A DNA stretch of 64,000 nucleotides from Lytechinus pictus (Eukaryota): positions 17,238,001-17,302,000 of the forward strand of contig NC_087251.1 of assembly GCF_037042905.1 (NCBI RefSeq). The letters are read 5' to 3'. Positions 1-64,000 of the stretch are shown piece after piece. The position numbers and the translations under genes were made by a program. The notes below the pieces were generated by a model. The model was not told where the DNA came from. It saw nothing but the letters and a program-made list of their open reading frames with translations, and did no database searches. The stretch's first letter is position 1; each line of letters starts with the position of its first letter.

Positions 1-304
1 GACTTTTTACATGTACATTGTGTAAAACAATTTAAGTCATATTATCATAACAATAATCATCTTCTTTCCAATGGCTAAATAATAAGATTGAAAATTTTAA
101 TAAATCACCTAGTGAATTCAGCAATAATGAATCTGTTATGTATTACACATGTAATTACAATGCAGAAAATTATTCAACTGTTTAATATTTCTAATCATTT
201 CCAGTTCCAAAGATTAAGTCTATCCCATAATTCAGTATTAACATTTTAGTCAAGAACTTATTTTTGATTTCTCTAACATTTGGTTCTATGTGTAATTTTA
301 TGCC

Positions 305-605
<301 letters not shown>

Positions 606-1550
606 ATCACCAATGTAGATAATGTTGATGGAAAATGGTAGTAAATAATTGTGGTGATAATCAAAGTGATGATAGTAGTGCTGGTAGAAGCATTGACAGA
701 AATTACCCTAACACTGCCTTCAACATTTCAAAGGTAATCACAATGTCTAAAGATAACTAGGCAAAATATTACCAACATAAACAGCCTTTTTGATATAATT
801 TGCATAGAAAACCAGAACTATTCCAAAAATGAAATTGGCATGCAGCTAGCCTCTCATGTATACTGTACAAATCCCTTCACTTGGATAAATAACATTGATA
901 TACAGTTAATATGAATCTGCTGCATGGTGAGTATACATACAAATAATGAAATCCCAGAGTATATATATATTTTTTTAAATAGTAATGTTTTTCCACAATT
1001 CAAAAGTGCACCAATGTTTAATAAACATGATTTTTGTGGCATGATCTGAAAATGGCACATGCCTCCCACCCCCCCCCCCCCTTTAGCATGAAATGGGCAC
1101 TAAGGTTAATTTTTAGTTTGAAGTGCCCACTTCTATTTTCATTGATTAAATTTTGTTTTCAATCTTGATGAATTTTCTCAACACCTTCATTGATATGATT
1201 CACTCATTTATATCAGGATGGATTGGATTCCCCCAATTAAAACAATCTGAAAAATGAAATCCACAATATGAAAAACTAATGCTATAATTCTCATAAATGA
1301 GTTCTAGGTCTAAGAGAACAGAGAGATCAATTTAAAGAAAAAAATACAAATACTTCAAACGGCTCGGAAAAAGAACAGTTTCACTTGTGACAATCATTTA
1401 TGCTGGTACTGTATAAAGTGTGCTTCAGTTTAGATTGCATATTTCTGGGACAAATAATGAATGCATGCTTTTGTCAAAGGGTGTTTGATTGATTTCTATG
1501 GTTTGAGAATTGAAATCATGGCTACTTTATAAGAAAAATAATAGTTGGAT

Positions 1551-1692
1551 TTTTAAAGCGCTTTTTGCCTGAGGACACAAATTGCTGCTATTATTACCCC
1601 GGCGATAGTCGTGCTGCCTACATGCGCTCTGGGTTGAGTGCAGCATGATGTGGGTAAATTTGTTGCTGAAGGTAAACACACCATTGCTTTTA
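1551..1692 (-). mobile_element. Degenerate tRNA-SINE body fragment
   Basis: Reverse complement contains CCTTCAGCAA...TGCTGCACTCAACCCAG, shared with the SINEs at 18155-18427 and 61614-61919. Confidence 0.6.
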
Positions 1693-3740
1693 ACTTCCAT
1701 ATAATCCATTGTCTTGCGCCACAGGAACAATCATAAATTTAGCACCTTCTGACAATGGAATAAGGTCATCATTGGATATTTCAGAATGTATTCTTTTAAG
1801 TCAAGATCTAAATCATGATCTATTAATACATAAAATCTGCATAAATCATGGTCACAATTCAAACCATCTTTGTGAATTCTGTCCCATTTCATGAGATCAT
1901 GACACTAAATGTATGGTATACCAATTCAGAATGCCTCTAAGATTGGAATCATGGCGAATAATATTATAATTTGTTCATAAATAAATAGCTAAAACATGCT
2001 GGACCCTGTACTACATGTGAAATCATAGTCCTGATGTAATTCAGAAAGTCAAGAAAACAAAGAGATCCAGTCAGAAGACACCATAACACAGTAACATACA
2101 AGTCATGAAAGGAAGGGAAAACAGAAAACAGTGAGAAGTTGCACCCACCCACACCCACCGTTCAATGATTCCAATATAACAAGAGCAAAAGAAAAAGGAA
2201 CAAATAAGAAGAAAAATAACAAAATTTAATATATCATAATTGTTACTCATTGAACATAAATATCTACTATTGATAAAACATTAAAATCATTCCTAATATT
2301 TTAATTAAATCTATAATTTGGATGTTGCACTAGGGCCTAAATAACATTTTTCCCCAAATATTCTTCCTTAATTAAACATTGACAATAGAGATTAAGCAAA
2401 CTCTTCAGGTTTATCAAACCATATATGGTTCAATGATTTGTTTTCCCTGGTTTATAGTTGTTCATTTTAAAAGTTATGTATTTATGACTTACTTCCCTGC
2501 ATTGACAATACTTCCTGCACCATTACCTGGTTGCTTCTTATTCTTTGTCATGTCCATTTCATGTACTCACTTCTTCCATTATTGATTAGTACAGTGATGT
2601 CAAATAATATGGCATAGAACTTCAGCTTTCTTTCCTGGACTATATATTCTACAGTCGGGAGTTTGCATAAATTCTCTACAAATTACAAAATACCTGCTTT
2701 CATTCATGTGTTTGTATCACATCTAGCAAAAAGAAGAGAAATCTGCTTAAAAACCTTTCGACGTAAATCCATGGATATACTAAAGAGTTTATGATGTGAA
2801 TACATGCATGGATACACTGAAGAGTTTCATTAATAATAAAATTTGACACTGACTGTAAAAGCTGCTGAAGGATAAACCCCGACCTTCATTTTCACAAGAC
2901 ACAGTGCCAAGCAGCACGCTGTTCATTATCATTCTATTTATTGGTATGAGCACGGACAGGACTGAAAGGGCCAATTTACAATCTCATTACATTGTAATTG
3001 ATATGATGTGGGCACTAATGTAGATGAACACCAGTCCCTCAGGATGGATGAAATCATGATTTCAAGTTTGATGGTGCTGGTGTTGGTGTTGCCGATATCA
3101 AGCTCATGAATAGAATGGAAATCTGATCCAACAAAATTAGCTTTTACAGAAAAGATGAGTGCAAATCATCTTGAAAGAGAATTTAATAAGCACTAAAATC
3201 GACTCTTTCAGTACCTTTAAGTGATTTCATACTTTCCATTCTATCTGATGAGATTTCAATCATATTTCTCCTTAAATCCATTTTTATCTTCAAGAATTAT
3301 AGCATGATGTGGAGACAAAAGTGCATAGGTATGATATGTCATTTGAAATCTCCAAATGTGATCTTCAGCTACAGGCCTTGCACACATGAGCTCCATGAGT
3401 ATGGTATCTTGGATAAATTATCCTGAGCAAAAAACCTGAGTGCATCTTCATTTGCAGAGTAGCCGGACAATTCACCAAATAACATCATTTTGCCCTAAAA
3501 ATATGTCCTGCATTGATTCAGGATTGCTATTTCAAGATGGAACCCAAGAAATGGCTGACATCTTTGCTACAAATAATTTTCAGATTGTCCCAATAGACTG
3601 ATAGGGATAAATTTGCAGCAGTTGCAGAAAAAGCAAGATAAATTGGGTTGATGAAAATAGGCCTACGGTCGCTAATCTGGGGAAGACCAGATAGAATGAC
3701 CGAGGACAGATGAACTGCTTTTTGCCCCCTCCAGACTTAC

Positions 3741-3890
3741 CTTCAACAGTGATGGTTGGACTTTTCTTGATTTTCTTGTTGATGATTGGCTGTGTGCCCT
3801 TAGGAGGTAAGAGGGACTGCTGGTACCGGAGAATGGTCTCATCCTCACTGTCTGATGAAGACTCTTCATTCTCATATCCAAAGCTATCAC
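3741..3890 (-). CDS. SYT14: SYT14-like coding exon 3 (150 nt)
   Basis: ttgtag|GTGATAGC...GTTGAAG|gtaagt; encodes DSFGYENEESSSDSEDETILRYQQSLLPPKGTQPIINKKIKKSPTITVE. Confidence 0.85.
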
Positions 3891-6800
3891 CTACAAGGTT
3901 GATGGATGGATGAATGAATGAATGGCAAGGTGAAAGTTAGTACAGATGAGACATATGCAGGAAAAAAAAAACATTATATGGGACATGAGGTAAAGAGAGA
4001 GTGACATTCTCACATCTTGCAATCGAATGGGACGGAGAAGAGGAAGACTGTATCATGTAAATAAGAAAGTCTTCCATTAATAATCTTGCACATGGTATCA
4101 TAACTACAAAGGAACATAAATAGACTGGTTATAAATTACAATTTCACCATTTCAATTTTTGCTATCATCCAATAAGATGGAATAGTTTCAGAAGCTTTAA
4201 ACTGGTATCGATTGCAAATTTGTTATTATAAACTACTTTATTAAAAAGGCCCCAGGTTTAGTGTGTTGTGCCATTTTGGCGCACATTGTTGGTGGACCGA
4301 CCCAGGACACTGTGCCAGTGATTTAAAATATACAGTTTAGATATCATACACAATGGGGAACACTGTTCATAAATAGGAGGCCGTTCTCATTACGCTTTCT
4401 AAAACTAATTTACTGGAAACCGATTCAGGAAACCACTTTGTAAGATCGCTTTGCTAGCGTTCCCACTTGATCACACGAAAGTGGTTTTCAAAATCACTTC
4501 ACGTAAAGCGCTATTGTTGCTATGGAAACGCTCTCAGTGGGGTGACATGTTTCGCGCGAAATTGGAAACCGCAGCATAGGCATTCTACACCTGTCGTGTG
4601 GAGTAGCGCGCTCAAAATGTGCGAAGATCGCTTCCCGAAGAATGGTTGTGTCCTCACTTACGCTAAAACCAGTTTAACGAGGCAAAGCGATCTTGAAAAC
4701 TACATCGCGAGGTGGTTTTCCAAACTGGTTTGGAAGATCGCTTCCAAGACCGCTTTGACCGTTCTCACTACGCGTTAAACTAGTTTCCACTAAACTAGTT
4801 TCCAGTAAACTAGTTTTAGGAACGTAGTGAGAACAGCCTCTATATAGGTCTGTATCAGATAGCTCACCAAGGAGGCCAAGAGCCCTATCTGGTAATGGTA
4901 TAAAAAGGGGAGATTTTTCTGTTTTTCATTTCTATAAAGCAATTACTAAAGATAATATGATAGTGCCCAAAAGGAAAACAATAAGAAACAATGACATGAC
5001 TAACATTTCTATATTTATAACCATTTTATCACCATATTTAACACTGTCATATTTACTTAAGAAACATTGCGACAGTAGTACAGCTAGAGTACAATAAGCA
5101 TTCAGAAAAGGAAAATGGCTAGCTTGATTACCGAGAATGGCTTGTTTCTCCCTTTTTTTCTTCTTCTTCTCTTCCATACATGGGCATCCTCCACAGTTGG
5201 CAAAGCAAGCAATACGATTGAGGTACATGAAGAGTAGAATGAGGAACGTTAGAAAGATGAAGATGACAAGTAAGAAGATCAGAGCTGCCAGGGGAACTAG
5301 AAAATAGAAAAACAATAAAAAAAAGTAGAATTATCATCACTCAATCAAATGAAATTTCAAATTTTGTTGTTTTGTTAATGACTGGGCCAGTGGGCCCTGC
5401 TAAACAATGATTGCATTGATAATGAAGAGCAATTGATAATAAATATCAACTGCACGATAATTTATTAAACTTAATTTTACAGGACCCTTATTCTAGAAGC
5501 AGAGTATGGTGGAGATGTGGGACAGGCAAAAAGACATGACAGGAAAGATATGAGTAAAGGAAAGATAGGTTTTAGGTTGAAGGGGGATGGGGAGTGGAAA
5601 GAAATATTCCTGAAAGAGGAAAGAATGGAAGAAGAGGGGAAGGGGGGGTATGGAACTGGAAGTGACTTACATTAAAATTCAAATAAACAGTTGAATTTAA
5701 AATTTGTTTCTTCTTAGTACTGAATTTGGTCATGTGTAATGAGGTCGCCTACTTTTGCGTTCAAAAGTCCTTATCTCACTATCACGGAGCCTTCAAAGTG
5801 CCATTGACTTGACGACTTGGCGAGATACTTTATCTTGCCATGTCCAGATATAACCTTATTATGTCGACATGGCGAGATACATTATCTCGCCAAGTCGACT
5901 TATAAAAAGTTATATGTCGACATGGCGAGATACGTTATCTCGCCAATTCGACTTATAAAAAGTTATATGTCGACATGGCGAGATACGGTATCTTGCCAAG
6001 TTGACTTATAAAACATTATATGTCAACATAGCGAGATATTTTATCTTGCCAAGTCGACTTATAAAACATTATACGTCGACATGGCAAGATATGAAGTGTC
6101 CAAGGCCTGGCGAGAGTCCAAATATCTCGCCAAGTTAACATACAACTTTTTATAAGTCGACTTGGCAAGATAAAATATCTCGCCATGTTGACATATAACT
6201 TTTTATAAGTCAACTTGGCAAGATAACGTATCTCGCCATGTCGACATATAACCTTTTATAAGTCGACTTGGCGAGATAACGTATCTCGCCATGTCAACAT
6301 ATAACTTTTTATAAGTCGACTTTGCGAGATAACGTATCTCGCCATGTCGACATAATAAGGTTATGTTGACATGGCACGATAAAGTATCTCCCCAAGTCGT
6401 CAAGTCGATGGCACTTTAAAGGCTCCTTACACTATAAAGTAAACACCCTATGATAGTAAAAGTATATATTTTCTTAAAGGAAATTGCTTGATGAACCCAA
6501 CTCAGAAATAGCATTAGGTGTAAGACTTAAGAGTTATATTGTGTTGAATAGAACAATATTAATACTTTTTAATCTCATATTAGTGGTGATAATAGTTTGT
6601 ATAGTCCCCCTATGGCCAAAATTATCACATTACTATACAGTATTGTACAGAGTCAGACCTTTCTAACAATGTATGATTTTATTGGGTTTATAGTTAAGAA
6701 ATTCTTCAAAATCAGCCAGAATTAATGCCACTTTTTTTTTTGGGGGGGATGTTAATTATTGTGTGTTATTATTGCTGTATTACCATTACATGGTGAGTAT

Positions 6801-9800
6801 ATCTGCTTTGTAAATCTGATTAAAGGTATAAACCAATTTGAAAGCAACTATGATACTCAAGATTAAAGGTATTCAAAAGAAACTATGATAGCATTAGACC
6901 AAATAATGCTTCCAAGATTCTTCACATATTGTTGGTCTGAATGTCTCAGGCCTGTGCCATATTTGACCTTTAAGATCTACAACAAAACAAAATAGCACTT
7001 TCATCCTACAGAATATTAGAAATAATTTTTTTACACCAAAGCTACATTGAAAATAAGAGTAACTGTGAAGAAAATATGTATAGGGAAGAATTGTTGTGAA
7101 ACGTGCAGAATTGTGACAATTTTTCCATTTCTTTTTCAATGTTTTTTAATCTTGTTTTTCATTTTTAAAAGACAATTACACTGCCAAAATTGTTTTTCAA
7201 TCAATTAACAGTAAAGAAGAATGTTCTAGCTTTAATTTGATACCAAATTTGTAGTTGGAAGTCCAGTTTTCACAATTTTTTTTTAGTTTTATCCAAAAAT
7301 GCATAAAACTTTGAGAATCCCCATTGACTTTGTACAGGTGACACCGCTTCCGGTACGACCCCTGGTGCTCTGTCTTTTAAGATCTATGTGTAACTCATGT
7401 TCTATGTATCCTAGAGCTAGGAAACTTTCTACATTATTAGCTAATGATTCAGCTTTAAAATTATACCAAACTTTGGTGGCATAGCTTCTTTGCTGCATTT
7501 CGAAAATAATTAAGAATAACTCTACAAATTAGCAAAAATATGTAAAAGCACCATCCTTCTTGGTGGGTGACCTCATGACACATGACCATTTGTGGGAGAA
7601 GAAAACTAATATCTAGCTTGTGTAACTTTCATGTGGTACATCGAACATTTTCAAATACACCAATAAATCAAATCATCAAGGGCCAGGTGAAAACATTATT
7701 ATAGAAGTTGAAGTGAATTTTATTAGGGAATGAGACAGTGTTTCCACTCTTCCCGAAATTCAGGAAATTTTGACTTTTTCCAGGAAAAGTTCGGGAAATG
7801 AAAAAATTCCAGGAAATTTCGGGAAATCTGAAAATTACAATTAAACGTAGGAACTATTAATATTCATGTTATATTTACATAATTTTTTACCTCCATACGT
7901 AGCTCAAAATTTTCCGCTTGCGCTCCGTGCTCGCATTTCGTAATTTTGTTCTTATTTTTAAAGAGGGCACGAACAAAAAAATGCAAAATCCCCTGATTTT
8001 GGCCACCTCGACCAAATTTACGCTCGCTGTATTATTGCCCTATTTTTTGTTTAAAATCAAAATTGAAAATTCCAGGAAATATTTACAAATTTCAGGAAAT
8101 TTGGGATTCAGTTTCGGGAAATTTATTTTGGAGCTGTGGAAACACTGGAATGAGAGAGAATTAGGATGACAGTCAAATTGAAACACTCCACAACATATAG
8201 CCTATACACAATATGCAAAATCCTGGTGTTAATTATGAATCACCACCTGGCATTAAATTTCTCTTGGTGTTAAATCAACACTACAACACCTATGTGTGTC
8301 ATTTCAAAGTACAATTTCTTGTTAATTTGGGGGTTAATTCATTCCTGGTTACAAGTTGATTTGAAATTTTAAAAACTTCTGATTCAACTACTGGATGATG
8401 GAAAAATATTGTGAACATATTAAAACCGAGGTAACTCCACTTGGTGTGGTCTGTTAGTAATACTAAGATCAGCTAGTATACTTGTACAAAAACACTGGTA
8501 GAAATGTCAAATAAACAGCAAATTTTGTCACTGTTTGGGGCTTCGCAAAAAAGGTAGACCTGTATGAAACATAATTAATCAACTATCTGAGCCCTCTTTC
8601 CATTATAAAATCTTGAATCTAACTGTTTGTCAACTACTTGTTAAACATATGAAACTTGTTATAGGGTAGGTTATCCTGACCTATGCATCTACTCTAGATA
8701 ATTTTAAAACTAAAATTCACATACTCTTAAAAAAAATACAGAACCTGATATAAACTACATGTACACAGTGATTGTGTACACACTCACAGCAAACAAAAAA
8801 GTGGAGTGCTTTATTTGAAAATATAATGTCAAACAGGAGACTTACTCTTTGCACCATCTTTGAGCATGGCATGACAGGACAAACAATTTGACAAAAAAAT
8901 ATAGTTCAATACAGATGTCTCGACACAAATTCTTGCACACAAAAAAATGATTGAACATGGATATTGTATATGCACATGAATCATGGACAATTTATGGTGA
9001 AAAAGAAAAATGAAAGCGAACTCAAACATCAGACCTGCAGCCCTTTCATGATACATTACTTACTAGAGAATATCCTAAATTCAACTGGATCCTTTTCAGC
9101 CATTTTGACCAATCAATTCAAATTAAGAAAGCAACAGAATAGCTCCTTTTGGTGGCACTTGTAAATAGCAGTAGTTTTTCAATGCCAGATTCAGTACATG
9201 TGCATGGTGTAGCGCATAAACTGAGACCAAGGCCATCAAATTATTGTGCTTATAAATATGGATGGCATTGAATATATTGTATACAGGTGTCATACAGAAA
9301 TTGTTAATATGAATGTGTGAACAAGTACACAGATAATCACAAAGCTAGTCTTTATTTAACCAATAAATGGTATTAATTTGACAAGGAACCATAGCTTTAA
9401 ATTGTTACCTCTCCAAAGATCTTTTCTTTAAAATAAATATAATGTCTCCATAAGACTATGATTCTTGCTCTATTACGTTTTCTCAATCTTAGAATATAGG
9501 CCTATTCCTATATATGATAATTTGATTTTGCCATTTTGAAATTTATCATTCTTTAATCTTTTTTATTCTTATTTTATTTTTATCTTTTTTCTCTTTTTAT
9601 TTATCATAATTTTTCATTTTTCATTTATTTATGTATTTGTTTGTTGATTTATTTAATTATTTATATATTTGGGGGGTATTCTTTGCATTTCAGGAGCTAC
9701 ATTTGTTACTGCTCATTTGGCATAAATTATAAATGCTCCTACATGTACATCTACAATAGTAAGTACATGTACTGGCATAAAGCTATTGGGCTGAACGCAT

Positions 9801-10462
9801 CATACAACTAAATACAAATTTTGCACATTCCGGCATGAAACTTGCATTTGTTTTATGAATAAAAGTAAATTTTAGCCTTTGCTCGAAATCTGGATTGTTG
9901 CATCAAAACTTGTAATTGTAAAATATAAGGCTCAATAATTGATTAATTAAAAATGAATCATTCAAAATAAAATGATCCTTTGAAATAGACAAGAAAATAC
10001 TTAAATTCACCAAGAAAAAAATTGCTTCTACCTGAACATAATGATCTACACAATGGCTATTTGCTTCTGTTGGAAAGGAGGAATGCATTCAAGATCACTC
10101 AAGAATGTGATGATATTCACATGTCTATTGCAACCAAAACAAATAGACCAGTTTGCAGTTCTTTCATGGACAGTTTTGGTCAAATGACTTTTCATTTCTT
10201 TCATTATGATAATGAATTTTAATTTGTTGTATCAGCCCATTAGTCATGAATTCATATGGTTCTAAAGACTCTACATTTGTATCCAATGTTTCATAACTTT
10301 TGTTTCATTTTTTATAGTCATGGAAAGTTTTTGAACATTTGTTGTCAAACCAAACATTCAACTTGATCCTCTGACATTTTAACATTTACAAAAAAAAGTA
10401 TACATCTAGATTTTTTTACAGGGGTTAAGTTATGAATACTCACGACCAGCTAATTCCGCCAT
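3741..10462 (-). CDS. SYT14: Synaptotagmin-14/16-like gene, N-terminal part; join(10462-10444, 5296-5132, 3890-3741); C2-domain exons lie beyond the left edge
   Basis: GT-AG phase-1 introns give MAELAGLPLAALIFLLVIFIFLTFLILLFMYLNRIACFANCGGCPCMEEKKKKKREKQAILGDSFGYENEESSSDSEDETILRYQQSLL. The N-terminal TM helix, LLFMYLN..CF.N.GG.P and SSSDSEDE..+Y match remembered human SYT14 (LLFLYINKKFCFENVGGFP; SSSESEDEALGKY). Confidence 0.85.
4377..4840. mobile_element. 464-bp MITE, PIF/Harbinger-like (3-bp TSD family)
   Basis: TIRs GAGGCCGTTCTCA...TGAGAACAGCCTC. A second copy lies inverted at 37528-37991, where the TSD is ATT; flanks here are TAG/TAT. Confidence 0.85.
5132..5296 (-). CDS. SYT14: SYT14-like coding exon 2 (165 nt, transmembrane helix)
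   Basis: ttttctag|TTCCCCTG...ATTCTCG|gtaatc; hydrophobic helix followed by a Cys cluster and a basic stretch. Confidence 0.88.
5783..6429. mobile_element. Foldback MITE built of ~53-bp internal repeats with a 6-bp TSD (IS3EU-like)
   Basis: TIRs CACGGAGCCTTCAAAGTGCCAT...ATGGCACTTTAAAGGCTCCTTA. CACTAT is duplicated at 5777-5782 and 6430-6435. The two halves are inverted arrays of CTTATAAAAAGTTATATGTCGACATGGCGAGATA. Confidence 0.8.
7736..8147. mobile_element. hAT-type MITE
   Basis: TIR CAGTGTTTCCAC...GTGGAAACACTG; perfect 8-bp TSD GAATGAGA at 7728-7735 and 8148-8155. Confidence 0.9.
10444..10462 (-). CDS. SYT14: SYT14-like coding exon 1 (MAELAG; whole exon including 5'UTR is 10622-10444)
   Basis: AAAG ATG GCG GAA TTA GCT GGT C|gtgagt; phase 1 fits the next exon; upstream acceptor aatcacag|G at 10622. 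Confidence 0.7.
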
Positions 10463-11894
10463 CTTTAATTAGTTTTCTGCTTTATCAGGCTCACAGAATT
10501 GAAAATTAGATCTATTTCAGTATTCCTTGTCCGTTTCCTTGCGAGCCTCTGTACCCAGCTTCACTTGGTAGAAATGTTCCTCATTAAATCGATCTAGGTA
10601 CAACCTCAGAAGAATACAGTTCCTGTGATTCAAAAACAGAAAAGTAAACTCAGACATCCAATCCAATCCTTTACCTCAAATACTGTGTTACCATACGAAA
10701 TACGTCAAATTTTCTAGTTTTACAAGTAGGGGAAATCATGCATACCAACAGTGCCATAGTGGCATAGTCTCAGGTAGACTCCATTGAGTTTTCTTCACTA
10801 ACCATGCATAATAATGACATGCATTAGATATGCAGATCCTCACTCTTATGTGATTACTGAATCATGACATTTGGTGTCTGAATAAAATTCCACAGGGAAT
10901 TCACCCTTGACAATCCCTCAACCAAATTATAATTCAGGTTATTTGCTGAAGGAGCCCCACTGGCTGTGGTTTCATAAACATTGCACATTGTAAAGGCAAT
11001 AACCCATTTCACAACTGCAACTATATAAATGACTACAGGCTATTGCAAGTGGAAAACACGAGTTTTAAAGAGTAAATGGATACTATGTAAAAGTTATCTG
11101 TGTTGATGAAAATATAACAAACATTGTATGGTTTTACTCCACATCACATGTACTACTCCACAATTCTGTTTGATGACAAAAGACTTCCATCTAAAGAAAA
11201 GGAAAAATGTAGGCCACTAAAAACAAGACATAAAGCTACTGAAATGAGGCAATGTGGATTTATGAGGATGAAATTAACTTTACTATTTTTTAATTTTATT
11301 TGAATAAATTTTCTATCAATGTCACATCAAGGTATACTTCCCCTTTAATACAGAATCTGATATTTCATATTTTTGCTGGTAGCAGATGAATTTCTTGCTG
11401 GCCGATTATCATAGTAAGAGAACCCACACAAGCAAAATATAATCCCACTTGTGATTTGTTATAAATACACTATTAATGTGCATACACTCTGGGCTCTTAA
11501 TAACATAATAGTACTTCAAACTTGGTTTTCTTCCTGAATATTAAGTGCATCAAGATTTGTGTTGCACGATATCGCATTTATCTGATTCGTACCTTTTTTT
11601 ATTTTATATTGCAACATTTGAAATAAAACAATAAATAGGCCTAAATGAACTGATTTGATTTGGGCAAACATTGTCATCCTTGATTGCTTTTGGAGTAAAC
11701 AATCATTCAACCATACCATTATCATTTTTTTAAATTATTTTTTATTTATTAATTTTTTTAGAGGGGGTCGGGGAGAATGTAAACATATTTCAGAAATTAA
11801 ACTTATGAATTACTGTATTCTACATGATACTTGTTCCAAGTTTTTCCATCCCCCCCCCCCCCCCTTCTTGCATTAATTGCAATTTTCATTTTTA

Positions 11895-12452
11895 TAGAGA
11901 AAAATCCAAGAAGCATAACATTGGAAATTTCATCAAAATCGGATGTAAAATAGTAAAGTTATGACATTTTAAGGTTTTGCTAAATTTCACAAAACAGTTA
12001 TATGCACATCCTGGTCGGTATGCAAATGAGGGTACTGATGACGTCACTCACTCACTTTTTCTTTTGTATTCTATTATATGAAATATCTTAATTTTCTCCT
12101 CATTGGAAGGTGAAATAAGTTTTTTTCCTCCATCAACATGGGGAATAACAATTGTTCTAACATTTTATGGTTCAATAAAACTGGTCCTGATTGTCAAATC
12201 TGTAAAAATTGAAATATTGTATGATTCAAACAATAAAAAACAAAAGAAATAGTGAGTGGAGGACATCACCAACTCTCTCATTTGCGTGTTGCCGAGTTAT
12301 GCATATAACTGTTTTGTGGAAAAAAAAGTGAAACTTTAAAATGTCATAACTTTCTTATTTTACATCAGATTTTGATGAAAATATCACCATTATTCTTGTT
12401 TGATTTTTCTCTATTGATTCAAATCAACATTTTTCTGGGGTGGACTTGACCT
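11895..12452. mobile_element. Kolobok-like (TTAA) MITE, left end truncated
   Basis: Ends GGACTTGACCT|TTAA; same family as the complete copy at 42443-43035. Confidence 0.8.
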
Positions 12453-12810
12453 TTAAAAACATGCTGGAAAAAAGCAACAAGATATTGGTTTTCCTTTAAG
12501 TTCAGTTATTTATATTCATTATTCAGTTGCAGACTTGCAGCTTTGGCAAATAGTTCAGCTTTGTTTACATTCTTGATGCTTATGTCCATTTGTCAGATTT
12601 CCATTGACTTTCAACCTGCTTCTCTACTCTCTAGTCATTCCTTTCCTTTGTGTTCATTCATTACACTCTCACATCAGAATAGGATTCGGAAAGGAATGAC
12701 TTGAGAAGCAGGTTGAAAGTCAATGGACATAAGCATCAAGAATGTAAACAAAGCTGAACTAAATACCAAAGCTACAAGTCTGCAACTGAATAAATGAAAT
12801 TGTGAATAAT

Positions 12811-13992
12811 ACCTTGGTCATATGTGCTCTACGGCGTATGGCGAGGCAAGAACAGCTGTTTTAACATTTTAGTACCAGCTACATATAGGTGGTTTGAATA
12901 ACAAGTGGAGCGCCATTGGCAGTCTCACCAGACCTGCATCACACGATTCAATATAGCAGCAGTGCTGACTTTGAAAACTACTACATGTATAACATAATTA
13001 TTCACAAAAAACACAATTCATATAATGATACAATACTATGTTCATTGACGATAAATGACATTGGACCTTGATCATGCAACCTAAGACTTGTCAGTGATAC
13101 TTGATTACCCCTATGTATCCACATTTCATAAACTATATCTATAAACTTTGAAAGTTATGACAGCAATCTAATAATTACCTCCAAAATGGCCAAAGTTCAT
13201 TGACCTTAATTGACCTTTGACTTTGGTCATGTGACCTGAAACTAGCATGAGATGTTCAGTGATACTTGATTACTCTTATGTCCAAGTTTTATGAACTAGA
13301 TCCATACACTTTCAGAGTTATGATGGATATTCAACAATTCCCCCAACATGGCCAAAGTTCATTGACCTTTGACCTTGATCATGTGACCTGAAACTCACAC
13401 AGGATGCTCAGTGATACTTGATTACTCTTATGTCCAAGTTTAATGAAATAGACCAATACACTTACAGAGTTATGTTAATTCAACAAATACCCCCAATATG
13501 GCCAAAATTCATTGACCTTAAATGACATTTGACCTTGGTCATGTGACTTGAAACTCAAACAGGATGTTCAGTAATACTTGATTACCCTTATTGCAAAGTT
13601 TCATGAACAAGGTCCATATACTTTCGAAGTTAATGACGAAATTTCAAAAACTTAACCTTAGGTTAAGATTTTGATGTTGATTCCCCCAACATGGTCTAAG
13701 TTTATTGACCTTAAAATGACCTTTGACCTTGGTCATGTGACTTGAAACTAAAAGAGGACATTCAATAATACTTAATTAACCTTATGTCCAAGTTTCATGT
13801 ACTAGGTCCATATACTTTCTAAGTTATGCTGTCATTTCAAAAACTTAACCTTCTGTTAAGATTTGATGTTGACGCCGCCGTCGGAAAAGCAGCTCCTATA
13901 GTCTCACTCTGCTATGCAGGTGAGACAAAAATGAATAAAATGGCTGTTTCCAACTCGCCGTATGGCTGCCGTACAGCAAATGTGACCGAAGT
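12811..13992. mobile_element. Small TIR element nested in the palindromic MITE
   Basis: ACCTTGGTCATATGTGCTCTACGGC...GCCGTACAGCAAATGTGACCGAAGT; itself interrupted at 12900-13930. Confidence 0.7.
12900..13930 (-). mobile_element. Helentron-associated non-autonomous element (HINE/DINE-1-like) with about five ~150-190 bp tandem repeats
   Basis: Minus strand starts TTTTGTCTCACCTGCA (subTIR) and ends GGTGAGAC-hairpin GCCAATGGC-CTTGTT; central TGACCTTTGACCTTGGTCATGTGAC repeats. Confidence 0.75.
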
Positions 13993-14833
13993 ATAACTGA
14001 ACTTAAAAGAAAGCAATGTCAAAACAACAGCCTTGCCATATTTTAGGATCATTTGAATGCAATTAAATGACAAAACCTGTCATTGAAGTAGCCCATAGAT
14101 CATAATGTACTAGTATTCCTGTCACTTGGTCTATGTGATAAAGGGGAAGTCTGTCCTAAAGTCAATTTTCATAAAAGCAGAAATTGAGAAAAACAAATTA
14201 ATATTAGGTTTGGCCAAAATAAATCAAGGAATAACTACAATTCCATTTAAACTTAAATTTGTTCATGTTCATGTACAAGCAGCACCCCTTTTCATGTTAA
14301 ATGACTAAATGTAAGTGCCATTTCCTCAGAAAACTTACAATTAAACCTACATACTGTACATTCATTCAAGACAACAAAGAGATTAATTCACACAAGCTTA
14401 TGTTAAGAAAATATATTTAGTGATTATACTGAACTATTGAAAAATGAAAATTTATAGAATTCAAATGATCGTGGAATTTGCTTGCATTAGATATCACAAA
14501 ATTGAAATTTGATTAAGATTCAATTTTGGGATGTCATAGGGGAGAAGCAGCCTGATATTTCAAGTTTATACATTTGATTAAGTGCCACTTCCTAAGAAAA
14601 TTGAAAATGATTTTATCTCATCATTCATTACAATCACACATTATATCATAGAGTATGCTTTTATAATAAAGAAATAATCATCATGAATTATGAAAATTAT
14701 ATCTTTAGAATGTCACGAAATTGAAATTTTTTAAATAACTGATTGATAATTCGTCCAAACTTTCAATGTGTCTCATTTTTACCTGGATCTCCCCTCTTCC
14801 CTCCCCCCCCCCCCTTAAAAAATGGATGACATG

Positions 14834-15311
14834 AGGTGGTTTCAGACCGCCTCGAAGTTCGCCAGTTCCAGGTATTCTCTGATCGGGAAATTTACCCCGA
14901 TCAGAAAATACCAGGTATTTTGGCGGTCTGAAAGCAAACTACGCGTAATATCCCCGAAAGAAAATACCCGATAAATAGTAGGTACTTGGCGAAATTACGA
15001 GAACTTTCGCGGGGATTTTTCCAAGGTCGTGGGTATTTTGGCGGTCTGAAAGCAAATTACGGGAACTTTTAGCCCAGCGTGTCGTTGGGTGCGGCGCCGT
15101 GCATGGGTTGCTGCTGGGCTAGTGATTTTGAATTTCGCGCCTTGCTGCTTATCAGACCATACTGCGCATGCTCGTAACTTCAGGAACTTATCCAGAAGGA
15201 TATGTTTCAGGGCGGTGTGAATGCAGGAATAATTAATGGGTATTTTTCAGCCTAAAAAAGTTCTCGTAATTTAACGGGGATTCTTGTGATCGAGGCGGTT
15301 TGAAACCACCT
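14834..15311. mobile_element. 478-bp MITE with 3-bp TSD ATG (PIF/Harbinger-like)
   Basis: TIRs AGGTGGTTTCAGACCGCCTCGA...TCGAGGCGGTTTGAAACCACCT; ATG at 14831-14833 and 15312-15314; empty site visible at 19910-19925. Confidence 0.9.
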
Positions 15312-16029
15312 ATGGTGGATATCAAGTTTATCTCCATTAAAGATTGATCTTTTAAACTTCATCTAAAGAAAAAGATTTGTGTCTATCCTTACATAAAGAA
15401 ATGAGCAGACATTAAGGAAAACTTGCTTAATGGAGTACTCCAGGCTGAAAATAATATATTTTGAACAGATTAAGTAAAAATATTTTTTTTAAATGAAAAT
15501 TTCATCAAAATGGAACAAGGTATTACAAAGTTATGACATTTTAAAGCCTTCCATAGACGCATATCTTCATGAATTTGCAATATGAACAAGCTGATGAGGT
15601 CATATCGCCATTCATTATCTTGCATTCTATTATTTATACAAAATTATATTTATTTAAATTTTTCCTACAAGAATGAAGAAAAACTAGATTGACTACTGAT
15701 GAATTCAATGAGTAAGATAATCATTGTGAAACTTATTTTGTTACAAGGAGTAAATCATACACACATGTATGAAAATATAATGATTTCTTGTTTCATCATG
15801 ATTTCAACGTCGATCTGGCACTGCTCATTGGCTGCCAGAACCATGATCAATTGGGCAAAGTGAATTTTCTTTTACAGATTTCTATTTCAAACAATAATAT
15901 ATGGATTATTTTATATTTCATCATCATCATCATCAACATCATCATCATATCATCAACAAAACTTTTTTTTGTGAGCTGTTGCTTCCTTTTTCCCGCCATG
16001 TCAAAATCAGGCTACTAATATGTCTTTGT

Positions 16030-16385
16030 CAAGATTAAAGCCTACTTGAGCACAAATGGTAATCCTCCTATGCAGAGCTGCTCTGTCGCTGGCTGATGGC
16101 GTGCAGGAACCCCATGTGCAGGAGAATGTCTTTGATGGACGCGCAGCTAGGTGTGGTACATGTAGCATGATTTGTGCACATGTGAACCAACAGAATGTAG
16201 TGCCACTGCGAGTAGGCCTATGAGGTCGGGCCAGCCGTTACGAGGCCGTAAATTAAACATGGGTATAATACCACCTTCATACTTTTCTTTCTTTTTAAGC
16301 GTTTCTCTCAAGTTAAAAAAGACACTTTTTTCTGAAGGTTGCCCCAAAAAAGGGGGCCGGCTCAGCCCCTGAGGACTATCCCTCT
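16030..16385. mobile_element. Terminal fragment of the DNA transposon family seen at 52956-54496
   Basis: Reverse-complement similarity to 52960-53295 (e.g. TTACGAGGCCGTAAATTAAACATGGGTATAATACC). Confidence 0.7.
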
Positions 16386-16864
16386 AAAAATAATGAACTG
16401 AACAGACTTACCATCCTTAAATTAATCTGCACATATTTTACACATATAGCCTCACACACAAACATAACCATACTATATAGCTAAACAAAGTATGATCAAG
16501 AAAATAATGCAATAGTTGCACATTTATGGAAAAGTTTTGTTCTTTTCTTTTTTATCACTGCCAATAGAACTTTGGGTTGAATGTTAATTAAGAAAGAAAT
16601 TAGTACCACAACCACACAGACCCTCCAATTCCCCCCCCCCCACACACACACACACAAATGTTTGCACAGACCAAAAGCTAGCCAGTCTATTATTAGTCTG
16701 CTATGCAGACTCTGAATGGCTCGTGAAGTAGGATCTACAGCTGGTTTGCGAAGCAAACCAGCCTGAAAGGGCGAGCGTAGCGAGCCATTTCAGATCTGCA
16801 GATCTGCAGGCTGCTATGCAGACTCCTTGAATCAGCTGTGATACACACACTGCAGATTGTGGGT

Positions 16865-17045
16865 GTGTGTGTGTGTGTGTGTATTTGAGTTTTGTCAGAC
16901 GTGTATCAATCAGATATGATTATTTACGTCTGGGACCGACCTTTAACGTCACCATCCGAAAGACGTGACCAGGGCTCGAACCTGTGCATCAATTTGTAAC
17001 TTCCCCGCATAGCTTGGATTACAGGCGCACGCCACAACGCCCAGT
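16865..17045 (-). mobile_element. Chimeric SINE: 7SL (Alu-domain) head + tRNA-type B box + Deu/Nin-like core + hairpin + (CA)n tail
   Basis: Minus strand ACTGGGCGTTGTGGCGTGCGCCTGTAATCCAAGCTATGCGGGGA (7SL 5' end), GGTTCGAGCCC, CGTCTTTCGGATGGTGACGTTAAAGGTCGGTCCC, then (CA)n; GTGGGT duplicated on both sides. Confidence 0.8.
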
Positions 17046-17567
17046 GGGTCTACAGTTGTAGACTAGTCTATTATCATCATCAGTTGTTTTGCCGAACTAC
17101 GTTTATTCGACTCCAATCCAGACCATGCTGGGATGGTCACAAACTCAGTCAGGAATTTATAAATAAATAAATAAATTTGTGTACTGCCTTAATATGTCAA
17201 AGCAAAGAATAAAGATCGGCCACAATTAATTTGGCCAATGTTAGTTGGCCAACATAACATCAGACTACACAGTTAAAAACTGGTGTTGATATTTAAATCA
17301 ACACAACATTAGGGACTCGGAGCTTCACGATGTCAAACTCAGCTCAAACCTTTATCAGAAGGGGCTATACATGTAGTACATTGGCGGTTCACTTTCCAAA
17401 CTAGGTAAAGAAAAACAAACTTCCTCTTCAGATCGATTCCCGGGAAACGCAAACACGCGGCATATGTAAACATATTTCAAATTATGGCCCAAATTCTCAT
17501 ATTAATCCTTATTAATGAAAATAAATCTGCAATCATAGAAAATGGAACAAATTCTTCGGTGACTCAC

Positions 17568-17830
17568 CATCCACCTTCCCCGGCTATGTATGAGTAGTTA
17601 TCTCTCCACTGTTTGACTTCTACACAGTACCAGTACGTCCGGCTGACTCCAGTCGCTCTCCGCTCTGCCGATCCCTCAACAAGGGACGCGAGAAGCCTCC
17701 AAAGAACTTTCTCTTACCGTAGGCCTACTAGTACTTTTCGTAAATAGAGCACTCAAATTCTCAATCGATAAAGAGATTAACAGGGGGGTGGATCCCAGTG
17801 GACATCAAGCTGCACATAATGGATGGACCG
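17568..17830 (-). other. Putative first (5'UTR) exon and promoter region of the SYT14-like gene
   Basis: CpG-richer unique sequence ending in a consensus donor GATG|gtgagt at 17568/17567; upstream boundary is uncertain. Confidence 0.4.
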
Positions 17831-17934
17831 ATGAACGAATTTTATTAGTCTGATTGATTATCTTATTATAGGCTAGTTTATTTCAAAGTTTCCACAAAAC
17901 AAGAGATGTCTTCACATTGGCAAAGGCGAGGAAG

Positions 17935-18158
17935 ATGATGATGATGAAAATGATAATAAAAATAATAATAATAATAATAATAAAAATAACAATAATAATA
18001 ATGATATAATAATTATTATAATAGTACTAATCGTAATAATAGTAATAACAATAATAAAGATAATAATGATAATAATAATAATAATAATAATAACAATGGT
18101 AATAATAACAATAATGATCATGATAACAATAATAATAAAAACAACAACAATCATAATA
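17935..18158. repeat. (AAT)n-type microsatellite, probably an expanded SINE tail
   Basis: Degenerate AAT/AAC/GAT repeats abutting the 3' end of the minus-strand SINE. Confidence 0.9.
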
Positions 18159-18427
18159 GTTGGATTTATGTAACGATTTTTTTTTTTACCGCGGATCCTA
18201 AGCGCTGCCGCTATTACCCCAGATTTAGCTCAATCTATCATAATCGGCGCTCAGTGCCATCACTCTGAATCAACACATCAATCAACACATTCGATCACTT
18301 CACCTGGGTCGAGTGCAGCACAATAGGCCTATCTTGCTGAAGGAAAACACGCCATGGCAAGATTCGAACCCGCGACCCTCTGTTTGAAAGGCGAGAGTCA
18401 GAACCACTAGACTACGATGCGCCCACA
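18155..18427 (-). mobile_element. tRNA-derived SINE
   Basis: A box TAGTCTAGTGG and B box GGTTCGAATC on the minus strand; body shared with 61614-61919. Confidence 0.85.
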
Positions 18428-18508
18428 ATTTTGGTCATGTGCAGAGTGTTTTTATCATCATTTTTCCTCGAAAGGCCCCTGGCCCTAAATTAATTTCATG
18501 GATACCAG

Positions 18509-18820
18509 GGGCCCGTCTTTCAAAGAGTTGCGATTAATCCGATCAATCGCAACTATGGAAAGCCAGCAAAGTCAACATATAAAATGCATGCTTGTTCAAA
18601 AAAAAATCTAGATATGAATGTGTATACATAAATTCATTGATTTCTTGACAATTGGGCGTATTCTCCTTTGGTTACAAAGGACATTTTGCAAATTTCCTGT
18701 AGAATAAATTATGACACTGATGGATTTCCATACAGTTACGATTGATGGGATCAATCCATAGAGATAAATTATTAGTATGTATCTCTATGGATTGATCGTA
18801 ACTCTTTGTAAGACGGGGCC
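18509..18820. mobile_element. MITE (Harbinger-like)
   Basis: TIRs GGGCCCGTCTTTCAAAGAGTTGCGAT...ATCGTAACTCTTTGTAAGACGGGGCC; flanks CAG/CAT. Confidence 0.75.
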
Positions 18821-19034
18821 CATATTACCATGACCGCATCCAGACTCCATGCAGGGTCTTTGGTAGGGGTGTGAAACTCCGCATCAATTGATAGGCGAAT
18901 AGGTGGAGTATGAGTGGGTGCGAAACCTGCGAACCACTGATGAACAAGGGGTAATCCCCTCCCCCATAGAGGTATAGTATGTGAGAAGTCATGGACGATC
19001 TGTCCTTATAAATTGAAATGTCAAATTTCATCAG

Positions 19035-21815
19035 AATACAATACATGGATCTATAGAGTCATTGACCATTTTTATACTAATATATATGCCTATCCTATTC
19101 AAGCAGGGTGTATTGAAGAAGATATTTCTGACCATCTCCCAGTTTACTCCGTTTTTAAGAACTCCAAGTGTGTTAAACAAAGAAAAAATAGTGTAAAACT
19201 GAGAAACTTTCAGAATTTTTCAATAGATTCATTTTGTAATGATCTACATGTTACTACTGATTTTTGGAAAAAGCGTTTTAGAATGTATGGATCCTAATGA
19301 AGCTTATAATATTTTCCAAAGACAGTTCTTATTTGTTTGTAATAAACATGCTCCTATTGAGACAAAATGTGTTAAACAGAAAAAGAAAAATAATCCCTGG
19401 ATAACACGATGTATTAAGCGTTCAATATCGATAAAGCACAAACTTTTTTCTCAAGTTATAAAATCAAATTATAATAAAGATTGTTTGAATAAATATATAT
19501 AAAAAATACAGAAATCAGTTAACAACCGTCTTAAGGAAAGCAAAGCAAATACATTATGAACATAAGTTTGAAGCATACAAAAAAGATTCAAAGAAAACTT
19601 GGAGTCATATCAATGAACTTTTGAATAAAAATAGTGGCTCGAATCTGAATTAAAAAATTAACAAATTAGTTGTTAACCAAGAAAATGAACCTTCCGAAAT
19701 TACTTCATCTGTTGATATAGCAAATTCACTCTCAACAATTATTTCTCTATTGGGAAAAATCTAGCTGAGAAAATTGAGGAGCCATTACTGTTAATTACCG
19801 AGAGTTCATGGGTCCATACACTAGTCAAACATTTTTCTTCCTGCCAATAACAAGTTCAGAAGTTAAAGAAATGTTAGACACTCTTGATCAATCTAAAGCA
19901 AGTGGCTATGATGACATGGTGGATATCAAGTTTATCTCCATTAAAGATTGATCTTTTAAACTTCATCTAAAGAAAAAGATTCGTGTCTACTGTTGATATA
20001 TGCTATGAATTGTATTTGCAAACCTCTTTCGCATATATTCAATCTATTATTTACCACAGGCATTTTCCAGATAAATTAAAAGTTGCAAGAGTTATACCAG
20101 TTTTCAAAAAGGAGATAAAGAATTACCTGGAAATTATAGACCATTATCGATTTTACCCGCGATTAGCAAAATATTTGAAAAACTAGTGAATGCACGATTG
20201 ATGAAATTCATAGAAAAGAATGAAATATTGTATAAACACCAATATGGTTTTAGAAATGGATACAGTACGAAACTTTCACTGATAAATCTGATTAATCAAA
20301 TTACAAGATATACTGATGAAGGAAAGGTGACAGTAGGAATATTCATTGATTTTGCTAAAACTTTTGATACGATTAATCATTCTATTCTCATTAAGAAACT
20401 AGAACACTATGGCATTCGTGGTAAGGCAGTATAAGGGTTTAATGATTATTTACGAAACAGAAAGCAATTTGTTTATTATGATGGTGTAAATTCCGAATAC
20501 AGGTCGAATTCATGCGGTATTCCACAATGATCAGTTTGGGGTCCAACTGCGTTCTTGTTGTATATAAACGATCTGGCAAACTCATCAAATTATTTCAATT
20601 TCCGTCTTTTTGCGGATGACTCAAATTTATATCATACTTTCAATTGTGATGAACAACATATTGATTTATCAGAAATTAGTCTCAATTTAAACAATATAAT
20701 AGCATGGTGCAATGCCAACAAATTGACAATCAATGTTACGAAAACTAAATATATGTTGTTTAATAATAGACGAAAAAATATTTTGATATCAGGACAACTG
20801 TCACTGAAAGGAACTTTATTAGAGTGTGTTGAATCAACATTATTTCTTGGTATATGTATCGACAAAAACCTTACATGGAAGAAACAGGTTGACATTGTCT
20901 GCAATGTGCTAAGCAAAAAAATTGGAATACTTTATAGATTGAGGAATTATGTAACAAAGAGAATCTTATAATAGTTATGTCATACAACTCATTTATTTTA
21001 CCACATATAACGTATGGCCTGGAAGTATGGGTGCAAAACAACCCTGAACCCTATATTATTACTTCAAAAACGAATAGCTAGAATAATGACGTTCAACCAT
21101 CATACTTATCACTCTGCTCCTTTATTTTATGATCTAAATATTCTCGATATTTTCAAACAATACCAATATTTGATAGGAGTATTTAGGCACGATTTAATTA
21201 ATAATCGGTTGCCGCATAGTTTTATTGATTATTTTTCATTTAGAGACCATCCTTACAATACAAGAAATAGAGAAAAGCGAAATGTTAATCTTGACAAAAA
21301 ATAATACCAATTTGGGAAAACAATCAATTTCATTTTCTGGTCCTACTTTATGGAATCATCTGCCAAGTAATATTAGAAACACCCCCAGTCGTAAGATATT
21401 TAGCAAATCGTTAAAATTAATGCTACTGGAAGATTATAATTAATTTGGTATGGTAAAATACTGCCAAGATTCAAGATTCAAGATTCAAGCCTGAAAACAA
21501 ATTATTCTATATAAAGATTTTGTGAATAATTAAGATATTTTTTCTTGTAAATAGTGTAAATATGTTCACTGAAAATGATCGAAATTTTCCGCAACAGTAA
21601 TAAGTAGAATTAGTACTGAGTTTGATGTACAATATTGAGATTTAGTTAAATTTATTGTTTAAACTATGATAATGACATTATTTGGGGCTAAACTCGATTA
21701 GCATCTTGCTATTATGTTAGCTCCAATTACCAAATGTTTTGTTTATATGTGATGTACTATTCCTTGTAATTGTACCCGACAGTGATATTTGGTAATAAAT
21801 TCAATTCAATTCATT
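19035..21815 (+). mobile_element. 5'-truncated, frameshifted non-LTR retrotransposon (L2/Crack-type; APE endonuclease end + reverse transcriptase)
   Basis: IDHFYTN..DISDHLPVY (APE); FPDKLKVARVIPVFKK, QYGFR, FIDFAKTFDTINH, LYINDL, LFADDSN (RT); 3' stem-loop at 21683-21724; AATAAA and (TTCAA)n tail. Confidence 0.93.
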
Positions 21816-21927
21816 AACTTCTGAATCCATCTAACCTGTAACCAACATAAGGCATATATACGAGCCCTTGAAACGCGCGACTATAGAAGTAAACATGGTA
21901 AAGGAAGATTGCATGATAGATGTTTAG

Positions 21928-22642
21928 TTTCATTTCATTTCGTTTATTTCCATTTTCAACAATTAATTACAGTTGTTTTGTACATTTTTACATACAATAA
22001 AAACATATTTCAAGTATCCCTGTACAAAAATTATATTCAAGATTATTACATCTCAGGTTGGAAATGGAGGAGGCTGCTAAAAAGCGGAGCTTGTAGAGTG
22101 CAGCCTCATAATAAATATTCTTGTAGTAGAGCATATAAAAATCAAATAACAACTTGAGCATAAACCAGTTAAATTAAAAAGAAATAGAGGGAAATTAAAA
22201 TAGAAAAGGAAATACGAAAAAGAGAGATTAAAGGTCTCCATAATCCAGCCCAGTTCTCACAAACGAACCTCGCTGATCAACAGGAAAACGAAATAGATGG
22301 AAAAGTGTACGTCACATGATATTCATGTTTGATTTTTAAAAAATACAAGAGTTTGAGTGATGAAGAGTTAATTCAATGGTTATCTTGGAGAAACTTTATG
22401 AACTTATATTTGAAAGAATTTAGGCTTAGTGATTCTTTGATGTTATTATCCCCAGAGTCTAGGGCCTTCAAAAGTAAAAATTGATTTTGCAAGGATGGTC
22501 CGGGGTAGTGGTAAATGGAATTCGTCTGATTGACGTGTGTGATATTTGTGAAGAGTTTTGTTTTTGTTAAATGGAGAATTAAATATTTCGTCATCAAACT
22601 ACGGTATGTTAATTGTGGGTGCAATGTAAAAAAACTATTCAC
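21928..22642 (-). mobile_element. 3' fragment of another L2/Crack-type LINE
   Basis: ORF2 C-terminus (SLSLNSFKYK), 3'UTR stem-loop GAGGCTGCACTCTACAAGCTCCGCTTTTTAGCAGCCTC, AATAAA and (TGAAA)n tail. Confidence 0.75.
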
Positions 22643-23754
22643 GTTTCCTTATATGCCGCGACTCTACTATACCTAATTTGAAAAAAAGATAATAGTAATA
22701 GATCTAGACCAGGGTTCACAATACGAAGGTGGCCTACAGGCACTGGCGTACAGATCGGGGGGGGGGGGGTCTTGGGACCACCCTCCCAAAAGTTTCAAGA
22801 CCAAGAAAATGAATTAAAAAGAGGGAGGAATTAAAGAAAATGAAAGGAAAAGAGGTAGCATGAGACGTTGTTTTCCGAATATTATGCCAAATCTACCACA
22901 CAGTTATTATTTTTTTCATTTTAAACATTATCAAAATTATTGCACTCTCGTCTCGCTCGCTCGGGACCATATAAAGAGATTTTCTCATGAGACGCCATGT
23001 TGTGCCCCACTCAATTTTTTGGCTCATCATGTCTCTGCCTACAGGTAATATCCAGATGTATCCGGATGGAGATATTGCTATCATAAAAGAACTGACTTGT
23101 CAAATATGAGCGTGTTTATATGGCTATTAAAATTCAAATAAAAATGCAGGTCTGCTGAGCACAATCCATAAATGAGTCAGATCACTTTGTCATCCTGCGA
23201 AAGTATACAAGTTTATATCGCTTGATCGTTCAATATTTTGGAAAGGCCGGGGTATAGGCAACACAAAGGTAAGTTTAATTAATGAAGCCTACTTGTACGT
23301 TAACAAAACTCCATTCCTCTCGACAAAAAATTGCCTCCCTTTTCCTTCTTATTTTAAGATGTTCACTTCTATATTTTTATTTTCATCACTTGGAAAATTA
23401 GGGAGCGGTCGAACACTCCGTACCGTCTACCCCTTCTGACACCTCCCCTGATCATGACAACAAGTTTAATGCTTCCTTGTGATTGGTCGAAATATAGCGA
23501 TGATATTTATAGCTGTGTTTATTAGCAATTAATTCTACAAGACCCCCACCCCCCCCCCCCCGCCCTTCGGTGAATGAACTTTTCAGAAATGGGAGTAAAA
23601 TTGCTTAGTCAGCATTAAACCTGCACCCCTAACACATTAATCCACATCTATCCATATTAATTTCTGGTTTTAAAATGATATTTTTTAAATTATATTTAGA
23701 AGTAGATACTAGTAGTAATAGTAATTTAGTAGACGTAGTAATCAAAGCTATAGT

Positions 23755-23891
23755 CAGGGGCCGCGGAACCGGGGGGGGGGGCCCACTTTTTTCCAAAACC
23801 GTGTACAAAAACGTAAAATTTACCATATGATTGTGATTTTTAGCATGGTCAGCCCCCCCCCCCCACTTTGAAAACCGCTCCGCGGCCCCTG
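23755..23891. mobile_element. Small MITE
   Basis: TIR CAGGGGCCGCGGA...TCCGCGGCCCCTG; no clean TSD. Confidence 0.75.
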
Positions 23892-23892
23892 G

Positions 23893-24067
23893 GAGTAGCA
23901 GCAGCAGTATAAGTAGCAGTAGTAGAATTAGTAGTAGTGGTAGTATAGTATTATTATTATTAGTAGTAGTAGTAGTAGTAGTAGTAGTTGTACTAGTAGT
24001 AGTAGTAGTAGTAGTAGTAGTAGAAGAAGTAGTAGTAGAAGTAGTAGTAGTAGCAGCAGTAGTAGCA

Positions 24068-24137
<70 letters not shown>

Positions 24138-24147
24138 AAGTAGTAAA

Positions 24148-24179
<32 letters not shown>

Positions 24180-24195
24180 AAGTAGTGGTAGTAGC

Positions 24196-24272
<77 letters not shown>

Positions 24273-24280
24273 AAGTAGTA
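23893..24280. repeat. (TAG)n microsatellite
   Basis: Long AGT/TAG array; source of the poly-T/L/V ORFs. Confidence 0.97.
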
Positions 24281-24290
24281 GCCGCAGCAG

Positions 24291-25227
24291 CAATGGCATA
24301 CCGTGGCTCAAGGAATGGGGGAGGGGGCAAAGGCAATTTTTTAATATATATATTCAGACCTAAAGGGATATTATAAGCATTTTCTTTTGTCATGATACGT
24401 ACCTGTCTTGATTCGATTTATAATGCGTGCGCAAAGTGTTTATATATACTGACCCCAAACAGAGACATTTTAAGGACTATCTTTTAGGAATTCATGAAGA
24501 GCTTACATATTTAACCATAGTCACCATAATGTGAGCGTCAAGCGCGTACTGATTTTTTTATATAGAATTACACTTAAACACAAGAAGCACTTTTTGTAGT
24601 CATTAATTGTAATCATGAACATGATACGTATATCACTAATCAAATATTGCGAGCGCGAAGCGCGAGCTGATTTTTTTAAAATTCAGACCCGAAGAGGGGC
24701 ATCTTAAGGCATGTTTATAGAAATTCATTAATACCGACTATATTTCACTAACCAAATGATGCGAGCAGGAAGCGTGAACTGACTTTTTTTTTTATTCCGA
24801 CTAAAAAAAAGGACATTCAAGGACTGTTTTAGGGATTTATAAAGAACAGACATCACCAACCCACTAATCGAACGTAAACACGGACTGGAAATGTTTATAT
24901 TCAGACAATAAAAGGGGCAATCACTTTTAGTAGTCATGCAAAAGAAGCATATGTCACTACATAAAATAATGAAAGCTCGAAGTGCGAGGAATTATATTTG
25001 GTGTATATTGACTTGAAAACGGAATGTTTTAGTACCATTTAATCCCCTTGAAAGGGATTATTTATCTCATTAAACAGACAATGCGAGTACCATGCAGGAG
25101 TGATGAACACATAGGCCCTAAGCAAATTAAATACAATAATTGGCCCTCTTTTTCTCCTCTCCCCAGGGTTTTTTTTTTTGCCAGCTGATGGGGGGGGGAC
25201 GTGCCCCCCTCCGTAGTTACGCCACTG
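24291..25227 (-). mobile_element. Non-autonomous hAT-like element (CAGTGGCGTA family), internally deleted
   Basis: Ends CAATGGCATACCG / GTTACGCCACTG; reverse-complement homologue of 29141-30698 and 50299-51710. Confidence 0.8.
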
Positions 25228-26095
25228 AGTATAGTAGCAGCGGCAGCAGCAGGAGGAATATAGCGCTTCTAGTATAGTATGATTGTGATTGTTATTAAGG
25301 TAATCATCGTCATCATAACCATCATTATGTTCCTCTATATCTGTGTGTGTATTATCGTTCCAAGAGGAATGGAGATTTACATTTTCTGCAATTTTTGTTG
25401 CAATCTGGTGTACACAAGGGCGGGGGTACAGTAAGATTATTTTGAATGCGTCGAAAAGGATCAACAATAGGCCTATATATTCTTTATTTCTTTTGTAAGT
25501 ATTGTCGCTCAGTCAATCATTCGGGTTTTTTTTACCCAATCTTAATCCAAACCCCACACAGCAATTGGGATGTCTTTTATTGCGATTATCCACCATCTCT
25601 TAACAGAAGGCCTTTACAAACCTATTAAAAGCATGTGGAAGCACACTCCCGCCATCGGTCATACAGTCTGTTGGTCGTTGTGAACCATAATGTAAGAATT
25701 GCTGAGACAGCTATTTTGCTGCAAAGGTTAAACTTGATCTAGCGAGAACTGGTTTATGATATTTATATATATTATATTGCTATATTGCCGTCTTTTCATG
25801 TCTTTTTTTTACAGCCACCCTCTGTACCCATGCATCATCATTTTTTTAATCAGAAGGAATTATTGTCTCGTGCTATCAAGATATTTACAAACTTCAGTTT
25901 GTTCAGCTTGACCTTAAAGTTAGTTCTTGTGCAAATTAAAATAACATGTGTTACCTTAGATATAGGGACCCAACATTTCCGTCGAATCAGTTTTTGAAAT
26001 CACCTTTCCGCGAAGAAGATATATTTTAATCGAAACAGCTTAGTCAAGACAGCGGTCCACTTTGCTAATTGTGTCTTTCAAAGTTTATCTGAAAA

Positions 26096-26201
26096 ATGGC
26101 GCCACATTTAGACTTCGAGGAGGATAAGGCCATTGTGTGTGATATACATGGGGAAGATACGGAAGAAGGAGAACGAAAGCCTTTACTTCAATCGCGAAGG
26201 A
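26096..26201 (+). CDS. SLC17-like exon 1
   Basis: AAAATGGCG...MAPHLDFEEDKAIVCDIHGEDTEEGERKPLLQSRR|gtaagt, phase 1. Confidence 0.85.
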
Positions 26202-29200
26202 GTAAGTAATAGTTGGACAGATATTCACTATTTACTGTTCTCCCTCCTTTCACTCACCTTTCCACTATTCCATCCTCTTTCTTTCAACCCTCTTTTTATC
26301 TTTATCTTTCTCTTTATCTTTCTCTTTCTCTTTATCTTTCTCTCTCTCCCTCTCCTCCCCTCTCTCCCCCTACTATTATTTTGTCTCTCTTGCAATATTA
26401 TCTCATTCACAAAACTTTGTATTGCACTCCCTTGCTTCTTCTTCCTCTTTTTCTTCTGTCTCTTTCTCCTTCTTCTTCTCCTTCGTCTTCTCCTTCTTTT
26501 TTCCTGTTTTCCATTCTTTTCGCTCGTCACACTTTTTCTTCCACCTATTATCTCTTCATCAAGTTCTTTTTATCTCCCCTCTGTGCTCTCTCCATTTCAG
26601 TTGTAAGGGTGTGTGCTTGATCTATTTCAATTTTCTTCTCTGTAATCACCAATGTATAATCGCTTCATGTAAATTTGATTGTGATATGTTATAATTGTAT
26701 CTGTAATTCTTTTATTAGTCCTGTACTTCGTCCTAAAAAAAGCACGAATAACCTGGACTTATTTTCGTTGTTTGTAACTTATTTTTGTTTTGAATAAAGG
26801 TGATATTGAAAAAAATCAAATATTACATCCAGTTCCAGGGGCGGATCCAGCCTCCGCCAATAGGGGGGCACCGAACAATTTTTTCACCCATATTTTCCCC
26901 GATCGGCCGCTCAAAGTTTATTTTTGTTTGTTTCTTTGAAGGGGTTGAGAGGCTCGATATGGCATGTCGCGTAAATTGAATAAGAAGTTACGAGCGAGCG
27001 AAGCGAGCGACGAACATATTGAAATTTGTATTACAAAAATCCAACTTCGTGATAGATTTTGACATAATATTTGGAAAATAATATTATATTTCACCCTTAT
27101 CCCTTTCCTTTTCTCTTTTTTTTTCTTAATCGTGACTTTTTTTTTTGGGGGGGGGGGGCAAAACGCCCATGTCCTAACAATAATTTCTTAGCTTTATAAT
27201 TATAAACAACATAAATGTAACTTCATAAGCCCAATTTAAACAGTGTGAGCGCGAAGTGCGAGCTAAACAATTTTGAAATTTCATGTATTTTGTCCTGAAA
27301 ATTGAACATTCTGGGCAACGTTTGTGAACCTGAACAAAATGCGTATGTAACTAGATAATTATTGAGAGCGCGAAGTGCGAGCAGAAATGTGTATAATGCG
27401 TTCTGGCCTTGTCGAAAAGGGACCTGTTAACATGGTTAAGGATGTTTTGCAGTTAGCCATTAACCCTATCTTAACTGGGCTATTTCGGACCAGTATATAC
27501 TGGGGGGGGGGGGGTCAATTTGACCCCCCGCCCTCAGATCTCGGCCGCTGATTGCGCAATCGCCGCGAAAATTTGCAAGCACGTAGAGCCGGATTTAAAC
27601 TACAAGAGTGTATAGTGAAATTTTTTTTTAAAAATGTAATATTTTTTATTAATTATGCAAATAAGCATATGAAATTTGCCATAAATTTGGTTTTTTGTGT
27701 AGGTATTTGCCTTTAACTCAATTTATATAGCTAGTAGAATGCTAATTTTTGGTGGGAGTATCAAATATAGCAAAAATATAATTAATTTCTTATGTATTTT
27801 ATTGTTTTTTAAATTCTTATGTATTTCTTTGTTTTTTCAAACCTTTGTTTTTTATTGTTTTTCCCGAAGAACTTTGTCGAGGACCCTTTTGCGATCATAA
27901 ATAGCATAAAATAAATCCGTTTAAACCAACAAAACTAAAAATAATCATACATTTATGATTTTTGTTTGAAAAACACAATTTGCAATGACTTTTAATGCGA
28001 GCGCGAAGCGCTAGCTGATTTTTTTTGACGTTCCGGCCTAAAAAATAAACGTTCTATGCACTTTTTGTAATCATGAACGGTATAAATTATAATCAAACAA
28101 TTGATGCGACCACGAAGCACGAGCAGAAAAAATTGAGATTTCAAACCTAAAAACGGGACACTCTCTTCCTGTTTTGTTAATCATTAAAAAAATAAGTACA
28201 ATTTGGTATCTTCCTACATTAATAATGCGAGCGCAAAATGTGAGCAGAAAATTTTTGATATTCTGATCTGAAACTGGATATATAGGCTCATAATGATTTA
28301 CATAGAGGACAAGCTGCCTATCTCAATAAACATGCGTGCGCGTGTTTCAGATTTTGACCTATTTTTTTTTTTCATCATAAAAATCAATAAAGCGAGCGCG
28401 AAGCGTGAGCTTAAAATATTTTATATGTATTTGAAAAAAATGTCAATTTAAGCTTTGTATTTCAAGCACTTTGGAGGAAAATTGTGAGGTGGATATGAAT
28501 CACATTTAAAAAAAGATCTGATATGTTTCATTATTATCACCTTGAGTTTTGACATAGGACAGGGACATTCAAAGAACATCATGTCATATGAAAATGATGA
28601 CTATCTTCTTATTTCTCTTCCTAAGCGGGAGATGAAACTTGTCTATATTCCATTCTTAAAAAGGGTCAATTTGATTATTAAATTGAAATCTTATTTATTT
28701 ATCTAATAAGCCTAATGAGAGCGAAAAATCTGTTAATGTATTTTCAACAATCAATGCGAGCGCAAATAGCGAGCTGAAATTTTTGATAAACTGTGATGAA
28801 ATTGGGATTAATATATAGATATACATATCAAATCACCAATCAAAATGGGAGCGTGCAGCGGTAGCTGTTACGTTTTGACAATTTGACCTGAATAGGGGTA
28901 TTTGAGAACTTTATGGAATACAGGTAAATAATAGGTACCTGACAAATCAAATTTTGCGAGCGCGCAGCGCGAGCAGAAAATGTTAATATTCAGAAGATAA
29001 AAACATATATTTTTTACAGAGCACTTTTTAAATATTAATTTCTAAATCAAACAAAATAATGAAAGTTCGATTTCCGAGCGGAAATATGTTTTTATATATT
29101 GACTTGAAATTTGATATTTAAGCTCCGTATTGAGCATGATCAGTGGCGTAACTACGGGGGGGGGGCATGGGGGGCACGTGCCCCCCCCCCATCGGCTGGC

Positions 29201-32200
29201 AAAAAAACCCGGGGGAAATGAGAAAATGAGAAAAAGAGGGAGAAAGGAAAAGTAACGTAATGGGAAAGAATGAAATATTGTTTATTATAATTTTATATTA
29301 TATTATAATATGTTATGTTACTGTATATTACATAAAAAAACATTTTTTTTCAAAACTTTATGAAACATAATTTGCTCAGGGCCTATGTCTTCATTGTTCC
29401 TGGTGCTCGCATTGTCTGTTTAACTAGATATAATAGATCTTTTTTTTCCCGAACACTTTAGTTTTCAAGTATATTTGAGAGGTCCTGACGTTGTCAAATC
29501 AAATCAATATACACAAAATATATTTCCTCACACTTTCGAATTATAATTGTTTTATGTAGTGACATATGCTTCTTTTTCATTACTACACAAAGTGATTGCC
29601 CCATTTTATGGTCTTAACATAAACATTTCCTGTCCGTGCCTACGTTCGCATTAGTGGACTGGTGAGATATTTCTGCTCTTCATGAATTCCTAAAATCATT
29701 CCTTAAAATTACCCTTTTTCTGATCTATATATCAACAATTTTGAGCTCGTGTTTTGCGCTCGCATCATTTGGTTAGTGAAATGCGTATGGTCTTAGTGAA
29801 TTCCTACAAACAAGCCTTATAATGCCCCTATTTAATGTCCTAAATTTTAAGCTCGCGCTCCGCGCTCGCAATATTTGATTAGTGAGATGCGTATGATAAT
29901 CATGATTTCAATGACTACAAAAAGTGCTTCATGACTTGTGTTTATAGATGCAATTGTAACAAAATCTGCAAGCGCTTGGCACTCGCATTAGATGAGTATG
30001 GTGAGATATGTATACTCTTAATGGATTCCTTAAAAATAGTCCTTAAAATATCCCTGTTTGGAGTCAATATAATTATACAGAAATGTCAGCTCGCGCTTCG
30101 CGCTCGCATCATTTGATTAGTGAAATACGTATGGTATTCGCGAATTCCTACAAACAAGCCTCAAAATGCCCCTCTTCAGGTCTGAATTTCCTAAATTTTC
30201 AGCTCGCGCTTCGCGATATTTGATCAGTGAGATACATAATTATGTTAATCATGATTACAATGACTACAAGTGTGTTTAGATGTAATTCTAACAAAATCAG
30301 CAAGCGCTTGGCACTCGCATTAGATGACTATATGGTGAGATATGTATACTCTTTATTGATTCCTAAAATATAGTCCTTAAAATGTCCCTGTTTGGGGTCA
30401 ATATACACAAAAAATTTCAGCTCGCGCTTCGCGCTCGTATTATTTGTTTACCGAGACAGGTACGTATCATGATAACAAAAATTTGCTTATAATGTCCCTT
30501 TTTATGTCTGAGTATCAAAAATTTTCAGCTCGCGCTTCGCGCTCACATTAATTGATCAGTGAGATACATATCCGTTTAATGACACGGTCCTTAAAATGTC
30601 TCTATTAGGTCAGTATACCTGGCAACTGAGCTCACTAAGTAGCTCAAATTTTTTGCTGGTGCCCCCCCCCCAATGCCATGACCCACGGTACGCCACTGAG
30701 CAAGATATATAAATCACCTAAAAGGCAATGCGAGCGCGAGCGAAAATTTTATACTGTATATAGTGACATGAAATATTTTAAAAATTATTTTTTCAAATCT
30801 TCTCATCTTCATTCGTCTTTCTCCTTTTATGTTTCCCCTTCTTTTTTCTCCTCTCTTTTGCCTTCATTTTTTTTTCTTTCTTTCCCCCTTTTTTCTTTTT
30901 TTTTCTCCGCCAAAAGGGGGGCCCGGGTCCCTCGCCCCCCTGGATCCGCCTATGAGTTCATTTTATGTATAAAAATACTTTTGCTCGGATCTAATGTTTT
31001 CTCACAACTGAACTCACATCTTATATAATAGAAAAATGGGCATACTCATAAATGTAATCAACCCAACCCAAGAGAAAATGTGCGTGAAAGTATACGATAC
31101 ACAGACAGCCAAACAAAAAGGAAAAATACATAACGACAATGAAATAATTATCTTATCAAATTTATTGCATTTTGAACTTTCCACTGACTGTGATCCAAAT
31201 CATTAGATGTAGATTGAAATTAAGTCAAAGTGAAATAAAATCACGTTGAATGACTGATTCTTTTTTTTCCATCTCGTTGCATTTTTATCTTATTTGACAT
31301 AGGACCACCAAATACGCTGATCTCTTGCCGATATATCCTAAGCTACGTAGGTTTCTTAGGATTGACTTGTACTTTCATGAATAGGGTCAACATTAGTGTG
31401 GCCATGACAGCGATGGCTAATAGTTCATACAGTACTTCCTATGATGTCTCCAACTCGACTGAACTATGTCCTGCTAGGTCGGAACATGATTACCAAGAAA
31501 ACATTAGGGTAGGAGGCTTTTACTTGATTATTGTTTTCCACATTCTTGGTGTATTAATTTAGCTTCGATGCGATAACACAAAATACAGATGTTATATTTT
31601 TGACAATCATTTAGATTATTTGAATCATGTTTCCATACAAAGATGAAAAATCACGATGATAATGGAGCACATTATCTCCCAGAAGAAGATTTACGGCACT
31701 CTAACACGTTAGCCGAATCAGACCTATATCCAGATGGAAAAGTATACCATGTAAACGGAAGAAACTGACGCTGATGAGGGCTTATATAATAATACATATT
31801 GGAATATTGGCGAAATGATAATTCCTGTTAATTGCAATGCTTCACAACAACGAAACTAAACGAAAACATCCATGCATCCAAGAGCGATAGAAGTTAATCG
31901 AGTATGCATGTCCCATACAAAGTTGGCAATAGCGAGTTTTCACAATACTACGCAGACGCTTTCTGGAACGTTGGAATTCTATTGAAATACTCGTCCAATC
32001 ACAATGAAAAACTCAGAGGTTATTGTCGAAAATTAAATTGGTGAATCGGGACAGCAGATCGCCCTAAGATTCGGAGCTGAAGAAAATTTGCAAATAATTA
32101 TGTCGTCAGTCTAGGACAAAACTGCTGTTTTGATTCAGAGATTTTCGACAAAGGGCTTTTCACAATAGATTCTCAATGTTCCAGAATGCATCTGCGTAGT

Positions 32201-35200
32201 GGTTATGAAAATTCCCTACAATATCCAACAAGCCACTCTTGTTTAAACTGCATCACTACCTTTATTGATCCAAAGAACGATCAACAGAACCTAAGCTAAT
32301 TTCTCTGAATAATGTACCAGTAGCCCCCCCCCCCCTATATATAAGAAATTATCAGCATGAATTGCGGTATATACGCACGCAGAAGGGATATTCGTTGTTG
32401 TGTCATTTCCAATGATTGAAATTAATGGTTCCCGTCCAGTTTCTTAAATTCCAATTTTTTTTCTAACTCACGTTCAATACCTTCATATCACTATTAGACA
32501 GGAGAGTTTCCATGGGACGCACATACACAGGAGCAGATCTTAGCCGCGATATATTATGGCTTTCCAGTTCTGCAGGTACCTGCTGGTGTATTAGCTGATA
32601 AATATCCTGGATCGTGCTACTGGTTGATAGGTTTTGGGTATCTAGGATCGGCTATATTTCAACTGTTTATCCCTTTAGCAGCTTATAACGGAGGAGCTCC
32701 AGTCATCATAACACTGAGAATACTTGCCGGTCTTTCCGAGGTATATATGTCTCAAAATCATTTTATCCTTAATCAATCCCAAATCTAATATCTGCTGGTA
32801 TATTTGAAAAAGATATAATTTTGGCTGATTGCAGTTTTCTGCACAAAATTTTAAAAAATGGAAAACGAGCAGAATTCAAGTACAGTTATTATCTCATCCC
32901 CTCCCACGTGAACCAAAATTTCATGAAAAGGATCCCGGACTCAGTAACACAAAATTGCGATCAATCGTAATTTAAATTACAACGGCCAAATAATCTAGAT
33001 CGTTTTATAAATCATATTGTTTTGCTTTGGTTTTGATGGGAAATCTTTGATTATAAACCGACCGGCCCCTGATTATTTGTTTACTATAATCATGTTTCAC
33101 CTCGAGAATTAAATTCAACTTGTTTTGTTTTTAAATATGGATTTCCCTCAGGCCGACATATGGCTGTATATTTTTTGTATGTAACATTATGATGATATTG
33201 ATATAAAAATGGCGCATGAACTCTTAATTAATTTATGAAAAATATAGGAAAAGGATGACCAAAATGAAAAGATAGAGAAAAGAGTGGATTATGAAAATTT
33301 CGTGCTCGAGCATTTGCTTACAGCTTTGCTTTGAGGATAATTGAGAGTTTGGAGACGGCCATGATTGAGGGCGAGTATATACATGTACGTTACATCGAAA
33401 TGAAATAGTGGAAGTTAATGTACTTTTCTCCAATAATGTATGTGTATCCCTGTGTTTCCACCGACGATGTTGTAAGGGATATTCCCGGTGGATATTAATT
33501 CGACAATTGCGTTTGCACTTAAAGCTCCATTGTTTGCACATTATCTATATTTTGCGCAGTTATAATTCGTTGATTGATGGATGCATGTTATTATGTGTTG
33601 GCAATAAATGAAACCAGGCATAAAGTGATCCTTTTTATAACTACAAAATAAGAAACTTGTGCTCTGTTCCAGTTAATCGTAATTTCATGAACTTCCCAAG
33701 ATTAATATTATGTACAAATAAATTGAATTTCTGATAACATTTTAACAGAGTGGAACGTACCCCTGTCTATATTCTATGATGTCCCGTTGGGCTCCCCCGG
33801 CAGATAGAAGCAAGTTACTCGCTATCATCTTTGCGGGTAATGTTATACATCTCCACCCAATAGTGGGGGATTGGGGGAGCGACGGTCTGGGGTGTAATGA
33901 ACCTAACATTTTGAGGGGGCCAGGTATGGCGAGCGAGCGAGCAAAACATTCGACATGTTAATTACAAAAATCCAATTTTGTGGTACATTTTGACATTTCC
34001 ACCCTTCTCTTTCCTTTTCTCTTTTTTTTTCTTGGTCGTTATTTTTTTTTTTTTGGGGGGGGGGGGCAGCGCACCAAAGCCTCCCACATCTGTACGCCGC
34101 ATACCGACTGTTAGGGGATAATTCAATTCAATTCAATTTATTTATTTTCTCTTTCAATCGTTTTACATTTACAATGATAGTTCAATATACATATTTACAA
34201 AATATAACATTTAAATAATTTTATAATACAATAATTCCATGAAATCGAAAGAGAAGGAGACCAACTAAAAAGCAGAGCTTGTAGGGTGAAGGCCCCCTTT
34301 TATAAGTACATTTTATGAATCAAAAATAAGATAAAATAAAGAAATAAACAATATATATACAATGAATAAAAAATAAACAAATAAAAATAAAAATAAATAA
34401 ATAATAAAAAAATAAATGATTCAGTATACTTTGTATACAGAAATCATAAAACGATTAAACATATATACAAAGAGAAATTATTAAACACATTTATATATTA
34501 AGTTCTGAATTACATTACTTTAGGAAAAAACGATAATCTAATATGAATTCATAAGATATTTTTTAAGTTTTCCTTTGAAATTTTGTATTGAATTACATTG
34601 TATGATATCCTTTGAAAAAGAATTCCATAATTTTGGACCAGTAAAAACAAATGTTTTCTGTGCAAACGAGTGAAGTGCTTATGAATTTTATCATTTTTTA
34701 CAAACATATCATTAAAAGGTATGATAAACTTGTACATTAACTGTCCTATAGTTGAAAATAATATAAATCTTTAACCTTCAATACTTTATTTCTCAAAAAC
34801 AGAATATTTGTATGTGCCCTGAATTCTGCATGATTAATAATACGAATCACTCTTTTTTGTAATATAAAAAGTCGATTAATTTGAGAATTCGCTGCTTTAC
34901 CCCATGCAACAACTCCGTAATTCATATAAGGAAAAATTAACGTTGAATATAATGATAACAAAATATAATGGGGTAAGAAGTGACTTAATTTTCTAATGAC
35001 ACCAATGTTGCGAGCAATAATTTTACAAATATTATCAATATGTGCTTTCCAAGAAAGTTTTTCGTCAATGATTAGTCCCAAAAATTTAGTAGATCGCACT
35101 CTTTGAATGACAGTATCATTTAAGATTGTATCTTTTGGTACAGTCGTAATCTTGTTGCTAAATAGCATGTAGCTAGTTGTTCTAGGTTAAGAGAGAGTTT

Positions 35201-38200
35201 GTTAGCTGTTATCCAATTAGAAACATTTTTTAGCTCGTCATTGAATATTTGCATCAATTGCTCTGAGTCGGGGTGCGACATAAATATATTAGAGTCATCA
35301 GCGAAAAGTATAAATGGAAGCAATCTAGATGACATAGCAATATCATTTATATAAGTAATGAACAAAAGTGGGCCAAGAATGCTGCCCAGTGGAACTCCAC
35401 AAAGGACAGGTTTACATTCAGAAATATTATAATAAAGTGAAACGAACTTTGAACGCCCGGTTAGATAATTCTTGAATTAGTGGTTCCCCTCTAATTCCAT
35501 GAGAAAGTTTATAAAAGAGAATGTTATGATCAACTGTATCGAAAGCTTTTAAACAAATCTAAGAACAAACCAATCGTATTCGAAGACTTGTCATAAGCTT
35601 TGGCAACTGTTTGAACTAAAGAAAGTATTGCATGGGAAGTGCTACTCTTTTCCCGGAAACCAAATTGAGTATCGGATAGGATGTTGTGCTTTAAAAAAAA
35701 ACATATGGTTCGTATATGTGAACCAATTTTTCAAGAATTTTAGATAAGTTTGTAAGCAATGAAATGGTTCTGTAGTTACTTGCTAAAGAACTATCACCCT
35801 TTTTGAAGACTGGTATTATCTCAGATATTTTAATTGATTTTGGAATATTTCCCGATGATAATGACAAATTGAATATGTAAATAAGAGGGTCAATTATATA
35901 ATTCATAGTTTTCTGTAGAAGGTTGTTATCAATGTTATCAAATCCTGCACTTTTATTTAATTTTAGGCTAGATATAATTATAATTATCTCCTATGCGTTT
36001 GTAGGAGAGAAAAACATAGAACTTTGATTTCTATCCCCCAGATATTGATGAAATGAATGGGAGTTTGTTGGTATACTAGAGCTTGAATCCAACTTGTGAA
36101 AAATAATTATTGAAAATATTTGCCATCTGAACTTTATCTTCAATAATAGAATCATTATGCATAAGCTTAGTTATCTTTGAAAACTTTGGACCATTATTAA
36201 TGGTAGAATTGATCAATTTCCATGTTTTTTAAGATCATTCTTGCATTGGTTAAATTGATCATGGTAATATGCATTTTTAGCAGTACGGATGACCCCTGTT
36301 AGTATATTCTTATAATTAGTATATTGGCTCCGAGTATTCTCAGTTAATCTTAATATATATTTGTAGTATAATAGATTTTTTTTTCTATTTATCGAACGAC
36401 GAATTGAATTCGTTATCAAAGGTAATCTGGGTGATCTTTTATAATTTTTGGACTTGGGCTTTGCAAAAGGAATATTTTCATTAATACGACTCATGAAGAT
36501 ATCAATAAATGTTTTATAGGACTCGTCAACACATTCTGTACTAAATACATCATCCCAAGATTTTCTTCTTCTAAACTCTGTTTCAAACGAGATATATTTG
36601 TATCACTATATACACGCCTCTTAGGTACATAATCGGGAAAGTTGTTTGGCTGATATTGATTAGAACAATTTATGAAAATTGGGAAATTATCAGGCATGTC
36701 TGAGATAATTATACCAGATTTAAATTCTGAAGTACATTGGAGAAAAAATTGTCAATCAGAGTTGCGGAAGTATTAGTAATGCTAGTGGGTCTAGAAATAA
36801 GTGGCAAAAAGGAGGCAGAAAGGAATGTCTCTAAAAAGTCATTTGCAAAAATATTAGTATCACTCGCTAACAGGTCATAGTTAAAGTCTCCCAGCATTAT
36901 CATGATTATGATACATCTTTTGTTTTGAACAGAATGATAATGTAGTAAATTATTTAAAGTGTCTAGAAAATCAGCACTATTGCTGCGAGGAGGCTTATAA
37001 ACAACTCCCAATACAGTTTTTCTGTTATCACGATCACTAATTTCAATAAATAAAGTTTCAAGTTTCTGCATTTTCATTCATTAAATTCATGTCTTAATAA
37101 TAACATACTCAAATTGACTCGGCACAAAAATTGCAACACCACCACCAATTTTATCAACACGATTATTTGTTATAAGTATGTTACTACCAATTCTCAACAT
37201 AATAATCATGAGATACGCATTGGAATTCTCCATGCAAAATAAAACAAAAATTAATATGCTAATGAAAATCAAGCACACTTCGTCTGAATTCATTAAATAG
37301 TTCCTTAATAAATCTCAAATATCGTGATCGTCTTCACGATCGGCGCGAATGTCTATCTGATCTTCGTCGACATCGCGATCATCATTCTCGTTATCACGGA
37401 TGATAACGTCGTCATCTTCGTGTGTCGGGCCGGTGTCGTCGTTCGAGGTCGATGAAGTCGAGATTCGACTCCGCAGTTGGTCAACATGACGTTTCCAATT
37501 CAGCGTCGAGCTATTGGCATTGACATTGAGGCTGTTCTACCTCAGTTCCTTAAACTAGGTTTAGTGGAAACTAGTTTAGTGGAAACTAGTTTAACGCTAA
37601 GTGAGAACGGTCGAAGCGCTCTTGGAAGCGCTCTTCCAAACCAGTTTGGAAGACCACCTCGCGATGTAGTTTTCAAGATCGCTTCGCATCGGAAAAGTGT
37701 TTTTAGCGTAAGTGAGGACACAACCGTTCTTCGGGAAGCGATCTTCGCACATTTTGAGCGCGCTACTCCACACGACAGGTGTAGAATGCCTATGCTGCGG
37801 TTTCGAATTTCGCGCGAAACGTGTCTCCCCACTGAGAGCGTTTCCATAGCAACAAGAGCGCTATACGTGAAGTGATTTTGAAAACCACTTTCGTGTGATC
37901 AAGTGAGAACGCTAGCAAAGCGATCTTTTAAACTGGCTTTCTGAACCGGTTCCCAGTAAACTAGTTTTAGGAACGTAGTGAGAACAGCCTCATTTACGAC
38001 ATAGGATACCGGACCGTTACGTTCGACTACCTTTCCGGGTAGCCATTGGTTACCTCGCCCGTAATTTCTCACAAGGACTTCTTCTCCTATCCGCGAAGTT
38101 TGCGAGAAGTGTGAGCGGTCTGTGAGAATTGTTTCTGTTCTGCCTGATGTGAACGCAACTGTTGAAAAGAAGCAATTCTCACAGACCGCTCACACTTTTC

Positions 38201-41200
38201 GCAGACTTTCGCGAATTTAAGATAGGAGAAGAAGTTCTTGTGAGAAATTACGGGCGAGGTAACCAATGGAAAGGTAGTCGAACGTAACGGTCCGGTATCC
38301 TATGTCGTAAATGTCAATGCCAATAGCTCGACGCTGAATTGGAAACGTCATGTTGACCTGCTGCGAAGTCGAATCTCGACTTCATCGACCTCGAATGACG
38401 ACAGCGGCCCGACACACGAAGATGATGACGTTATCATCCGTGATATTCGCGCCGATCGTGAAGACGATCACGATATTTGAGATTTATTAAGGAACTATTA
38501 TGGATTTTCGTAATTTTTGACGCAACAATAATTTTAATACGATCTTGTCTTGGATTATTAACTCACACATTTTTTGACCTTGTCAAAATTCCTGATTTAA
38601 TTGCCTAGTTCAGTGAAACAAAAAAGTATCATTGAATTTATTCTTCTTAAATCTAACTTCAGTTCCTGACTGACGTATATCATTTAATAATGTCTTATCA
38701 AAAGTTTCTCAAAGTAAAATTTGAATCTGGGAACTGATATCAAAGGAAATTGTTGAATTTCAATATATAGTTTCATGACCAGTTGAATATTTACTGGTAC
38801 AGTTATTGAGTTGCAAATTGAATTGGGAAGTTAAAAAGGTATGTTTAATCTAAGGGGGGAGAGATGTTATATATTGATAATGATGTCATACATGATGTCA
38901 TACCATGACTCACTGTTTCTTACTATTGTAGCTGCGCAGGCGCAATGCGGAATAAACTTGCTTTGGAATCATTTACCAAGAGTATCAGACGTGTGTTTAT
39001 TTATGTGCCTTAATTAATAATTATTGTTGATTAATTAGGAGTATATAACATTATCTTTTCAGGTTCATCAGTCGGCCAAATCATTGCCCAACCAATCTCG
39101 GGTATTCTCTCTGATTCCGACATCCTTGGTGGTTGGCAGTTCACCTTTTATATTTTTGGTGAGAAAAGCAATGTTTTAGTAATTCAATTAGTAAAGAGGA
39201 ACGGTGATTACAACTATCGTAGCTTACTTAGCAATAGCATGTAATTGTGAGAAAAAAATCGACATGCAGATACGGATTCAACCTCCTACTTTTTTCTTGT
39301 CAAAAATTGGAAAAACACCCCTTTACCGCCCTGCCTTGCAAAAACAATATAGATCCGCAAGTCAGAATTAAAAAACACTCAGCTCTTTTCGTCTGTATCT
39401 TTTTAGTTAGGGTTGTCTGAGCACGTACGAAACTATTTTCTATCTTTTACACAAAAAGGTGCATTTTACTAAACTTTAATTTGAATGGAATTTAAGCTCA
39501 TATACACCCTTCTTATTTATTGTATTCATGACAACACGTGGCGTATAGGTTCCATAGCAGTGCTTTGGTGTTTCTTATGGTTTGCTGTGGTCCATTCCTC
39601 GCCCATGACACACCCACGAATATCAGAAGAAGAGAAGAATTACATCATATCTGAACTCGGACTTGAAGATAAGGTATTGAAAGTGAACAAAAACTGCATA
39701 TAATCAGTCTATGTATCGATTTACAGAACAGATGAAACGTAATATAAAGAATAATATTTATTTTCAAAACAAGTAATTACAACTTGAGAAGTAATGAATG
39801 TGTTCATGTATCAGAACAAATTACTTGAGCCAACTGATGCGTACAAATTTTGCTTATACTCTATAGAGTCAAGATGATGGAAGCAGATTTCAATATAATT
39901 TCTGCATTTTTAATCTTCTATAACTTTAATCAAAGTGTTCAATACAAAGATGGGTTAAATGCCATTCTGAAAATTTTGAAAGAATTTAATATAGAAACTT
40001 ATGCCTCTCTCGAGAGGCATCTACAAGAAGATGCCTAATTTCCAAAATTGTCTACGCAAATGTAATGATAATTATCAATATATTTATCGCACATAAAATG
40101 TCGAATTAACTTGTGTATTCCTTTCTCCAGCCACCAAAGAAATATCCATGGAAGCGTTTTATTACGTCACTTCCTTTGTTGGCTGTGATTGGTGCAGACT
40201 TCGCTCTTATGTGGGTCCTCTACTCACTGACATCTAACCTGCCTATATTCTTAAAAGAAGCTCTCCGATTTGACATTTCTCAGGTATGGAAATACACACA
40301 CAAAAATTAATACCTATAGTAATAAAAAAAAACACCAGTAAACTTCCCCCTCTCCCCTCATAATTATGGTACCTGTGTGTTTTTTTTTCATTTTAGAGGT
40401 TACTTTGAAATATGAATATTGGGCCTTTATTCACTAACAACAAAACGGGGATTGAATAAAAGATAATCACCACCCCCAAGAAAACATCAAAGGAAAACAA
40501 GACGTGGAATATAAAGGTTAATCGGCGAGAAATAGGTCTACTTCTATTTTTTTCTTGCATGCAGGCAGGCTTTTTGTCATCAGTGCCACATATCGTCTTC
40601 TTTATCTTCATCATTGGTGGTGGAATATTCGCAGACTTCCTTCTCACTCACACCAACTTCAGCTTGACCACCGTAAGGAAATTGATGACAACATTGGGTA
40701 AGATCAGTTTGTTGAGTGTCCTAACTCAAGGAGCAAGTACCCCACCTCGAATATACTTGTTTCACAACGAAAAGAAAGAAGGCGCAATTAACGAGCTCCA
40801 TTTTAGTTGGGCGGAAAAGGACAAATGAAGGGGGGTGAAAGACAAAGAAATTTGAATAACCAAAGAAGTCGCAGCGGCCGAAAATTGGAAGTTGCAAGGT
40901 TGCAGCGCTTGCTCCCGGCGTCAGATTTTGGAAGGGGCACAATTATTACGTGATCATAATGCGCCCTCTTATGCTTGTGTCGCAACCACTGACAACGAAA
41001 TTTCTCACCCGGTATATAGGACAGATTTCCAAGATATACCACTGTTAATGGGTACAAATGCAGTACTTGATCTTAACAAGATTTCAAATCTGTATAACAT
41101 ATTTCGTTTTCATAAAAGTCGATAGTACCTGCCTAAGGGCGCAGATACGGTACAAGTCCATCCTTGAACAATTAAGTCGGGGTGGGTGAGGCAGATAATT

Positions 41201-43818
41201 TTCTTAAATAGCAAGAAAGGAAAAATATAAATAAAGACGTCGCGACGCCCTCAAACAACCAATTATCAAACAACATATTAGTTCCATCGAATGAGTTCTG
41301 ACTTCTGAGGATAAAAGCAAATCGTGAAAAAAGAAGAATTTTATCACTTTATCATAAGAAGAACTGGCGTTGGCTATACTTGTTTGATGTGGTGCTGGAT
41401 TTAAAAAAAAATTCTTATGAAATCACATTCATTTTTTGCTTGATTACTCTACTCGCTCACACATAGGCCTAACGATTCCAGTCTAAACGCTGATAAAAAT
41501 TTAAATTCAAACGTCTCCCTTGTATAAGGCCTATGAAGGCGGAGGAATACCCTGAAATGATAACTTTTTTTTTTTTCATCGTCAGGTATTTTACCATCGG
41601 GCATTTTCCTCGTCCTGGCGGGCTATGTAGGATGCAATGCAACTCTCGCCATCACATTCATTTCACTGGGGCTGGCCTGTACTGGTTTGGCTTACTCTGG
41701 ATCGAGTCTCACTATGATGGAGTTTGCCACGCCCTATGCAGGAATGGTTGTTGCTATATCCAACTCAATTGCAACATTCACTGGTTTTATTTCACCAGCG
41801 GTTGTTGCGGTCTACACAGAGAACCAGGTAGGTCTGCAGATTCGTGGAGTCAGAAGGCCAAGGGGGGGGGGGGGGGCGGTGGTCAAATAACGTATTTCGT
41901 GTTTCTTACCCCAAAAGCCCTCACGTTCCCTCTAACTTAATGATAAAGTAATAATACCCCTATTTCATTATTGAGAATAAATTGTCTCTCGTTTCGGTCG
42001 TCTTCCCCCACCCATTATCAAAGTGCTCTGACGTCGCCCCTGATAATATACGTGCATGAGCACTGACTTACAGATCATAGGCCTTGGGGCCATAGACCCC
42101 CAACAGTTTGGTTACACTTCGTAATTTCGAAGGTTCGTTAATCTGAAACACGTAAATTGCCCATAACCTGAAATGTATTATGATGTCCTTAAAAAAAAAA
42201 GAGTATTTAATTTCGAAAAAGGTTACATTTCATTTTGAAAAAAGGGTATTTTCCCTTTTGAAAAAAGTCCCTTTTTTCCTCCGGGAATTTTTTTCTGTTA
42301 AAAATGACTCCCTTATCCCAAAAGTTCCCTTATCTGGACATTGTGACCAACACAAAGTCCCCAACATTCTGATTTTTTCGCTCGATCAAGCAGCAATTGC
42401 TCAGAGAAAATCGAAATTAAGATGTTTGATTCAAGTTCTTAAAGGACAAGTCCACCCCAACAAAAAGTTGATTTGAATAAAAAGAGAAAAATCCCACAAA
42501 CATTACTCTGAAAATTTCATCAAAATCGGATGTAAAATAAGAAAGATATGACATTTCAAAGTTTCGCTTAGTTTCACAAAACAGTTATATGCACATCTTG
42601 TTCGGTATGCAAATGAGGAGACTGATGACGTCATCCACTCACTATTTCTTTTGTATTTTATTATATGAAATATTCAAATTTTCTCCTCATTGCCAAGTGA
42701 AACAATGATTAATTACTCCCTGAACATGTGGAATTAGCATTGTTTAATACTTTATGGTTCAATCAAGTTGGTCCTTATTGTCAAATCGGTAAAAAATGAA
42801 ATATTGTATAATTCAAACAATAAATAACAAAGGAAATAGTGAGTGGGACATCATCGTCTGTCTCATTTGCATGTCACTGAGTTGTGAATATCACTGTTTT
42901 GTGAAAAATAAGCAAAACTTAAAATGTCATAACTTTCTTATTTTACATCCGATTTTGATGAAATTTTCAGCGACATACTTTTTTGAGTTTTCTCTATTTA
43001 TTCAGATCAAAATTTTTCTGGAATGGACTTGACCTTTAATGCAATACATGCTTTGACCACACCATATACAAATATATCATCCTCCGATGAAACTATTACT
43101 GCATAATACCGTTTTTGTTCCTAGAATAAATTAAAATTTCATTTTCGGAAAAACGGACCTTATTTCATTTTGGGGGCTAACGAACCTTATTCGTTTTCGG
43201 ATTGACGAACCTTCGGAATTACACATGTTTCCCAAAAGTTTCATGATCAAGAAAAGAGTAGAAAATGGAATAAAGGGAAGGAAAAGGATGAACAATTATA
43301 TCATTTTCTGAATTGTATGTCCAAAAATCTATCATCAAAGCTCGATTTTTGTATTTTCAATTTTTTTGCTCGACCGCTTCGCTCGCTGGCAGCTTTTTGC
43401 TCTGTGTGCAATTTCTGGCCCCCATTCGCCACTGTGCATGGCATTTTCTATTTTACTAAGATTGCATGTATAACATGAAATATACAGTTTTTAAAAGATT
43501 TCATTTTTTCTCAATTTTTATTGCTTTGCCTGAAAGTGAAATCGTTGAATATGCCTGTCAAATTATTGCTTGTTTGGTACATTACAGGCCGATATAGCGG
43601 GATGGAGGTCATTTTTCTGGGTGACATTTTACATTGCTGTTGCAGCATGGTTTCTCTTCATGGTCTTTGGGACTTCAGAACTGCAATCATGGGCAAAATG
43701 TGATCAAGCAGAGAAACTTAACAGTGATCACCAAGAGACCAAGTATGGAGGAATAGTTGATACTGAGATAGCTTGTAAAACCGACAGAAATGTGTTGCTA
43801 CCCACTGACGACACCTGA
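26096..43818 (+). CDS. SLC17A5: SLC17-family (sialin-like) MFS organic anion transporter, 540 aa; join(26096-26201, 31303-31508, 32498-32740, 33749-33836, 39063-39158, 39549-39673, 40131-40283, 40565-40697, 41586-41827, 43588-43818)
   Basis: Ten GT-AG exons total 1623 nt in one open frame. Motifs ERKPLL, SCRY, RVNISVA, WDAHTQ, QVPAGVLA, WAPPADRSKL, HPRISEEEK, PW, YAG..SN match sialin/SLC17. Exact orthology (SLC17A5 versus an expanded paralog) is not established. Confidence 0.9.
27464..27990. mobile_element. piggyBac-like MITE fragment (one end only)
   Basis: TTAA|CCCTATC terminus; no matching right end found. Confidence 0.55.
29141..30698 (+). mobile_element. Non-autonomous hAT element nested in 26836-30954
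   Basis: TIR CAGTGGCGTA...TACGCCACTG; 8-bp TSD AGCATGAT/AGCAAGAT. Confidence 0.88.
31303..31508 (+). CDS. SLC17-like exon 2
   Basis: PPNTLISCRYILSYVGFLGLTCTFMNRVNISVAM...ENIR; ag/gt boundaries. Confidence 0.92.
31921..32230. mobile_element. Old foldback MITE
   Basis: Imperfect ~70-bp inverted repeats (CTACGCAGACGCTTTCTGGAAC / GTTCCAGAATGCATCTGCGTAG). Confidence 0.55.
32498..32740 (+). CDS. SLC17-like exon 3
   Basis: TGEFPWDAHTQEQILAAIYYG...LRILAGLSE|gt; 243 nt. Confidence 0.92.
33749..33836 (+). CDS. SLC17-like exon 4
   Basis: SGTYPCLYSMMSRWAPPADRSKLLAIIFA; 88 nt. Confidence 0.93.
34119..37290 (-). mobile_element. Decayed L2/Crack-type LINE (APE + RT), antisense in SLC17 intron 4
   Basis: GGGVAIFV, GVVYKPP, LGDFNYDL, TLIDNFF (APE); IIPVFKKGD, NYRTISLL, YINDI, LFADDSN, FLGLIIDEKLSWK (RT); (ATTGA)n tail at 34119-34140. 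Confidence 0.93.
37296..38499. repeat. Inverted duplication of a Gypsy integrase C-terminal segment
   Basis: Arms 37296-38136 (including a MITE) and 38168-38499 around a 31-bp spacer. Confidence 0.9.
37528..37991. mobile_element. 464-bp MITE with TSD ATT
   Basis: GAGGCTGTTC...GAACAGCCTC with ATT on both sides; the empty site is preserved in the opposite arm near 38305-38316. Confidence 0.92.
38140..39050 (+). mobile_element. 3' remnant of a Ty3/Gypsy retrotransposon: integrase tail, PPT and 186-bp 3' LTR (38865-39050)
   Basis: FKIGEEVLVRNYGRGNQW(LP)GKVVERNGPVSYVV..WKRHVD; PPT AAGGGGGGAGAGA; LTR TGTTATATA...TATATAACA containing AATAAA. Confidence 0.85.
39063..39158 (+). CDS. SLC17-like exon 5
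   Basis: GSSVGQIIAQPISGILSDSDILGGWQFTFYIFG. Confidence 0.92.
39549..39673 (+). CDS. SLC17-like exon 6
   Basis: GSIAVLWCFLWFAVVHSSPMTHPRISEEEKNYIISELGLEDK. Confidence 0.93.
40131..40283 (+). CDS. SLC17-like exon 7
   Basis: PPKKYPWKRFITSLPLLAVIGADFALMWVLYSLTSNLPIFLKEALRFDISQ. Confidence 0.93.
40565..40697 (+). CDS. SLC17-like exon 8
   Basis: AGFLSSVPH...ADFLL...TTVRKLMTTLG; 133 nt. Confidence 0.93.
41586..41827 (+). CDS. SLC17-like exon 9
   Basis: GILPSGIFLVLAGYVGCN...EFATPYAGMVVAISNSIATFTGFISPAVVAVYTENQ. Confidence 0.93.
42443..43035. mobile_element. Kolobok-like MITE with TTAA TSD
   Basis: TTAA|AGGACAAGTCCA...TGGACTTGACCT|TTAA, with long internal inverted repeats. Confidence 0.88.
43588..43818 (+). 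CDS. SLC17-like exon 10 (terminal)
   Basis: ADIAGWRSFFWVTFYI...FGTSELQSWA...DRNVLLPTDDT*; AATAAA at 43830-43835. Confidence 0.92.
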   Translation, partial: ADIAGWRSFFWVTFYIAVAAWFLFMVFGTSELQSWAKCDQAEKLNSDHQETKYGGIVDTEIACKTDRNVLLPTDDT

Positions 43819-43903
43819 ATGATTTTCTGAATAAAAAATATATTTTGATTACAAGTTATTTGACAGAGAAGGTGAATTGAAACTCGTGTCTGTAGCAGTT
43901 TTA

Positions 43904-44123
43904 TACTCTCCAAAAACAGACAGTAAAAATTTACCTGATATTGGATAGAAAGGGAATATGCATGTTTTCTGGATAATTTTCCCCCAATATTGGGTAAAAT
44001 GTGTGTTAGAAGGGTAAATTTTAACGCAACATTGCGTAAAATTTACAAAAATTTTGTATCTTTTTACCCCAAAACATGCAAGTTCCCATTTTACCCAATA
44101 TTGGGTAAACTTTTTTTAGAGTG
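43904..44123. mobile_element. TA-flanked palindromic MITE
   Basis: TA|TACTCT...AGAGTG|TA with internal inverted repeats. Confidence 0.6.
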
Positions 44124-44416
44124 TATGCTTATATAATAATTATGAACTCCTATAAAGACCGGTACTTATTTAAGTGTTTTCGAAATGGATAAGAGCAGAG
44201 TTCATTTTTATTGGCAAACAGGAATCATGTCAATTATTTAAAGTGAATGTCCAATGGCTTTTTTCAGATTGTTTTCTGTATGAAAAGAGAAGCGTGAATT
44301 TGAGTCTCTGAACAGTAAAGTAAAAGCAATCACAAACTGGATTGTCTTTCTTTCTTTCCAGTTTGCGTAATGACGAAACTTGACAGCAATATTTCTGCAT
44401 ATAAAATTTTCCCCTA

Positions 44417-44612
44417 CACTCTTAAAATGTTGGGCAACATACTGTCCACACAACAGTTGTTTACAAAAATTATCTAACTCTGGGTGGTTTTCAACCAATA
44501 CTGTGTAGTTTTCACCCAAAGTACACATTATTGGTCTAAAACTACCCAGAATTGGATAAAGTTTTAACCAATTGCTGTGTGGATAGTATGTCGCCTAACA
44601 TTTTTAAGAGTG
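44417..44612. mobile_element. TA-flanked palindromic MITE with CACT termini
   Basis: TA|CACTCTTAAAATGTTGGGCAACATACT...AGTATGTCGCCTAACATTTTTAAGAGTG|TA. Confidence 0.85.
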
Positions 44613-45995
44613 TAATTTTCAGTTCCAAAATGACACAATTTTCTCTACATAAAGTTTGTTTACAATAAGAATGTCAATTATGTCATTTAAAAACGCCACT
44701 ATGAATGGTCCTATATATTACTGGGAGGGAGGGAGGGGGTTGGGGGTAAGATTGCTTGAAATGTTGAAGATTATGCTTTTAAGTGACGGAGTGAAGCAAG
44801 CAAGCTAATTCAGGCCAATCAGACAGTGTCCATTGTGTACGTTACTCCATACAGTCTTGACCGCTTCAATGTAATTGAAAAAAATGTATAATATAAAGAT
44901 TTTATCTTCATTAAACAGTGACACGAAATGTGCTCCCGCGACATTTGATCCGGTCTTGATATCCGAGGACAAAAAGTTAGAGATAGGATTGTAATAAAGT
45001 TTTTGAGTCGGAACAATATCACAGATTAGGATAGGGTATATTATTTTTAGTTGTGTAGGTTAGGTTTCATATTTGTCTTAACGTGCAAATTTTCCATCGG
45101 AGATATTGTCGCCGGGTTAAACATAATGGAACTCATGAAATACCCGGCCTTGATATTCTTTTTACAAAACTTGGCCAAAATAAAATAGTCATGCTATATC
45201 AGTAACAATGGAAATTGTTTTGTGTTACTGCGCGATTTTTTAAAATGTAAAGCTGTATATTTTTGCTTTATGAATTTCGAATCTGTTACTTCGAACATCG
45301 AACATTAAGACTTTCCGTGATAATAATTTTTGTTTATTTATTCGAGGAAACCTACAACAACCTGTCTTGTTTTCCAGTATTTCCCATTTCATGATCTTCA
45401 TGGTTGTTTTGTATAATTTGGTATAAGAAACGGAATAAATTCTTTATCAAACATTTGAAACAGTTTTGACTATTGTCATGATTGTAGTATGGGAAAAGTG
45501 ACTTAGTAATGTGATATCTATGTCGTTTGTATTTAAAGATTTTTTTCTGAACTATATCGTTTGCGAGAAGGGAGAGATAAAAGAATGAGAAGGAGAGAGA
45601 GAGAGAGAGAGGGGGTGGAGAGGGAGGGAAGGGAAGAGATCGAGAGCGAACAACGGAGAGGGAGAAGGGCCGGGGGATAGTTCCGTCGTGCATAAGCTTG
45701 CCCTCAATTTTATGTATACATACATGTAATTATATAATCTATTTTCATCAAGAAAAAAGTGGCATCGTTATAGCTCTCCGTTATCAAAGGCAAACTAACA
45801 AAGAAATAAAGCAATTCGATATGTTTATCGTTTCTATACATCTTTTATTGTACAATTACGTGATACTATGATACAAATTATATTTGCTGCCTGTATATTT
45901 ACAATGCAATGCAACGTTATAAAACAATCTAGATTGATAAATGAACCGAAAATAAACGTTTAAATTTGTGAATCGAAACATAAATTCTAGATATT

Positions 45996-46102
45996 TTATA
46001 CTTTAAGGTTATCTTTAAAGAAAGCCAAAGTTCGTTCCCACATGTCTCTCTGTGATCGTGCATGTGATGTCGACTCTCCTCCCCATGCTATTCGCAACCC
46101 AT
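45996..46102 (-). CDS. ACOT/BAAT-like exon 8 (terminal)
   Basis: DGLRIAWGGESTSHARSQRDMWERTLAFFKDNLKV*. Confidence 0.9.
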
Positions 46103-49100
46103 CTGGAACAAAAAATATTACACAATTTTGATATTTGCTACAGTATCAAAAGTAAACTTTATTATTACATTGCTACAATATATTCCACTTGGTCGGCAAC
46201 AACAAAAACAAACTAGACTTAGTGGTTAGTAAATCGCTTGGAGAAGTCGTTCAGATGTTTGAAGTTTGGATGATGACGATGAACATTTCATTATCAATTA
46301 TTATTATCATTATTATTATTATTATCATCATTATTATTTATCATTATTATTATCATTAATAATAATAATATTATTATTATATTTTATTATTATTATTCCT
46401 ACTATAATACTATTCTATTTCTATTATACTACTACTGTACTACTACTACTACTACTACAACTACTGCTACTACTACTACTACTACTACTACAACAACAAC
46501 AACAACAACAACTATACTACTACTACTACTAAAGATTGTATTCATCGTGTAATACTTCTGTTTCTTCATGAAATCAGCTTATGATACAAGGATTCATTCA
46601 TTATAAGCCCACCTGTCATGCTTGGCATATTCCCATACGATGAATGGACATGAGATACATAGGTAGGGTCAAGAAGATGACCAATGTCCGAATATTCAAT
46701 CACCTCCAACTGGTCACTCCTCCCAATATGACGTAACCGTGACTTCAGCTAAGAGCAAGACATAGAAAATTTCATCATTTAAAATCATCAAAAATCAGAC
46801 ACCTTGGTCGCCAACATTAATTTGTTATCTTCATGAAGATGTCAAGAGAGAGAGGGGGGGGGGGGGGCAAAGGGTCCCGCCCTTCACATCTTTTTATGAG
46901 GATATATGTGGAGTCATGTGTGTGAAACTGCTGTTACTTGAGGGCATTTCACATGATTAAGGGTTTATCATACAGTGATCTGTCACGGTTTTCTGATTCA
47001 TGATAACTTTTCACCCATAAAGATGTGTCTATTTCATTATTACAATTACACTGCATTCGGTAGAATAACTTGAGGGTACCTTACCTCATCCATACAGTAC
47101 TGCGATGGTAGATAAGGATTATCTCTGGCACTAAACATCATCAAAGGAATGGAGGTATTTTCAACCTGTATAAAAGTAAAGATGGAATTCTAAAAAAGTA
47201 CTGGAATGGTATATGTCGACTAAACAATGAAATCACGACTATTTATGTTAGATCACGGAATCATCGTTCACTAAATTGTAGGTTTAAACCATATTATGTG
47301 TTTATATTCAGTGTCATATGGTTATATGTATTTTCATGTGATACATAACAATATGATTCAACGAATTCTCTGATACCATTTCTTGCTCAATGCGCCATCG
47401 ATAAATATTTTCTTTTTACATTTTCCTCCTTTTCTTTTATTGTCATGCTTAACTTTACGTTTTTGCTATTTTGCATGGCCTCATTGTAAATCAGCCTAAC
47501 AGCTGAATATGGCTTTTACAGTGAATACATCCAATCAAATCTAATCTGCATGCTTGTAGATTTAATATCTTCTTCTTTCCCTCTTTATTGAAAAATCGAA
47601 AATGGAGATTTTTTTTCCCTTTCAGTCATTAATTCACCCCTATAATAGCCTTTACGTTGCCAGTGCTCCTTTTCTTACTTACTCCCTTTCTTTTTCTTTT
47701 TTGTTTATTTCTTTCTTTCTTTCTTTTTTTCTTTCTTTCTCTATCTCTTTCTTTCTCTTCCTTCATTCCTTCCTTCCTTCTTTCTTTTTTCTTTCTTTCA
47801 TCTTTCTATCTTTCCATAGATAACTATGAATAAATACAAATAAAGAGATAAAGCCATCATTTTGAGAAACGGAGAGAAACTTACCGGCACAAAACAATCT
47901 GGTGTTTTACTCAATATTGATTCGATCCTGAAAGGATCAAATTGAGAGCAGAGTTTGACTGATCCATTGGTTGGTTTATATGATTTAGCTCTCTCATAGT
48001 ACCTGCAAGCAAAAAAAAATTTTTTTAATGATTTTTCAAGTTTTTATTAAACTACTGTAACCATTTTCATTTGATTGATCATGCTGCTCCCTATTTCACA
48101 ACATTTGTAATGCCCTAGCCGAGCCAAACTTTGTGGATGTCGAGTTCGACACGAAGGGGTATTATACCCATGTTTAATTTACAGCCTCGTAACGGCCGGC
48201 CCGATCCCAGACCTACTTGCAGTGGCACCGCATTCTGTTAGTTCACAAACTGTAGGTAAACCACGCTACCGGTTCTGCGCGTATCAAGACATTCTCCTGC
48301 ACATGGGTCTCCTGCACTCCATCAACGGCCGATTAGCTCGATAGGAGGATTACCATATGTGCACAAGTAGGCTGTAAAACAGTATTTTAAAATATGCTTG
48401 AAATGTCCTGTTTTCAGGCCTTAATATCAACAGATTTCGAGCTCTTATTAATATTCAATTGATAAATAAGGTAACAGTTTCACGAATTCCTAATAATGAA
48501 ATTGTCTCTTTTTCAGAATGGAATATCGATATCGACAAGTTTCATCTCGCGATTAGATAGAGGAATAGGAAAAAATAGTCATTTTCATAGTGATGACAAA
48601 ATGTCCTTACAATTTCTCCGGGTGCTTGGTCTAAATAATAAATAAAAAAATCGACTCGCGCTCGCATCATTCAAGTACGATCCATATCCACTTCACAATT
48701 TTTTTATTAAACTACTGTAACCATTTTCATTTGATTGATCATGCTGCTCCCTATTTCACAACATTTGTAATGCCCTAGCCGAGCCAAACTTTGTGGATGT
48801 CGAGTTCGACACCCGCATTCCTCGGGTCATTACACTTCTTTCCATTTTGTTTTGTTTTGTTATAATAAGAAGCTCTTGATTTACAATTCAGAAAAACTTC
48901 GCTTAAAACACGATTTCATAAAGTTAAATTTGGTATCATAAAGCTTCATGTTTAGAAAAATATCATGTGTATTATGAGTTATTGTTTACAAATTATAAAT
49001 GTGTATTATGAGGTACTAAAACATAATGTTCTTACACTTGTTTATTTTTATTCTCAGTTATGATACCGAACGTAAAATATGTAATGATTTTGCTATATAT

Positions 49101-52100
49101 TCTGTTGCAAATGAATAAATACGAATTAGAATTTGATTAATTATTATGAGCATTTTATCATACTCACGGGTAGAAATTGGTTTTACTACCATCGGGTAGA
49201 ATCCAGCCGAATGAGGTATTAAAGCTGACTCCATTGATACCCACTAAACACTGTAGGGGAAGGTGGTTAAGATGAGAAGCTACGCCAAGACCAACGGCAA
49301 CACCATCTCCCCTTGATAACACACCGATTCGACTCTCATCAACCATCCTGTGGTAAGCCAGGCGGTGGAATAATTGCTATAATATCATGAATATATGGAG
49401 AATATAGAAAAAAAAATCGAAAGACAATTATCACAGATAAAATTAAGAGACAGTCAACTGCACGTGATACTACACACAAGTTTGTTTGTTTTTTCGAAAG
49501 ATTCCATTTGCTCCCAATCCATTGTTGTTGTTGTTGTTTTTAATCGATTTTGTATATATTTGTTGATAAGAAAAGCGGAAGTTTTGAGCGATAGGGGATG
49601 AGAGTGGAAGTATTCAAAATTATAAGGTGAAGGATGGTGAGATAATAAAAGAGAGTGAGAGGGATAGTGAAATTGAGATGGAGGGGGGAGGTAGAGAGAG
49701 AAAGAGGGGGGGGGGAGAGTCGTCTGATGTACACGTATTTTCATCCATTCTTACTTCACTTCTAATTCATGAAATGCCTAGGCGATGGTAATTTAAGAGC
49801 ATCGCAACTTTTTACATATGACATATACCAACGAGCCCCCCCCCCACCCCTCAATACAAAACTATTGCCAGAATTTGAAAGCATGACCTATTAAACAGTT
49901 AAACGTTTATGTATACAATGTGCATAATGTATAACTACTGTTGCAATATTCTAAAAATCATTACTTAGGTATTTTCATGAAACATTATCAAGATGAAGAA
50001 TAACCCAAAAAAAATACCTCAAGACAATTGATATTGATGAGGGTGTCACTTTGAAGAGGGAATCCTGTTGTCATGGTAACATAACCATGAGAAGCAAGAA
50101 GAGCTGCAAGATGTTCATGATTGCCTTCTTCTGCTCCTCGGAAATCAAGAATAGCAGGAAGAGGCTTTGAACCTACAATATAAAACGGAAAAGTTTTTAT
50201 TTTTGTGAAGTATAATTAACCTGTTGCTTACTGAATTTCTGATTAACATACAGGCTTTGCACAGGGACCACTTGGTTCTATTGGGCAATGGGTTAAGTCA
50301 GTGGCGTAACTACGGGGGGAATGGGGGGGCACGTGCCCCCCCCCCCCCCAATCGGCTGGCCAAAAAAAAAAAAAAAAAAACGGGGAAAAGGAGAAAAAGA
50401 GGGAGAAAGGGAAAGAAACGTAGTGGGGAAAGAAGAAATTATTGTTAATTATAATGTTATATTATGTTATAATTATGTTATGTTATATTACATTTAAAAA
50501 AAATTATAACTTTATGAAACATAATTTGCGCAGGGCCTATGTCTTCATTGTTCCTGGTGCTCGCCTTGTATGTTTAACAAGATATATAATCCTGTTGTAC
50601 TAAAACCTCCCGTTTTCAAGTCAATATACATCAAATATATTTCCTCGCACTTCGAATTATTATTGTTTATGTAGTGACATATGCTTCTATTTCATGACTA
50701 CTTAAAGTGATTGCCCCATTTTAAGGTCTTAATATAAAACATTTCCTGTCCGTGCTTACGTTCGCATTCGTGGATTGGTGAGATATGTCTGTTCTTCATG
50801 AATTCCCAAAATCAGTCGTTAAAATGTCTCTTTTTCTGATCTGAATATCAAAAAATTTTAGCTTGCGCTTCGCGCTCGCATCATTTGGTTAGTGAGATGC
50901 GTATATGATAATGACTACAAAAAGTGCTTCATGTGTCATTTACATGTAATTCTAACAAGATCAGCATGCGTTTGGCACTCGCATTAGATGACTATGGTGA
51001 GATATGTACTCTTAATGGATTCCTTAAAAAAATAGTCCTTATATCCCTGTTTTGGGTCAATGATATGCAAAAATTTAAGCTTACGCTTCGCGCTCACATA
51101 TTTTTGTTAGTGAAATACGTATGATCTTCGTGAATTCCTACAAACAAGCCTTAAAATGTCCCTCTTCAGGTCTGAATTTCCTAAATTTTCAGCTCGCGCT
51201 TCGCGCTCGCAATATTTCATTAGTGAGATGCGTATGTTAACCATGATTACAATGATTACAAAAAGTGCTTCATGTGTTTAGATGTATATTATTCTAACAA
51301 AATCAGCAAGAGATTGGCACTCACAATAGATGACTATGGTGAGATATGTATACTCTTAATGGATTCCTAAAATATAGTCCTTAAAATGTCCCTGTTTGGG
51401 GTCAATATATACAAAAATTTCAGCTCGCGCTTCGCGCTCGCATGGTTTGTTTAGCGAGACAGGTATGTATTATGATTACAAGAATTTGCTTATAATGTCC
51501 TTTTTAGGTCTGAATTTAAAAAAAAATCAGCTCGCGCTTCGCGCTCGCATTATGTGATCAGTGAGATACATATCCGTTTAATGACACTGTCCTAAAAATG
51601 TCTCTATTATGTCAGTATACCTGGCAACTGAGCGCACTTCGCGCGCTCTTTAAGTGACTCAAGATTTTTGCTGGTGCCCCCCCAATGCCGTGACCCACGG
51701 TACGCCACTGGGTTAAGTGCATGTATATTCTGTGGTTATGAAAAGAATTAGGAATCTAACTTTATTATGAAAGCATGAATGGAAATGAATGTCCTCGGAT
51801 GCGAATCCCATGACTTGAAGCAATCAAAATGTATCAGATTTAAATCAACATATAAAATAGACACAAATTATTGAGGTCAAAACAAGAAATTTATCAACCA
51901 ATGTATTGAATATTCATATGAGTATTAAGTATAAAGTCTGAGGGTTGACGTGAATTCCGCAATATCCTATCTCTCAAAATACTAAGATTAGAGCAGAATA
52001 TTGATGAGATAAAACAAAAATTTCTAAATGAAACAAAAATATGGAAAATCTAAAAGCAAACACAAATTAAATTCTTAACCAGACCCCCAAAAAGAATAAA

Positions 52101-55068
52101 TCATGACGTTGACACTAAAATATTTGCATTATTTTATTTGGCAGTCTATAATTTTTCACTAACCTCGGTCTGTTGGTACGTATAACGTCCCTTCCATCGG
52201 TCCCTCCTGGATTGGAATCCTCTCAATGTTTCCCGCCATGAAACCTCTTATGATGTCACAATCATCAACCATGACGTCATCCCTTGTATGATCCTTACCA
52301 ACATGGCCGTTCAGGAGGGAGAATGAGATATTGAGTGGTTGATCTGGGCGATGTTCTGAGCCTAAAGCACCAAAGGGTATCCTGGTTGAGGAAGCACGCA
52401 TACTCCACATAGGTCCGAGGGGTTCAATCCCTCGATAGGTTCCCCCTAACGAAGGCTGCGACGAAGCTAGATTATAACAGGGAATATAAAGTTTGACCAA
52501 AAAAAGTAAATAAATAAAAATTTACCACAGATACGCTCCATCGTCATCAAAATCTATTCAGAATTAGTGTTACTTTTAGTATAGGTTTTGTTTGACTTAT
52601 ACTAGCTTCAACAGATCGAAATAATCATTGGAGAAATTGTTGCCAGATCATAATGCTTTGGACAGAAACTGGGGAAAGGGTGGCTGAATAGTGTTGTTCT
52701 GGTTTCGTCAATATTTTTCGTCTGTCAAGACAAGTCGTCAGATCTGACAACTTTCCTTGAATGTGATCGTTTGAGAAGCACGTGTGCTTGACTGTTACTA
52801 TGGTAAATGTCGTCCGACAAATCCTTCATAAGACACTCCACAGAGTGTCGTCGAAGTGGCATTTTTTGTCGCTCGTCCTGGTGACGAATACAAGAAAGTA
52901 TTATTCTCAAGACAGACAAGGCGAGTAGAGCCGAGGTCTTAATAACAACTAAGATCAGGCGCGGATCCAAGGGGGGGGGGGGCGAGCCGGCCCCGGCCCC
53001 CCTATTTTTTGGCAACCAAAAACAAAATCCTTTTAACTTGACAGAAACGCTGAAAAAAACAGAAAGAAAGGTACGAAGGGGTATTATACCCATGTTTAAT
53101 TTACAGCCTCGTAACGGCCGGCCCGATCCCAGACCTACTTGCAGTGGCACCGCATTCTGTTAGTTCACAAACTGTAGGTAAACCACGCTACCGGTTCTGC
53201 GCGTATCAAGACATTCTCCTGCACATGGGTCTCCTGCACTCCATCAACGGCCGATTAGCTCGATAGGAGGATTACCATATGTGCACAAGTAGGCTGTAAA
53301 ACAGTATTTTAAAATATGCTTGAAATGTCCTGTTTTCAGGCCTTAATATCAACAGATTTCGAGCTCTTATTAATATTCAATTGATAAATAAGGTAACAGT
53401 TTCACGAATTCCTAATAATGAAATTGTCTCTTTTTCAGAATGGAATATCGATATCGACAAGTTTCATCTCGCGATTAGGAAGAGGAATAGGAAAAAATAG
53501 TCATTTTCATAGTGATGACAAAATGTCCTTACAATTTCTCCGGGTGCTTGGTCTAAATAATAAATAAAAAAATCGACTCGCGCTCGCATCATTCAAGTAC
53601 GATCCATATCCACTTCACAATTTTCTTACGATGCTTGAAATAGTGCTTAAATTGACCCTCTTCAGAACGTCTTCATTTTTTTTAGCTCGCGCTTGCGCTT
53701 TATTGATTTTCATGATAAAAGAAATGTATCTAGAATACAGATATTTCTAGGTCTAAATCTCAAAAACACGCAGTTTGTTCTTTATTAAAAACGTGCTTGA
53801 ATATTCCAGTTTCATATCAGAATATCAAAAGTTTTCCACTCGCGCTTCGCGCTCGCATTATTAATGGAGGAAAATACCCAATTAGTCATCATTTTTGTGA
53901 TTTACGAAACATGAATAGTGTGTCCCGTTTTTAGGTATAAATCTCATTTTTTCGCTCGCGCTTCGCGCTCGCATGAAATGTTTAGTTATATACCTATTCT
54001 GTATATGATTACAAAAAGTGCTTAGAATGTCCATATTGTAGGTCAAAATGTCATACATTTTCAGCTCGCGCTTTGCGCTCGCATTATTTGATTGTTGAAA
54101 TATGTATTGTTTTCATGGGTAACTGCAAACAGTTCTTACGCTCTGTTTTCCATCAGGCCAGAACGTATATTAAAAATTTCTGCTAGCGATTCGCGCTCGC
54201 AGTAATTATTTAGTTACATACACAGCTTGTTCATGATCACAATCATTGGTCAGAATATTCAATTTTCAGGACAAAATACATGAAATTTCCGTAAAAATTA
54301 GCTCGTGCTCGTACTATTCAATTAAGGCTTATATGGCATTATTCATGTTTTGTGAGAATAAAGCTAAGAAGTGACCGTTAGGACTACCCCTGCAAAGAAA
54401 CAAACAAAAATCAACTTTGAGCTGCCCATCTGGGAAAATATGGGTAAATTTTTTTTCGGCCCCCCCCCCTATTGGCGAAAGCTGGATCCGCCCCTGAAGA
54501 TGTAACAAAAGATTTTTCATCCCTTGACTCTTTAAGAAAACCCATAGTATTCTTGGTCATGACTATATTTTTAAAATGCATTATTCAATAACTAAAGCAA
54601 TATAGCGACACAACACCATGCAGGGAGACTTCGTGTTAAGAAAGGTGGTTTCGTTTTATCTGATGTTTTTCCAATAACAGATACTAATGATCAAGGCTTA
54701 GAAGAAATTTGAATGATAAAGACAACACCTAGGCTTGGCGACAAGGTCTACTGATCATAATGTTGCAACATACTTGAGACACATCCCGCTTCGTCGGCCA
54801 CGTAGCACCCAAGAGATACAAGTTTCTCCTCGCTGCATCCTATCTGAGTTTCGGCTTTTATTGTCACCGGTTGGCCATGACTTAATCCTGATGCCTTAAT
54901 GATCAAGTCTTCATCAACTAGTGATACTTTAGGGTTAACACTGATACTTGGTTGAAGATCGGTCCATATTGATTTATATTGCTGTGAGAAATGCTGAATC
55001 CGAGAGGCCTTCGACAAGAATCGACGATAGTGAATCACATTGCGAGATGTATGGTGCCAAAGTGACAT
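45996..55068 (-). CDS. Type-I acyl-CoA thioesterase / bile acid-CoA:amino acid N-acyltransferase (ACOT/BAAT/ACNAT) family protein, 467 aa; join(55068-54774, 52466-52164, 50172-50018, 49376-49168, 48002-47885, 47165-47085, 46748-46613, 46102-45996)
   Basis: Eight GT-AG exons total 1404 nt in one open frame. Motifs P.VSLVDE, YVADEAG.V, PSLGGTYRGIEPLGPMWSM, GTLYVP, PAILD, AALLASHG, GHLLDP.Y, WGGE..HA..Q...W are diagnostic of the family. AATAAA at 45849-45844. Confidence 0.9.
46288..46530. repeat. (TAT)n/(TAC)n/(CAA)n compound microsatellite
   Basis: Directly visible. Confidence 0.93.
46613..46748 (-). CDS. ACOT/BAAT-like exon 7 (catalytic His)
   Basis: LKSRLRHIGRSDQLEVIEYSDIGHLLDPTY...MPSMT. 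Confidence 0.88.
47085..47165 (-). CDS. ACOT/BAAT-like exon 6
   Basis: VENTSIPLMMFSARDNPYLPSQYCMDE. Confidence 0.88.
47885..48002 (-). CDS. ACOT/BAAT-like exon 5
   Basis: YYERAKSYKPTNGSVKLCSQFDPFRIESILSKTPDCFVP; phase 2 to phase 0. Confidence 0.85.
48041..48812 (+). repeat. 112-bp direct duplication enclosing a 548-bp copy of 53075-53622
   Basis: 48041-48152 equals 48701-48812; 48153-48700 is nearly identical to 53075-53622. Confidence 0.93.
49168..49376 (-). CDS. ACOT/BAAT-like exon 4 (nucleophile elbow)
   Basis: QLFHRLAYHRMVDESRIGVLSRGDGVAVGLGVASHL...VGINGVSFN. Confidence 0.9.
50018..50172 (-). CDS. ACOT/BAAT-like exon 3
   Basis: GSKPLPAILDFRGAEEGNHEHLAALLASHGYVTM...NCLE. Confidence 0.9.
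50299..51710 (+). mobile_element. Non-autonomous hAT element
   Basis: TIR CAGTGGCGTA...TACGCCACTG; perfect 8-bp TSD GGTTAAGT. Confidence 0.93.
52164..52466 (-). CDS. ACOT/BAAT-like exon 2
   Basis: TSSQPSLGGTYRGIEPLGPMWSM...EGTLYVPTDR. Confidence 0.92.
52956..54496 (-). mobile_element. Non-autonomous TIR element with 5-bp TSD
   Basis: CAGGCGCGGATCC...GGATCCGCCCCTG; AAGAT at 52951-52955 and 54497-54501; one end is homologous to the start of 26836. Confidence 0.85.
54774..55068 (-). CDS. ACOT/BAAT-like exon 1 (with putative mitochondrial presequence)
   Basis: MSLWHHTSRNVIHYRRFLSKASRIQHFSQQYKS...SVNPKVSLVDE...YVADEAGCVS|gtatgt. Confidence 0.85.
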
Positions 55069-55719
55069 GATGAGATCGAACTTAATTATTACTTGTTGAT
55101 TATCCGTGGTTTTGCCGTCTTTAAAAGAATTCAAACTTTGAAGGAAGCTTGTTGTATTACATGTATTTGTTTGTTGATTGACAATTCGAACGTTGCATTG
55201 CTTTTAAGTTTTCGGGAATTGTTACTTTGTGTGCATGGTTTTATGAATCCGATATTTCTTTTTACTTTTTCGAGGTGTTTTCAATCTTTTGTTTTTCCTA
55301 TTATTATGCGCTTGACGTGAAACCGTGGTGACTTTTGCGCACTTGTCATTTTCATCATTATTACGTCACATTTTTGCACCGCGCGTAGCAAAGGTTAGAT
55401 AAGATTATAAAAGTGCCCCCCCCCCCGGCCCCTTCTTCCTGAGTTGTCATTGCCTTTCAAAATAAACCGAGGGTGAACTTAAAAAATAAAATAAAAAGTT
55501 GTAAAATTTGACCTCTTATTATATGGTTTTCAGGATTCTTTGTTTAAATAAAAGATGAGCCTACTGATAATCTAACCTCGACCGGCCGCTGGCTCTAGAC
55601 CTGCTGCTTGTCGACACTGTCGACGTTTTTTTGGTAGATTATAGTATCCCCGAGAACTTCGAGAAGAGTGTATAGTATCCTCGAGAAGAGTAGGCTTATA
55701 TCAAAAGGCAAAAGAACTT

Positions 55720-56146
<427 letters not shown>

Positions 56147-57174
56147 GTCATTTGTTTTTTCTTTCATTTTTTTCCCTATTTTTTTCTCTTTGTTGCACTT
56201 ATGCACATAAAAAAGGACTTATCTAATGAAAAAGATGTTTATGTAATTTTTTATAGTTAAGAAATTTCGATTTGCAGAGCGTAGCGACTTGCCTGGGAGT
56301 GTACCTGGATTATTCAGAAGATATTTTGGAGCATGACTCAAAAGATTGAAAGTTGAAATGAGACAATTTTAAACTGTATATGCGAAATTTGAAGGGGAAC
56401 CATTGCAATTTGTCAAGTGTTGATGTAATATTGCGTATATGCTGAAATATGGTGTAATTATGGCGTAATATAAAATAGTGTAATATGGTGTAGTACGATG
56501 CTCACTAAAATGTAAATATTCTGGCAAAATTTTTACTCTCATCTGATAGATGACACCAAAACCAAGAATATATATGAAACAACCCCATGGTGTAATATTT
56601 TCTAGTTATTTTTCAAAGTGAAAACTTTTATTGATGATAACGCACTGTATGATATTTTGTTTTGTTTAAAAAAAAAGCAGACAAAAGAAAGAAGAACAGC
56701 GCCATCACGATCCGGCCGTCGTCGTCATCGATCATCCTCAAGAGCTATCTATGTCCAGACCAGAGACGAGTCAAAGAGATTGGACAAAAATAATGTAAGT
56801 TTTCGATTCAATTGTAAACCAGATTCTAGTTTTTTCTTAGTAATCTGAAGAAAATTTCGTATTTTTGTGTGAGATTGTCAATGTTGAAAATATTGTTTAC
56901 TTAATTTGTTTGTACAGTTGACTATTTCTGGGTATTTTTTTTCATTCTCCAGGAGTCCAGCACTAACGAAAATTTGCATATATGGGACCGGGCTGATTTC
57001 ATCGACCTCGGCCTCGCGCCTCGCTCGTCTAAAATTTATAGGGTCTAGACTCTAGATCTAGGCCCAGTATAAAAGAACTGAAACCTTCTACTTCTTTGAG
57101 ATTTGGGGTACATTTTCCAACACCCAGGCCAAAGAAGGGAAAGACTTCCTTATGACTTTATGTCCCCTCCACTT

Positions 57175-57602
57175 ATACTCCCCTTTCAATTCAAACTGGC
57201 CTCTTCATTTTCCCCGGCGAACTTCTCCGGCACACATTCCTCATTTAGCTTCCCCGGCGAAGAAAAAAATGTACCCTTTCGCACTGACATCTCTTCCTCG
57301 GCTAAAGTCGACAGGTGATTTACTTGGATGGAAATAAGTGGCCTTCTACATTTAGCCAAGGAAATAATAGCTAGTTAGCGCGCAGAATTAGTTCAGGGGA
57401 TTTCGGGGAGGGAAAAAATGACCTCCGGTTTGCTTTCATACTGGCTGTTTCACCGGCGAACTTCGTCGGGGAAACAGTTTCACTGGCAAAGTTCTCCACC
57501 AAGAAGTTCGCGGGCGAAGTTCTCCTGTGTACCTTACATACTGGACACTTTCCCCTTCGCTGGCAAAGTTAGCAGGGGAAAAGCGCAATATGAAAGGGGT
57601 AT
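57175..57602. mobile_element. MITE
   Basis: ATACTCCCCTTTCA...TGAAAGGGGTAT inverted termini; internal CCCCGGCGAA repeats. Confidence 0.6.
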
Positions 57603-57660
57603 AATTTTAAAAATTACTTCTCCAAATCCCCTTCTTTCGTTCTTCTTTCTCCTTACGGTC

Positions 57661-57741
57661 GTGGTTGGAACTTGGATTCGAACCTCTTGCTGCAGAATGA
57701 GGCTTCTCCATTCTGTCGCCTCACTCACTGAGCTAGCACTG
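57661..57741 (-). other. tRNA-like Pol III promoter unit (SINE head or tRNA pseudogene)
   Basis: A box TAGCTCAGTGAG and B box GGTTCGAATCC; no acceptor stem. Confidence 0.4.
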
Positions 57742-57955
57742 AAAGCGGGAATTGTTGAAAGCCGCCATGGGTTTTCATAACGGTTTAACTGATATTACGA
57801 CTAGTCTACTCTCCAAGAGTATTGGGTATTTATTTTTCTGACCAAATAAACTGATGCCATTGGGAATTACACACACCCTTAAGATTTTGACGGAATTAAG
57901 CCATATTTTGGAATATGTATACAACTTTTCCTTCCTAAATCTCTTAGATATATAT

Positions 57956-60768
57956 TGTAGCATAATGAGTTATACCTTTAAGATGTATTTCATAGTTTAA
58001 TCGTAGAGGGCGATATTTTAGTTGTGATATGCTTTGCGATTATTGGAGAAGTACGTCAGTTCGCTGGGAGCTGCGGTGGCGTGCTGTTGTAAGATGTAAG
58101 CTCCGAATAAATCAAGTTGAACTTTATATTGAATATCTCCAAAGTTGCTTCATTTGCATGATTTAGGGTGAGTGAGCGGGTGATCCGGTGTATTTCAGAG
58201 GAGCGAGAGAGTGTACCATGTTGCACAATAGACTTTTGTGAGCGAACCTGCCCAAAAAGAGATATATAAGTGAGGAGAAGCGTGGACCGGGTTCTGGAGA
58301 CTGCGAGACGGCAGAACGCTACCCCGACAGAGCTCGGTTACGCCACACTGGTGGCCGCGGTGGGATTGAACAACGTGGTATTGGAAGCTCATTGAACTTA
58401 GGCGCCTGTATTACAGGGAGCGCCACGTATATCTCCTATGGAGATCGCCAGGAGAGAGGGGTAAAGAGAGCCGAGGAAGGGTGCCTGGAGAGAGGCAAGA
58501 AGAGAGCGCCTATGCACGTTGGTGAAAAGCACCTGGAGTGTGTGTGTTGGCGACAGCGTGGATAGCGCCGAGGAAGGGGAGCCTGGAGAGAGACAAGAAG
58601 AGAGCGCCGATGCACATGGTGAATAGCACCCGGAGTGTGTGTGTTGGCGACAGCGTGGATAGCGCAGAGGAAGGGAGCCTGGAGAGAGGCAAGAAGAGAT
58701 AGTGCCTACACACGTTGGTGAATAGCGCCCTGGGTGTGTGTGGCGGAGATAGTGCCTACACACGTTGGTGAATAGCGCCCTGGATGTGTGTGGCGGAGAT
58801 AGTGCCTACACACGTTGGTGAATAGCGCCCTGGATGTGTGTGGCGGAGGTAGCGCCCATGCACGTTGGTGAATAGCGCCTTGAGTGTGCGTGGCGGAGGT
58901 AGCGCCTATGCACGTTGGTGAATAGCGCCCTGAGTGTGTGTGGCGGAGATAGCTCCTGCACACGTTGGTGAATGGCGTATTGAGTGTGTGTGGCGGAGGT
59001 AGCGCCTATGCACGTTGGTGAATAGCGCCCTTAGTGTGTGTGGCGGAGATAGCGCCTACACACGTTGGTGAATGGCGCCTTGGGTGTGTGTGGCGGAGAT
59101 AGCGCCTATACACGTGGGTGAATAGCGCCTATTGAGTCGGTGTGTAGACGACAGCGTGGATAGCGCCTATACATGTAAATGTATAGCGCCTACGACGAGT
59201 GGCTATGAAGAATGGATCTGAAATTCCTTGCAGGATAAGTGCAGCGTGGAGATAGGGATCTCTGAACGTCGAAGAGAAGTACTTGTTGGATATGCAGATA
59301 CTAGCAACGAGGGAACTGGAGCTGTCCTATGTTGGGAAGGAGCAAGTCATATCCTATGCTAGTGGGGTACTGCATTCAGAAAGCAGAGAAAAAACTACTA
59401 TGGGGCTCAAAAGGAGTCATGGGCCATGGTAGTATTTCGGAGCTGCAACAGAACTTCTATGGGCGGAGATCAGGAAGGATCATCGGGCACTTGGTTGGAT
59501 CTTTGCAGAGGCAAGGGTGGTTGCCGTGGAACTTGACATCAGCAATGAGCAGATACCAACAGAAAGAACCTTCGATCAGGTAGATCTTGGAAGCAGAGCA
59601 TCAGTCAGTCGACCGGCCCGATTGGTCAACGGTGGCTTCAAAGTCTAGTGTGGAGAAGTCCTATTGGAGGATGCACAGCTAGAGAGGAAGCAAGACATAC
59701 TCTACAGGAAGTAGGAGTGTGACCAAGGTTGGAATGCAACCTGGCATGTGATGTTGTTCTTCAGATAGATATTTCGAAGGAATTGCGTTGGAATGGATGC
59801 ACATCCGCTGATTGTTACGACAGGGTAACGCCTTGGCCTCCAAAGAAGTCTTTAGAGAGAGATCGAGATGATGAAAAGTAGTTCTAGACATGCGCCTTGA
59901 AGAAACCCTCCAGGAAAAATCCTCAAGCACTTAGAAATCCGAATAATAGATATTGGACAGAACTTTCGCTATATATTACTTTGTGCCAGAAACAGTCAGA
60001 CTCTGACGCATTTGATTTTTGTATTCAACATGTTGTTTTATGCCTTAATGTATGATTTATATTTTTGCTTCCATGTTTTCCTTTTCCTATTTTCTAACCT
60101 TTCTTATATCATTCTCATCTTGACATTTTCTGATCTCAATACAACTCTGTTTGCTCTTTCTATCTATTTCTGTATATAGATTGTTTTGGTTGTTAATGTA
60201 AGAACGGTACTCCCTTTATGTACTATGCCAATGTATATACCTGTATACTTTTAACGATGTTTTAATGTTTTATTTTCTTCTTTGGGAGAGCGAGATAACA
60301 TTTGAAGAAATTCATTTTTATGTTTTGTTGTTAATATACCTGGTCCGAGGACATCCCAGACTTGGGGAGGGGCTGTGTAGCATAATGAGTTATACCTTTA
60401 AGATGTATTTCATAGTTTAATCGTAGAGGGCGATATTTTAGTTGTGATATGCTTTGCGATTATTGGAGAAGTACGTCAGTTCGCTGGGAGCTGCGGTGGC
60501 GTGCTGTTGTAAGATGTAAGCTCCGAATAAATCAAGTTGAACTTTATATTGAATATCTCCAAAGTTGCTTCATTTGCATGATTTAGGGTGAGTGAGCGGG
60601 TGATCCGGTGTATTTCAGAGGAGCGAGAGAGTGTACCATGTTGCACAATAGACTTTTGTGAGCGAACCTGCCCAAAAAGAGATATATAAGTGAGGAGAAG
60701 CGTGGACCGGGTTCTGGAGACTGCGAGACGGCAGAACGCTACCCCCGACAGGGCCCGGTTACGCCACA
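57956..60768 (+). mobile_element. Non-autonomous Gypsy-derived LTR element (TRIM/LARD-like); LTRs 57956-58347 and 60376-60768
   Basis: TG...CA LTRs nearly identical; PBS TGGTGGCCGCGGTGGGAT (58349-58366, tRNA-Leu-like); PPT GGGGAGGGG (60364-60372); RNase H remnant near 59290-59510; flanks ATAT/CTAT. Confidence 0.92.
58470..59190 (+). repeat. Tandem array inside the LTR element (~96-bp units followed by 8-9 units of 50 bp)
   Basis: Unit GTGTGTGGCGGAGATAGTGCCTACACACGTTGGTGAATAGCGCCCTGGAT. Confidence 0.92.
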
Positions 60769-61024
60769 CTATGTTAGATAATTCTTGATAAACCTCCATA
60801 TTTTCTTTTTTCAATTTTAGTTGGGGGACATATGGAAGTCTTGCACAAATAGGTACTCTAAAGTCTAAGAGCCAAACGGCCGACTCTTGATTAGATCGCC
60901 AACTGAAATCCGTCTGTTTGGAGGAGTTTTTGTGTAGACTACTGTAACTTCAACTTATAGTCAGGCAGCAAATGTCATGATTTACCGGCTACTTCGACAA
61001 ATTGGCTAAGTCTGATTTTTCACT

Positions 61025-64000
61025 TTTATGTGATTGGTGACATCACAAGGAACAAATTTCAACTTGGTGACAAATTTCTAATGGTCATCTTGACCATGTT
61101 AGTGGTCAAAAGAGGGTCAATAGGGATCAATTTTTTAAATTGCCCCGATTCTGTCGGGTGACATATCAAATTGTTTGTCTTGTTATACTGAACAAAAAAT
61201 TGTACACAATCATATACTCTTGACCTCCCATTAAAAAGTTATGACCGGAAATGTTAAAAGGTCAACGAACTTTTGTTAAATGGCAAATTACACTGAAGGT
61301 GTGAAGAAAGCTCATTTTTCCGTGTTTTTATGCATGTTTGTACCTTTTTTATTTTCGATGTTGATAAGTCCATCGTCAGAAGTCCTTATCCAGAAGATAT
61401 AAAGGGTCAAGACAAGGTCAGGGAAAGGTAAAAAGGTCAAAAAACTTTTATTGGAAGCCAAAATACACGTCTAAAAGCGATTAGAAGTTTAGAAGTCTTA
61501 TTTTTCGTGGGTTCTTTATTTTGAAAAGTCTATATCTAAGACATTATATTTAAAGGGGTCAAATGTGCTTATTTAGGAACAAAATAGATAAACAGTGATA
61601 GACGTCGAATACAGTATGTGGAACGTTGTGGCCCAGTGGATTAGTCTTCTGATTTTGAAACAGAGAGTCGTGGGTTCGAACCCAAGCCATGGCGTAATTT
61701 CCTTCAGCAAGAAATTTATCCACGTTGTGCTGCACTCAACCCAGGTGAGATGAATGGGTACCTGGCAGGAATTTATTCCTTGAAATGCCACCGCGCTGTA
61801 AAAGGCTGCGGGGCTAAAGCCAGGGTAATGTATATCCAAGTCATTTGGAAGCGCATAGGGACGTTATACATAATGTGATACGCGCTATACAAGAAATGCG
61901 TTATTATTATTATTATTATTACATTCAGCGTGGTATCATGGTATTGCAGAAATACCTTGAAACGATTTGACAAACCCTTATGCCCTTAAAATCTTATCAT
62001 CTTCATGATGTGATAAGTGCAACCAGGGATTTTTTATTATTTAGGAATTCAATTCAAGTTCAATTCATTTCAATATACTAGCCTTTGATATGTAAATAAG
62101 TATTTCCTTCTTTTGCTTTATACAGAATATTTTAATTAACAGAAATTATTGCAATGTATTGGGGTATAAGTATAATACTATGTTAACATAATAAACACAT
62201 CGATTGATCAGTGCTCCCAGCCCCTAAGAAAGATGCCTAACATTTCATTTGGATTATCTTGTGAATAAGATAATGAGGTTAAGATTGAGGATGATATGTT
62301 GGGCTCCAATTGCTCCTCAATTAATTCTAATGTATGACGGTTATATTATTTCTGACAAAGAGGCAACATCGTGCAGGCATGATCATTGTAGTCATGGGTG
62401 TCCATTATGCTGATGTGATATATTCTGACCATTACTCGATCTCTGGAGCCAAGGAGGACTACACATTTCTGGTGCATGTGCTGTTCTGAGCTTATCATTG
62501 GGGCCCTTTTGCATTTTGTAAAGTGAAATTTAAGGAATTCGTGCATACTTTTGGTCAATTATATTTATTTTTTCAGTAAAAATGCAAGTCTTCACAATTT
62601 ATGGGGACAGCTGCCGCCCCCCCCCCCTTCCCGCTGCGGTATGGTCGTGGTTTACTTCAATGACATATGTGATTATTCTTTCTAGTAACATCCAGGTCGT
62701 TCAGCAAGTAGGAAAAAAACCAAGAACGACAAAAGAACAAAAACAAAATCTGCATCTATGCACATCACTATCGTGAGAACTGATATTAAGTTTAATTTCA
62801 CGTTGTATGCTCTGGAAAAAACACACTTGATAAAATAGTACAAGCCGTGTTAATGGCAGAACATAATCAAAAATGTGTAGTCCTTCTTGGCTCCAGATCG
62901 AGTAATGGTCAGAATATATCACATCAGCAAGATGGAGACCCATGACTGACTACTATGAGCATGCTTGCACGATGTTGCCTCTTTGTCAGAAATAATATAA
63001 CCGCCACACATTGAAATCAATTAAAGAGCAATTGGATTCCAACTTATCATATCATCATCAATCCTATCCTGATAATCTTATTCGTAAGTTAATCCAAATA
63101 AGATGTTAGGCATCTTTCTTAGGAGCTGGGAGCACTGATCAATCAATGTGTCTGTTAACATAGTGCACATATATACCCCAAAACATTATAATACTTTCTG
63201 TTGATTAAAATATTCTGTACAAAGCAAATGGATGAAATGTATCTTTACATATCAAAGACTAGTATATTGAAAATGAATTGAACTTGAATTGAATTTCTAA
63301 ATCAAGAAACTCGGAAAGAGCTGGTTGCACTTATAACATCATGAAGATGATACGACTTTTAAGGGCATTAGGGTTTGTCAAGTCGTTTCAAGGTATTCCT
63401 GCAATACCATGATACCACACTGAATGTATTCGACGTCTATCTCTGTTTATCTATTTTGTTCCTAAGTGAGCACGTTTGACCCCTTTATATAGAAAGAGAC
63501 TTCAAAATAAAGAACCCACGAAAAATAAGACTTCTAAACTTCTAACCGCTTTTAGACGTGTATTTTGGCTTCCAATGAAAATTGTTGACCTTTTGACCTT
63601 TCCCTGACCTTGTCTTGACCCTTTATATCTTCTGGATAAGGACTTCTGACGATGGACTTATCAACATCGAAAATAAAAAAGTACAAACATGCATAAAAAC
63701 AAGGAAAAATTAGCTTTCTTCACACCTTCAGTGTAATTTGCCATTTAACAAAAGTTCGTTGACCTTTTTTACATTTCCGGTCATAACTTTTTAACGGGAG
63801 GTCAAGAGTATATAATTGTGTACAAATTTTTGTTCAGTATAACAAGACAAACAATTTGATATGCCATTCGACAGAATCGGGGTAATTTGAAAAATTGATC
63901 CCTATTGACCCTCTTTTGACCGCTAACATGGTCAAGATGACCATTAGAAATTTGTCACCAAGTTGAAAGTTGTTCCTTGTGATGTCACCAATCACATAAA
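61025..64000. mobile_element. Large foldback element: inverted arms of at least 1.1 kb (61025-62469 and 62870-64000+) around a ~400-bp spacer
   Basis: The window's last bases are the reverse complement of 61025 onward, and similarity continues to the GGACTACACATTT / AAATGTGTAGTCC junctions. Confidence 0.9.
61614..61919 (+). mobile_element. tRNA-derived SINE inserted in the left arm of the palindrome
   Basis: A box TGGCCCAGTGG, B box GGTTCGAACCC, (TAT)n tail, TACA duplicated; absent from the right arm near 63421-63432. Confidence 0.92.

Follow-up and report, generated by a model that had tools for sequence, protein, structure and literature searches.

The window analysed here, a stretch of 64,000 nucleotides from Lytechinus pictus (contig NC_087251.1, positions 17,238,001 to 17,302,000 of the forward strand), carries one copy of a young SINE family that, by sequence comparison, combines a head derived from the host's own 7SL RNA, a B box borrowed from the head of a tRNA-derived SINE and a tail of LINE type. 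Taken as a whole, including the proposed promoter and mobilisation steps, this is the best explanation of the observations, and we put its probability at about 0.75. No description of an invertebrate family of 7SL-headed SINEs was found in the open literature, which was the field of the search (Repbase, Dfam, SINEBase, subscription journals and the supplements of repeat libraries lay outside it). The family has probably not been described as 7SL-derived, and it may be catalogued as an unnamed or tRNA-labelled repeat.

The SINE copy and its genomic setting

The copy is 183 nt long including its tail, and its parts are listed in Table 1. The first-pass annotation had read on the minus strand a 7SL-like start with helix 3, the U-turn and the loop complement, followed by a B box, a Deu/Nin-like core, a 3' hairpin and a (CA)n tail, and all of these features are present where it placed them. 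The SINE does lie within the extent first given (16859..17049), but the element itself starts at 17045 and ends at about 16863. Similarly, the duplicated GTGGGT on both flanks is a real 6-bp repeat, but the true target duplication is 2-6 bp, since the repeat overlaps the first two bases of the SINE and its last CA unit; most simply, it would be a 4-bp duplication with 2 bp of microhomology. The Deu/Nin-like segment shares 8 nt with the tRNA-derived end. There is no internal T4 run, and the first one is found 187 nt downstream of the element.

Table 1. Parts of the SINE copy in the window (nt, counted from the first base of the element)
Feature	Position	Strand	Basis
Whole SINE copy, full length	16863..17045	-	Genome matches and exact 18-mer counts
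Head, 5' Alu domain of host 7SL RNA (helix 3, UGU U-turn, helix 4, closing helix)	16999..17045	-	Rfam RF00017; host 7SL alignment
Putative A box inside the 7SL head	nt 5-14	-	Position after PMC7245038
Spacer between 7SL head and B-box segment	16983..16998	-	No 7SL match; first bases can pair with the U-turn region (competing hairpin, MFE folds)
3' end of a MetaSINE-type tRNA head	16962..16982	-	Identity to host MetaSINE copy L148: 18/21 (window copy), 24/28 (longer variant)
Pol III B box, inside the tRNA-derived segment	16982-16972 (nt 64-74)	-	Sequence
Partial Deu/Nin-like segment, hairpin-forming	16932..16969	-	By eye against BivaMD-SINE1 (PMC4824008 supplement); predicted fold
LINE-type 3' hairpin (outer stem, 3x4 internal loop, inner stem)	16896..16932	-	Same fold in RNase H-bearing LINE tails
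A-rich spacer and (CA)10 tail	16863..16895	-	Sequence; tail length differs between copies
6-bp flanking repeat, upstream copy	17044..17049	.	Overlaps first 2 nt of the SINE
6-bp flanking repeat, downstream copy	16859..16864	.	Overlaps last CA unit

The copy is located 14 kb ahead of the first coding exon of a gene for a sialin-like (SLC17) transporter (31377-43815, plus strand, nine coding exons), and no tie to this gene was seen. A sialin-like protein of Lytechinus pictus matches one exon of the gene (41579-41833) with 100% identity over 95% of the exon, and the Strongylocentrotus purpuratus protein does so with 91%. The window also contains broken LINE fragments with endonuclease and reverse transcriptase, CR1/L2-like by eye (18944-20971 on the plus and 34746-37077 on the minus strand), as well as two pairs of direct repeats (48151-48450/53073-53372 and 57956-58255/60376-60675, 4.9 and 2.4 kb apart), each pair identical over at least 300 nt, which are either LTR-like units or assembly duplications.

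Origin of the head in the host 7SL RNA

The Rfam model of metazoan SRP RNA (Metazoa_SRP, RF00017) matched positions 17045-16988 of the minus strand with 29.5 bits and an E-value of 2.6e-5, while the other eight of the nine listed matches had E-values of at least 0.42. The score does not reach the gathering score of 70, which is no surprise for a head that is only a fragment of 7SL. Of the 25 matches scored in the host genome, seven are full 7SL genes (272-283 bits), and the 13 weak matches to the model that were fetched were all copies of the 7SL-headed SINE. Nucleotides 1-36 of the head are identical to five host 7SL genes at 34 of 36 positions, and nucleotides 1-31 are identical throughout to one host gene, L037 (31/31). 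Aligned with the same gene, SINE copy L049 has 42 of 47 columns identical (score 68; none of 1,000 shuffles scored above 29). Both the model search and the host alignment, proposed as checks in the first-pass annotation, thus bear out the 7SL-like start that it had noted.

The 7SL part comprises 47 nt, i.e. the entire 5' Alu domain with its closing helix, and neither alignment nor shuffle tests found any match to 7SL past nt 44-47 or so (p 0.5-0.9). On this sequence evidence, the SINE head is derived from the 7SL RNA of the host, of which no other part was kept. The closing helix of the head contains a U-A pair, as in L037, whereas the six other host genes have C-G at this place, so that an L037-like gene was the likely donor.

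The surroundings of the host 7SL genes have features of their own. Six of the seven genes (L031-L036; G000 C10 7.91-7.92 Mb and C1 16.87, 17.21 and 17.41 Mb) have a B-box-like motif 19-43 nt past the 7SL 3' end, just beyond the terminator, compared with a background of 3 in 639 windows. Three of these six genes are tandem duplicates, and L037, the likely donor, is the gene without this motif. Its position suggests a promoter with an outside B box, of the kind found in yeast U6. Three tandem 7SL genes (L031, L035 and L036; G000:C10:7911000-7921000) are preceded, at a distance of about 33 bp, by an older, diverged copy of the SINE, which sits between the start site and an upstream motif that these genes have in common with L033 and L034. 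It is one insertion that was duplicated later. Such a position next to 7SL genes is unlikely by chance and may reflect a liking for Pol III promoters.

The borrowed B box and the Deu-like body

MetaSINEs of the host, found with a motif composed from bivalve MetaSINE sequences, amounted to 153 tRNA-headed copies. Those at L127-L150 represent two families, one with an (ATT)n tail, which are probably relatives of SINE2-1_SP and SINE2-2_SP. The B-box segment of the 7SL-headed SINE resembles the end of the head of one MetaSINE copy, L148 (Table 1), with p 0.001, a value that is too favourable because L148 was picked for its likeness among the 153 matches; against the other host MetaSINE family p was 0.007. 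By this likeness the segment is taken to be the borrowed 3' end of a MetaSINE-type tRNA head. Two other sources of the B box were rejected: a by-eye likeness to 7SL itself failed the shuffle test (p 0.71-0.89, and p 0.82 for 7SL nt 49-298), and the motifs downstream of the 7SL genes scored 10-24 compared with 40 for the MetaSINE.

A MetaSINE has a 66-bp Meta domain directly after its tRNA head, and the Deu/Nin central domain of invertebrate SINEs measures 70-120 bp, as described in PMC4824008. The Meta domain is absent from the body of the 7SL-headed SINE when compared with the two host MetaSINE families (p 0.43 and 0.81), and what it has in common with them is limited to the tRNA end and, at most, one short arm of a hairpin. 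The next 38 nt or so, compared by eye with the part of BivaMD-SINE1 that follows the Meta domain, contain an exact 11-mer and both flanking hexamers in order; this part is termed a partial Deu/Nin domain in PMC4824008. Pattern searches of the host genome gave no match to a parent with a tRNA head (A box and B box ahead of this body), to a B box followed by the canonical Deu core, or to the Deu core alone with one mismatch allowed. None of 20 tail matches without the exact spacer had a tRNA head, and the SINE body motif had no occurrence in metagenome contigs. We consider a head swap that kept only the 5' domain of 7SL the likely origin of the SINE.

Tail hairpin and candidate partner LINEs

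A search for RNase H in the host genome gave 257 candidates, of which 150 were scored, many of them in open frames of 1,200-1,380 aa. Both LINE ORF2s that were scanned encode endonuclease, reverse transcriptase and RNase H. The tails were studied at 50 of the 150 scored loci, and hence in RNase H-bearing LINEs only. The two-stem hairpin of the SINE tail also ends four of these LINE families, with 94.5% of 55 cells paired; four of 11 pairs change on both sides, and three of these separate the SINE from the LINEs. Only 0-1 of 500 shuffles reached the observed values and slid controls paired at 25-42%, controls that flatter the fit, as the four families were chosen because the hairpin was seen and the structure was read from the same sequences. 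A similar hairpin was seen by eye in four more LINE families, while the families with frames of 1,346 and 1,379 aa end differently. Plain sequence likeness between SINE and LINE tails is weak (p 0.022 and 0.75).

The first-pass annotation had suggested looking for a LINE that shares the 3' hairpin and the (CA)n tail. The same two-stem fold was indeed found in RNase H-bearing LINEs, but none of the 50 loci had an identical tail or a (CA)n end, and a looser tail pattern gave only SINE-type matches among the 100 listed of 1,217. In three cases SINE and LINE tail are joined directly, with the LINE followed by the SINE (L121 and L107) or the SINE followed by about 50 nt of LINE tail (L028). The simplest reading of these junctions is template switching by a shared enzyme; another is insertion of the elements into each other's tails. 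The tail hairpin is likely to be a recognition site for a LINE reverse transcriptase, and its structure points to LINEs of I/Nimb type as candidate partners, the name Nimb being taken from papers (PMC4758252, PMC11481361) rather than from a tree.

At least eight families of RNase H-bearing LINEs were observed in the host (L051-L100, L121-L123), many with an intact ORF2 of 1,230-1,380 aa, and most of them end in the same two-stem hairpin with differing microsatellite tails. Families with reading frames of 1,269, 1,252 and 1,239 aa are among the intact ones.

A young and dispersed family

A DNA search of the 812-Mb genome with the SINE returned 1,525 candidates, and all 40 that were scored were 98-100% identical and nearly full length. 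Exact 18-mers from the tail and the spacer occurred 1,136 and 1,119 times, and the looser tail pattern 1,217 times, with no occurrence of the reversed controls. The SINE family is real and young and numbers at least 1,100-1,200 copies in the genome of Lytechinus pictus. The element might have proved to be single copy, as the first-pass annotation had considered, but its near-identical relatives are many and have unrelated flanks.

A sample that was not ranked by likeness to the window copy was taken from contig C1 as 40 stretches around matches of the spacer 18-mer, all of which therefore hold this word exactly; they contained 41 copies, two of which are one duplicated insertion. Full length was found in 34 of the 41 copies and a 7SL head, by score, in 38, the other three comprising one decayed head just under the cut-off and two truncated copies. 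Identity to the window copy had a median of 97.6% and ranged from 90.1 to 99.4%. There are several subfamilies with no clear difference in age (1.0-1.6% substitutions), and the commonest of them, with 18 of the 41 copies, has a head of 45 nt. Among the 20 tail matches without the exact spacer, 11 had the 7SL head, eight were 5'-truncated and one was split by an insertion.

Target duplications, which the first-pass annotation had expected around the copies, were found in part of them. Of the 34 full-length copies, 12 have flanking repeats of at least 5 bp, more than chance would give (300 shuffled pairings yielded 1.5 on average and never more than 5), and 22 have none of this length. In another set of copies, repeats of at least 6 bp flanked 11 of 69 compared with 1.5 expected, three of the 11 being artefacts of tandem copies. 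Thus, the element has the characters of a SINE (short, non-coding, with many dispersed copies and a uniform 5' end) together with marks of retrotransposition, i.e. a repeat tail of variable length, 5' truncations and target duplications that are short and often absent.

Several peculiarities were observed among individual copies. In six of eight 5'-truncated copies (L104, L107, L109, L110, L119, L120) the truncation falls where the Deu-like hairpin begins, which may be a site of stalling or processing, and in two of them (L119 and L120) the same short, unexplained motif immediately precedes it. At L025, L029, L039-L044 and L170 copies follow each other head to tail, with (CA)n and two further bases between them; those at L039-L044 have common flanks and ride in a larger duplicated segment. 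One locus (L124) holds four copies at 2.5-kb spacing, and the copy at L114 (G000:C1:22685800-22688600) is split by an insertion of about 1.6 kb. Near-identical sites within other repeat families were hit independently in four groups of loci (L007, L008, L009 and L109; L023, L025, L026, L029, L050 and L123; L011, L017, L021 and L151; L010 and L047), which makes a target preference possible, and LINE copy L123 sits in the same repeat as one such group of SINE insertions.

Proposed mechanism and alternative explanations

We propose that the 7SL piece supplies the A box and the start site, with Pol III starting at nt 1; nucleotides 5-14 match the A box of human 7SL, as printed in PMC7245038, at eight of ten positions by eye. 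The borrowed tRNA end would supply the B box 49 nt further on, so that each new copy would carry the whole internal promoter. A LINE protein would then recognise the tail hairpin, with priming at the (CA)n end, a route established for other pairs of SINE and LINE. This hairpin could by itself be sufficient to explain mobilisation. In the last and least certain step, putative docking on ribosomes through SRP9/14 would give the SINE an edge over tRNA-headed SINEs. Such an Alu-like mechanism is plausible on the model considered here.

The U-turn motif and its loop-loop complement, as defined in PMC8137916, are features of an Alu-type RNP. The U-turn is intact in 35 of the 41 copies, as is the GCU partner in loop 4, and the U-turn with three core loop-loop pairs is kept in all main subfamilies, although the family is too young for conservation of the head to show selection. 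An SRP14 exon is present in the host genome. The head could adopt the canonical Alu fold, at a predicted -8.1 kcal/mol, compared with -8.4 for L037. When the full-length RNA was folded by a program that models neither pseudoknots nor proteins, helix 3 had a probability of 0.04 in the window copy and 0.12 in the 45-nt subfamily, whereas two host 7SL RNAs had 1.0 and 0.98, and the U-turn of the SINE was mostly paired. Loop 4 of the SINE head contains 1-3 additional bases. The commonest subfamily has G-U as its outer loop-loop pairs, and its competing hairpin is weaker. We give slightly under an even chance to the model in which the Alu pseudoknot forms in the head, SRP9/14 binds to it and the RNA is docked on ribosomes making the LINE protein. 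More tentatively, we offer the fuller reading of a minimal natural Alu: a bare SRP9/14-binding domain of 45-47 nt, combined with a B box taken from a tRNA, would bring a SINE with a recognisable tail to the ribosome and let it outcompete tRNA-headed relatives for an I/Nimb-type enzyme.

The strongest alternative concerns the same SINE without any role of SRP9/14: the 7SL head would provide only the A box, the start site and a stable 5' end, and the tail hairpin alone would recruit the LINE enzyme. This could well be so, yet we would not bet on it. It agrees with the predicted competing folds, which bury the U-turn, with the lack of the 3' Alu strand that is kept by all published 7SL SINEs as PMC13023118 presents them, and with the LINE-type tail, owing to which there is no need to compete for a poly(A)-binding enzyme; moreover, given the motif past the terminator of most host 7SL genes, their 5' part may suit a separate B box. 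However, the head was cut exactly at the end of the 5' domain including its closing helix, whereas the first 15-25 nt would suffice for an A box, the U-turn and its core loop-loop pairs were retained, and according to PMC12199147 the 46-nt domain works by itself in human cells.

A head derived from a tRNA and 7SL-like by chance or convergence is very improbable. The starts of the host MetaSINE heads do resemble 7SL in a short local match (10/12), and these first bases may have eased the head swap, but the head scored 67-68 against 7SL (shuffle maximum 28-29) and only 16, at chance level (p ~0.5), against the two MetaSINE families. ARAGORN, moreover, found a tRNA in two of three MetaSINE loci and in neither of two loci of the 7SL-headed SINE, which also speaks against the better fit to a tRNA that the first-pass annotation had considered. 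Together with the unbroken identity to a host 7SL gene, the alignments and shuffle scores rule this origin out.

Equally improbable are one-off 7SL retrocopies or chimeras, a passenger of a larger repeat or human Alu contamination, to which a few copies in tandem or in duplicated segments (L039-L044, L124, L159/L160) and the short flanking repeats might point, but which are ruled out for the family as a whole by its copy number and by a uniform five-part structure with unrelated flanks on many contigs, variable (CA)n, 5' truncations and subfamilies, as well as by host-specific 7SL bases, the lack of poly(A) and the presence of 0.71 of 14 sampled SINE words in sequencing runs of a second organism. 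Runs labelled as sea urchin, echinoderm, marine, estuary or fish metagenome contained fewer than 5 words and carry no weight.

Comparison with known SINEs

Three independent origins of 7SL SINEs were listed in February 2026, all in vertebrates and with nearly the same central deletion (PMC13023118). Before the shrew mole, 7SL SINEs were known only from supraprimates and hagfish, sharing a central deletion (Kosushkin 2026, PMC13023118), and an account of 2024 likewise limits them to these groups and this deletion (PMC10886601). Besides Alu/B1 and the hagfish family, which the first-pass annotation listed, Urop of the shrew mole also exists (PMC13023118). The architecture described here was not found among the published 7SL SINEs, which are of vertebrates and arose by central deletion. 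The independent origin of a 7SL/tRNA hybrid, proposed at first sight of the window, agrees with a structure unlike that of Alu, and follows from the match of the head to host-specific 7SL bases and from the lack of a 3' Alu strand and of poly(A). If true, this is a fourth origin of a 7SL SINE, outside vertebrates and by another route.

Like Alu, B1, Tu (Euarchontoglires) and Urop, the sea urchin SINE starts with the 5' Alu domain of 7SL, and a tree-shrew unit is described as being of dual 7SL and tRNA origin (PMC13023118). In these SINEs, as characterised in the same source, the central part of 7SL is deleted, the 3' strand is kept, a poly(A) tail is present and L1 is the partner. None of this applies to the sea urchin SINE, which lacks a central deletion that keeps both strands of the Alu domain and whose B box is not 7SL-derived. 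By the sequence of its head it is a SINE1, outside the Alu/B1/Urop/hagfish type. A 7SL head can act as promoter and as binding site of SRP9/14; Alu entangles these roles, and the sea urchin SINE would separate them.

A close parallel is SINE1-1_EBu of the hagfish Eptatretus burgeri (Kojima 2020, PMC7245038), which is likewise chimeric, young and 7SL-headed, has low thousands of copies, a microsatellite tail and a partner other than L1, and was born by fusion with an older tRNA SINE. As reported there, it contains 7SL nt 1-96 and the 3' end, thus the whole Alu domain, takes both promoter boxes from 7SL, depends on an RTE partner and has duplications of about 17 bp. In contrast, the invertebrate element has only 47 nt of 7SL, a B box from a tRNA SINE, a Deu-like body, a tail of I/Nimb type and short duplications.

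Placing a new small-RNA head before a partial tRNA head is known from vertebrate DeuSINEs with 5S rRNA and partial tRNA (Nishihara 2016, PMC4824008), which set a precedent for the 7SL head swap. With BivaMD-SINE1 and the sea urchin MetaSINEs SINE2-1_SP and SINE2-2_SP, as presented in the same paper, the element shares the MetaSINE-type tRNA end and the Deu/Nin-like segment, and the tails of bivalve Meta and V SINEs have been linked to Nimb LINEs (PMC11481361). It differs from these relatives in that its head is 7SL rather than 5S, the Meta domain is missing and the Deu-like part measures only about 38 nt.

In the extent of its 7SL part (45-47 nt compared with 46) and its position at the RNA 5' end, the SINE corresponds to the minimal Alu domain SA46/AY46 (Moldovan 2025, PMC12199147). 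This 46-nt domain is reported to bind SRP9/14 and to reach about 86% of Alu retrotransposition in HeLa cells, and the lack of natural 46-nt elements was ascribed in that paper to a missing internal promoter or B box; the borrowed B box would answer this remark. If the element does act as a minimal Alu, the trick of Alu can be fitted on as a module and does not depend on a central deletion, on poly(A) or on L1. Because the host genus is used in the laboratory, the family is young and the frames of candidate partner LINEs are intact, a boost by an Alu domain outside the L1 system is directly testable. SA46/AY46 is engineered and relies on an outside promoter, poly(A) and L1 (PMC12199147), whereas the sea urchin SINE is natural and unites a borrowed B box and a structured tail with putative SRP9/14 binding.
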